NCBI GenBank assembly: GCA_007119095.1
Contig: SKQI01000010.1
Location: 1-46,937 of the forward strand
Direction of reading: 5' to 3'
Source of the DNA: Wenzhouxiangella sp.
GTDB lineage: Bacteria > Pseudomonadota > Gammaproteobacteria > Xanthomonadales > Wenzhouxiangellaceae
Length of the DNA: 46,937 bases
Positions 1 to 46,937 of the stretch are shown one piece after another; within the stretch, counting starts at the first letter, position 1; each line of letters begins with the position of its first letter. Made by a program: the position numbers and the translations under genes. The notes beneath the pieces were generated by a model. That model was given only the letters and a program-made list of their open reading frames with translations, had not been told where the DNA came from and ran no database searches.

Positions 1-1
1 A

Positions 2-838
2 AATCACGCCCGGCGCAATGCCATAGCTGCCGTCGGACGGAACGGCCATGGAGACCCAGTCATCGCCGTCGGTGCCCAGGGCCCAGTCGCGGATATGGTC
101 GATGGCGGCTGAGGCTGCCGAGGCTGCGCTGGAAGCACCGCGCGCCTTGATAATGGCCGCGCCTCGCTGCTGCACGGTGGGAATGAAATCCTCGGAGTAC
201 CAAGTGCTGTCCAGGCCGTCCAGGGCCGGCTTGCCGTCGACCAGGCAGTGGTGCAGGTCGGGATACTGGGTTGATGAATGGTTGCCCCAGATGGTCATTT
301 TCTTGATCCGGGTGTGATGGGCGCCACGCTTGCCGGCGAGCTGGGCCAGCGCGCGGTTGTGATCCAGGCGGGTCATCGCAGTGAAGTTCTCAGGCGGCAG
401 GTCGGGCGCGTTGGCCTGGGCGATCAGGGCGTTGGTGTTGGCCGGGTTGCCCACCACCAGAACCTTGACATCGCGGCTGGCGACGGCGTTCAGCGCCTTG
501 CCTTGCGGGCCAAAGATCTTGCCGTTTTCGCTCAGCAGATCGGCACGCTCCATGCCAGGTCCGCGCGGTTTGGCGCCGACCAGGATGGCGTAATCGGCAT
601 TTTTGAAGCCTTCTTCCAGATCAGCGGTCGCGACCACGCCATGCAACAGCGGGAATGCGGCATCGTCAAGCTCCATCACAACGCCCTTGAGCGTGTCCAG
701 TGCGGGCGGGATTTCCAGCAGTTGGAGGATGATTGGCTGGTTCGGGCCAAGCAGGTCGCCAGATGCGATGCGAAAGCAGAGCTGGTAGCCGATCTGGCCG
801 GCAGCGCCGGTGATGGCCACGCGGACGGGTGCATTCAT
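2..838 (-). CDS. mdh: malate dehydrogenase (MDH type 2), 3' end truncated by window edge
   Basis: Not in ORF track (runs off edge). Manual translation from ATG 838: [20 protein letters not shown]...[16 protein letters not shown]...VVGNPANTN...MTRLDHNRA...[12 protein letters not shown]; GGAG SD upstream. Confidence 0.95.
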
Positions 839-986
839 TTGAGGTTCTCCCAAAATGTGATTAAGTCAACCCGTGATTTTACCGCTTTTGCCCGTCATGC
901 TGGTCACCCCGGCGTCAACCTGATGCTTGCGTGCGGCCTCCTGAGCCCCCAGATTTCCGCTCACCGTTCGTCAATATGTATTTTTC

Positions 987-1421
987 ATGACGCAAGTTCA
1001 TCGCTCCGCACTCGTTAGCTACTCGCCTCGACAGATGTTCGAGCTGGTGCGAGACGTGCCGCGCTATCCCGAGTTCCTGAATTGGGTGCAGACGGCGATC
1101 GTGCATGAAGAGGACGAGAACCATCAAGTGGCTACCTTGCAGGTCAGGATTGCCGGGATGACCCGGCGCTTCACCACCGAAAATAAACTGGTTCCGGGGC
1201 AGCGACTGGAAATGGGGCTGCGGGCCGGGCCTTTCGAAAATCTGACCGGCGCCTGGCAGTTTGAGCCGCTAGGGCAGTTAGGTGCCAAGGTCAGCCTTGA
1301 TCTGAGTTTTTCGCTGGGCCGCTCTGCGCTGATGGTGCCGTTTCGGCGCGGGTTCAGCCGAATGGCGGATCGAATGGTCGATGATTTCTGTCGCCGAGCC
1401 GAACAGCTTCATGGCCGATAA
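987..1421 (+). CDS. ratA: RatA/PasT (Coq10-like START-domain protein)
   Basis: VHRSALVSYSPRQMFELVRDVPRYPEFL, GPFENLTGAWQF, MVDDFCRRAEQL; overlaps rnfH. Confidence 0.9.
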   Translation: MTQVHRSALVSYSPRQMFELVRDVPRYPEFLNWVQTAIVHEEDENHQVATLQVRIAGMTRRFTTENKLVPGQRLEMGLRAGPFENLTGAWQFEPLGQLGAKVSLDLSFSLGRSALMVPFRRGFSRMADRMVDDFCRRAEQLHGR

Positions 1422-1701
1422 ACTGAATATCGAAGTGGTTGCGGGCGATGCCAAGCGCCAGGTTTTCAAGCGCCTGACCGTCTCCCAGGGAACGACGGTT
1501 CGCGAAGCGCTGCTCATCGCTGACCTTGAGGCGCAATTTCCGAATCTTGTCGTCGACCCGGATCGGCTGGGTATTTTTGGCCGCCTTGTTGACCCTGATC
1601 AGCCCTTGTTGGACGGTGATCGATTAGAGGTCTACCGCCCGCTCAAGGCGGACCCCAAAGAGATCAGGCGTCACCTGGCCGAGCTGGCCAGGAAAAGTTA
1701 A
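1411..1701 (+). CDS. rnfH: RnfH/RatB/PasI ubiquitin-like protein
   Basis: ATG 1411; GIFGR...LLDGDRLEVYRPLKADPKEIRR motif; follows ratA. Confidence 0.9.
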   Translation: MADKLNIEVVAGDAKRQVFKRLTVSQGTTVREALLIADLEAQFPNLVVDPDRLGIFGRLVDPDQPLLDGDRLEVYRPLKADPKEIRRHLAELARKS

Positions 1702-1705
1702 GCGA

Positions 1706-2107
1706 CTACTGTTCCCGCCGCAAGGTCTCAAGATCCTGGATTGGCTGATCATCTCTGCGCTGCAGGTCGCGCAATGCTTCGGCGGCTACCGAGTCCTGAT
1801 CCAGGAAGCTGCCGTCAACCGAGGCCAGGCGACTATCCTCGAAACGCAGGGTCAGGACGCGTTTGACTGCATTGGTTCCGCGTGGCGCATAGGTGTTGAC
1901 ATAGTCCCAGCGATCCTCATGGAAAGGGCTCTGTACTGACGGTGAACCGAGCAAGACCTGCACCTGGCGCTTGGTCATGCCGATCTCCAAGCGTGCGACA
2001 TCATCGTCGTCGAGGACGTTTCCTTGCTGGATATCTTGCTTGTAAACAATATTGCAGGCAGCCAGACTCAGCGCCAGGGCGACACACAGCGTTATCCGCT
2101 TGAGCAT
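1706..2107 (-). CDS. bamE: outer membrane protein assembly lipoprotein BamE
   Basis: Lipobox LAAC, then YKQDIQQGN, GMTKRQVQVLLGSP, RWDYV; divergent from fur; start set at MLKRITL. Confidence 0.92.
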   Translation of the reverse strand: MLKRITLCVALALSLAACNIVYKQDIQQGNVLDDDDVARLEIGMTKRQVQVLLGSPSVQSPFHEDRWDYVNTYAPRGTNAVKRVLTLRFEDSRLASVDGSFLDQDSVAAEALRDLQRRDDQPIQDLETLRREQ

Positions 2108-2140
2108 TAAAAGATCCGGGATTGGGTAAAACACACCCAA

Positions 2141-2153
2141 TGATACAATATCA
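2141..2153. promoter_or_regulatory. palindrome TGATAcaaTATCA in the bamE/fur divergent region; overlapping -10-like elements
   Basis: TGaTACAAT (extended -10-like, + strand) overlaps TATCAT on the - strand; perfect 5-bp arms. Confidence 0.4.
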
Positions 2154-2191
2154 AGCCGGTTTGCCGGTTAAACGAATGTTCAGGAGCAGCG

Positions 2192-2623
2192 ATGTCTGAA
2201 GAAACAACCGAGTTGCGCAAAGCGGGCCTCAAGGTCACCCATCCTCGCCTTCAGATTCTCAGATTGCTGGAACAGGCAGAACAAAAGCACATGACGGCAG
2301 ATCAGATTTATCGGGCGCTGAACGATCAAGGGGAAGACATTGGACTGGCGACGGTTTACCGAGTGTTGAGCCAGTTCGAGTCCGCGCAGCTGGTTCGCAA
2401 GCATATGTTCGATGATGGCAGTGCTCGTCCGGCACAGGCTTGCTACGAGCTTGATGAGGGCGAACACCATGACCACATGGTGTGCATGGAATCTGGTGAA
2501 GTCATCGAATTCTTCGACGAGGCCATTGAGCGTCGCCAGGAGGAAATCGCCGAAAAGCACGGCTATGAAATCGTCGATCACTCCCTGGTCATGTATGTTC
2601 GTCCGCTGAAACCCAGATCCTGA
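2192..2623 (+). CDS. fur: ferric uptake regulator
   Basis: LRKAGLKVTHPRLQIL, IGLATVYRVL, HHDHMVC; AGGAG SD. Confidence 0.95.
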   Translation: MSEETTELRKAGLKVTHPRLQILRLLEQAEQKHMTADQIYRALNDQGEDIGLATVYRVLSQFESAQLVRKHMFDDGSARPAQACYELDEGEHHDHMVCMESGEVIEFFDEAIERRQEEIAEKHGYEIVDHSLVMYVRPLKPRS

Positions 2624-2658
2624 TCAATAAGCCCCTGAAGGCATTGCCGCGTGGCCTA

Positions 2659-4323
2659 CTAGACGCCGTCGTCGTCCAGCAGTTCGCTGGCATGGTCCAG
2701 GCTGCGTCTGGAATCCGGGTTGCCCAGCATGCGAGCAATTTCGCGCTGGCGATCCGCCTGGTCGAGGCTGCTCGCGGTCAACTCGGTCCGTTTGTTCGCC
2801 AGTGCCTTGCGAACGCTGATTTGCTGGTCTGCACGGGCCGCAACCTGGGCCAGGTGGGTGACACAGAAGGCCTGGCCATGATTGGCCACCCGCTTCAAGA
2901 AGCGGCCGACGACGCCGGCTGTTTCGCCTCCAATGCCTGCGTCTACCTCGTCGAAGACGCGTACCTTGGGGTTGTCTTCCAGCGCCGCTGCCAGCATCAG
3001 TGCCAGGCTGACTCGCGATAATTCGCCGCCCGAAGCCACCCTGGCCAGCGGCTGTGGCGGCTGGCCGGGATTCGCACTGAGCAGGATTGTTATTCGATCT
3101 CGCCCGTGTGCTGAAGGCGCAGCATTCTCGTCGGGCTCGACCTCGATCTCGAGGCCGGCTCGGTCCATGCCAAGCTGTTTCAGGCTGCGGCTGATTTCCT
3201 GCGCCAGCGCGCTGGCAGCCCGCTGCCTGGCCTTTGTGAGGCGAACAGCAGCGGCTCGCCAATTCGCCTGGCTTTCCTGCAGTGCTTCGTCCAGGCGCTG
3301 ACGTTCCTGGTTGGCGCCCTCCACGCGGTCGAGCCGAGACCGAAAGGACTCGGCCAGCGCGGGCAGTGCATCAGGTGCTACGCGGTGCTTCCGGGCCAGG
3401 TCAAGCACTTTTTGCAAGCGGCGATTGACCTGGTCCAGGCGAGCCGGGTCTGCCTCCTCACTACCGTCGTGCCGTTCGAGCTCGGCTATCGCCTCGTCGA
3501 TATTGATCCGGGCCTCTTCAAGCATCGAGGCTGCAGATGCCAGGCCAGGGTCCAGAGAACGGACGTTGGCCATTGCCTGCAGGGCTTCGATCAGCATGGC
3601 TCTGATCGAGGGTTGGTCATCCTGATCAAGCAGAGCGCCGGCCCGGGTCATTGCCGCGCGTATCTCGTCGCTGCGGGCTAGACGCTCCTGTTCACGCTCA
3701 AGCTCGGCGAATTCGTCATTCCCGAGGCCCAGGTCTTCCAGCTCCTGGCATTGAAAGCGCAACAGGTCTGCCTGCGCAGGGTCGCCGCTTTCCGACTCCA
3801 GGGTTTTCAGTGCCTGTCCGGCAGTCTTCCAGGCGCTCCATGCGGAACGAACCTCGTCGAGTAGCTTCTTGTCGAGGTGATGGTCCAGCAGTTGACGCTG
3901 CCTGTCGGGCTGGTTGAGCTGTTGATGCTCGTGCTGGCCATGGATCTCCACCAGCATGGCACCAAGTTCCGCGAGTTGGCCGATGGTTGCAGGGCGTCCG
4001 TTGATCCACGCGCGAGAGGCACCCCGCCGGGACAACAGCCGACGGATCAACAACTCATCTCCTTCAATCATGGCCTGTTCAGACAGCCAGTCCCGGGCAT
4101 CCGCCTGTCGGCTCAGGTCAAAGCTGGCGCTCAGTTCAGCCTGGTCCTGACCGGCGGCTATCAGGCTGGAATCTGCCCGATCGCCCAGCAGAAGTCCCAT
4201 CGCGTCGATCAGGATGGACTTGCCAGCGCCGGTTTCGCCGGTAATGGCGGTGAAGCCCGGCTCAAAATCCAGCTCGAGTGCTTCGACGATGGCGAAATGG
4301 CGAATGGACAGGGATCTCAGCAT
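2659..4323 (-). CDS. recN: DNA repair protein RecN
   Basis: MLRSLSIRHFAIV start; Walker A GETGAGKS, EIHGQHEHQ, ASGGELSR, FDEVDAGIGG, VTHLAQVA. Confidence 0.95.
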   Translation of the reverse strand: MLRSLSIRHFAIVEALELDFEPGFTAITGETGAGKSILIDAMGLLLGDRADSSLIAAGQDQAELSASFDLSRQADARDWLSEQAMIEGDELLIRRLLSRRGASRAWINGRPATIGQLAELGAMLVEIHGQHEHQQLNQPDRQRQLLDHHLDKKLLDEVRSAWSAWKTAGQALKTLESESGDPAQADLLRFQCQELEDLGLGNDEFAELEREQERLARSDEIRAAMTRAGALLDQDDQPSIRAMLIEALQAMANVRSLDPGLASAASMLEEARINIDEAIAELERHDGSEEADPARLDQVNRRLQKVLDLARKHRVAPDALPALAESFRSRLDRVEGANQERQRLDEALQESQANWRAAAVRLTKARQRAASALAQEISRSLKQLGMDRAGLEIEVEPDENAAPSAHGRDRITILLSANPGQPPQPLARVASGGELSRVSLALMLAAALEDNPKVRVFDEVDAGIGGETAGVVGRFLKRVANHGQAFCVTHLAQVAARADQQISVRKALANKRTELTASSLDQADRQREIARMLGNPDSRRSLDHASELLDDDGV

Positions 4324-4455
4324 GATGGCGTGAGTTGATTTGGGCTTGTAAAGGCTGACCTGCTTGCCTGCTGTGAACGAGCATGGCATGCGTGCGAACA
4401 AGCGATGAGGCAATTCTACACGGGCTGAAGGCGACCCATGGCGATCATGACGCCG

Positions 4456-4484
4456 TTGTTTTTCAGTGGTTTCAACCCCACTTA
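4456..4484 (+). promoter_or_regulatory. sigma32-like promoter of grpE
   Basis: TTGttt-N14-CCCCACTTA; same spacing as the dnaK promoter but a weak -35. Confidence 0.55.
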
Positions 4485-4518
4485 ATCGCGCAGGTCAATA
4501 TTTCGCAACGGATGAGCC

Positions 4519-5094
4519 ATGAGCGAGCAGCAAGACAAGAAAAACGACGGCGCTGAGTCGGAAACAGAATTGCCGCGGCAGGATGGATTTGCGGCTGATG
4601 CCGGCGACGACCAGCATCTGGACGAGTCGCAAGGATCTGGACATTCAGCGGGGTCTGATTCCGGCGAGGACGAACTGGGGCGTTTGCGTGAAGCGCTGCT
4701 TCGGACCCGCGCCGAAATGGACAATCTGCAAAAGCGAGCCGAACGCGAAATCGAAAAATCACGGCGCTTTGCCGTCGACAGCCTCCTGCGTGACCTGATC
4801 CCGGTCATCGACAGTCTTGACCAGGGCTTGGAGAGCGCGGGAGAGGGCAGCAGTCTCAACGAGGGCTTGAGTCTGACCCGCCGACAACTGCTGAATGCGC
4901 TCACCCGGTTCGGGCTGGAAGAAGAAAATCCCACCGGGAAGCCGTTCGATCCGCAGTGGCACGAAGCCATGAGCATGCAGCCTTCCGATCAGCACGCGCC
5001 GGATACGGTAGTCGCGGTGTTGCAGAAAGGCTATCGATTGCACGATCGGCTACTGCGCCCGGCCCGCGTCATCGTCGCGCGCGCGATGGATTGA
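4519..5094 (+). CDS. grpE: nucleotide exchange factor GrpE
   Basis: LRTRAEMDNLQKR, FDPQWHEAM, VLQKGYRLHDRLLRPARVIV. Confidence 0.96.
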   Translation: MSEQQDKKNDGAESETELPRQDGFAADAGDDQHLDESQGSGHSAGSDSGEDELGRLREALLRTRAEMDNLQKRAEREIEKSRRFAVDSLLRDLIPVIDSLDQGLESAGEGSSLNEGLSLTRRQLLNALTRFGLEEENPTGKPFDPQWHEAMSMQPSDQHAPDTVVAVLQKGYRLHDRLLRPARVIVARAMD

Positions 5095-5102
5095 CCCAAG
5101 AT

Positions 5103-5130
5103 TTGAAAAGTGGCTGGTTTAGCCCCACTA
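5103..5130 (+). promoter_or_regulatory. sigma32 (RpoH) promoter of dnaK
   Basis: TTGAAA-N14-CCCCACTA matches the CTTGAAA-N13-15-CCCCATNT consensus. Confidence 0.75.
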
Positions 5131-5198
5131 AACGGCCATGAGCGTCGAGATTCACTCGATATGAAAAGATTGATTTCAAGCATAGGATCAAAATAGCC

Positions 5199-7127
5199 AT
5201 GAGCAAGATAATCGGCATTGACCTGGGAACCACAAATTCCTGCGTCGCAATCATGGAAGGCGGCAAGCCGAAAGTCATCGAAAACGCCGAAGGCGATCGA
5301 ACCACGCCTTCGACCGTAGCCTTTACCAAGGACGGCGAAGTGCTGGTTGGACAACCGGCCAAACGCCAGGCCGTCACCAACCCAGACCGTACCCTGTATG
5401 CGGTCAAGCGGCTGATTGGCCGCAAGTTCAGCGAAGACGTCGTGCAAAAGGACAAGGGCCTGGTGCCTTACCGGATCATCGAGGCCGACAATGGCGATGC
5501 CTGGGTAGAGGTGGATAGCAAGAAAATGGCGCCTCCCGAAATCTCCGCGCGCGTCTTGATGAAGATGAAGAAGACGGCCGAAGACTATCTCGGAGAAGAA
5601 GTCAGCGAAGCGGTAATCACCGTGCCGGCTTACTTCAATGACTCTCAGCGCCAGGCAACCAAGGATGCCGGCAAGATTGCCGGGCTGAACGTGCGCCGTA
5701 TCATCAACGAACCGACGGCCGCAGCCCTTGCCTACGGTCTGGACAAGAAGAGCGGCGATCGAAAAGTGGCCGTTTACGACCTGGGCGGCGGCACCTTCGA
5801 TATATCCATCATCGAGATCGCCGATGTTGATGGCGAGATCCAGTTCGAAGTGCTGGCCACCAACGGCGACACCTTCCTGGGCGGTGAGGATTTCGACAAA
5901 CGTCTGATCGACTACCTGGCCAACGAGTTCAAGAAAGAGCAGGGGGTCAATCTGCAAAATGACCCGCTGGCCTTGCAGCGGCTGCGCGAAGCGGCTGAGC
6001 GGGCCAAGATCGAACTGTCTTCATCGCAGCAGACCGAGGTCAATCTGCCATACATTACCGCCGATGCGTCAGGGCCCAAGCACCTGAATATCAAGGTCAC
6101 TCGTTCGAAGCTGGAATCGCTGGTCGAGGATCTGGTCAAGCGCTCCATAGAACCTTGCCGCACCGCGCTCAATGACTCCGGGCTGAAGGTTTCCGAGGTC
6201 GATGAGGTCATTCTGGTTGGCGGCCAGACCCGGATGCCGGCGGTACAAAAGGCGGTTGCCGATTTCTTTGGCAAGGAACCCCGAAAGGACGTCAATCCCG
6301 ACGAAGCGGTCGCCGTTGGCGCGGCAGTGCAGGGTGGTGTGCTTTCTGGCGATGTGAAAGATGTGCTGCTGCTGGACGTAACGCCCTTGTCGCTGGGTAT
6401 TGAAACGCTGGGCGGCGTGTTCACCAAGGTGATCGAGAAGAACACGACCATCCCGACCAAGGCCTCGCAGGTATTCTCGACGGCCGAAGACAATCAGAGC
6501 GCGGTGACCGTGCATGTACTGCAGGGGGAGCGTGAACAGGCCGCGGCCAACAAGTCGCTGGCCCGTTTCGATTTGACCGGGATTCCCGCAGCGCCGCGTG
6601 GCATGCCCCAGATCGAGGTCACGTTTGATATTGATGCGAACGGTATCTTGCACGTCTCTGCCAAAGACAAGGCAACCGGTCGAGAACAGCGGATCGAGAT
6701 CAAGGCAGGCTCGGGTCTGAGCGAAGACGAGATCGAAAACATGGTGCGTGATGCTGAAGCGCACCGCGAGGAGGACAAGCGCTTCAGCGAGCTGGTCACG
6801 GCCAGAAACCAGGCTGATGGGGTTGCCCACGCAACTCGAACTAGCCTGAACGAGCACGCTGAAGATATTGAAGATGCTGTCAAGCAGCGTATCGAAGATG
6901 CGTTGGCCAAGGTCGATGAAGCGATCAAGGGCGACAGCAAGGAGGCCATCGATACGGCGGTCAACGATCTGCAGCAAGCTGGTGCCGAGCTTTATCAGAA
7001 GGCAGCAGAGAAAGCCCAGGCTGAAGCCGGTGCGGAGTCTGGCAGTGCTGAACAGCCTGCTGGAGAAGCCGCTGCCGATGATGTCGTCGACGCTGAGTTC
7101 ACCGAGGTCGACGACGACAAGAAGTAA
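5199..7127 (+). CDS. dnaK: chaperone DnaK (Hsp70)
   Basis: [38 protein letters not shown]-terminal [11 protein letters not shown]. Confidence 0.99.
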
Positions 7128-7158
7128 TGCGCTGTTTGCGGTGTTGAATGCGAAGCTT

Positions 7159-7184
7159 CCCGGTCGGCCCTGGTGCCGACCGGG
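7159..7184 (+). terminator. stem-loop between dnaK and dnaJ (stabiliser or partial terminator)
   Basis: CCCGGTCGGC-N6-GCCGACCGGG perfect 10-bp stem; only a short T tail. Confidence 0.55.
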
Positions 7185-7249
7185 TTAGCCGTATTGAAGC
7201 CGTGTCAATCCTGCCTCCTTTCTGCTAAACGAATATCACTTGAATCCTT

Positions 7250-8371
7250 ATGGCGACTGACTACTACGAAGTGCTTGGTGTGTCGCGCAGCGCCACCCCC
7301 GACGAGCTGAAGAAGGCCTATCGCCGGCTGGCACGGAAGTATCATCCGGATGTGAGTCAGGAGCCGGATGCTGAAGACCGCTTCAAGGAAGTCCAGAAGG
7401 CCTACGAAGTGCTCAAGGACGACAAGAAGCGTGCTGCCTATGATCGCTTCGGTCCCGACGCGGTCAATGGCATGGGGGGTGGTGCCGGCCAGGGAGCCGG
7501 CTTCGGCGATATCAACGATATTTTCGGCGATATTTTCGGCGATATTTTCGGCGGCGGTCGGCGGCGCCAGAGCCAACGCTCGCGTCGTGGGCAGGACTTG
7601 CGATATGAGCTTGAGCTTGACCTCGAAGAGGCAGTCAGCGGCGCCGACAAGGAAATCCGAATTCCTACTGTCGGACGCTGCACAACCTGCGACGGCAGCG
7701 GCTCCAAAAGCGGCAAACTCGAAGTTTGTTCCACTTGCGGAGGCCAGGGTCAGGTAAGAATGCAGCAGGGGATATTCTCTGTGCAGCAAACGTGCCCCAG
7801 CTGCGGCGGCAGTGGCAAGGTCATCAAGGATCCCTGCGACGCTTGTCATGGCAGTGGCCAGGTGCGCGAAACCCGAACGCTCCAGGTCAAGATACCGGCC
7901 GGCGTGGATGAGGGCGATCGTATTCGTTTGAGTGGTGAGGGTGCGGCCGGGGCCCAGGGTGGTCACGCAGGTGACTTGTATGTGGATATCCATGTTCGCC
8001 CACACCCCTTGTTTCAGCGCCAGGGAGATGATCTGTACTGCGAAGTCCCGATCCCGATCACGACTGCGGCCCTGGGGGGGCAGCTCAAGGTGCCCACGCT
8101 GGAAAGCTCTGTCATGCTGAAGATTCCGACCGAAACGCAGTCAGGCAAGCTCTTTCGCCTTCGTGGCAAGGGCGTGCAGTCGGTGCGCAGTCGCAGTGCT
8201 GGCGATCTGTTGTGCCGGGTGATCGTCGAAACCCCGGTCAACCTGACCCGTGATCAAAAGGATTTGTTACGCCGCTTTCAGGAGTCTTTCGGCGAAGGCA
8301 GTGATCACAATCCGCAGTCGTCTGGATGGACCGACAAAGTCAGAAGTTTTTTTGATCGCATGGGTTTGTAG
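7250..8371 (+). CDS. dnaJ: chaperone DnaJ
   Basis: J domain with HPD, G/F region with DIF repeats, four CxxCxGxG motifs. Confidence 0.98.
7517..7552 (+). repeat. perfect 3 x 12-bp tandem repeat (GATATTTTCGGC) encoding DIFG x3 in dnaJ
   Basis: Three identical units at 7517, 7529 and 7541. Confidence 0.9.
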
Positions 8372-8409
8372 CTGGCGCAAGGCGAACTTTATCGGCTATC
8401 CTTTGGCCC

Positions 8410-9150
8410 ATGAGTCTGGGTATTTTGGTTAGTGGAGCCAGTGGCACGGTCGGTCAATCCCTGATCGACGTGGTCGCTGAAGACAAGCGCTTCGCCATTC
8501 TCGGCACGGCCTCCAGCGAGCGCTTCTTTGAGCCGGATCTGGGCGCAGACGCAGTCATTGATTTTTCTCATCCCCGCTTGCTGGAGCGCACCCTCGGCTA
8601 TGCCTTGCGCCACCGCTTGCCTCTGGTCACTGGGACGACCGGGCTGGATGGACCGCTCGAAGAGCAGCTGCTCGAGGCGGCGCGCACCATCCCCATTTGT
8701 CACGCCGCGAACTTCAGCGTTGGTATCAACCTGATGATGCGCCTGGTGGCAGAGTCAGCGCGAGTGCTCGACGAGGATTTTGACGTCGAACTCAGCGAAA
8801 TTCACCATCGCCGCAAGATCGACGCGCCATCCGGCACGGCGCTGGCGTTGGCCCGGGCCCTGGTCGGTGCGCGAGGGCTGGTGATGGGGGAGGCGCTGGT
8901 TCATGATCGGAGCCACCACAGGATTCCGCGCAGTCGCGGTGAGATTGGCGTGGGGGTGCTCCGCGGAGGTGATGTGGCGGGAGAGCACACGGTGTATTTC
9001 CTTGGGGCAGGTGAGCGTCTCGAGATTACCCATCGGGCAACAGACCGCCGGATTTTCGCCCGCGGTGCCTTGATGGCCGCACTCCGTCTTCAGGACCGGC
9101 CGGCTGGCATGGTTGAGTTTTCCGACCTGATTCTTGGCAAGATTGCCTGA
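8410..9150 (+). CDS. dapB: 4-hydroxy-tetrahydrodipicolinate reductase
   Basis: VSGASGTVG, IDFS, VTGTTG, EIHHRRKIDAPSGTA, RGGDVAGEH, FARGAL. Confidence 0.93.
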   Translation: MSLGILVSGASGTVGQSLIDVVAEDKRFAILGTASSERFFEPDLGADAVIDFSHPRLLERTLGYALRHRLPLVTGTTGLDGPLEEQLLEAARTIPICHAANFSVGINLMMRLVAESARVLDEDFDVELSEIHHRRKIDAPSGTALALARALVGARGLVMGEALVHDRSHHRIPRSRGEIGVGVLRGGDVAGEHTVYFLGAGERLEITHRATDRRIFARGALMAALRLQDRPAGMVEFSDLILGKIA

Positions 9151-9196
9151 ACAGCTCGGGTAGTACGTTTTCGGGTTGACATTGCTGGCAGTCTGC

Positions 9197-9226
9197 CGGT
9201 GGTCCTCCCGGAGGGAGGCGCCACCG
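9197..9226. terminator. GC-rich hairpin between convergent dapB and rne
   Basis: CGGTGG-t-CCTCCC-gga-GGGAGG-cg-CCACCG. Confidence 0.5.
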
Positions 9227-9242
9227 TACAAGGCCTTTTCAA

Positions 9243-11777
9243 TCAGTCTTTCTTTTCACCATCTTCAGACAGGCGGTAGATGCCGCTGCTTTCCTTTACC
9301 GGTCGCGGGCCGGCATCCTGGCGATCATCCTCAGATGGCTTCTTTGGCGCATTGTCCTGCTTGCCAGTATCTGCTTTGACCGGGGATGATTTCGCTTCCG
9401 ACGACGACTGAGTAGCGGGGTTTTCGCGGGTCGCTGGCTCAGCTGCCTTGGCGGCTGGCTTGTCCTTGGGCGGCTCCGGTGCCTGGTCGGGCTTGCTGTC
9501 TGGCCCCGGATTCGCCTGAACGTGTTGCTTTTTGTCGTCGTTGCCGGGCTTCTGCGACTCGGACTTGGCTCGGTCGTTTGGCTGCTGATCGGTTGCGGGT
9601 TGTGTTTCTGGTTTCTTTTGGCCGGCCTGTGCATCCGAGGTGCCGTTCCCGGCGGCGGCAGCCTTGTCGGAAACGTTTTCTGGTTTCCGGTTTTCGTTGC
9701 CTTTCTGATCCTGTCGGCTGGCGTCTGCAGAGTCTTGCTTGTCTGGCCCAGCTTCCCGAGCTGACTGGTTCCGGTTGTCACCATCACGCGCTGATCGGCG
9801 CTTCTTGCCGCCGCGGCGGCGTCGTTTTTTCTTTTTCTTGGGCCGATTGTCATCGGTGCTGGTATTGTCTGGACGATTGTCGGCGGCTCGATTGCCGGAA
9901 TCATCGTCCTTGCGCCGAGTTTTCTTTTTCTTTTTGCGAGTTGGCCCGCCGCGCGCATTGTTGTCACCGCTTTGCTGATCGTCGCTCTTGACGCGTTTGC
10001 GGTGGTGGTCTTTGGAGAACTGCCCCTTGCGAGAGGAGCCGGCCTTGGACGATTTGGGCGAGCGCTTGTCATCGCTGGCGCCTGAGCCGAACAGGGTTGC
10101 GAACCAGCCCTTGATGATGTCGGTCAGGCTGCGCTTTTTCCGCTCGGGGGCCGGAGCAGTGGGGCGGACGCCGGATACAGCGGCCTGAGTCTCGGGTTTT
10201 GGAGGCGGCTGCTGGGTTTCCTGTCGCTGATAGCCGCCCTGGCTGTCACTGTCCTCTGTGCTGGTCAGTGCATAGCTGGGTTCGTCCACGCTTTCATTGT
10301 GCCGCAGACGCTGAACTTCGAAGCGTGGGGTTTCCAGCCCGTCATTAGCCACGATCGTGATCGGCAGCTTATTGCGCTGCTCAATTTCTGCCAGGGCCGT
10401 CCGCTTTTCATTGAGCAGGAAATTGGCCACGTTGACCGGCGCCTGAACAATGACCCTTGAGGTGTGATCCTTCATGGCCTCTTCTTCGGCCAGGCGGAGG
10501 ATGGACAGGGCCAGCGATTCAATGGAACGAATCGAGCCATGGCCGTCGCAGCGCGGGCAGGTGACGTAGCTCGATTCGCCCAGCGACGGGCGCAGCCGCT
10601 GGCGCGACATTTCGAGCAGCCCAAATCGAGAAATCCTGCCGATTTGCACGCGGGCCTTGTCCATGCGCATGGCTTCGCGCAGCCGCGTCTCAACCTGGCG
10701 CTGCGCATCCTTGCTCATCATGTCAATGAAGTCGATCACTACCAGCCCACCCAGATCGCGGACGCGAAGTTGGCGGGCGATCTCGTCGGCGGCCTCCAGG
10801 TTCGTCTGCAGGGCAGTCTCCTCGATGTCCGCGCCTTTGGTGGCTCGTGCCGAGTTGATATCAATGGATAGCAGGGCTTCTGTGTGGTCGATCACCACGG
10901 CGCCTCCGGAAGGCAGCCGCACCTCTCGAGCAAATGCAGATTCGATCTGGCTTTCAATCTGGTAGCGGGAAAACAGCGGGATGGGGTCGCGATACAGCTT
11001 GAGCTTGCGCAGGTTATGCGGCATGACCTGCTGCATGAACTCCCTGGCATCCTCGAATACCTGCTCATCGTCGATCAGGATTTCACCAATGTCTTCGCGC
11101 AGATAATCTCGCAGCGCGCGAATGATCAGCTTGCTCTCCTGGTAGACCAGAAAAGGCGCCTTGCGCGACCCCGAGGCCTCCTGGATGGCGCTCCACAGTT
11201 GGGTCAGATAGTCCAGATCCCACTGCAGGTCTTCCTGTTCTCGCCCAACACCCGCAGTACGAACGATCAGCCCCATGCCATCCGGGACATTGATCTTCTT
11301 CAAGGTGTCCAGCAGTTCCTTTCGATCGTCTCGCGAGATCTGCCGGGAAACCCCGCCGGCGCGCGGATTGTTGGGCATCAGGACCAGATAGCGTCCCGCC
11401 AGGCTGATGAACGTGGTCAGGGCCGCACCCTTGGTGCCGCGCTCTTCCTTGTCCACCTGGATAATGACTTCCTGGCCGGCCTTGATCGCTTCCTTGATGT
11501 CGACGCGATTGCCGGAGTCCAGCTGCTTTTGCCCCTCTTCGCTGAAGTACTCGCGACTGATTTCCTTCAATGACAGGAAACCATGACGCTCGGAGCCGAA
11601 CTCCACGAAGCAGGCATCGAGGCTTGGTTCGACCCGGGTGATGCGCCCCTTGTAGATGTTTGATTTCTTTTGTTCCTGGGCAGGTACCTCGATATCGAGA
11701 TCCAGTAGTGACTGGCCATCAGCGATTGCGACACGAACCTCTTCCGGCTGGGTCGCGTTAATCAGCATGCGTTTCAT
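9243..11777 (-). CDS. rne: ribonuclease E
   Basis: [18 protein letters not shown]1 region, [28 protein letters not shown] Zn-link; disordered C-terminal half. Confidence 0.97.
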
Positions 11778-12410
11778 TGTCGATGTTCCTCTCGCGCCCC
11801 GGTCCTGTTCTCAAGGACTTGCAGAGGATGCCATCGACCGAGCGAATGACTGCTCGCACGATCTATTGAATGCAGACCGGCCGATAGTCGGATCGGCAAG
11901 CTCGTGCTCGGTCGGGCCTGCGCTTGCTGCGCTCAGGCGTTCCGCTTCGTCTGCAGCTTCATCATCGACGCTGTCCGAGCTTGAAGCAATCGGATAGTCA
12001 TCTGGCATCCATTTCCGGCCTATCAAGCTTTATGCGTACCGGAAGCGCGTATATTTTTTTGGTTGTCTGGCGAGCACCTTCTGGGGCCCGCCTGTTCTAG
12101 GTCACGGGATTCTCATTGGTCTGAACGGCAAGCGCGTGCCTTCGACCCCGGCTGAATATTCCCTGCGACCCGCTTGTTTGTTCAGCATGGCTTCGAGCCT
12201 GTAGGCCCAAACCATGCGGCAAAGCTTCGGTGTTGCGGTGTTCCTGAAGCGCCCGATCATCGCCGGCCATGTTCTCGGCATTGATGCTTTTGGTCACCGA
12301 GTGTCTACCCAGTGTGGCAACATGATGGGTCGGCAATCGGGAAAACGGGCTGACATTCACGGTCGCGATACTGACATGGTTCGCAACCTGACGCCTGGAA
12401 TCACCCCAAC
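11778..12410 (-). promoter_or_regulatory. putative long structured 5' leader of rne
   Basis: ~760-bp region between rne and rluC without a convincing gene; nested helices (e.g. 11826-33/12003-10, 11835-43/11906-14); TGcTAGTAT extended -10 on the - strand at 12417-12425. Confidence 0.5.
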
Positions 12411-12535
12411 CGCAATATACTAGCATTGAAATCGGAGATTTGAAACCTCGATCTAGTATCCTTGTGCGCTGCAAAATGTGCTTGGGGCGGGGCGTTGGGT
12501 TGTCGAGTCGAATAACACAACATTCAGAGGTGGCA

Positions 12536-13477
12536 ATGACGGATCGCGTGTCCGGGGCCAAAGTGCGCTACGTCAAGGTGGCGGCCGATCGGGCCGGTCA
12601 ACGTCTTGATAACTTCCTGCTGGGCCAGCTTGGCGGCGTGCCGCGTAGCCTGGTGTATCGGCTGGTCCGAACCGGACAGGTGCGCGTCAACGGCTCCCGT
12701 GCAAAACCCATGCAAAAACTTCGGACAGGAGATGAGATCCGCATCCCGCCGGTCGCCACTGATGCCCCGCAGCATCGCCAGGTGCCCGACAGCCTGGTCG
12801 AAAGCATTCGTCAAAAGATCATCCATCAGGATCGGGATATCGTCGTCATTGACAAGCCGGCGGGTTTGGCCGTGCATGGCGGCTCTGGTCTAAGTTTTGG
12901 ATTGATGGACGCGATCAACGTCTTGGACAAGTCCTGGAAGCCTGTCCACCGCCTGGATCGGCCCACCAGTGGTCTGCTGCTGCTGGGCTGTCATCACCAG
13001 GCGGTGGTGCAGTTGCAGCGCGCTTTCGCCGAGCGTCAGGTTGAAAAGCGATACCTGACCCTGTTGCGCGGCGAGCTGCCAGAGGACCGGCTTCGCGTCG
13101 ATGTGCCGTTGAAGAAAATTCGCGATGGCAGCGGTCAGCGGCGCGTCATTGCCGCCGATGATGGGCAAACTGCCGTGTCCGAATTCCGGTGCCTGGAGCG
13201 CTTGCCCGGCTTCAGTTTTGCCGAGGTTCAGATTGAAACCGGACGCACTCACCAGATTCGGGCACACGCGCGCTTCATTGGGCACCCCGTGGCGGGTGAC
13301 GAGCGCTACGATGATGCTCCGGGTCCGGCGGGCTTGAAACGCCTGTTTTTGCATGCGCACTTCCTGCGCCTGCGCTGGCCTGAGGATCGTGTCTTCTCAG
13401 CGCCGTTGCCGATTGAACTTGGGCAACTTGTCGAGCGTCTGAGGGAGGGCCAGCAACCGCCCACCCAGCAAAACTAG
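12536..13477 (+). CDS. rluC: 23S rRNA pseudouridine synthase RluC (RluA family with S4 domain)
   Basis: GQRLDNFL, DKPAGLAVHGGSG, VHRLDRPTSG, TGRTHQIR, RLFLHA; GAGG SD before ATG 12536; divergent from rne. Confidence 0.92.
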   Translation: MTDRVSGAKVRYVKVAADRAGQRLDNFLLGQLGGVPRSLVYRLVRTGQVRVNGSRAKPMQKLRTGDEIRIPPVATDAPQHRQVPDSLVESIRQKIIHQDRDIVVIDKPAGLAVHGGSGLSFGLMDAINVLDKSWKPVHRLDRPTSGLLLLGCHHQAVVQLQRAFAERQVEKRYLTLLRGELPEDRLRVDVPLKKIRDGSGQRRVIAADDGQTAVSEFRCLERLPGFSFAEVQIETGRTHQIRAHARFIGHPVAGDERYDDAPGPAGLKRLFLHAHFLRLRWPEDRVFSAPLPIELGQLVERLREGQQPPTQQN

Positions 13478-13496
13478 CCAAGGAACTTCCGACCTC

Positions 13497-14744
13497 ATGT
13501 ATCAGCCCCTACCATTGTTTGTCGGCCTGCGGTATTTGCGTGCAAAGCGTCGCAACCATTTCATTTCATTCATTTCTCTTATATCCATGGCCGGGATTGC
13601 CCTGGGGGTGATGACGCTGATCACGGTCATCAGCGTGATGAATGGCTTCGAGCGCGAACTGCGCGAGCGCATCCTTGGGATGATCTCGCACGCTACCATC
13701 CAGGCGCCTGACGGTCGATTCGTTGGTTGGGAAAGCGTACTTGAGCAGGCCCGTCAGCACCCGGAAGTGATTGGCGCCGCCCCTTTCGTCGAGCAGGAAA
13801 CCATGCTCAGGGCTGGATCGAGGACTTCGGGGGCACTGGTGCGCGGGGTTGACCCGGCATCCGAGCCCGAGGTTTCCGATATTCATGAGCTGATGGTGCG
13901 CGGTGCGCTCGATGATCTAGCGCCCGGGCAATGGCAAGTGTTGCTGGGCGTCGGCCTTGCCAATCGCCTGGGCGTGGGCCCGGGCGATTCGATCACCATC
14001 TTTGCGCCGGAAATTCGTACCACGCCGGCCGGGGTCGTGCCACAGGTACGGCGCTTCGTTGTCGGTGGCTTGTTCGAGGCCGGTGTCCATGAATATGACA
14101 CCGCGCTGGCGGTCATTCATTACCAGGATGCTCAGCGCCTGTTTCGCCTCGAAGGCAACATCGGTGGTATTCGCCTGAAGCTGACTGACATGATGCGCGC
14201 CCAGCGGGTTGCACGCGAGTTAAGTGCTGAACTGCCTGGTTTCTTTCGGGTGCGCGACTGGACCCAACAGCACGCCAATTTCTTTCGTGCCGTTCAAACC
14301 GAGAAAACGGTGATGTTCATCATCCTCTCTTTGATCATTGCCGTGGCGGCCTTCAATATCATTTCAACGCTGGTCATGGTGGTCACCGACAAGCAGGCCG
14401 ACATCGCCATTCTCAAAACCATGGGGTTGGGCCCACGCCGAATCATGGGGATATTCATGATCCAGGGATCTTTGATTGGCGTGCTTGGCACGATTCTGGG
14501 CGTGATTCTGGGCATCATCCTGGCCCTGAACGTTGAGTCGGTCGTGGGCGCGGTGGAGCGCCTGCTTAGTATCGAGTTCCTGTCGGCCGAGGTCTATTAC
14601 ATCTCCGATCTGCCGTCAGAGCTTCGGGCCGGCGACGTCACTCGTTTTGCGCTGGTAGCGCTTGCCTTGTCCTTGCTGTCGACCATTTATCCGGCCTGGC
14701 GGGCCGCAAAAACGGAACCCGTGGAGGCCTTGCGTTATGAGTGA
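13497..14744 (+). CDS. lolC: lipoprotein-releasing ABC transporter permease LolC/E
   Basis: [50 protein letters not shown]; single permease (LolF-like arrangement). Confidence 0.92.
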
Positions 14745-15423
14745 ACAGGTAGTTATTCGTTGTCGAGGCCTGGTGCGGCGATTTGTCCAGGGCGAGACGG
14801 TCTTGCCGGTGCTCAACGGCGTCGACTTTGATGTCATGCCCGGGGAAAGCGTGGCCATACTGGGCGCATCCGGGGTGGGGAAGAGTACCTTGCTGCACAT
14901 TCTTGGCGGACTTGATCGGCCCACGGAAGGGCTGGTCGAAATCGAGGGCCAGAACATGGCTGCCGGCAATGAACGCAGTCGAGCCCGCATTCGCAATCGT
15001 TCGCTCGGCTTTGTCTACCAGTTTCATCATTTGCTGCCGGAATTCACCGCCCTGGAAAATGTGGCCATGCCACTGTTGATCCGGGGGGAGCCAGCCCCAT
15101 CGGCGCAAGCTGCAGCCGAGGCCCTGTTGGGGCGGGTTGGCCTCGGCGAGCGGCTGCATCACAAGCCCGGCGAGCTGTCGGGCGGAGAGCGTCAGCGAGC
15201 GGCAGTCGCCCGGGCCTTGATCAATCGGCCCGCCTGCGTGCTCGGCGATGAGCCGACCGGCAATCTGGATGAGCGCAATGCCGCATCGGTCTATGACCTG
15301 ATGCTCGAGCTCAACCAGGAAATGAAAACTTCGATCGTCCTGGTCACGCACGATCCGCGGCTGGCGCGTCGTCTGGATCGACGCCTGGAAATGACCGGTG
15401 GTCTGTTGCACTCCATAGCCTGA
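14737..15423 (+). CDS. lolD: lipoprotein-releasing ABC transporter ATPase
   Basis: [44 protein letters not shown]; overlaps the permease stop. Confidence 0.95.
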
Positions 15424-15431
15424 TCAGGTCG

Positions 15432-17711
15432 ATGGACTGGCGGCTGCCGTTAGCCTTTGCTGTCGGTGTGCTGCTGGCCACGCTGACGCCTGAGTTGCTG
15501 CCTTCATGGCTCAGTGGGGCATTGGTTCTGGCCGCTGCCGGCGCGCTGGTCTGGAAACGCATCCGGCTTGTTGCTCTGCTGGTTATCGGCGCGGCCTGGT
15601 TTCTGTTCCAGGCCGGAATCGCATCGGAACGCAGTTGGGATCCGGCCAACACGGGCGAGCGCCTGCTGGTCAGTGGCACGGTGGTCGGATTGCCGGAATA
15701 TCGCGGTCAGCGCGTTCGTTTCGAGTTCATTCCCGATCGTCGCCAGGCCGTTGAGTTGCCGCGGCGCCTCCAGGTGAACTGGTATCGACCCAGCGAGTAC
15801 GTTCAGCCTGGTCAACGTTGGGAGCTGCCACTGCGGTTGGACCCCTTGCATGGCCGGCTGAACCCCGGCGGATTTGATCTGCATCGCCACCTGTTGTCGC
15901 TCCGCATCGGCGGCTTGGCCAATGTGACCGGTGCGCCACATTACCTCGGCCAGTCCGTATGGCGCGGGTCAGTGGATCGACAGCGCCAGTTTCTGGGCGA
16001 AGTGCTCCAGGCCGAAACGGGGGATGCACGGGCCGCTGCCCTGACCCGGGCGCTGGCTCTGGCTGACCGGGCTGGCATGGACAACGAGCTCAATGAGCGC
16101 CTGCGCCGCACCGGGACGGCTCACTTGCTGGCCATTTCCGGGCTGCATGTGGGCATGGTGGCAGGCTTGGCAGGTTTCATCGGGGGGTGGCTATTGGCCC
16201 CCCTGGTCCTGGCCAGTTCCAGCCTGGATCGTCGGCGGCTGGCGCTGGTTTGTGCACTCGTGGCGGCGACCGCTTATGCCTTCCTGGCCGGTTTTACCCT
16301 GCCGACACAGCGCGCCTTGATCATGTTGACAGTGGCAGCCGGCGCGTTTCTGGTTCGACGAGGACTGCAGCCGGGTCATGCCCTGGTGCTGGCCCTGGCC
16401 GCCATTTTGTTGTTCGATCCGCTGGCACCCCTGGCCAGCGGTTTCTGGCTGTCGTTCGCTGCGGTGGCAGTCCTGATCTGGGCATTCGCCTGGCGACCCA
16501 ACGCCGACGGTGGCAGCACGAACTGGCTGGTCGGACTGATCAGGGCCCAGCTGGTCATTGCAATCGGCATGTTGCCGCTCAATGTCGGGGTGTTCGAGCA
16601 TATGGTGCCGCTGGCGCTGCCGGCCAATCTCGTCGCCATCCCCTTGGTCGGACTGGTCATCCTCCCTTCGCTGTTGATCAGCGTTGTTCTGATCATGCTT
16701 GACTTGCCCGCAACATGGCCCTTGTGGGTGACCGAAACCGGGCTGGTCTGGTTGCTGGGCTTTCTCGATATGCTCGATGGGCTGGATATCGGCTATCGGC
16801 AGCAGCCCGGCGCCGGGCTGCTGGCCATTGGTCTGGCTTTGATAGGTGCGCTGTGGCTGCTGGCGCCGCGCGGCTGGCCGGGACGCTGGCTGGGCGCGGC
16901 GTTGATGCTGCCACTGCTGTTTCCACGCCTTCCGGCACTGGATGCGCAGGCGCTGGAGTTGACAATGCTCGACCTCGGCAATGGTCAGGCGGTGCTGGTG
17001 CGAACGGAACAGGAAACCCTGCTGTTCGACACCGGTCCAGGCGACCGCGAGGGAAATGATGCGCTTGGCCGCACCTTGCCGGGTTTGCTGCGCGCGCTGG
17101 GCATTGATTCCCTCGATCGGCTGGTGGTCTCGCAGGATCATCGCGATCACGCTGGGGGACTCGGTAGCCTTGAATCAATGCTGGATACGCTGATCATCCA
17201 TGGTGCGCATGGCCTGGTCGGTGAAGCCTGTCTGAGCGGTCAGCGCTGGCATAGCGGGGATTGGCAGTTTCGCTTTCTGCACCCGTCTGCCGGCCTGCCC
17301 AACCTGGGCGGCACCAGTGCCTGCGTGCTGCATGTTTCCGGTCCGGGTGGTTCGCTGTTGCTGGCCGGTGGCATTGACCACAGCGTCGAATCCCGCCTGC
17401 TGATCGAGCACCCGGATTTGCACGCGGACCTGTTGCTGCTGCCGTCTGGTGGGCACCGACGCGCTGCCAGCGCCGAATTTCTGGACCAGCTGTCTCCGAC
17501 TCTGGCCCTGGCCTCCGTCTCTGCCGTGGATCGCAGTAGCCGGCCTCACCCTGAAGTAATCGACAGGCTTGATGCTGCGGGCGTGAGAGTGGTCAGTACC
17601 GCCTGGTGTGGGGCGCTGACCGTCATCCTGCAGCCAGGTCAGGCCCCCAGGCTGACGACCCAGGCCGGCTCCAGGCCGCGCTTCTGGCGTCAGGCGGACG
17701 GATGCCGGTAA
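15432..17711 (+). CDS. comEC: DNA uptake channel ComEC/Rec2
   Basis: DUF4131-like N-terminus, competence domain GTAHLLAISGLHVG, C-terminal MBL-fold domain (degenerate motifs). Confidence 0.9.
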   Translation: MDWRLPLAFAVGVLLATLTPELLPSWLSGALVLAAAGALVWKRIRLVALLVIGAAWFLFQAGIASERSWDPANTGERLLVSGTVVGLPEYRGQRVRFEFIPDRRQAVELPRRLQVNWYRPSEYVQPGQRWELPLRLDPLHGRLNPGGFDLHRHLLSLRIGGLANVTGAPHYLGQSVWRGSVDRQRQFLGEVLQAETGDARAAALTRALALADRAGMDNELNERLRRTGTAHLLAISGLHVGMVAGLAGFIGGWLLAPLVLASSSLDRRRLALVCALVAATAYAFLAGFTLPTQRALIMLTVAAGAFLVRRGLQPGHALVLALAAILLFDPLAPLASGFWLSFAAVAVLIWAFAWRPNADGGSTNWLVGLIRAQLVIAIGMLPLNVGVFEHMVPLALPANLVAIPLVGLVILPSLLISVVLIMLDLPATWPLWVTETGLVWLLGFLDMLDGLDIGYRQQPGAGLLAIGLALIGALWLLAPRGWPGRWLGAALMLPLLFPRLPALDAQALELTMLDLGNGQAVLVRTEQETLLFDTGPGDREGNDALGRTLPGLLRALGIDSLDRLVVSQDHRDHAGGLGSLESMLDTLIIHGAHGLVGEACLSGQRWHSGDWQFRFLHPSAGLPNLGGTSACVLHVSGPGGSLLLAGGIDHSVESRLLIEHPDLHADLLLLPSGGHRRAASAEFLDQLSPTLALASVSAVDRSSRPHPEVIDRLDAAGVRVVSTAWCGALTVILQPGQAPRLTTQAGSRPRFWRQADGCR

Positions 17712-17780
17712 TTGGGCTGATCCCGTGGCGAGGCCCATTCCCGGTTATCATTTCGCATTGTTTGCAACATAGAGTCAAGC

Positions 17781-18398
17781 ATGCTTGAAATCGTGATAGC
17801 AGGCGGTTGGTTGATGATGCCAATCATCCTCTGTTCGATCCTGGCAGTGGCAATCATCATCGAACGCTTCCTGGCCCTGCGCGGGCGGCGCGTGATGCCG
17901 GCTGCGGTGCCTGCGCAGGTTCGGCAATGGGCCGTACAGCATGAACTGGATGCCAAGCACATCGAGCAGCTGCGTCGTTCATCGCCGTTGGGGCGCATCC
18001 TGGCTGCGGCGCTGGACAATCGTGACCGCCCCCGCGAGATCATCAAGGAGGCCGTTGAAGACACCGGCCGGCATGTGGTTCATGAACTGGAAAGGTTTCT
18101 GAACACGCTGGGCACTATTGCCGGCATCACGCCCTTGCTGGGCTTGTTGGGCACAGTGGTCGGCATGATCAGGGTGTTCAGCGCGATCATGGTGCATGGC
18201 GTTGGTGACCCGAACGAGTTGGCCGGCGGGATTTCGGAAGCCCTGATCACCACCGCCGCTGGTCTGACCGTGGCCATTCCGGCCTACTTCTTCTACCGCT
18301 ATTTCCGGGGACTGGTCCGTAGCTACGTGGTGCAGATGGAACAGCAGGCGCTGATTCTCATGCAAGCCATTGAACGCGGCGGACGCCGTCGGACCTGA
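17781..18398 (+). CDS. MotA/TolQ/ExbB proton channel protein
   Basis: LGTIAGITPLLGLLGTVVGMI, GGISEALITTAAGLTVAIPA. Confidence 0.92.
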   Translation: MLEIVIAGGWLMMPIILCSILAVAIIIERFLALRGRRVMPAAVPAQVRQWAVQHELDAKHIEQLRRSSPLGRILAAALDNRDRPREIIKEAVEDTGRHVVHELERFLNTLGTIAGITPLLGLLGTVVGMIRVFSAIMVHGVGDPNELAGGISEALITTAAGLTVAIPAYFFYRYFRGLVRSYVVQMEQQALILMQAIERGGRRRT

Positions 18399-18402
18399 AC
18401 AA

Positions 18403-18828
18403 ATGAAGATTTACGAAGAAGACCGCGAAGAACCCGAGATCAATCTGACCTCTCTGATCGATGTGGTGTTCCTGCTGCTGATCTTTTTCATGGTCTCGAC
18501 CACTTTCGAACGACATGCCTTGCTGCGCCTGGACCTGCCGGAAGCGGCCACGGCTGAAACCGAAACCTTGCCGTCGATCATCGAGCTGATCATTACTGAC
18601 GATGGCCGTCTGTTCATCGACGACCAGATGCTGGCCGATGATCGACGCGAGACCGTCCAGGCCGGTCTGGTCCAGCGCTTTGCCGACAATCCAGACGCCA
18701 CGCTGGTGATTCGTGCCGATGCCGAGGCCCCGCATCGGCTGGTGGTGCGGGCCCTGGATGCGGCGGCAGCCGAAGGCATTCGGCGATTGACCATCGCGGC
18801 CGTGGAAGAGGGTGGGGAGGGTCCGTGA
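18403..18828 (+). CDS. ExbD/TolR family protein
   Basis: EINLTSLIDVVFLLLIFFMV with the conserved TM Asp; IRADAEAPH. Confidence 0.92.
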   Translation: MKIYEEDREEPEINLTSLIDVVFLLLIFFMVSTTFERHALLRLDLPEAATAETETLPSIIELIITDDGRLFIDDQMLADDRRETVQAGLVQRFADNPDATLVIRADAEAPHRLVVRALDAAAAEGIRRLTIAAVEEGGEGP

Positions 18829-20582
18829 CCAGGCCTTCCAGCGCAGGGCTTTACCGGCGCCTGCTGTCCTATGTCGTTCGTCATCGTCTGATCTTTGGCC
18901 TGGCACTGGCGGCGGTGGCACTGGATGCGGCCGGTCAAGGGCTGTTTTTCTACCTGCTGAGACCGCTGGTCGATGAAACCATTGCTGCACCGGACCCGAC
19001 CTTCAGCCTGTGGCTGCCGGGACTGGTGCTGGCGGCCGTGGTGCTTAGAATCGTCGGAAATTTCGGTGGCGTCTTCGGCATGGAGTGGGTTGGGCGTCGG
19101 CTGATTGCCGATCTGCGAGCCGACCTGTTTGGCCGCTACCTGGAGTTGCCTGCAAGTCATTTTGACCGCGAGTCTTCCGGTCAGATGATCTCCCGGGTTA
19201 CCTACAATGCCGAGCAAGTGGCGCAGGCAGCCACCACCGCACTGCTCGGCTCGGTGCGTGATGTCTTCACGGTGATTGCGTTGCTGACCGTGATGGTGAT
19301 CCAGTCCTGGCGTCTGACCTTGACCATGCTTTTGCTGGTTCCGGTGATTGCGCTGGTTGTAACCGTCATTTCGCGACGCTTTCGCCGCATATCCAGCCGC
19401 ATCCAGGAGTCCATGGGCGATGTCACCCATGTCACGGAGGAAGCGGTGGATGGCCATGAGGTGGTCAAGATTTTCGGCGCTCAGGCCCGTGAAAAATCGG
19501 CGTTCGAAGCGATCAACGAGGGCAACCGCCGTCTGCACCTAAGGCTGACCGCAACTCAGTTGGTCTCATCGTCCATGATCCAGCTTGCCGCCGGGCTGGC
19601 GGTGATTCTCCTGCTGGTGATTGCGGCCAGCGATTTCATGCGCGCTGAAGTGACCGCCGGGATCTTCATGTCGGTACTGGCCGCCATGGTCGCCTGCATA
19701 CCGCCCCTCAAGCGGTTGACCAAAATGCATGCCGTGATCGAGAAAGGCCTGGCTGCCGCCGACAGCATTTTCCAGGTCCTGGATGCCCCGGCCGAACCGG
19801 ACACCGGCAGTCACGATCCGGGGCGGGTTGCGGGTCGGATTGAATTCCAGTCGCTGGCCTTCAGCTATCCGAGTTCTGACCAGAAAGCGCTGAAAGACAT
19901 CAATCTGGTGATACCGGCAGGTAGCGTGACCGCCCTGGTCGGACGCTCCGGCTCGGGCAAGAGTACGCTGGTCAAGCTGCTGCCGCGTTTCTATCTGCCA
20001 GGTAGCGGTCGGATCTTGATTGATGGCCACGATATTGCCGACTTTCGACTGTCTGCGCTGCGCCGGCAGGTCGCCCTGGTCAGCCAGGATGTGGTGTTGT
20101 TCAACGATACGGTCGCCGGTAACATTGCCTACGGCGTCCCGGGGGAAATCAGCATCGAACGCGTTGTCGAAGCGGCCCGCCAGGCCCATGCCCTGGAGTT
20201 CATCGAGCGCTTGCCGCAGGGTTTCGAAACGCCGATTGGTGAAGATGGCTCCCTGTTGTCTGGAGGTCAGCGGCAGCGCCTGGCAATCGCCCGCGCGCTG
20301 CTCAAGAATGCCCCCATTTTGATTCTGGACGAGGCCACCTCGGCCCTGGATGCCGAGTCCGAGCGCGCCGTTCAGGCAGCGCTGGAAACGCTGATGGCCG
20401 ATCGCACCACTCTGGTCATTGCCCATCGCCTGGCGACCGTGCGCAAGGCCGATCAGGTGGTTGTTCTGGACCAGGGCCGAATCCAGGAGATCGGCAGCCA
20501 TGAGAGCCTGTTGGCGCGATCGGACGGACTCTATCACCATCTGCACCGGCTCCAGCTGCAGGACTCATCGGCGACTTCCTGA
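18825..20582 (+). CDS. msbA: lipid A export ABC transporter MsbA
   Basis: TMD plus NBD (GRSGSGKST, LSGGQRQR, DEATSALD); directly upstream of lpxK. Confidence 0.92.
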   Translation: MTRPSSAGLYRRLLSYVVRHRLIFGLALAAVALDAAGQGLFFYLLRPLVDETIAAPDPTFSLWLPGLVLAAVVLRIVGNFGGVFGMEWVGRRLIADLRADLFGRYLELPASHFDRESSGQMISRVTYNAEQVAQAATTALLGSVRDVFTVIALLTVMVIQSWRLTLTMLLLVPVIALVVTVISRRFRRISSRIQESMGDVTHVTEEAVDGHEVVKIFGAQAREKSAFEAINEGNRRLHLRLTATQLVSSSMIQLAAGLAVILLLVIAASDFMRAEVTAGIFMSVLAAMVACIPPLKRLTKMHAVIEKGLAAADSIFQVLDAPAEPDTGSHDPGRVAGRIEFQSLAFSYPSSDQKALKDINLVIPAGSVTALVGRSGSGKSTLVKLLPRFYLPGSGRILIDGHDIADFRLSALRRQVALVSQDVVLFNDTVAGNIAYGVPGEISIERVVEAARQAHALEFIERLPQGFETPIGEDGSLLSGGQRQRLAIARALLKNAPILILDEATSALDAESERAVQAALETLMADRTTLVIAHRLATVRKADQVVVLDQGRIQEIGSHESLLARSDGLYHHLHRLQLQDSSATS

Positions 20583-20585
20583 GCC

Positions 20586-21575
20586 ATGTTGCGCAGGCAC
20601 CTGGAGCAGCATTTCAACCGCGTCTGGTATCAACATGGGCGCGTGCCGCTGTTTTACCGTGCATTGGCCCAGGTCTATAAAACGTGGGTGAAACCGCGCT
20701 GCAAGCGACCGACGCTGACCGCACCGGTGCCGGTCATCGTGGTCGGTAATCTGACTGTGGGTGGGGGTGGCAAGACACCACTGGTGATTGCCCTGGCTCG
20801 TCATCTATCGTCTGCAGGCTATCAAGTGGCGGTCATCAGCCGTGGTTACGGCGGCCGTCGAAGGACTCTGCCATACCAGGTCCAGGCGAACGATACGGCC
20901 GCCATGGTCGGCGATGAGCCGCTGTTGATTGCCGAGCAGACCGGAGCTCCGGTCTGGGTCTGCAGCAAACGCTCAGAGGCCCTTGCTGCGGCAGTCAAGG
21001 CGGGTGTGAAGGTCGTGATCAGCGACGATGGTCTGCAGCATCTGGCACTGCCCAGGACGTTTGAAATTTGCCTGCTTGATGGTGCAAGAGGTTTTGGCAA
21101 CGGCGAGCTGTTGCCTGCCGGTCCGCTGCGGCAACCGCAAGACCGGCTTGCCGATGTCGATCTTGTCCTGGTCAAGGGGGAAGGTCAGGTTGCCGGTCAA
21201 GCCGTGAGGGTCGACCTGCTGCCGGAGCGAATCTCCCAGTTGGATGGCAGTGACAGCGAACCCCCGGATGCCTGGCAGGGCAGGGCCGTCCACGCCGTGT
21301 GCGGCATTGCCAATCCGTCCGGTTTTTTCCGGACGCTGGAGGCACTTGGCATGCAGATCAAGCCGCTGGCATTTCCCGATCACCATCCGTTCAAGGCCGA
21401 GGATTTTCACGGCCTGGCTGGGGCGGTGGTCGTTACGGCCAAGGATGCGGTCAAACTGCGCGCGCTTGGCCTTGATCGGTCTGTCCACGTGTTGCATGTC
21501 GGTATGAGCTTGCCTGCCGCTGTCACCACGGCGGTAGAAAAGCACCTGATGGAATGGAGTTCAGCCCATGAGTGA
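20586..21575 (+). CDS. lpxK: tetraacyldisaccharide 4'-kinase
   Basis: VPVIVVGNLTVGGGGKTP, SRGYG, GDEP, SDDGLQH, LLPAGPLR, FPDHH. Confidence 0.96.
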   Translation: MLRRHLEQHFNRVWYQHGRVPLFYRALAQVYKTWVKPRCKRPTLTAPVPVIVVGNLTVGGGGKTPLVIALARHLSSAGYQVAVISRGYGGRRRTLPYQVQANDTAAMVGDEPLLIAEQTGAPVWVCSKRSEALAAAVKAGVKVVISDDGLQHLALPRTFEICLLDGARGFGNGELLPAGPLRQPQDRLADVDLVLVKGEGQVAGQAVRVDLLPERISQLDGSDSEPPDAWQGRAVHAVCGIANPSGFFRTLEALGMQIKPLAFPDHHPFKAEDFHGLAGAVVVTAKDAVKLRALGLDRSVHVLHVGMSLPAAVTTAVEKHLMEWSSAHE

Positions 21576-22311
21576 CGATGATTTTCATATTCTGATTCCC
21601 GCGCGCCTGGATTCCACCCGGCTGCCACGCAAGGCGTTGGCGGATCTCGGTGGTCGGCCAATGGTGCTCAGAACGCTGGAGCGCGCGCTTTTGAGCGGTG
21701 CTGCCAGCGTCACCGTGGCCACGGATAGTGAGGAGATTGCCGGCGTCGTCGGCAAGGCCGGTGGCGCAGCTATTCTGACCGCCAGCAGTCATCGTTCGGG
21801 AACCGACCGGCTTGCCGAAGCAGTCGTTCAGCTGGAACTTGACGCAACCGCCGTGGTGGTCAACCTGCAGGGTGATGAGCCGGCCATGCCGGCCGCTTGC
21901 CTGCGGCAGGTAGCCGCCTTGCTGACGGAGGACGCCGCCGCCGACATGGCTACCCTTTGGCAGCCGCTGGCCGATGAAGCGCAGTGGCGCGACCCCAATG
22001 TCGTCAAGCTGGTGGCTGATGATGATCGGCGCGCCCTTTATTTCTCGCGCGCACCCATCCCGTGGCCTCGCAACGGCGGATGGCCGGCGGCTGAGGCGCG
22101 TCGACATGTCGGACTGTATGCGTATCGGGTTTCAGCCCTGAAGGCCTGGCGGGCATTGCCTCCAAGTCAGCTGGAAACGCTGGAATCCCTGGAGCAGCTG
22201 CGGGCGCTGGCGGCCGGATGGCGGATCGTCGTTGATCGAGCCCGCGCGGCCATTCCCGTCGGCATCGATACACCGGAGGATCTTGCCCGCTTCCGGGCCA
22301 TGCTGTCCTGA
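21568..22311 (+). CDS. kdsB: 3-deoxy-manno-octulosonate cytidylyltransferase
   Basis: IPARLDSTRLPRK, SGTDR, VNLQGDEP, ALYFSRAPIP, ESLEQLRAL, GIDTPEDL. Confidence 0.96.
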   Translation: MSDDDFHILIPARLDSTRLPRKALADLGGRPMVLRTLERALLSGAASVTVATDSEEIAGVVGKAGGAAILTASSHRSGTDRLAEAVVQLELDATAVVVNLQGDEPAMPAACLRQVAALLTEDAAADMATLWQPLADEAQWRDPNVVKLVADDDRRALYFSRAPIPWPRNGGWPAAEARRHVGLYAYRVSALKAWRALPPSQLETLESLEQLRALAAGWRIVVDRARAAIPVGIDTPEDLARFRAMLS

Positions 22312-22365
22312 CCGGGGTGCGGTAATATCCAGCGGTAAGTGTCCTGTTCGGAGACCTTTATACCC

Positions 22366-22830
22366 ATGAATTCCTATCTGTTTGTCTGTCTGGGCAATAT
22401 CTGCCGCAGCCCAACGGCAAAGGCGATGTTCGACTACAAATTCAAACAAGCCGGCATTGAGGTATTCACCGACTCGGCTGGCACCCTGAGTTATCACGTC
22501 GGCAAGGCGCCCGATCCGCGCGCCATCCGCCATGCCCAGGATTGGGGCATGGATATCAGTGATCAGCGAGCCCGACAGGTGACGGTGTCGGATTTTCGCC
22601 GCTTCGACCGTATCTTCGCCATGGACCAGAGCAATCTTCAGGATCTGCAGCGGATGCTGCCGCCGAATGCGACCGCCAGCGTCGAGCTGGTCATGAACCT
22701 GGCACCCGACTACGGCCTGCAGGAAGTGCCCGATCCTTACTATGGCGGTGACCAGGGTTTTGAGCAGGTGTTGGACATGCTGGAAACCGCGGCCAGCCGC
22801 CTGATCGAGGAGTTGGCCAGGTCGCGGTGA
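22366..22830 (+). CDS. low molecular weight protein-tyrosine phosphatase
   Basis: FVCLGNICRSP P-loop, DSAG, VPDPYYGG. Confidence 0.93.
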   Translation: MNSYLFVCLGNICRSPTAKAMFDYKFKQAGIEVFTDSAGTLSYHVGKAPDPRAIRHAQDWGMDISDQRARQVTVSDFRRFDRIFAMDQSNLQDLQRMLPPNATASVELVMNLAPDYGLQEVPDPYYGGDQGFEQVLDMLETAASRLIEELARSR

Positions 22831-24650
22831 GCGATTTCGACGGAAGAGCATTCGCACGCTCGTTGTCGACCGGGCCGGGCGTGTACCTGATGCGCGATGG
22901 GCGCGGGCAGGTGCTGTATGTCGGCAAGGCCCGCAACCTGAAGCGGCGTGTCGGCAGCTATTTCGACCGTCGTGACAAGGGCGCGCGCATCAACCTGATG
23001 GTGCGCAAGATCGCCAGCATGGAAGTCAGCCTCACCCGAACGGAAGCCGAGGCCTTGCTGCTGGAGAACGAGTGGATCAAATCGCATCGGCCACGATTCA
23101 ATATCAACCTGCGCGACGACAAGAGCTACCCCTGGATCCGCCTGGATACTTCGCACGAATACCCGAGGATCGGGTTCTATCGCGGCTCTCGCAAGCATCC
23201 GGGGCAGTATTTCGGCCCATTTTCCAGTGCCGGTGCTGTGCGCGAATCGCTCAACCAGATCTATCGTCTGCTGGGTTTGCGGCAGTGCCGTGACAGTGTC
23301 TTCGCCAATCGGACCCGACCGTGCCTGCAGTATCAGATCAATCGCTGCACCGCACCTTGTGTCGGTTATGTCAGCCGCGATGACTATGCGCGTGACGTCA
23401 AGGCGGCCGTCCAGTTCCTGAAAGGGCGCGATGAGGCCGTCATTGAGCTGCTAGGCGAGCGCATGGAACGCGCCAGCGCGGCGCTGGAGTTCGAAAAGGC
23501 CGCGCTGCTGCGCGACCAGATTCACAGCCTGCAACGGGTACGTTCAAGCCAGTACGTGGCCGATGGTGCCGAAGATCTGGATGTGATCGGCCTGCATCTG
23601 GCGTCCGGCCAGGCTGCGGTCCAGGTGGTTTCGTTTCGGCATGGGCGAAACGTGGGCGGGCGCAGCTTTTTCCCCGGCAATCTGCCTGAGGCGGCCGAGG
23701 AGGGGGAGATCATGGCCGCCTTTCTTGGTCAGTATTACGCCGAACGCATACCGCCGTCTGCGCTGATCCTGTCATCTGCACCGGACCAGGCCAGTCTGTG
23801 GAAGCAGGCACTGGCAAGCAGGCGCGAAGGCAAGGTTCATATGGTCTGGCGGGTCAAGGGTCAGCGCGCCAAATGGCTGCAAATGGCGCAGGCGAATGCC
23901 GAGGACGCACTCAGGCGGCGCCTGGCCGAACGCGACCAGGTTGGGCGCGGCCTGGATGAGTTGGCGGCATTGCTGAAGCTTGAACACACACCGGAACGGC
24001 TGGAGTGCTTCGATATCAGTCACATCTCGGGCACTGAAACGGTTGGCTCCTGCGTGGTATTCAGTGCAGAGGGGGCCCAGAAAGCGCAGTATCGTCAGTA
24101 CAACATAGAGGGCGTGGCGCCGGGGGATGACTATGCGGCCATGGAGCAGGTTCTGCGCAGGCGCTACAAGCGAATTGTCGAAGAAGGTGCGGAATTGCCC
24201 GACCTGCTGGTCATTGACGGCGGCAAGGGGCAGGTCGGTCGGGCGGAAACGGTGCTTGAGGAGCTTGGCCTGGATGCCTTGCCCATACTGGGAATTGCCA
24301 AAGGCCCGGCCCGTCGCGCCGGCCACGAGACCTTTGTCCTGCGCGGGCTGGAGGTTAAACCGGGTCCGCATCACCGTGCTTCCCACCTGGTCCAGCAGAT
24401 TCGTGACGAGGCCCATCGCTTCGCCATTCAGGCTCATCGCAAGCGCCGCCAGAAGCGGACCCAGGCATCTCCGCTGGAGCAGATTGCCGGGGTCGGGCCC
24501 CAGCGTCGCCAGCGGCTACTGAAGCACTTTGGTGGGTTGAAAGGCGTGTTGAAAGCCAGCCCGGAGGAGCTGGCCCGGGTGCCGGGCATCAGCGCGGCGC
24601 TGGCCGAGCGCATTGTCGAGCAGCTAAGGGATGTACCGAGGCCGGGGTGA
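22827..24650 (+). CDS. uvrC: excinuclease ABC subunit C
   Basis: PGVYLM..LYVGKARNLKRRV (GIY-YIG), FDISHISG, IDGGKGQ, IRDEAHRFA, C-terminal HhH. Confidence 0.97.
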   Translation: MSDFDGRAFARSLSTGPGVYLMRDGRGQVLYVGKARNLKRRVGSYFDRRDKGARINLMVRKIASMEVSLTRTEAEALLLENEWIKSHRPRFNINLRDDKSYPWIRLDTSHEYPRIGFYRGSRKHPGQYFGPFSSAGAVRESLNQIYRLLGLRQCRDSVFANRTRPCLQYQINRCTAPCVGYVSRDDYARDVKAAVQFLKGRDEAVIELLGERMERASAALEFEKAALLRDQIHSLQRVRSSQYVADGAEDLDVIGLHLASGQAAVQVVSFRHGRNVGGRSFFPGNLPEAAEEGEIMAAFLGQYYAERIPPSALILSSAPDQASLWKQALASRREGKVHMVWRVKGQRAKWLQMAQANAEDALRRRLAERDQVGRGLDELAALLKLEHTPERLECFDISHISGTETVGSCVVFSAEGAQKAQYRQYNIEGVAPGDDYAAMEQVLRRRYKRIVEEGAELPDLLVIDGGKGQVGRAETVLEELGLDALPILGIAKGPARRAGHETFVLRGLEVKPGPHHRASHLVQQIRDEAHRFAIQAHRKRRQKRTQASPLEQIAGVGPQRRQRLLKHFGGLKGVLKASPEELARVPGISAALAERIVEQLRDVPRPG

Positions 24651-24714
24651 CGGGAGCGCCATAGGCGGGAGCATTTGCGGGATAATGGCGTTATTGATTC
24701 TGGAGTAGAAGCCG

Positions 24715-25275
24715 TTGTCGCTGACCATCCCTACGCTGTTGACCCTGCTGCGCATCGTGATGATTCCGGTGCTGGTGCTGGTCTTCTATCTGCCGGTGGC
24801 GTGGGCAAACCTGGCAGCGGTCATTATTTTTGCCCTGGCGGCCATCACGGACTGGCTGGATGGCTGGGTGGCGCGCCGATTCGGGATGACCAGCACGTTC
24901 GGCGCCTTCCTGGATCCTGTGGCCGACAAATTGATGGTTGGCGTGTCGCTGATGATCATTGTCCAGGCGCACCCTGAAATCATCATCGCACTATCGGCGG
25001 CCACCATCATCGGTCGGGAGATCACCATTTCGGCCTTGCGCGAGTGGATGGCAGCGTTGGGCGAGGGCGCTCGGGTCAGGGTCGCATGGACCGGCAAGCT
25101 CAAGACCATATTGCAAATGATTGCCATCGGTTTCCTGCTCTACGGTGAGCCGCTCGGGCCGCTGCCTGTTCTCGCCATTGGCCGCTGGTTGCTGGTTGCG
25201 GCTGCCGTGCTGACCATCATTTCCATGTTTACTTACCTGCGTTCGGCCTGGCCGGCCATCCGGCAGCGCGGCTGA
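24715..25275 (+). CDS. pgsA: CDP-diacylglycerol--glycerol-3-phosphate 3-phosphatidyltransferase
   Basis: TTG start after GGAG; TDWLDGWVARR...FGAFLDPVADKL, GKLKT; follows uvrC. Confidence 0.95.
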   Translation: MSLTIPTLLTLLRIVMIPVLVLVFYLPVAWANLAAVIIFALAAITDWLDGWVARRFGMTSTFGAFLDPVADKLMVGVSLMIIVQAHPEIIIALSAATIIGREITISALREWMAALGEGARVRVAWTGKLKTILQMIAIGFLLYGEPLGPLPVLAIGRWLLVAAAVLTIISMFTYLRSAWPAIRQRG

Positions 25276-25299
25276 ATCAGTCAGTCCAGGAATCAAACC

Positions 25300-26115
25300 A
25301 TGTCGAAACACAAATCCCGGCCTCAAATGGCCGCTTTGGCGGACCGTCACGAGCTGTACGAGGCCAGCGTTCAAGATACGGAAACCGAACTCGAATTTGT
25401 TGCCGAAACGTTCGAAGACTTGACGGGTCGGCGCTTGAAGTTGATCCGCGAGGACTTCTGTGGCACCGCTAATACCGCTTGTGCCTGGGTGCGCAGTGGC
25501 TCTGATCATCAGGCGGTTGGTGTCGACCTCGATGGTGAGGTGCTGGCCTGGGGGCGGAACAAGCATCTGGCCCCGCTGTCACCGGACCAAAAGCGGCGCA
25601 TCAAGCTGATCCAGGATGACGTTTTAAGCGTCGACGCCGGTCAGTTCGATGCCGTATTGGCGATGAATTTCAGCTACTACTTGTTTGCAACACGGGCTAC
25701 CTTGCGTGGCTATTTTGAGCGTGTTCGCGAGGCCCTGGTCGATGGCGGCGTCCTGTTCCTTGATGCTTTCGGTGGTTACGATGCCCACCGTGAGCTGGAA
25801 GAGCGCACTGAATACGACGATTTCACCTACGTCTGGGATCAGGCCAGCTTTGACCCGATCAATCATTACATGACCTGCCAGATCCATTTCGAGTTTCCGG
25901 ACGGATCAAAGCTGGAGCGGGCTTTTGAGTACCACTGGCGGCTGTGGACGCTTCCGGAAATCAGGGAGTTGCTGCTGGAAGCTGGTTTTGGTTCTGCGAC
26001 GGTTTACTGGGAAGGCACCGACGAAGAGAACGGCGAGGGTGATGGGATTTACAGCCCCAGCGAGACGGGTGACGCGGACGCCGGCTGGATCTGCTACCTG
26101 GTCGCGCGCAGGTAG
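25300..26115 (+). CDS. class I SAM-dependent methyltransferase, substrate unknown
   Basis: LYEASVQ, LIREDFCGT motif I, GVDLD, DAVLAMNFSY, RLWTLPEIRELLLEAGF. Confidence 0.8.
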   Translation: MSKHKSRPQMAALADRHELYEASVQDTETELEFVAETFEDLTGRRLKLIREDFCGTANTACAWVRSGSDHQAVGVDLDGEVLAWGRNKHLAPLSPDQKRRIKLIQDDVLSVDAGQFDAVLAMNFSYYLFATRATLRGYFERVREALVDGGVLFLDAFGGYDAHRELEERTEYDDFTYVWDQASFDPINHYMTCQIHFEFPDGSKLERAFEYHWRLWTLPEIRELLLEAGFGSATVYWEGTDEENGEGDGIYSPSETGDADAGWICYLVARR

Positions 26116-26144
26116 CAGTCGCAAGGCGTCGAGTTGGGGGGTGT

Positions 26145-26165
26145 CAGCCTCTGATTCAGAGGCTG
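26145..26165. terminator. inverted repeat between convergent genes
   Basis: CAGCCTCTGA-T-TCAGAGGCTG perfect 10-bp inverted repeat. Confidence 0.5.
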
Positions 26166-26183
26166 TCCGGTTTGCAGTCAGGC

Positions 26184-27164
26184 TCAGAAGAAGGTGAATA
26201 CCTGGTCCAGCCAGCGATCCAAGCCTTCGAATTCTTCGACCGTGGCCGGTACAAACTGCTCGATATCCAGCTCGTGCAAAGCGCCGAAATGCTCACCATC
26301 CTCATGCAGAACGGTCAAGGCGGCTACGACGTCGCGCTGTACCGACACCGGAACCTCCGGGCTGGCGGCAATGCCGGAGTGGGGGAACGGATCTGATGTG
26401 CGAACAACCTCCATGTTGACGTAGCGTGCAACGAGGTTGTGCGGAACAATGGCAGCTTCGGCCTCCATTGAGAAAACGATCTCAACGGCATCCAGCCATG
26501 AACTGGCGTTGGATTGGATGATTGGTTGCTGCATCGGGTTGTCGTACCAGCTTGCCAGAATGAGGTAACCCAGGCTGGGTGCTGGCATGCTGGAAACCGG
26601 CCGGCCGATGAAGTCTGACAATTCGGCGTCGATATTCATGCCTGAAGTCAGCAGCGAAAACGTTCCCGGTTCGTCAGCTCGTACCAGCGGGTTATAGCCA
26701 TAGCGATTGATCCGCATCGAGATCAGGTGGGCGTCTTCCAGGACAAAATCAGGCTGTCCGCCGCGACGAATATCCAACCAGAAGCGATGAAAGTCTCGGG
26801 GAATCTGAAGTTCAAAGGAATGGGGTGTTGCTGCGTTCAGATAGTCGACCAGGGGACGGTAGACGCTTTCGGCCTGCTCGGGGATGAAGATGGGATGGGC
26901 CTGGATTCGATAAGTGCGCGGTTCTAGCGGCTCGTCGGCGGCGGGTTCAGGATCGACTGCGGGCTCGAGCTCGAGCAGTTCGGCCGGCGCTGGTTCCTCC
27001 TCTGTCTCTGGACTGACAGTCTCTATCTCTGGGCTGACAGTTGCCTCGATGACTTCGCTTTCATCGGATTCAATGGCAGTATCCGGGTCGATATCCTGAG
27101 CAAAAATCCAGGATGCGCAGAACAGGCCAATCAGACAAGTCAGCAGCTTCATCGAGAATTTCAT
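26184..27164 (-). CDS. secreted PhnD/phosphonate-binding-like (PBP2) protein with an acidic N-terminal extension
   Basis: Signal peptide MKFSMKLLTCLIGLFCASWIFA; Glu/Pro-rich linker; then YRPLVDYL..., SLGYL, FPHSGIAASPEVP resembling PhnD-like binding proteins. Confidence 0.6.
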   Translation of the reverse strand: MKFSMKLLTCLIGLFCASWIFAQDIDPDTAIESDESEVIEATVSPEIETVSPETEEEPAPAELLELEPAVDPEPAADEPLEPRTYRIQAHPIFIPEQAESVYRPLVDYLNAATPHSFELQIPRDFHRFWLDIRRGGQPDFVLEDAHLISMRINRYGYNPLVRADEPGTFSLLTSGMNIDAELSDFIGRPVSSMPAPSLGYLILASWYDNPMQQPIIQSNASSWLDAVEIVFSMEAEAAIVPHNLVARYVNMEVVRTSDPFPHSGIAASPEVPVSVQRDVVAALTVLHEDGEHFGALHELDIEQFVPATVEEFEGLDRWLDQVFTFF

Positions 27165-27230
27165 TCAACTTACCCCTTTAACTCAATGATTATGGGATGC
27201 TTTAGAGGATTGCATACCTTCTGGATAGTA

Positions 27231-28040
27231 TCACAGACTTTCTGGCGGCGCCATCTCGATGGGCTGGCTGAAATTGTCGGCCTGGGTCTGCAAGCTGGTG
27301 CCGGGTCCGATTTCCACGGGGCAGACGGCCAGACCTATCGTCTCTCCATCAATCACCAGGCTGTCAAGTACTGAACCCGCGTCCTTTTCGTTTCGATCGA
27401 GGAGTTTGGTGCCAGGGTCGGGCGGCGGGTTGTCTGTCGCTTCGGTTCGAAATCCCAGCAAGTGTCGTTTGACTTTACCCAGGTAATGCACGCGGGCAAC
27501 GATTTCCTGTCCTGGGTAGCAACCCTTTGTGTAACAAAGGCCCTGATTGTGCTCAAGGCCCAGGAATTGAGGGAGATGCTGCCCGGATGTGACTGGCTTA
27601 AGCCATGGCAGCGGGGTTTTGAAGTCAGCCTGTCGCCAGCGTTCGATGGCTGCCTGATCAATCGAAGCCCGGTCCGACACCAGTTGCAGACTGCGCGGGT
27701 ACGGGCCGGGTAGCGTAGCCGTTCCCGCAATGACCGATAGACTGCCTGAAACCGGACTCGGGGCTCCAAACTGCACTTCGTGACCGATGGCAAAGAGTTT
27801 TAGTCGATCGAGCTGATTTTTCTGGCTGTTTGGCAAGATCAGCTCGACTTCTCCTTCATTGAATCTTGCGAGAATAACAATGAGGCAACGGCCTTTGACA
27901 TCACACCACGCGCCTGGCTGCCAGGCGGCGGCCGTCAAAAGATTGGCATCGAACGTGAATTGAGCCTGGCAGAAACGCAGTGCATCCGGTCCACTGATCT
28001 TGATGCCGCATAGATGAGAAATATCGAAAATATTGATCAT
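27231..28040 (-). CDS. ygfZ: folate-binding Fe-S/tRNA-modification protein YgfZ
   Basis: KGCYPGQEIVAR signature; ISGPDALRFCQAQFT. Confidence 0.9.
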   Translation of the reverse strand: MINIFDISHLCGIKISGPDALRFCQAQFTFDANLLTAAAWQPGAWCDVKGRCLIVILARFNEGEVELILPNSQKNQLDRLKLFAIGHEVQFGAPSPVSGSLSVIAGTATLPGPYPRSLQLVSDRASIDQAAIERWRQADFKTPLPWLKPVTSGQHLPQFLGLEHNQGLCYTKGCYPGQEIVARVHYLGKVKRHLLGFRTEATDNPPPDPGTKLLDRNEKDAGSVLDSLVIDGETIGLAVCPVEIGPGTSLQTQADNFSQPIEMAPPESL

Positions 28041-28081
28041 TCCAACTTTGATAGATGACAGTCAGCGGGTACAATTAAGCA

Positions 28082-28249
28082 ATGTCGGATACAAAAACCA
28101 GCTCCGATTCCGGCTCGGCCGTTAAAACACAGAACCAGCCACCTCGGGAAAGTTCCAAGACGCCCAAAGAAATCGGCAGGCGCAAGGAAGCTCTGGAACC
28201 TACCCGCTATGGTGATTGGGAGAAAAACGGCCGCTGCATAGATTTTTGA
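28082..28249 (+). CDS. DUF1674 / SDHAF4 (Sdh8)-family succinate dehydrogenase assembly factor, 55 aa
   Basis: Below ORF-track cutoff. Manual translation MSDTKTSSDSGSAVKTQNQPPRESSKTPKEIGRRKEALEPTRYGDWEKNGRCIDF*; C-terminal EPTRYGDWE..GR..DF signature. Confidence 0.9.
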   Translation: MSDTKTSSDSGSAVKTQNQPPRESSKTPKEIGRRKEALEPTRYGDWEKNGRCIDF

Positions 28250-28278
28250 TTTCCTTCCAGTCTCAAGCGAGAAAAGCC

Positions 28279-28656
28279 ATGGCGACGGACAACCGACCGC
28301 TCTCACCGCATCTGCAGGTCTACCGGCCTCAGCTGACATCGGTGCTTTCGATTTCCCACAGAATAACCGGCATTGTGTTGAGCGCTGGATCACTGGTCGT
28401 GGTGATGTGGCTGCTGGCGCTGGCCAGCGGGCCGGAGCGCTTTGAGCAGCTGACAGCCTTTCTCTCTCACCCCATTTCCCTGGTCGGGCTGGCGGTCTGG
28501 AGTTTTTGCCTGTTCTATCATCTGCTAAATGGTATCCGACATTTGTTTTGGGATGCCGGCTGGCTGCTGGATCTGCGTGGCGCCTACGCCTCGGGGTGGA
28601 CGGTCGTCGTATTGTCCGTAATTCTGACCGTGGCGATTTGGGGAGGGCTGCTATGA
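28279..28656 (+). CDS. sdhC: succinate dehydrogenase cytochrome b556 subunit
   Basis: RPLSPHLQVYRPQ, SISHRITG, YHLLNGIRHLFWD. Confidence 0.95.
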   Translation: MATDNRPLSPHLQVYRPQLTSVLSISHRITGIVLSAGSLVVVMWLLALASGPERFEQLTAFLSHPISLVGLAVWSFCLFYHLLNGIRHLFWDAGWLLDLRGAYASGWTVVVLSVILTVAIWGGLL

Positions 28657-29033
28657 ACCTTCGTAACCCGTTAGCCAACGCGCACAACCATGGTTCTGCC
28701 GGCGATGGCGTCAGTCATTGGTGGGCGCAGCGCTTCAGTGCCATCCTGCTGGCCTTGCTCACTGTATGGCTGGTGTACGCCCTCGCTTCCCTGGTCGGCG
28801 CTGACCACGCGACGGCTTCGGCCTGGCTTTCTTCGCCGTTCAATTCAGCGATGGCGATTCTTTTCGTGGTGACTTCGCTTTACCACGGCAAACTCGGACT
28901 CCAGACCATCATCGAAGATTACGTGCACCATCGATCCGCGGAGGTTGCGCTGCAGATCCTGGTCAAACTGGCTGCCATCGTTGGGGGTTTGCTCGCCGTT
29001 GTCGCCATTCTGAAAGTTGCTTTTGGAGTCTGA
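28653..29033 (+). CDS. sdhD: succinate dehydrogenase membrane anchor
   Basis: [29 protein letters not shown]; ATGA overlap with sdhC. Confidence 0.94.
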
Positions 29034-29035
29034 TC

Positions 29036-30823
29036 TTGAGTAAGTCCTACGAAGTTACCAAGCACGAATACGACGTTCTGGTCATTGGTGCCGGTGGTGC
29101 CGGATTACGGGCCACCATGGGCCTGGCAGCTACCGGGCTTACGACCGCGTGCATCACGAAGGTATTCCCGACCCGTTCTCACACGGTAGCAGCGCAGGGC
29201 GGCATGAGCGCGGCCCTGGGCAACATGGGCGAAGACGACTGGCGCTGGCACATGTATGACACCATCAAGGGGTCGGACTGGCTGGGTGATCAGGATGCCA
29301 TTGAATACATGTGTCGTGAGGCTATCCCGTCGGTCATTGAGCTTGAGCATTTCGGGGTTCCGTTTTCGCGTACCGAAGACGGCAAGATTTATCAGCGGCC
29401 CTTCGGCGGGATGACGACGCGATTCGGCGAGGGCACGGCTCAGCGAACCTGTGCGGCTGCTGATCGCACGGGTCACGCCATTCTCCACACGCTCTACCAG
29501 CAATCGCTGAAACACGACGCGCAGTTCTTTATTGAGTATTTCGCGCTTGACCTGTTGATGGATGATGGCGTCTGTCGTGGCGTGCTGGCCTGGGATCTGG
29601 CCAGCGGTACCCTGCACGAGTTCCGCGCCCACGCGGTCATTCTCGCGACCGGCGGCTACGGGCGTGCTTATTTCTCCTGCACATCTGCCCACACCTGCAC
29701 AGGTGACGGCAACGGCATGGTGCTTCGGGCAGGTCTGCCGCTGCAGGATATGGAGTTCGTTCAGTTCCACCCCACCGGTGTCTACGGCGCCGGCTGCCTG
29801 ATTACCGAGGGTGTCCGCGGTGAGGGTGGTTACCTGACCAACTCCGAGGGCGAGCGCTTCATGGAGCGCTATGCACCCAACGCGAAAGATCTGGCCTCGC
29901 GTGATGTCGTGTCTCGCTCGATGACCATTGAAATTCGCGAGGGTCGTGGCGTCGGTTCCAAGAATGATCACATCCATCTCAACCTGCAGCACCTAGGTGG
30001 CGATGTCATTCATGAGCGGCTGCCAGGCATTGCCGAAACGGCGAAGATTTTTGCCGGCGTCGACGTGACCAAGGAGCCGATTCCGGTGCTGCCGACCGTG
30101 CACTACAACATGGGCGGTATCCCAACCAACTATCACGGCGAAGTGGTGACCCTGAAAGATGGTGATCCCGACTCGGTCGTGCCCGGGCTCTATGCCATTG
30201 GCGAGGCTGCTTGCGTATCAGTACATGGGGCCAATCGTCTGGGGTCGAACTCTCTGCTCGATCTGATCGTCTTTGGGCGCGCGGTTGCCAAGCGATGCGG
30301 AGAGACGATCAAACCCGGGCAATCGCACAAGACACTGGGTAAAGAGGTTGTCGACAATCTGGTCGGCGAATTCGACCGCATTCGTCATGCATCCGGAGAT
30401 ACGCCGACATCGACGATTCGCGATCGCATGCAGCAGGTAATGCAGGAGGATGCGGCGGTTTTCCGTACCTCCGATTCCCTGAAGAAAGGCTGCGAGAGAA
30501 TCACCGAAGTCAATGCAGGTTTCGACAGTGTTTCGGTCAGCGATCGATCCATGGTCTGGAATTCGGATCTGGTCGAAACGCTGGAACTGCGCAACCTGCT
30601 CGGCAATGCCGTGACCACCATGATTTCAGCCGAAAACCGCAAGGAAAGCCGTGGCGCCCACGCCCATGAAGACTTTCCCGACCGCGACGACGACAACTGG
30701 CACAAGCACACCTTGATCTGGGTGGACGAAAGCGGCAAGACCCGAATTGACTATCGACCGGTTCACATGTACACCTTGAGCGACGATGTCGACGTTGTCC
30801 CCCTCAAGGCCAGAACCTACTGA
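29036..30823 (+). CDS. sdhA: succinate dehydrogenase flavoprotein
   Basis: [19 protein letters not shown] (FAD-His), [23 protein letters not shown]; TTG start. Confidence 0.98.
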
Positions 30824-30876
30824 AGCCCGTATTTCGCCCTACAGATCAAGCAGTACAGGACAGCATCAGGCAGACC

Positions 30877-31662
30877 ATGGCACAGTTCAGACTTCCGAAA
30901 AATTCCAGAATTGGCAAGGGCAAGCACTTCCCGGCGCCACAAGACGCCAAACGCGTCAAGACATTCAGGGTCTATCGCTATGATCCCGATAGCGGCGAGA
31001 ATCCAAGAGTGGACTCCTACGACATCGATCTTGATGATTGTGGCCCCATGGTTCTGGATGCCGTGGTCAAGATCAAGAATGAACTTGATCCAACCCTGAC
31101 GTTCCGCCGCTCCTGCCGTGAAGGCATTTGCGGTTCCTGTGCGTTCAATATTGATGGCACCAATACCCTGGCCTGCACCAAGGCCATCGACGACATCAAG
31201 GGCGACGTCAAGATCTACCCCTTGCCGCATATGCCGGTGATCAAGGACCTGGTGCCGGACCTCACCCATTTCTACGCGCAATATGCGTCGATCAAGCCCT
31301 GGATTCAGACCCAGAGCCCGGCACCGCCGGACAAGGAACGCTTGCAGTCGCCAGCAGATCGCAAGCAGATGGACGGACTGTATGAGTGCATCCTCTGCGC
31401 CTGCTGCTCAACATCGTGCCCGAGTTACTGGTGGAACGGCGATCGTTACCTGGGGCCGGCCATTTTGCTGCAGGCTTATCGCTGGCTGGTTGACTCGCGC
31501 GATGAAGCGACCGGGGACCGGCTTGATGATCTGGAAGACCCATTCCGCTTGTATCGTTGCCATACCATCATGAACTGTGCGCGAACCTGTCCGAAGGGGC
31601 TCAACCCGGCCAAGGCAATTGCCGAAATCAAGAAAATGATGCTGGCACGGCGCAGCTTGTAG
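30877..31662 (+). CDS. sdhB: succinate dehydrogenase iron-sulfur subunit
   Basis: [39 protein letters not shown]. Confidence 0.98.
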
Positions 31663-31928
31663 TGACCGGCGGCGAGGATCGTTCTGTTTCGGCCTTGCGC
31701 TGGCGCTGCCGACGGGGCATGCGCGAACTCGACGTTCTCCTGGGGCATTGGCTTAATGATTGCTACCCGGATGCAGAGCAAGCACTTCAACAGGCATTCA
31801 GCGATTTGCTCGAGTGCGAAGATGACATGATTTGGGATTGGCTGATGGGGAGGTCAGCGCCGCCTGACCACTTGCAGGCATTGGTGGCAAAAATACAGGG
31901 TCTCAGTGAAACCCGCAGCCTCGGCTAG
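31662..31928 (+). CDS. sdhE: FAD assembly factor SdhE (SDHAF2/Sdh5 family)
   Basis: GTG overlapping the sdhB stop; LRWRCRRGMRELD motif, LLECEDDMIWDW. Confidence 0.9.
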   Translation: MTGGEDRSVSALRWRCRRGMRELDVLLGHWLNDCYPDAEQALQQAFSDLLECEDDMIWDWLMGRSAPPDHLQALVAKIQGLSETRSLG

Positions 31929-32313
31929 GATTCTGCCTGTCGGACCGGCCCGCAAAGTGGCATGCCTGGTTGTTGTGCTGACTTTGCTTGCAATTGCAGC
32001 CGTGACCGTCAGCGGCTTGACTTTACTGATTCGTATTCTTCTTGTTGCCGTCGCGCTTGCTTACGGCTGGCGGGTTGCCCATTGTCTGTTGTGGCCAACC
32101 CTGAGGGGCATTTCTCTCACGGCCGAAGGCGTTCGCATCATCCAGCACAGTGGTGGTGATCAGCCAACCGTGCGGGTCGCAGCTTGCTTTGTCTGCCCCT
32201 GGTTTGTCAGCTTTGGCAGTGGACTGTCTGGCTTTGGTCTGTTCCGTGAACAATTGGCAGATGATGACTTTCGCCGTCTGAGCGTCTTTCTCCGGCACGG
32301 TGGGTGGCATTGA
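31906..32313 (+). CDS. YgfX/CptA-like small membrane protein
   Basis: Two N-terminal TM segments, C-terminal DDFRRLSVFLR; overlaps sdhE as in ygfY-ygfX. Confidence 0.6.
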   Translation: MKPAASARILPVGPARKVACLVVVLTLLAIAAVTVSGLTLLIRILLVAVALAYGWRVAHCLLWPTLRGISLTAEGVRIIQHSGGDQPTVRVAACFVCPWFVSFGSGLSGFGLFREQLADDDFRRLSVFLRHGGWH

Positions 32314-32987
32314 AGCGAGCCTTGCGATTCCTGCGCCGCTGGCTGGTGCGCTCGGCCTTGCTGGTTATTGGCCTGACGGTCGCAGTGACCTTGCCGCTTC
32401 GCTGGCTGGATCCGCCAACCACGATGTTCATGGTCATCGAGCGCTGGCAAAGCGCTGCCTGGCCGAGGCAGCACTGGACAGACGCAGATCAGATACCGGA
32501 TGTGCTCCGCCTGGCAGTGATCGCCGCCGAGGATCAGAATTTTCCGTACCACCGTGGCTTTGATACGGTGCAGATTCGGGCAGCGCTCGATGGTCTCCAA
32601 CGCGGTGAACGTCTGCGCGGTGCCAGTACCCTGAGCCAACAATTGGCCAGAAACCTCTATTTGTGGCCGCAGCGTAGCTGGCTGCGAAAAGGGCTCGAGG
32701 CCTGGTTTACCGTCCCGCTGGAGCTGTTTCTGCCGAAGGAACGGCTGTTGTTCATTTACCTCAATGTTGTCGAGTTTGGCCCGGGCATATACGGGGCTGA
32801 AGCGGCAGCCCAACACCACTTCGGCAAGCCGGCCATTGCCTTGACCCGGCAGGAAGCGGCGCTGCTCGCCGCCACGCTGCCAGCGCCGAAACACCGCGTT
32901 CCGGCCAACCCCGATCAGGCCATGCGCGACCGGCAGCGCTGGATTCTGAGGCAAATGGACAACCTCGGTTTAGCCTGGCTGCCGTAA
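32304..32987 (+). CDS. mtgA: monofunctional peptidoglycan transglycosylase
   Basis: AVIAAEDQNF..HRGFD, RGASTLSQQLARNL, RKGLEA, YLNVVEFG. Confidence 0.95.
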   Translation: MALKRALRFLRRWLVRSALLVIGLTVAVTLPLRWLDPPTTMFMVIERWQSAAWPRQHWTDADQIPDVLRLAVIAAEDQNFPYHRGFDTVQIRAALDGLQRGERLRGASTLSQQLARNLYLWPQRSWLRKGLEAWFTVPLELFLPKERLLFIYLNVVEFGPGIYGAEAAAQHHFGKPAIALTRQEAALLAATLPAPKHRVPANPDQAMRDRQRWILRQMDNLGLAWLP

Positions 32988-33039
32988 TCGGCTAGACTGG
33001 CCAGATAGCGAAAAGCACCAAAAGGGGAGTCCTCTCGCC

Positions 33040-34134
33040 ATGGATTTGCACAAGTACCTTCAGGCAATGGTCAAGCACGAGGCCTCTGATTTGTTTTTCA
33101 GCGCGGGCGCGCCGGTTGGCATCAAGATTCATGGCAAAACGCGGTTTCTCGGAGAGCATCGGCTGAGTTCGGCTGAATCCCGTCAGCTGGCTTTTTCCAT
33201 TCTGACTGACAAGCAAAGCGCTGAATTCGAGCGCGAAATGGAGTTGAACCTGGCCCTGGCCCTTGATGGTATCGGTCGTTTCAGAGTCAATGTGTTTCGT
33301 CAGCGCGGCTCCGTGGCCATGGTCGTGCGTCATATCAAGGCCGAGATACCTTCAATTGAGGCGCTCAACCTGCCGGTGAAGCTCAAGGAGTTGATCATGG
33401 CACCACGAGGTCTGGTGCTTGTGGTGGGGTCGACCGGATCCGGCAAGTCCACCACGCTGGCCTCAATGATTGATTATCGCAACGAGCACCGGACTGGTCA
33501 CATTCTCACGATCGAGGACCCGATTGAGTTTCTGCACAGCCACAAAAAATGCATTGTCGATCAGCGCGAAGTCGGTCTCGATACCCTCAGCTATGCCGCT
33601 GCGCTGAAGAACGCCATGCGCGAGGCACCTGACGTGATTCTGATTGGTGAAATTCGCGACCGCGACACCATGCAGCATGCCATTGCCTACGCCGAAACCG
33701 GTCATCTCTGCTTGTCCACGCTGCATGCTAATAACGCCAACCAGGCGCTGGACAGGATCATCAATTTCTTCCCTGAGTCGGCGCATCAGCAGCTTTTTGT
33801 CGATTTGTCGCTGCATTTGCAGTCGATCATCAGTCAGCGGCTGGTGCCCAGTCTCGATGGTCTGCGCGTTCCGGCTGTTGAATTGTTGATACGGACACCG
33901 TTTGTGGCAGACCTTATTCTCAAGGCCGAGATCAGCGGGCTGAAGGATGCGATGAAAGAGGGCAGTCAGCATGGCATGCAGACCTTTGACCAGTCTCTGC
34001 TGGAGCTTTTCAAAGCCGGCAAGATCAGCGCCGAAGAGGCGCTGGAACATGCCGATTCCCGCAATGACCTGGGGCTGAATATCCGGCTTCACGCTGGCGC
34101 CGGCAGTGCACCCAGCGAATGGGATCTGCAGTAG
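33040..34134 (+). CDS. pilU: PilT/PilU-family type IV pilus retraction ATPase (PilU-like)
   Basis: ASDLFFSAG, GSTGSGKST, TIEDPIE, IGEIRD, AETGHLCLSTLHANNA, GMQTFDQ; lacks the PilT AIRNLIRE motif. Confidence 0.88.
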   Translation: MDLHKYLQAMVKHEASDLFFSAGAPVGIKIHGKTRFLGEHRLSSAESRQLAFSILTDKQSAEFEREMELNLALALDGIGRFRVNVFRQRGSVAMVVRHIKAEIPSIEALNLPVKLKELIMAPRGLVLVVGSTGSGKSTTLASMIDYRNEHRTGHILTIEDPIEFLHSHKKCIVDQREVGLDTLSYAAALKNAMREAPDVILIGEIRDRDTMQHAIAYAETGHLCLSTLHANNANQALDRIINFFPESAHQQLFVDLSLHLQSIISQRLVPSLDGLRVPAVELLIRTPFVADLILKAEISGLKDAMKEGSQHGMQTFDQSLLELFKAGKISAEEALEHADSRNDLGLNIRLHAGAGSAPSEWDLQ

Positions 34135-34149
34135 CTGGAGCGCCAGCAG

Positions 34150-34302
34150 CCTGCGCGGCAGAAGCCGTCCGGGCTGCAACGGCGCCCTCGCCATTGAGTG
34201 CGTCTATCGTCGAGCTTACATAGCATCACTATGCGCGCTTTCCGATAGACACACTCAATGGCGATTGCATCCCTTTCGCCTCGAACGTTTCTGCCGCGCA
34301 GG
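34150..34302. repeat. ~150-bp imperfect palindrome (MITE/REP-like element)
   Basis: Outer arms CCTGCGCGGCAGAA (34150-63) / TTCTGCCGCGCAGG (34289-302) perfect; inner 22-bp arms 34188-209 / 34243-264 with 1 mismatch; apical CATAG-catca-CTATG. Confidence 0.85.
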
Positions 34303-34305
34303 TTC

Positions 34306-35556
34306 CTAGAGAAAGTACTTGAGTGAACTTGCCGCTGCAAAGAAGGCAGCGCTCAGCAAGGCGAACCAGAGCAGCAGTGAAATCTCCTGCCATTTGTGCT
34401 GGGGCTGGCGAAAGAGCAGCCAGAGCACAAGCGGTGGGATGTAGTAGCGCTGTTCGATCAACTCTGCCGGCAGCATCGCGAGCACCGTCACTGGAAACAA
34501 CCAGATTGAGGCCTTCTCTTTCAATGGCGATACGGCAATGCTGAGCAGGCTCCAGGCCATCAGCGGAAAGGCAAGCAGGCGCGCCACCGGGTCATTGGCC
34601 AGCCAGCCCAAGACCCGGTTGCGAAGGTGGAATTCCGGCAGGCCCAGATTGTAGTGATGGGTAACGGCGAAGCTGAACCAGTAATAGAGACCCAGCAGGA
34701 GCAGGGCGGGGATGATCCACCAGCGCTTGCGAACGAGAGCCGCAATGTTGCCCAGATTGGCGATATGCAAGGGCAAGAGCACCAGCCAGAGCGCCAGCAG
34801 CATGAAAAAGACCTGGCTTGGATACAGCCCGCCGAGCTGATGCGACATCCGGTCTCCCACAGCCACGCCGCGGTTGAGAACCAGAAAAATGATGAACGCA
34901 AACAGCGGCAGCAAAAGTGGCCAGGTGCTCTTCAGCGCGGGCACCAACGCTTGACCCGCAGCTCGAATCTTGTCGCTCAGGTTGTCTCCGGCAGCCAGTG
35001 CCGTACCGATGCCGGCCTGGTGGACAGCCATCAGCCAGACCAGCCCCAGCCAGAAGACATTGGTTTGACGGATGAAAAGCGCAGCCAGTCCTATGCAGGC
35101 TGCCGCCTTGAAGCGCTGGCGATCGGCCAGCAGAACAACTGCCAGCAGCGCTGCCAGAGCCAGCAGGTCGGTGTACAGGAGGACATAGAACGGCCACAAC
35201 AGCGGACAGGCCAGCAGTTGCAGTGAACGCAGGAATGGCTGCTGGGCGGCATGAGCGCGCCAGTACAGCCAGGCAAGGAAAATGACGCTGCTGGCCAGCA
35301 GCGCGCTAATCGCACGCAATGCGGTGACCTGATCCAGTCCGAGCAGTGCAGCAGGCGCAGATACGATCAGGTGGTAACCGGGAGTGACCGTGATTTCCGG
35401 GACGCGCTTGAATTCACCGGCCAGAAAAAACTGGATCTGGCCGTGATGGAAGTGCTCGTCGACCATCAGCTGGTCGGGCAGCAGATACAGGCTGGAGGCC
35501 AGGATGCCCAGGGTGATCAGCGCCAGCAGGACGCTGCTGAGCCCGGTCTTGCTCAT
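34306..35556 (-). CDS. ALG10/DIE2-like (GT59, GT-C fold) membrane glucosyltransferase homolog
   Basis: Polytopic membrane protein with ordered motifs VDEHFH..Q, PEITVTPG, LLYTD, RQTNVFW, N.GVAVGDRMSH, EQRYYIP, matching eukaryotic ALG10 blocks as recalled. Confidence 0.8.
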   Translation of the reverse strand: MSKTGLSSVLLALITLGILASSLYLLPDQLMVDEHFHHGQIQFFLAGEFKRVPEITVTPGYHLIVSAPAALLGLDQVTALRAISALLASSVIFLAWLYWRAHAAQQPFLRSLQLLACPLLWPFYVLLYTDLLALAALLAVVLLADRQRFKAAACIGLAALFIRQTNVFWLGLVWLMAVHQAGIGTALAAGDNLSDKIRAAGQALVPALKSTWPLLLPLFAFIIFLVLNRGVAVGDRMSHQLGGLYPSQVFFMLLALWLVLLPLHIANLGNIAALVRKRWWIIPALLLLGLYYWFSFAVTHHYNLGLPEFHLRNRVLGWLANDPVARLLAFPLMAWSLLSIAVSPLKEKASIWLFPVTVLAMLPAELIEQRYYIPPLVLWLLFRQPQHKWQEISLLLWFALLSAAFFAAASSLKYFL

Positions 35557-35562
35557 CGAAGC

Positions 35563-36168
35563 TCAGATCGGCGTTGTGTCCGGGGTCGGCGCTTTGCGTC
35601 GCCGCAGCCAGCGAACCATCCAGACCAGCAGCGCGACCAGGGCGATAATGACAATGATCCCGAATACGATCGGGATCAGCAGCGCCATGGCAATGGCAAA
35701 CAGGCTGCCCGCAGTCTCACCCGTCGAAACCAACGGATTGGCGAGGCCGCCGCTGGATGCCGTGGACAGGCCGCGCGCCAGCACGCTGCCGGTCTGAACG
35801 ATGCCTGCAGAGCCGCCACCCAGCGTGAGCGCGGTCCCCCACTGGGCCAGGTCATTCATTTCCGGGAGCAGGGAAGCGACAATGACGGTGCCGCCGCCAA
35901 TGGCGGCCGGGGTCGCCAGAATGTCGAGCAGGTTGTCAACCAGCGGGATGTAGTAGGCACCGGCCTCAAGCATGGCGGCAATGCCAACGATGATCAGCAC
36001 CGGTTCCGAGGCCAGCCAGGCAAACTGTTCTCCGACCTCCAGCCAACCCATGCGCACGGCAATGCCCAGCGCCAGAATGGGTAGAAACACCCGCAGGCCG
36101 GCTGCTGCACTCAAGGTAATGCCGGCCATGATGGCCGACAGCATGGTCAGGTCTGACACGCTTTCCAT
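35563..36168 (-). CDS. DUF4126 family membrane protein
   Basis: LSAAAGLRVFLP, EAGAYYIPLVDNLLD, RGLSTASSGGLANPLVSTGE. Confidence 0.8.
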   Translation of the reverse strand: MESVSDLTMLSAIMAGITLSAAAGLRVFLPILALGIAVRMGWLEVGEQFAWLASEPVLIIVGIAAMLEAGAYYIPLVDNLLDILATPAAIGGGTVIVASLLPEMNDLAQWGTALTLGGGSAGIVQTGSVLARGLSTASSGGLANPLVSTGETAGSLFAIAMALLIPIVFGIIVIIALVALLVWMVRWLRRRKAPTPDTTPI

Positions 36169-36174
36169 GGCGCC

Positions 36175-36180
36175 ATTCTA
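36175..36180 (-). promoter_or_regulatory. -10 element (TAGAAT) 6 nt upstream of the DUF4126 ATG; probable leaderless transcript
   Basis: Minus strand reads TAGAAT-GGCGCC-ATG; no Shine-Dalgarno. Confidence 0.55.
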
Positions 36181-36200
36181 CGCCGCTTCGGCGGGCCGGG

Positions 36201-37106
36201 TCAGCCACTCCCCCGGGTGCGAGTCTTGTCCTTGCGCGCGTTCTTTTCCAGAAACTGAATGATCATGCCGGCGACGTCCTTGCCGGTAGCCGTTTCTATG
36301 CCCTCCAGGCCTGGTGATGAATTGACCTCCATGACCAGCGGCCCGTGGTTTGAGCGCAGCAGGTCTACCCCGGCCACGTTCAGCCCCATGATTCGGGCCG
36401 AACGCACCGCCACGGCGCGCTCCTGGGGGGTGATCTTGATCAGCTCGGCAGAGCCGCCGCGATGCAGATTGGACCGGAATTCACCGGGCTTGGCCTGGCG
36501 CTTGATTGCGGCAACCACCTTGTCGCCGATCACGAAGCAGCGGATGTCCGCACCGCCAGCTTCCTTGATGTACTCCTGGACCATGATCGAAACATTCAGC
36601 CCCATGAAAGCTTCGAGGACACTTTCGGCGGCCTTGCGTGTTTCACACAGTACGACGCCGATGCCCTGGGTGCCTTCCAGCAGCTTGGCCACCAGGGGGG
36701 CACCGCCGACCATTTCGATCAGGTCGCCGATGTCATCCGGGGCGCGGGCGAAACCGGTCACGGGCAGGCCGATGCCGCGTCTCGCCAGTAGCTGCAGTGA
36801 GCGCAGCTTGTCGCGCGAACGGGTCACGGCAACCGATTCATTGAGCGGGAAAGTGCCCATCATCTCGAATTGGCGCAGCACGGCCGTGCCGTAAAAAGTG
36901 ATCGAGGCGCCAATTCGCGGTATGACGGCGTCAAACGGATCCAGCTGTTCTCCGCGGTAATGCATGGTCGGACGATGCGAGGCAATGTTCATGTAGCAGC
37001 GCAAGGTATCCACCACCTGGACATCGTGCCCGCGCTCCTTTGCGGCTTCAATCAGGCGGTTGGTCGAATAGATCTTTCGGCTACGGGAAAGAATGGCAAT
37101 GCGCAT
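36201..37106 (-). CDS. rimK: ribosomal protein S6--L-glutamate ligase
   Basis: [62 protein letters not shown]; GAGG SD before ATG 37106. Confidence 0.96.
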
Positions 37107-37134
37107 GAGGATTCCTCGGGTGCTGGTTTGGCGC

Positions 37135-37587
37135 TTAGTTGAAGCGAGGTTTGCCTTGAAGAAAGGTTCTGGCTGGATAGACCAGGGCGTGGTTTTCCAT
37201 CGCGACGCGCCCCAGCAGCATGCGGTATCGCATCTTGCGTCGGTCACTCAAGGTGATGTCAACCGGCCAGCGAGAGTGGCCGATGACGATCGGCGTGCGG
37301 ATAGTCAGGCGTTCGCTTGCCTTGCCGGAACTGCTTCGCACGATGCGAGTGCCAACCAGGCGGCACTCGCAGTCGATATCGCTGACGGCTGCGATGTGGT
37401 CCAGGTGGACGCGGAACGCAACCCAGTTCAGACCATCACGCACAAATGGCCGAATGTTGCTGGCATGCAGGGCGCATGACTTGGCGCCGGTGTCGACGCG
37501 CGCGCGCAGGCGGTCAACGCCAAGCTCAGGCAGGGCAACCCACTCGCAGGCACCGATAATCATGTTCGGCCCGATATGCGAGCTCAT
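37135..37587 (-). CDS. RimK-associated retropepsin-like protease (RimB / 'ATP-dependent zinc protease' family)
   Basis: [42 protein letters not shown]; adjacent to rimK. Confidence 0.85.
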
Positions 37588-37632
37588 TGCGAGGTTCTGA
37601 CCCGGCTCCAGTTCAGCAACGACCTGATGGCG

Positions 37633-39156
37633 CTATTCTGGTTTCGCCAGATCTTCAAGCATCGCCTTGAGGAAGCGAGCGGCTTCGCCGCCGGTGCAGG
37701 CACGATGGTCGAATGTCAGTGAAATCGGAATGATGCGATGGACTTCAATGCCACCCAGCACGGGTACCACTTCGTGGCGAAGCGCGCCAGCGGCGACGAT
37801 GGCTACGCAAGGGGGGGTGACCACTGGCGTTGCGTAGCGACCGGCAAACTTTCCGAAATTGGAAAGCACAATGGTGTAATCCTTCAAGTCCTCCGGGGGA
37901 ATCGAACGGTTGGCGGTGTTGTCTCGCAAGCGATTGATTTCCTGACGAATTTGCTGGCGATCGGCCTGGTTGACGTTGCGCAAGGCAGCAACGAAGAGTC
38001 CGTCCGCCGTATCCACGGCCATGCCCACATGCATGTTCTTGTGGATCATGCGCATGTTCTTTTCACCGTCGAACCAGGCATTCAGACCGGGTTCGGCCTG
38101 TGCGCCAGTCCATAGTGAGCGCAGCAGCCGGGCGGTGATGTCCTCACCGGCTCGCCAGGCGTGGATATCGGCATCGTCCATCAGGGTGGTCGGCACCACG
38201 TTCTTGTGCGACTCGCTCATGGCTCGGATCATGGTCCGGCGGGGCCCCCGAATGGGCTCCCATTCGCCGGATGCTGCAACAGGGGCCGGCGCACGGCTGG
38301 GGGCTGGCCGGCGTGCATCCGCATCGGCTCTGGTCGGGGCGGCTGGCTCCCGGCTGGTCCTGGCCGGTGTGTCGACGGCGGCGGTTCCGCGCTCGGCGGC
38401 GGCACGGACATCCTTCAAGGTCACAACACCATCATTGCCGGACGGCTGAACCCGGCTGATATCCACCTTGAGCTTGCGCGCCATGGCGCGCACCGCGGGT
38501 GTCACCTTGACACCACCGACGGTGCTGGTCCGCTCGCTGAGTACTTCATTCGAGCTTTGGACATTCCCGACAACGGTACCGGTATCTTCCCGCTGCTGGG
38601 GTTCCGGGCTGCCGGCTTGTTCAGCTTTTTCAGTAGCCGGTACGGTAGTGGCCTGGGGCTCTGGTTCTGGTTTCGGCTCAGTCGGAACGGTCGTTGCTGG
38701 CGACTCGTGGGCGCCTGAGTCCGGTTCTGGGGGAGTTGCTACCTCCTCATCTGCGTGTTGTGCGGCAGGTTGATCTTCCTGCGGCATTTGCTCGTCCTCA
38801 AGCGACGTGATGAAGGCAAATGCTTCTTCCTCTGCCGCCGCATCATCAGTCACTTCGTCGATGGAGGCGGGTTCCATCGTGTCTTCTGGAGCGGGAGCAT
38901 CGGCTTCCGGCTCGCTTTCGCCATCGACCTGAAACTCGCACAGCGGCGCGCCGGTCTGGATGACATCACCGGCCCGACCGTGAAGCTTGACGATGCGACC
39001 GGAGTAGGGACTGGGTACTTCGACCACCGCCTTGGCGGTTTCCATCGAAACCATCGGTTGATCCAGTTCGACCGGGTCACCTTCCTTGACCAGCCATTCG
39101 ACGATTTCGGCATCCGGCAAACCTTCACCGAGATCCGGCAGATTGAAAACTTTCAT
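37633..39156 (-). CDS. 2-oxoacid dehydrogenase E2 (dihydrolipoamide acyltransferase)
   Basis: Lipoyl domain LPDLGEGL..METAKAVVEV, binding domain TPAVRAMARKL, catalytic SLTFDHRACTG. Confidence 0.92.
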   Translation of the reverse strand: MKVFNLPDLGEGLPDAEIVEWLVKEGDPVELDQPMVSMETAKAVVEVPSPYSGRIVKLHGRAGDVIQTGAPLCEFQVDGESEPEADAPAPEDTMEPASIDEVTDDAAAEEEAFAFITSLEDEQMPQEDQPAAQHADEEVATPPEPDSGAHESPATTVPTEPKPEPEPQATTVPATEKAEQAGSPEPQQREDTGTVVGNVQSSNEVLSERTSTVGGVKVTPAVRAMARKLKVDISRVQPSGNDGVVTLKDVRAAAERGTAAVDTPARTSREPAAPTRADADARRPAPSRAPAPVAASGEWEPIRGPRRTMIRAMSESHKNVVPTTLMDDADIHAWRAGEDITARLLRSLWTGAQAEPGLNAWFDGEKNMRMIHKNMHVGMAVDTADGLFVAALRNVNQADRQQIRQEINRLRDNTANRSIPPEDLKDYTIVLSNFGKFAGRYATPVVTPPCVAIVAAGALRHEVVPVLGGIEVHRIIPISLTFDHRACTGGEAARFLKAMLEDLAKPE

Positions 39157-40133
39157 GAGACCTCCAGTACCTGGTTGACAGCGTGCAGGATGCGCTTGAC
39201 GCTCGGCATATACTTCATTTCGTTGCGGTAGAGCGGCATGACGGTATCGTAACCGCAGACCCGCTTGACGGGTGCTTGCAGGCTCCAGATGCCGGCGTCG
39301 GCCAGGTTCGCCGCAATTTCACCGGCGACGCCGCAGTGCCTGGGGGCTTCCTGGACAATGACGCAGCGCCCGGTCCGCTCGACCGACTCGATGATGGTAT
39401 CCATGTCGATCGGGCTCAACGTGGCTACATCGATGACTTCGGCGCTGACGCCTTTCTGCTCCAGCTGATCCGCCGCTTGCAGGGTTTCCTTGACCATCGC
39501 GCCCCAGGTCACCAGGGTCACGTCCTTGCCGTCGCGCAGGGTGAAGCAGACATCCAGCGGCAATTCTTCACCGTCGTCCTCCACCTCTTCGCGCTGCCAG
39601 CGGTAAATCCGCTTGGGCTCCATGTAGATTACCGGGTCCGGGTCGCGAATCGCGGCCAGCAGCAGCCCGTAGGCGCGTGAGGGCGATGAGGGCATGACCA
39701 CGCGAATGCCGGGCATGTGCGCAAACAGCGCTTCCGGGCTCTCGGAGTGATGCTCGGGAGCATGAATGCCGCCACCGGTCGGGAAGCGCAACACCATCGG
39801 GCAGCTCAGGCGTCCGCGTGTTCGGTTGCGCATGCGACCTGCGTGGCACATCAGGTGGTCGATCATCGGCATCGTGAAACCGCAGAACTGGGCTTCAGCG
39901 ACCGGCTTGATGCCCTGGGTTGACATCCCCACGGTCATGCCGGCGATCATTACTTCGGCCAGCGGCGTATCAATGACACGTTCGTCACCAAAGCGCTGCT
40001 GCAGGCCGGCCGTTGCCCGAAACACACCGCCATTGATGCCCACGTCTTCGCCCAGTACGACCACGGCAGGGTCTTCCTCCATGGCTCGGGCCAGCGCCAT
40101 CGTGACGCCTTCGATCAGGGTGATTTTCGCCAT
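39153..40133 (-). CDS. 2-oxoacid dehydrogenase E1 beta subunit
   Basis: GEDVGINGGVFRAT, DTPLAE, GGGIHAPEHHSES. Confidence 0.95.
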   Translation of the reverse strand: MAKITLIEGVTMALARAMEEDPAVVVLGEDVGINGGVFRATAGLQQRFGDERVIDTPLAEVMIAGMTVGMSTQGIKPVAEAQFCGFTMPMIDHLMCHAGRMRNRTRGRLSCPMVLRFPTGGGIHAPEHHSESPEALFAHMPGIRVVMPSSPSRAYGLLLAAIRDPDPVIYMEPKRIYRWQREEVEDDGEELPLDVCFTLRDGKDVTLVTWGAMVKETLQAADQLEQKGVSAEVIDVATLSPIDMDTIIESVERTGRCVIVQEAPRHCGVAGEIAANLADAGIWSLQAPVKRVCGYDTVMPLYRNEMKYMPSVKRILHAVNQVLEVS

Positions 40134-41233
40134 CAGTGGTGGCCTCCGTCTTCAGGGAACTGCTCGGCGTAGGCGCGTTGTTCAACCAGATCATGCGGCA
40201 GCTCCTGGTACATGTAATCGAACATGGCCGTGACCGGCTGCGGATCGTTCTGAACCGTGTCGATGTACTCGTCGGCAGCCTGCTGGACGAATTGTGTGCA
40301 TTCGTTGACCAGCTCCTGTTCACGCTGCTCATCCCATGCGCCCTGATCGATCAGGTAGCGTCGCAGACGCTTCAGCGGTTCTTTTTCCGCGGCCTGGTCG
40401 ACTTCTTCCTGGGGGCGATATCGGCGTGCGTCATCTGCCGTGGTGTGGTCGCTGAGACGATAGGTCAGCATTTCGATGACGAATGCGCCTTTGCCAGCAC
40501 GGGCGGCGGAGATCGCTTTCTCCATCGCCCACAGGCAGGCAATCAGGTCGTTGCCGTCAACCTGAATGCTGGGCAGGCCGCCGGCGATACCCTTCTGTGC
40601 CAGTGTCGAGGCAGTGTTCTGCTTGGAACGCGGCACCGAGATGGCCCATTGATTGTTGACGATGACCAGCACCAGCGGCAGTTTCCAAGCGCTGGCGGCA
40701 TTGATGGCCTCGAGGAAGTCGCCTTTCGACGATCCGCCGTCGCCGACAATGGATACGGCTACCCGCTCCTCGTTCTTGAGCTTGTAGGCCATCGCTGCCC
40801 CGGCTGCGTGCAGGCATTGGGTCGCAATGGGAACGCACCAGGCGAAGTCATGGCGCGGGCTGGAGAAGTCGTTGCCACGCTCGTCGCCACCCCAGTATAG
40901 GAGTACTTCCGACATCTTGACCCCGCGATAGAACTGCGCACCGTACTCACGATACATCGGTGCCAGGCAGTCTTCCTCGCGCATGGCAGCGCCGATGGCG
41001 ACATGCGCGGCCTCATGCCCGAGGCTGGAAGCGTAGGTGCCGAGCTTGCCGGTTCGCTGCAGGGCAATGGCCTTCTTGTCGAATGCCCGGGTCAGGGTCA
41101 TCAACCGATACAAATCGGTCAGCCGGTCGAAATCCCTGGCGACCGCCGGCACGTGCTGCTCGTCGAGCAACTTGCCGTCTTCGCCAAGGAACTGAAAGTG
41201 ATCCACCTTGAAAGCGGCGACTGTCCGCGCCAT
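40133..41233 (-). CDS. 2-oxoacid dehydrogenase E1 alpha subunit (PDH/BCKDH type)
   Basis: ALQRTGKLGTY, TPP motif GDG...NNQWAIS, YRLSDHTTADD; GAGG SD before ATG 41233. Confidence 0.95.
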   Translation of the reverse strand: MARTVAAFKVDHFQFLGEDGKLLDEQHVPAVARDFDRLTDLYRLMTLTRAFDKKAIALQRTGKLGTYASSLGHEAAHVAIGAAMREEDCLAPMYREYGAQFYRGVKMSEVLLYWGGDERGNDFSSPRHDFAWCVPIATQCLHAAGAAMAYKLKNEERVAVSIVGDGGSSKGDFLEAINAASAWKLPLVLVIVNNQWAISVPRSKQNTASTLAQKGIAGGLPSIQVDGNDLIACLWAMEKAISAARAGKGAFVIEMLTYRLSDHTTADDARRYRPQEEVDQAAEKEPLKRLRRYLIDQGAWDEQREQELVNECTQFVQQAADEYIDTVQNDPQPVTAMFDYMYQELPHDLVEQRAYAEQFPEDGGHH

Positions 41234-41320
41234 GTCTCTACCTCGTCGGTTTGAATCCGTCTGGAATTTCGCGAGCCCTGCCATCTTGATTTCAATTCGG
41301 TGGCTTGGGGCAAGCCCGCT

Positions 41321-41349
41321 ATTATACGCTGCATGACGGGGGAGGTTAA
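41321..41349 (-). promoter_or_regulatory. sigma70-like promoter of the E1a-E1b-E2 cluster
   Basis: Minus strand TTAACC-N17-TATAAT. Confidence 0.55.
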
Positions 41350-41382
41350 ACTTCCGCCCTGATCAGATTGAGCTGTGGAGCC

Positions 41383-42231
41383 ATGTCAACGACCGATAAT
41401 CAGCGCGAGCTGGAATCCTCGATAACAACAGATCTTGCCGACCGGCTGGATTACTCCAGCTACCTTCGTCTCGACCGCATCCTGGATGCGCAAACCCTGC
41501 TATCCGACCCTCCGCACCACGATGAGTTGCTGTTCATCATTCAGCATCAGACCAGCGAGCTCTGGTTCAAGCTGGTGATCCACGAACTGCAGGCGGCCAT
41601 TCGTCAGCTGATCGAAGATGACCCGGGGCCCTGCATGAAAATTCTGGCCAGGGTCAAGCTGGTGCAGCAGCAGCTATTCAATCAATGGGCCGTGCTGGAA
41701 ACGCTGACCCCAAGTGAATACCGGGAGTTTCGTGACCGGCTGGGCGACTCCTCCGGTTTCCAGTCCTGGCAGTATCGGCTGGTCGAATTCCTGCTTGGCA
41801 ACAAGAACCCGCAGATGCTGAAGCTGTTTGACCATGATGGACAGGCGCGCGACCGTCTGCAGCGCGCGCTGGAGTCTCCAAGCATTTACGATGAGTTTCT
41901 GCGCTACCTTCACCGTCGCGGCCACGCAGTGCCCGAAGCGCTGGTTGAACGCGACTGGTGCGTGGCGCATCGCCGCACCCCTGAGCTGGTGCCGGTCTTC
42001 GTCAATATTTATCGCAACACCGAGCGCTACTGGGATGAGTACGCCTTGTGCGAGCGATTGGTCGATGTGGAGGAGTCGTTTCAGTTATGGCGCTTTCGGC
42101 ACCTTAAAACGGTCGAGCGTATCATCGGTTTCAAAAGGGGGACGGGCGGCTCAAGTGGTGTCGGCTTTCTGAAGCAGGCGCTGGAGCTGACTTTCTTTCC
42201 AGAATTGCTGGATGTGCGCACGGAGCTCTGA
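41383..42231 (+). CDS. kynA: tryptophan 2,3-dioxygenase
   Basis: [57 protein letters not shown]; GGAG SD. Confidence 0.96.
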
Positions 42232-42380
42232 AGGGCCAGCCTGAATCGCCACAGTGTAGACGCCCGGTCGACTGAAAGGGCTATCCCGATCATTTTTGGC
42301 GGTTTTTTGCAGTTCGCGGAAACCTACTTGTTGTGCCATAATCGAGCGTCCAAACAACCAAAATGACGGGGATTTTCAAT

Positions 42381-45269
42381 ATGAGGCGACTACTGTTGTT
42401 CGCGGTCGGGCTTTGCGCCGCCGCCGCTCTGCAAGCGCAGGTATCGGTGCCGCGCCTGGGTTCGGATGTGACCGTATTCACCGATGCCAACGGCATTCCG
42501 ACCATCGTCGGTGAAACCGAGGCTGATGTGACCTTCGTGCAGGGTTATCTGCATGCAGCCGATCGTTTCTTCCAGATGGATTTTCTGCGCCGGGCTGCCA
42601 GTGGCACGCTGGGCGAGCTGGTCGGCCAGCCGGCGCTGGCCAACGACATCCAGCTGCGAACGCTGGGCCTGCGCCGGGCCGCATGGGCAACCTATACCCG
42701 GCTTGGTCCCGTTGAAAAGGCCTGGCTGAAGGCGTATGCCGATGGCGTCAATCATTTCCTGGCGACCAACCCTCTGCCCCCGGAGTACGGCGCAGCACTC
42801 GAGCTGACCACGGCCGAGCCCTGGTCGCCGGTCGATTCGCTGGTCATCGGCAAGCTGCTGGCTTTCCAGCTGTCATTTGACCAAAGCCTGTCGGCGATTG
42901 GCAACACCGTTCGGATCGGCACCTACCAGGCGGTCGGTGATGCCGTCGGCTTTGATGGTACGGCCCTGTTCCTGCAGGATCTGAATCTGACTATTCCGGT
43001 CGATGGCCGGGTCAGCATTCCGGACTTTTTCGAGCGCATCGGCATCATCGTGCCGGGTGCCGAGGACAGCCAGGCCGAGCAGGTTGAGGTTGCCGCATTG
43101 GCCGGTGTTGACGGTGAGCGTCAGGCCGCGCTGGATGCCGACCGTTCCCTGGTCGACAACATGGCACGTTTTGACGACGTCACGGTAGAACTGGGGCGGC
43201 GTTATCTTGACCGCGTTGAAGGGCTGCCGATCCTGAACGAGGGTCTTGATCTGGGCTCGAACTGGTGGGCTGTTTCCGGCGAGCACACCGAGTCTGGCTT
43301 CCCCCTGTTTGCCAACGATCCGCACCTCGGGCTGACAGTGCCACCGATTTTTATGAACGAAAACCTGGTAATACGTGATGACAGCCTGACTGTCAGCGGT
43401 GTGGTGTTCCCCGGCGCGCCGGTTCATGCGCAAGCTTGCACTGACTTCTTCTGCTGGGGCTCTACCGTCAACCGGCTCGATGTTACCGACGTTTTTCAGG
43501 ATCCGATTCTGGTCAACAACTTCGGTTTGCCCACGCATACCGTCCATCAAGGACAACCCGAACCCATCATTTATGCCTTCCAGACATATTTTCTGAATAC
43601 TCCGGGCAACGGTGTCATGGACGATGTCAACCGGGCAAGCGTTGGCTATGACGCCGGTGGCATCACTTTCATCGTTCCCCGCCGCAACAATGGTCCGATT
43701 CTCGAGCTGATGGATGATACGGCACTGACGGTGCAGTACACGGGCTGGGGCGCTACCTTCGAATTGTCAGCATTTCGCAGCTGGGCGCGGTCTCGTAGTC
43801 TGGATGATTTCGTTGCGGGTTTGCCGGACTTTGCATTCGGTTCCCAGAACTTCCTGTACGCCGATATTGAAGGCAACATTGCCTATTTCATCGGCGGCGA
43901 AGTGCCGCTTAGAGCTGACTTGCAGAACGATCTGATGCCTGATGGCGGTCGCCCACCCTGGTTTATCCGCGATGGCAGTGGTGATCTCAATCACGAATGG
44001 CTGATCGCAGATGAGCCGCAGCCTGGGCAGGCAACACCTTATGCCTTGATCCCGCGCGAGGAAATGCCGCAGATCATCAATCCGCCCTGGGGCTACCTGG
44101 CCAACGCCAACAACGACCCGGTTGGAACTTCGCTGGATGGTAATCCCCTCAGCCAGCTGCGGCCCGGCGGCAACGGCATCTATTATTTGAATACCTTTTA
44201 TTCCGACCTGCGTCAGGGCAGGGTTGATCGGGTCTTGCAGGATCTGGTTGCCCGAGGCGATGTCACCATTGACGACATGAAAGAGCTACAGGCCAACAAT
44301 CAGCTGCTGGACGCTGAACTGCTGCTGCCTTTCCTTCTGCAAGCTTTTGGCAATGCCGTTGATGAGAGCGCTCACCCGGCGCTTGCCGCGATCGGCGCCG
44401 ATGAGCGTATTCAGGAAGCCATGACTCGTCTCGCCGCTTGGGATTTCTCTACGCCAACCGGGCTTGAGGGTGGGTTCGATCCAGGCGGCGACCCGACCGG
44501 AAACAGCACGCCGACTGCTGAGCAGATCGCAGCCAGCGTGGCGGCCACGATCTACAGTGTCTGGCGCGGCGAAGTGATTGCCAACACCATCGACGCCACC
44601 CTGACGGCGGTCGGCCTGGGCGATGCACTGCCAGGGCAAAAAACAGCTTGGCGTGCGCTGGTCAATCAGCTCCGATTGTTCCCATTGACCCAAGGGCAGG
44701 CGGCATCGGGGTTGACCTACTTCAACGTGCCTGCATTACCGGACCTGGCGCCTGCCGACGCCCGCGACATCGTTCTCCTGGCTTCCTTGCAAAATACGCT
44801 GGATCGATTGGCATCGGATGATTTTGCAGCCGCATTTGCCAATTCGACTGATCAGAACGACTACCGTTGGGGCAAATTGCACCGCGTGGAGTTCGACCAT
44901 CCGCTCGATACGGCACCGTTCAACGTGCCACCGGCCGGTGGTTTCACGCCGGCCGTTGATGGACTGCCTGGCGTTGCCAGAGCCGGCGGTTTCGAAGCCG
45001 TCGATGCGTCTAGCCACAGTTCCCGGGCCCGCAACGTCAACAGCTTCATGTTCGGCAGCGGTGCGGCCCGCCGCAACGTTGCCGAGTTGACTCCGGATGG
45101 CCCGCAGGCCGAGGAAATCATTCCTGGGGGTCGCAGCGGGATTTTCCTCAGCCCCCTCTACACCAACCAGCTTCGCGGCTGGCTGGTCAATGATTATTTG
45201 CCGCTGAATATCGGTGAGGACGCTGCAGAGGGAAGCGCTGCGCAGGTAGTGACCTTCTCGCCGCAGTAA
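42381..45269 (+). CDS. secreted penicillin acylase family Ntn-hydrolase (S45; penicillin G/AHL acylase-like)
   Basis: Signal peptide MRRLLLFAVGLCAAAALQA; GYLHAADRFFQMD; nucleophile GSNWWAVSG; ANDPHL; ANANN; YRWGKLH. Confidence 0.9.
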   Translation: MRRLLLFAVGLCAAAALQAQVSVPRLGSDVTVFTDANGIPTIVGETEADVTFVQGYLHAADRFFQMDFLRRAASGTLGELVGQPALANDIQLRTLGLRRAAWATYTRLGPVEKAWLKAYADGVNHFLATNPLPPEYGAALELTTAEPWSPVDSLVIGKLLAFQLSFDQSLSAIGNTVRIGTYQAVGDAVGFDGTALFLQDLNLTIPVDGRVSIPDFFERIGIIVPGAEDSQAEQVEVAALAGVDGERQAALDADRSLVDNMARFDDVTVELGRRYLDRVEGLPILNEGLDLGSNWWAVSGEHTESGFPLFANDPHLGLTVPPIFMNENLVIRDDSLTVSGVVFPGAPVHAQACTDFFCWGSTVNRLDVTDVFQDPILVNNFGLPTHTVHQGQPEPIIYAFQTYFLNTPGNGVMDDVNRASVGYDAGGITFIVPRRNNGPILELMDDTALTVQYTGWGATFELSAFRSWARSRSLDDFVAGLPDFAFGSQNFLYADIEGNIAYFIGGEVPLRADLQNDLMPDGGRPPWFIRDGSGDLNHEWLIADEPQPGQATPYALIPREEMPQIINPPWGYLANANNDPVGTSLDGNPLSQLRPGGNGIYYLNTFYSDLRQGRVDRVLQDLVARGDVTIDDMKELQANNQLLDAELLLPFLLQAFGNAVDESAHPALAAIGADERIQEAMTRLAAWDFSTPTGLEGGFDPGGDPTGNSTPTAEQIAASVAATIYSVWRGEVIANTIDATLTAVGLGDALPGQKTAWRALVNQLRLFPLTQGQAASGLTYFNVPALPDLAPADARDIVLLASLQNTLDRLASDDFAAAFANSTDQNDYRWGKLHRVEFDHPLDTAPFNVPPAGGFTPAVDGLPGVARAGGFEAVDASSHSSRARNVNSFMFGSGAARRNVAELTPDGPQAEEIIPGGRSGIFLSPLYTNQLRGWLVNDYLPLNIGEDAAEGSAAQVVTFSPQ

Positions 45270-45291
45270 ACACCGCGGGGTTTTTTCTGAT

Positions 45292-45325
45292 AAACCGCAC
45301 CTCTCGGCCGGGGGGTGCGGTTTTT
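45292..45325 (+). terminator. Rho-independent terminator after the acylase gene
   Basis: AAACCGCACC...GGTGCGGTTT stem followed by a T run. Confidence 0.8.
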
Positions 45326-45382
45326 GGGTATTAGTGGAAGTCTCGGGTGCGCTGACGCTGCCCTGATTTCTCGACGGCATGA

Positions 45383-45410
45383 CTTGAAAGCAGCTCGCCT
45401 GGTAGCCATT
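45383..45410 (+). promoter_or_regulatory. sigma32-like promoter upstream of the SecB-like gene
   Basis: CTTGAAA-N14-AGCCATT; same spacer as the dnaK promoter. Confidence 0.5.
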
Positions 45411-45440
45411 GAACTAGATTGAACGCCATCGGACAATGTC

Positions 45441-45893
45441 ATGATCAATCTTCTCGAGCGCTTCGCACTCGCCCATACCCAGGTCACTCGTCTGAACGCC
45501 GATCTGACCGAGATCGTGCCCCCGGATCAGAAATTCAGCGCAAAGGTTGAGCTGAAATTGACCCCCAGGGAAATGCCGACCGATCAGGGGGTGCACCAGT
45601 TTCAGGTAACCGCGCGCATGCTGTGCCGGGGCAGCCGCGAGGCTGATTCTCCGGACAAGTCCCTGTTTACCATCGAGCTGGTCATGCAGGCGGTCTACCG
45701 ACAGTTCGCGGGAGAAACGCTCTCCTTTGAAAGCTTTTCTCAGAACCATGGTTCGCTCACGCGCCAGCTTTATCCATTGATGCACCACCAGCTGCAGCCG
45801 GTGTTCAAACAGTTTGGGCTTGATCAGGTGCGCCTGCCTTACGACCTCTTCAACCAATCTAAGGAACAGGCTCCTCAACGCCAGGTTCATTGA
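45441..45893 (+). CDS. divergent SecB-like protein
   Basis: 150 aa; beta-rich N-terminal half, LFTIELVMQAVY and LYPLMHHQL....FG...VRLP resemble SecB AFLCEVQQ.GIF / LFPYARE...RG..PQL.L. Confidence 0.55.
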   Translation: MINLLERFALAHTQVTRLNADLTEIVPPDQKFSAKVELKLTPREMPTDQGVHQFQVTARMLCRGSREADSPDKSLFTIELVMQAVYRQFAGETLSFESFSQNHGSLTRQLYPLMHHQLQPVFKQFGLDQVRLPYDLFNQSKEQAPQRQVH

Positions 45894-45953
45894 CCAGAGC
45901 GTCGCGTGCTGAGAGAATCAACGCTGCCTCTGCGAATGCCATAGGATCCGCTC

Positions 45954-46937
45954 TTGTCTACCGCTCGACGTGAACCGATCTCCAAGGTCGATACCGCCTG
46001 GTTGCGTATGGAGCAGCCGACCAACCTGATGATGATCACCGGGGTGATCGTGCTCTCCGAGCCGGTCGATTTCCAGCACTTCAAGGACATTATCAGCAAC
46101 CGTTTTCTGGCTTTTCCTCGCTTTCGTCAAAAAGCGGTTGACCACGTCCGGGGTTGCTGGTGGGAAGAAGATGAAAACTTCGAAATCAGTTCCCACGTCC
46201 GCCGCATTGCCCTGCCTGGAAAGGCCGGCAAGGCCGAGCTGGAAGAGTTCGTATCTGAACTGGCATCCACCCCGCTAGACAAGACCAAGCCCCTGTGGCA
46301 GTTCCACCTGGTCGAGAACTACAAGGACGGGCCTGCGGTGGTTTCCCGCATCCATCATTGCTATGCCGACGGCATTGCGCTGGTTCAAGTGCTGCTGTCG
46401 TTGACAGAGCGCAGTGTTGAGGCCTCAGAGCGCCTGGTTTCACAGGAACGCTGGAAGGAGCGACGAGCGGCCGAGTCCAACATATTTCGCCGCCTGATGG
46501 CGCCGGCGAAAGAGGGCCTGGACGCCGTTCAGCATGTCAGCCAGAAGGTCCTCGAAGAAGCTTTGCACCTGGTTCGCGAACCGCATCTGGCCCAGGACTA
46601 TGCCGTTGGTGCTGGACAGATCATGACCGAACTGGCCACAGCGCTGCTTTTGGAAGATGATCCGCCGTCACGTTTCAAGGGGCAGGTCGGTGTGCGCAAG
46701 AAGGTGGCGTTGGCCAAGCCCATCGCGCTGGAGGAGGTCAAGGCTGTCGGCAAGGCACTGGGCTGTACCGTCAATGATGTCCTGATTGCGGTCATGACAG
46801 GTGCCTTGCACCGCTACCTGGTCGAGAGCGGTGATGACCCTTCCGAGCTGACGATGCGAGCGACCGTGCCGGTGAATTTGAGGCCGTTGGAGCATGCCCG
46901 GGATCTTGGTAATCACTTCGGACTGGTTTTTCTGGAT
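45954..46937 (+). CDS. wax ester synthase / diacylglycerol acyltransferase (WS/DGAT), 3' truncated
   Basis: Not in ORF track. TTG 45954 after AGGA (in-frame stop at 45942); VDTAWLRMEQPTNLMMITG, PLDKTKPLWQFHL, catalytic RIHHCYADG, GCTVNDV, VPVNLRP; open to window end. Confidence 0.92.
   Translation, partial: MSTARREPISKVDTAWLRMEQPTNLMMITGVIVLSEPVDFQHFKDIISNRFLAFPRFRQKAVDHVRGCWWEEDENFEISSHVRRIALPGKAGKAELEEFVSELASTPLDKTKPLWQFHLVENYKDGPAVVSRIHHCYADGIALVQVLLSLTERSVEASERLVSQERWKERRAAESNIFRRLMAPAKEGLDAVQHVSQKVLEEALHLVREPHLAQDYAVGAGQIMTELATALLLEDDPPSRFKGQVGVRKKVALAKPIALEEVKAVGKALGCTVNDVLIAVMTGALHRYLVESGDDPSELTMRATVPVNLRPLEHARDLGNHFGLVFLD

Follow-up and report, generated by a model that had tools for sequence, protein, structure and literature searches.

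Among the closest described systems are the GtrA/GtrB/Gtr* systems of Shigella and Salmonella, in which an undecaprenyl-phosphate-glucose (Und-P-Glc) synthase, a flippase and a GT-C glycosyltransferase work together (PMC11127046). Among these, GtrIc acts after GtrI, adding to the Glc-alpha1,2-Glc branch its second glucose (PMC4924310), and in Synechocystis GtrB makes UndP-glucose (PMC4728340). The linkage made by GtrIc is also the one made by ALG10 (DIE2) of eukaryotes, an alpha-1,2-glucosyltransferase which passes glucose from Dol-P-Glc to Glc2Man9GlcNAc2-PP-Dol and thereby places the final glucose on the N-glycan precursor. ALG10 acts after ALG8, characterised eukaryotic ALG10s use glucose (PMC10859629), and the family, GT59, is tabulated among the inverting enzymes, its donor being a lipid-P-monosaccharide (PMC10920833). 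The luminal ALG enzymes have been considered apparently unique to eukaryotes, with prokaryotic matches only very distant and PMT-like (Lombard 2016; PMC4973528), and a 2024 preprint places ALG10 at the origin of eukaryotes (10.1101/2024.10.30.621208). A first-pass annotation of the present DNA proposed an undescribed bacterial system built around an ALG10 homologue. Open-licence papers, supplements not included, yielded no paper on prokaryotic GT59. The family is already auto-annotated, since RefSeq names bacterial members ALG10 (for example WP_232426947.1 and WP_250461791.1); IMG labels other members alpha-1,2-glucosyltransferase.

The gene lies in a stretch of 46,937 nucleotides from Wenzhouxiangella sp., hereafter the window, which on a Pfam scan of its proteins is ordinary gammaproteobacterial chromosome. 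The reading frame is intact from ATG to stop.

34306..35556, minus strand: gene for a GT-C glycosyltransferase of the ALG10/DIE2 family, 416 aa with roughly 13 predicted membrane helices

The seven sequence blocks quoted in the first-pass annotation were all found in the 416-aa protein in the order given, at residues 32, 53, 118, 162, 224, 247 and 366. A search with the Pfam family DIE2_ALG10 (PF04922), suggested there as a check, gave a significant match (E 4.9e-42; 145 bits against a cut-off of 27; profile positions 4-390 of 391), and no other Pfam family was matched at E<=0.01. NCBIfam held no model for the protein. Its membership of the GT59/DIE2_ALG10 family is thus confirmed at the level of sequence. 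The closest named relatives in our genome scan, at 68-75% identity, came from Wenzhouxiangella-family genomes.

Protein searches aimed at the ALG10s of eukaryotes gave no protein with a eukaryotic name, and the comparison set was instead obtained with a DNA pattern scanned against metagenomes, which gave 95 loci, of which 13 long frames were used. These frames are metagenomic and carry no species names; they were called eukaryotic from their Pfam DIE2_ALG10 scores (292-408 bits in the 11 of 13 scanned) and, at five loci, from flanking genes such as CDC20-like WD40, SMI1_KNR4, MTC6, seipin and ERGIC. By BLASTP the window protein aligned with two of the eukaryotic ALG10s at 24% identity, over 392 aa (E 2e-20) and 408 aa (E 3e-23), and these alignments paired the quoted blocks with each other. 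Prokaryotic and eukaryotic profiles aligned over 378 columns (E 1.5e-37), so that the homology with ALG10 holds over the full length. It extends to the order of the motifs and to the approximately 13 helices, as modelled for ALG10 (PMC6801728), and a mixed alignment of 9 sequences has 23 invariant positions.

Conserved residues fall in predicted outer loops of the window protein, as follows.

35437..35463, minus strand: first outer loop motif, residues 32-40 (D33, E34, H37, Q40)
35167..35205, minus strand: second outer loop, P118 to Y128-T129-D130
35050..35073, minus strand: third outer loop, R163-Q164-x-N166-x-x-W169
34840..34887, minus strand: fourth outer loop, N228-x5-G234-D235-x3-H239
34615..34659, minus strand: fifth outer loop (H300, N303, R312, N313)
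34435..34461, minus strand: last outer loop, E368-x-R370-Y371

The motifs thus occur in the order DE..H..Q, YTD, RQ.N..W, N.G...GD...H and E.RY. In the first loop, for which we refer to the published ALG10 topology model (PMC6801728), D33 and E34 are kept in 77/77 prokaryotic rows of the family alignment, and in the eukaryotic rows D is found in 12/13 and E in 11/13, the N-terminus being missing from three of the rows; by analogy with other GT-C enzymes these two residues are likely to be the catalytic acids. YTD is kept in 13/13 eukaryotic rows and, having served as the scan pattern that picked the prokaryotic loci, is independent evidence only in eukaryotes. Conversely, RQTNIIW picked the eukaryotic set, and the third-loop motif is independent evidence only on the prokaryotic side, where R163 is present in 77/77 and Q164 in 76/77 rows. 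E368-x-R370-Y371 is kept in 72-74 of the 77 prokaryotic and in 13/13 eukaryotic rows. Overall D33, E34, R81, P118, R163, E368, R370 and Y371 are near-invariant in both groups. The largest difference between them lies in the fifth outer loop, where N303, present in 77/77 prokaryotic rows, is aligned to L, T or I in eukaryotes, which carry there their own D-N-R-H-Y motif (13/13 rows), absent from the window protein. This loop may therefore be a candidate region for acceptor specificity.

An AlphaFold2 model of the window protein, made from a 29-row alignment, had a mean pLDDT of 93.6. With VIA-align, the best 20 rows were all GT-C-type or GPI-transamidase entries, the first ranks being taken by ALG12 (Z 21.8, rmsd 3.9, 310 residues aligned), AglB (19.7), Pmt1 (18.8), Pmt4 and ArnT (18.2), at Z 18-22 and 9-15% identity. 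Foldseek returned no rows at E<=0.001 for the same model, its top rows still being GT-C enzymes of the same families. Thirteen membrane spans could be read from the model helices, as in the published topology model of ALG10 (PMC6801728), and the side bearing the motifs was the poorer in K/R, with 9 in its 136 residues where the other side has 15 in 82. The GT-C fold with periplasm-facing conserved motifs, which had been put forward from the sequence, is therefore also what the model predicts. A sequence search of the PDB found no solved ALG10 or relative, and the fold was compared with other GT-C families; ArnT (GT83), PMT (GT39), ALG9/12 (GT22) and PimE (GT87) share the fold (Z 12-22) and the use of lipid-P-sugar donors, but stand at only 9-15% identity, have no Pfam match to the window protein and differ from it in that it carries no large C-terminal periplasmic domain.

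In contrast to its homology, the function of the window protein is unlikely to be that of an ALG10 ortholog, judging from sequence comparison. It has no C-terminal extension of the eukaryotic type, it stands on a separate branch from ALG10, and its carrier lipid would be undecaprenol. No STT3 match was found in the window's genome (G000, 84% complete), and the natural ALG10 acceptor is therefore not expected there.

We then consider whether the gene could be a recent transfer from a eukaryote, a contaminant or a non-functional relic. Its distribution is very patchy, which would suit such an origin: a draw across the class, in which only 4 candidates were scored for each genome, gave the family in 0/399 others, a draw from the Peribacteria class gave it in 6/250, and the window protein was second of 223 matches to the eukaryotic profile, among the best prokaryotic scorers. 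However, its neighbours are bacterial housekeeping genes (sdh, a pilU-type ATPase, rimK, lpxK and dnaK), its GC3 of 0.755 is normal for the genome (mean 0.72 +/- 0.06), and it is syntenic in relatives, lying downstream of rimK in 9/10 carriers of the genus, so that eukaryotic contamination can be excluded. Frames are intact and polar residues invariant in 77 rows, which counts against a relic. In a quick-search tree of 90 rows with SH-aLRT supports (69 locus proteins, 8 further proteins and the 13 eukaryotes; 7 near-duplicate loci and frames covering <300 profile positions left out, and no plants or Asgard knowingly sampled), the eukaryotes formed one side of a long branch with no prokaryote inside (SH-aLRT 100; 99 in the tree with an outgroup). 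The window protein grouped with Wenzhouxiangella, Polynucleobacter and a Flavobacteriales bin (SH-aLRT 99), and since the prokaryotic branch to which it belongs is separate from each of the 13 eukaryotic sequences sampled, the gene is not a recent eukaryotic transfer. For the sampled eukaryotes this explanation is thus largely refuted, and we consider it very improbable.

The prokaryotic members instead appear to form a large, patchy branch beside eukaryotic ALG10. Our genome scan gave 67 loci from Gamma- and Betaproteobacteria, Patescibacteria, DPANN archaea, Myxococcota, Omnitrophota and others, and a profile search gave 1,066 clusters (50% identity) at E<=1e-30, which are unassigned in taxonomy and may include eukaryotic members; three ESM Atlas clusters of 70-421 members each were 96-100% bacterial. 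In the Dokdonella family (Rhodanobacteraceae) 19/151 genomes drawn carried the gene. No full-length match was present in 250 other genomes of the Woesearchaeota-containing phylum, where the five scanned of 6 weak N-terminal matches were of PMT_2 or GT22 type. Carriage by phage or plasmids was rejected, the phage, plasmid and IMG/VR collections holding no match to the family. The prokaryotic part of the tree intermixes distant taxa, the pattern that horizontal movement of the gene would be expected to leave. When 8 distant GT-C rows were added as a root (229 columns), prokaryotes and eukaryotes came out as sisters in the best tree, but with a support of 67 and long branches, which establishes neither a sister nor a nested position. 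The prediction that the gene would bear on the origin of ALG10 thus stands in so far as the prokaryotic branch is separate from the eukaryotes, every prokaryotic row lying outside the 13-sequence group.

Taking these features together with the donor genes described below, our preferred reading, to which we give a probability of roughly two in three, is that the ALG10-family membrane protein acts at the end of a dispersed pathway of the Gtr type. Undecaprenyl phosphate would first be charged with a sugar, in all likelihood glucose, by the unlinked GtrB-type synthase; a flippase would move the undecaprenyl-P-sugar to the periplasm; and the ALG10-like enzyme would there transfer the sugar onto a lipid-linked surface glycan, by inverting chemistry with D33 and E34 as putative catalytic acids, to give an alpha linkage. 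The donor lipid would be undecaprenyl phosphate and the donor sugar is probably glucose. The weakest step is the acceptor, which may be an Und-PP-linked or lipid A-linked glycan, such as an O-antigen, core or exopolysaccharide unit.

As had been remarked of the window, no GtrB-like synthase or GtrA-like flippase accompanies the gene there: neither a GtrA nor a GT2 was seen in the 36 window proteins scanned, a subset of the ORFs, and a KdsB-type cytidylyltransferase was the only nucleotide-sugar-related match among them. A GtrB-type gene, the only one in the window's genome, was found on another contig (G000:C283:1865-2920). Its product scored 349 bits against Sll0501, which we take to be the Synechocystis GtrB, and 164 bits against ArnC. 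Its best NCBIfam match was PgfS, below cut-off, and for this reason glucose is no more than the probable sugar of this GT2.

Of the 59 genomes compared in the genus, 10 have the ALG10-like gene and 10 an ortholog of the C283 GtrB; 9 have both and 48 have neither. The single carriers are G062, with the ALG10-like gene only, in which the partner GT-C runs off the contig end at the place expected for GtrB, and G017 (81% complete), with the GtrB ortholog only, in which the usual syntenic site of the ALG10-like gene is truly empty. The line for orthologs, at least 71% identity, was chosen after seeing a gap down to 55%; a looser line of E<=1e-50 admits 15 genomes, of which 6 lack the ALG10-like gene. 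When the 31 high-quality genomes of the genus are taken by themselves, each of the two genes is found in the same 8. A tree built from the sdhA of 54/59 genomes (5 had no usable sdhA) requires 4 changes for each gene, and these include the isolated genome G068, which has both genes at other loci. A sign test on independent pairs was not significant (3 pairs, p 0.25-0.5). The GtrB-type gene thus tracks the ALG10-like gene across the 59 congeners, with independent events too few for significance. In Rhodanobacteraceae a GtrB-type gene was present in 19/19 carriers and 108/132 non-carriers (one-sided p 0.03, ignoring kinship), a replicate which is nearly uninformative as GtrB is close to core in that family.

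Two other genes served as controls in the 59 genomes, and neither tracks the ALG10-like gene. The DUF4126 gene directly upstream, considered as a partner or flippase, is present in 28/59, being missing from 2 carriers and found in 20 non-carriers, and was set aside as an incidental neighbour. A locus on contig C30, which in the window's genome also bears a Dpm1-size GT2, was set aside as not specific, its GT-C-like gene, by which the locus was judged, being present in 37/59 genomes. A GtrA was found neither in the window's genome nor in the single-contig genome G068, and is present in 4 other genus carriers of the ALG10-like gene. The ALG10-like gene and GtrB were unlinked in all genus carriers examined. 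A search of the genome for GtrAB- or Dpm1-like genes, as had been advised, therefore yielded the synthase on C283 and the Dpm1-size GT2 on C30 but no GtrA. Of the earlier alternative of a distributed or a non-canonical pathway, the first half is upheld, the synthase being on another contig and co-occurring in the genus, while the system otherwise looks like a dispersed, canonical GtrB/GT-C system, save that no GtrA was found in this genome or in G068.

In relatives the arrangement can be closer to that of the Gtr systems. At 7/67 loci, in taxa other than the host genus, gtrA and gtrB lie within 3.3 kb of the ALG10-like gene, in the manner of Gtr cassettes, in contrast to the unlinked, chromosomal genes of the host genus. 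A shorter, polyprenol-P-sugar-synthase-like GT2 lies within 5 kb at 6 more of the 67 loci, and one protein (P0049) is a GT2-ALG10 fusion; the remaining 54/67 loci have no clear synthase nearby, just 43 loci having 3 kb on both sides. A second gene, with a match to PMT, PMT_2, GT87, DUF2298 or DUF6311, the last two presumably also GT-C-like, was found within 8 kb at 19/67 loci (17 above cut-off; selected neighbours scanned) and accompanies 6/7 of the gtrAB cassettes. Because a second GT-C is so frequent near the family, a sequential transfer with the ALG10-like enzyme as the capping step is suggested, and it is possible, if tentative, that the enzyme caps a glucose placed by the second GT-C to give Glc-alpha1,2-Glc, as ALG10 does.

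The C283 GtrB itself is divergent from a gene for a protein of 618 aa that has a predicted GT-C fold and, at its C-terminus, a periplasmic domain (best Foldseek rows STT3, PglB and ArnT; E about 5e-5, TM about 0.35). Orthologs of this partner occur in 5/59 genomes, all carriers of the ALG10-like gene, so that it tracks that gene less well than GtrB does. In these 5 the synthase has its own adjacent GT-C client, which counts against the link between GtrB and the ALG10-like enzyme. The partner, being of GT-C fold with this domain and these best rows, would also suit elongation of protein O-glycans, in which the hexose that the partner first attaches to Ser/Thr, in exported proteins or in pilin, would be extended with a second one by the window enzyme; PMT and PMT_4TMC genes adjoin the family at loci L019, L025 and L047. 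However, the partner's ortholog is present in just 5/10 carriers, the window's genome has no STT3 match, and PMT matches were absent from it, from G061 (single contig) and from G024, with weak partial ones in G068 and G066. We consider this explanation improbable. The window's genome has LPS genes and two Wzy_C-domain genes, so that an O-antigen acceptor could exist, but neither STT3 nor PMT was matched in it. This favours an acceptor of the polysaccharide or LPS kind, as in the preferred Gtr-type pathway, over a protein glycan.

Tandem copies of the gene were observed at two loci, namely in an Omnitrophota bin (L054:2260-13469), with five full-length ALG10-like paralogs and one cut by the locus end, and in a gammaproteobacterial bin (L018:4890-12688), with four near-identical ones. 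In two Myxococcaceae (L045:9881-17917 and L048:9881-17917) the ALG10-like gene and a GT2 are divergent, and the former stands directly upstream of an NRPS that has AMP-binding, condensation and luciferase-like domains, possibly a pathway to a glycosylated lipopeptide. The same lipid-linked logic could thus serve another sugar (mannose, HexNAc or a pentose) or a small acceptor such as a glycolipid or lipopeptide, with a specificity that varies across the family. Such variation would be consistent with the two kinds of GT2 that neighbour the family, the paralogs (the tree has five from L054 and four from L018), the myxococcal copies, a fifth outer loop unlike that of ALG10, and the Dpm1-size GT2 on C30. 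In contrast, the synthase that is co-distributed in the genus is GtrB-like, eukaryotic members use glucose (PMC10859629), and the widely distributed GT-C-like gene next to the C30 GT2 shows no tracking of the ALG10-like gene. We consider this explanation improbable as well.

What is new from this window is that a donor synthase is present in the genome, unlinked to and co-distributed with the ALG10-like gene, and this GtrB points to the donor worth testing first. A full-length, alignable prokaryotic branch contradicts the eukaryote-only view for ALG10, the origin of which becomes testable by ordinary phylogenetics. Since no ALG10 structure was found in the PDB, the compact members in the cultured, non-pathogenic Teredinibacter turnerae, Microbulbifer litoralis and Uliginosibacterium flavum offer practical models for the GT59 mechanism. 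A broader proposition, which we regard as rather unlikely to hold in full, is that prokaryotic GT59 enzymes are GtrB-fed Glc-alpha1,2-Glc capping transferases and that eukaryotic ALG10 descends from a prokaryotic surface-glycan enzyme. Were such an origin true, eukaryotes would not have invented this luminal step of N-glycan assembly but would have recruited it from prokaryotes, its chemistry unchanged, and yeast alg10 might be rescued in part by a bacterial member.

Several further arrangements were observed. In G061 a single gene (L263:1-2589) fuses GT2, GtrA and PMT_2, a three-component system in one chain, and GtrA-bearing frames of similar length are present in G029, G024 and G066. P0104 (1223 aa) is a fusion of YfhO and DIE2_ALG10, with two membrane glycosyltransferase-type modules in one chain. 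In most carriers the GtrB-type gene lies tail-to-tail with radical SAM/DUF3641 and fatty acid hydroxylase-family genes (G000:C283:45-2920), which we take to resemble arsenosugar genes; its neighbours in G068 and G017 differ from this arrangement. In Rhodanobacteraceae (L031, L033, L037, L043, L056, L066 and related loci) the ALG10-like gene stands alone between the rplQ end of the ribosomal cluster and dsbB.

Within the window, positions 35563-37587 hold rimK, its upstream protease-like gene and the DUF4126 gene, the last being found on either side of the ALG10-like gene depending on the relative. A promoter scan returned one site against 0.8 expected, which is no evidence of a promoter. One metatranscriptome run contained 15% of the sampled words and an identical contig of 221 bases that lies within the gene, which is not counted as expression as carry-over of DNA is possible. 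A 163-bp imperfect palindrome (34145-34307; RNA fold -95 kcal/mol, z -9.5) occupies the gap that separates the ALG10-like gene from the convergent pilU-type gene, with partial copies on contigs C230, C257 and C37 and a full-length copy of 85% identity in G023 (L223:4354-4522), and it looks like an element of the REP or MITE type.
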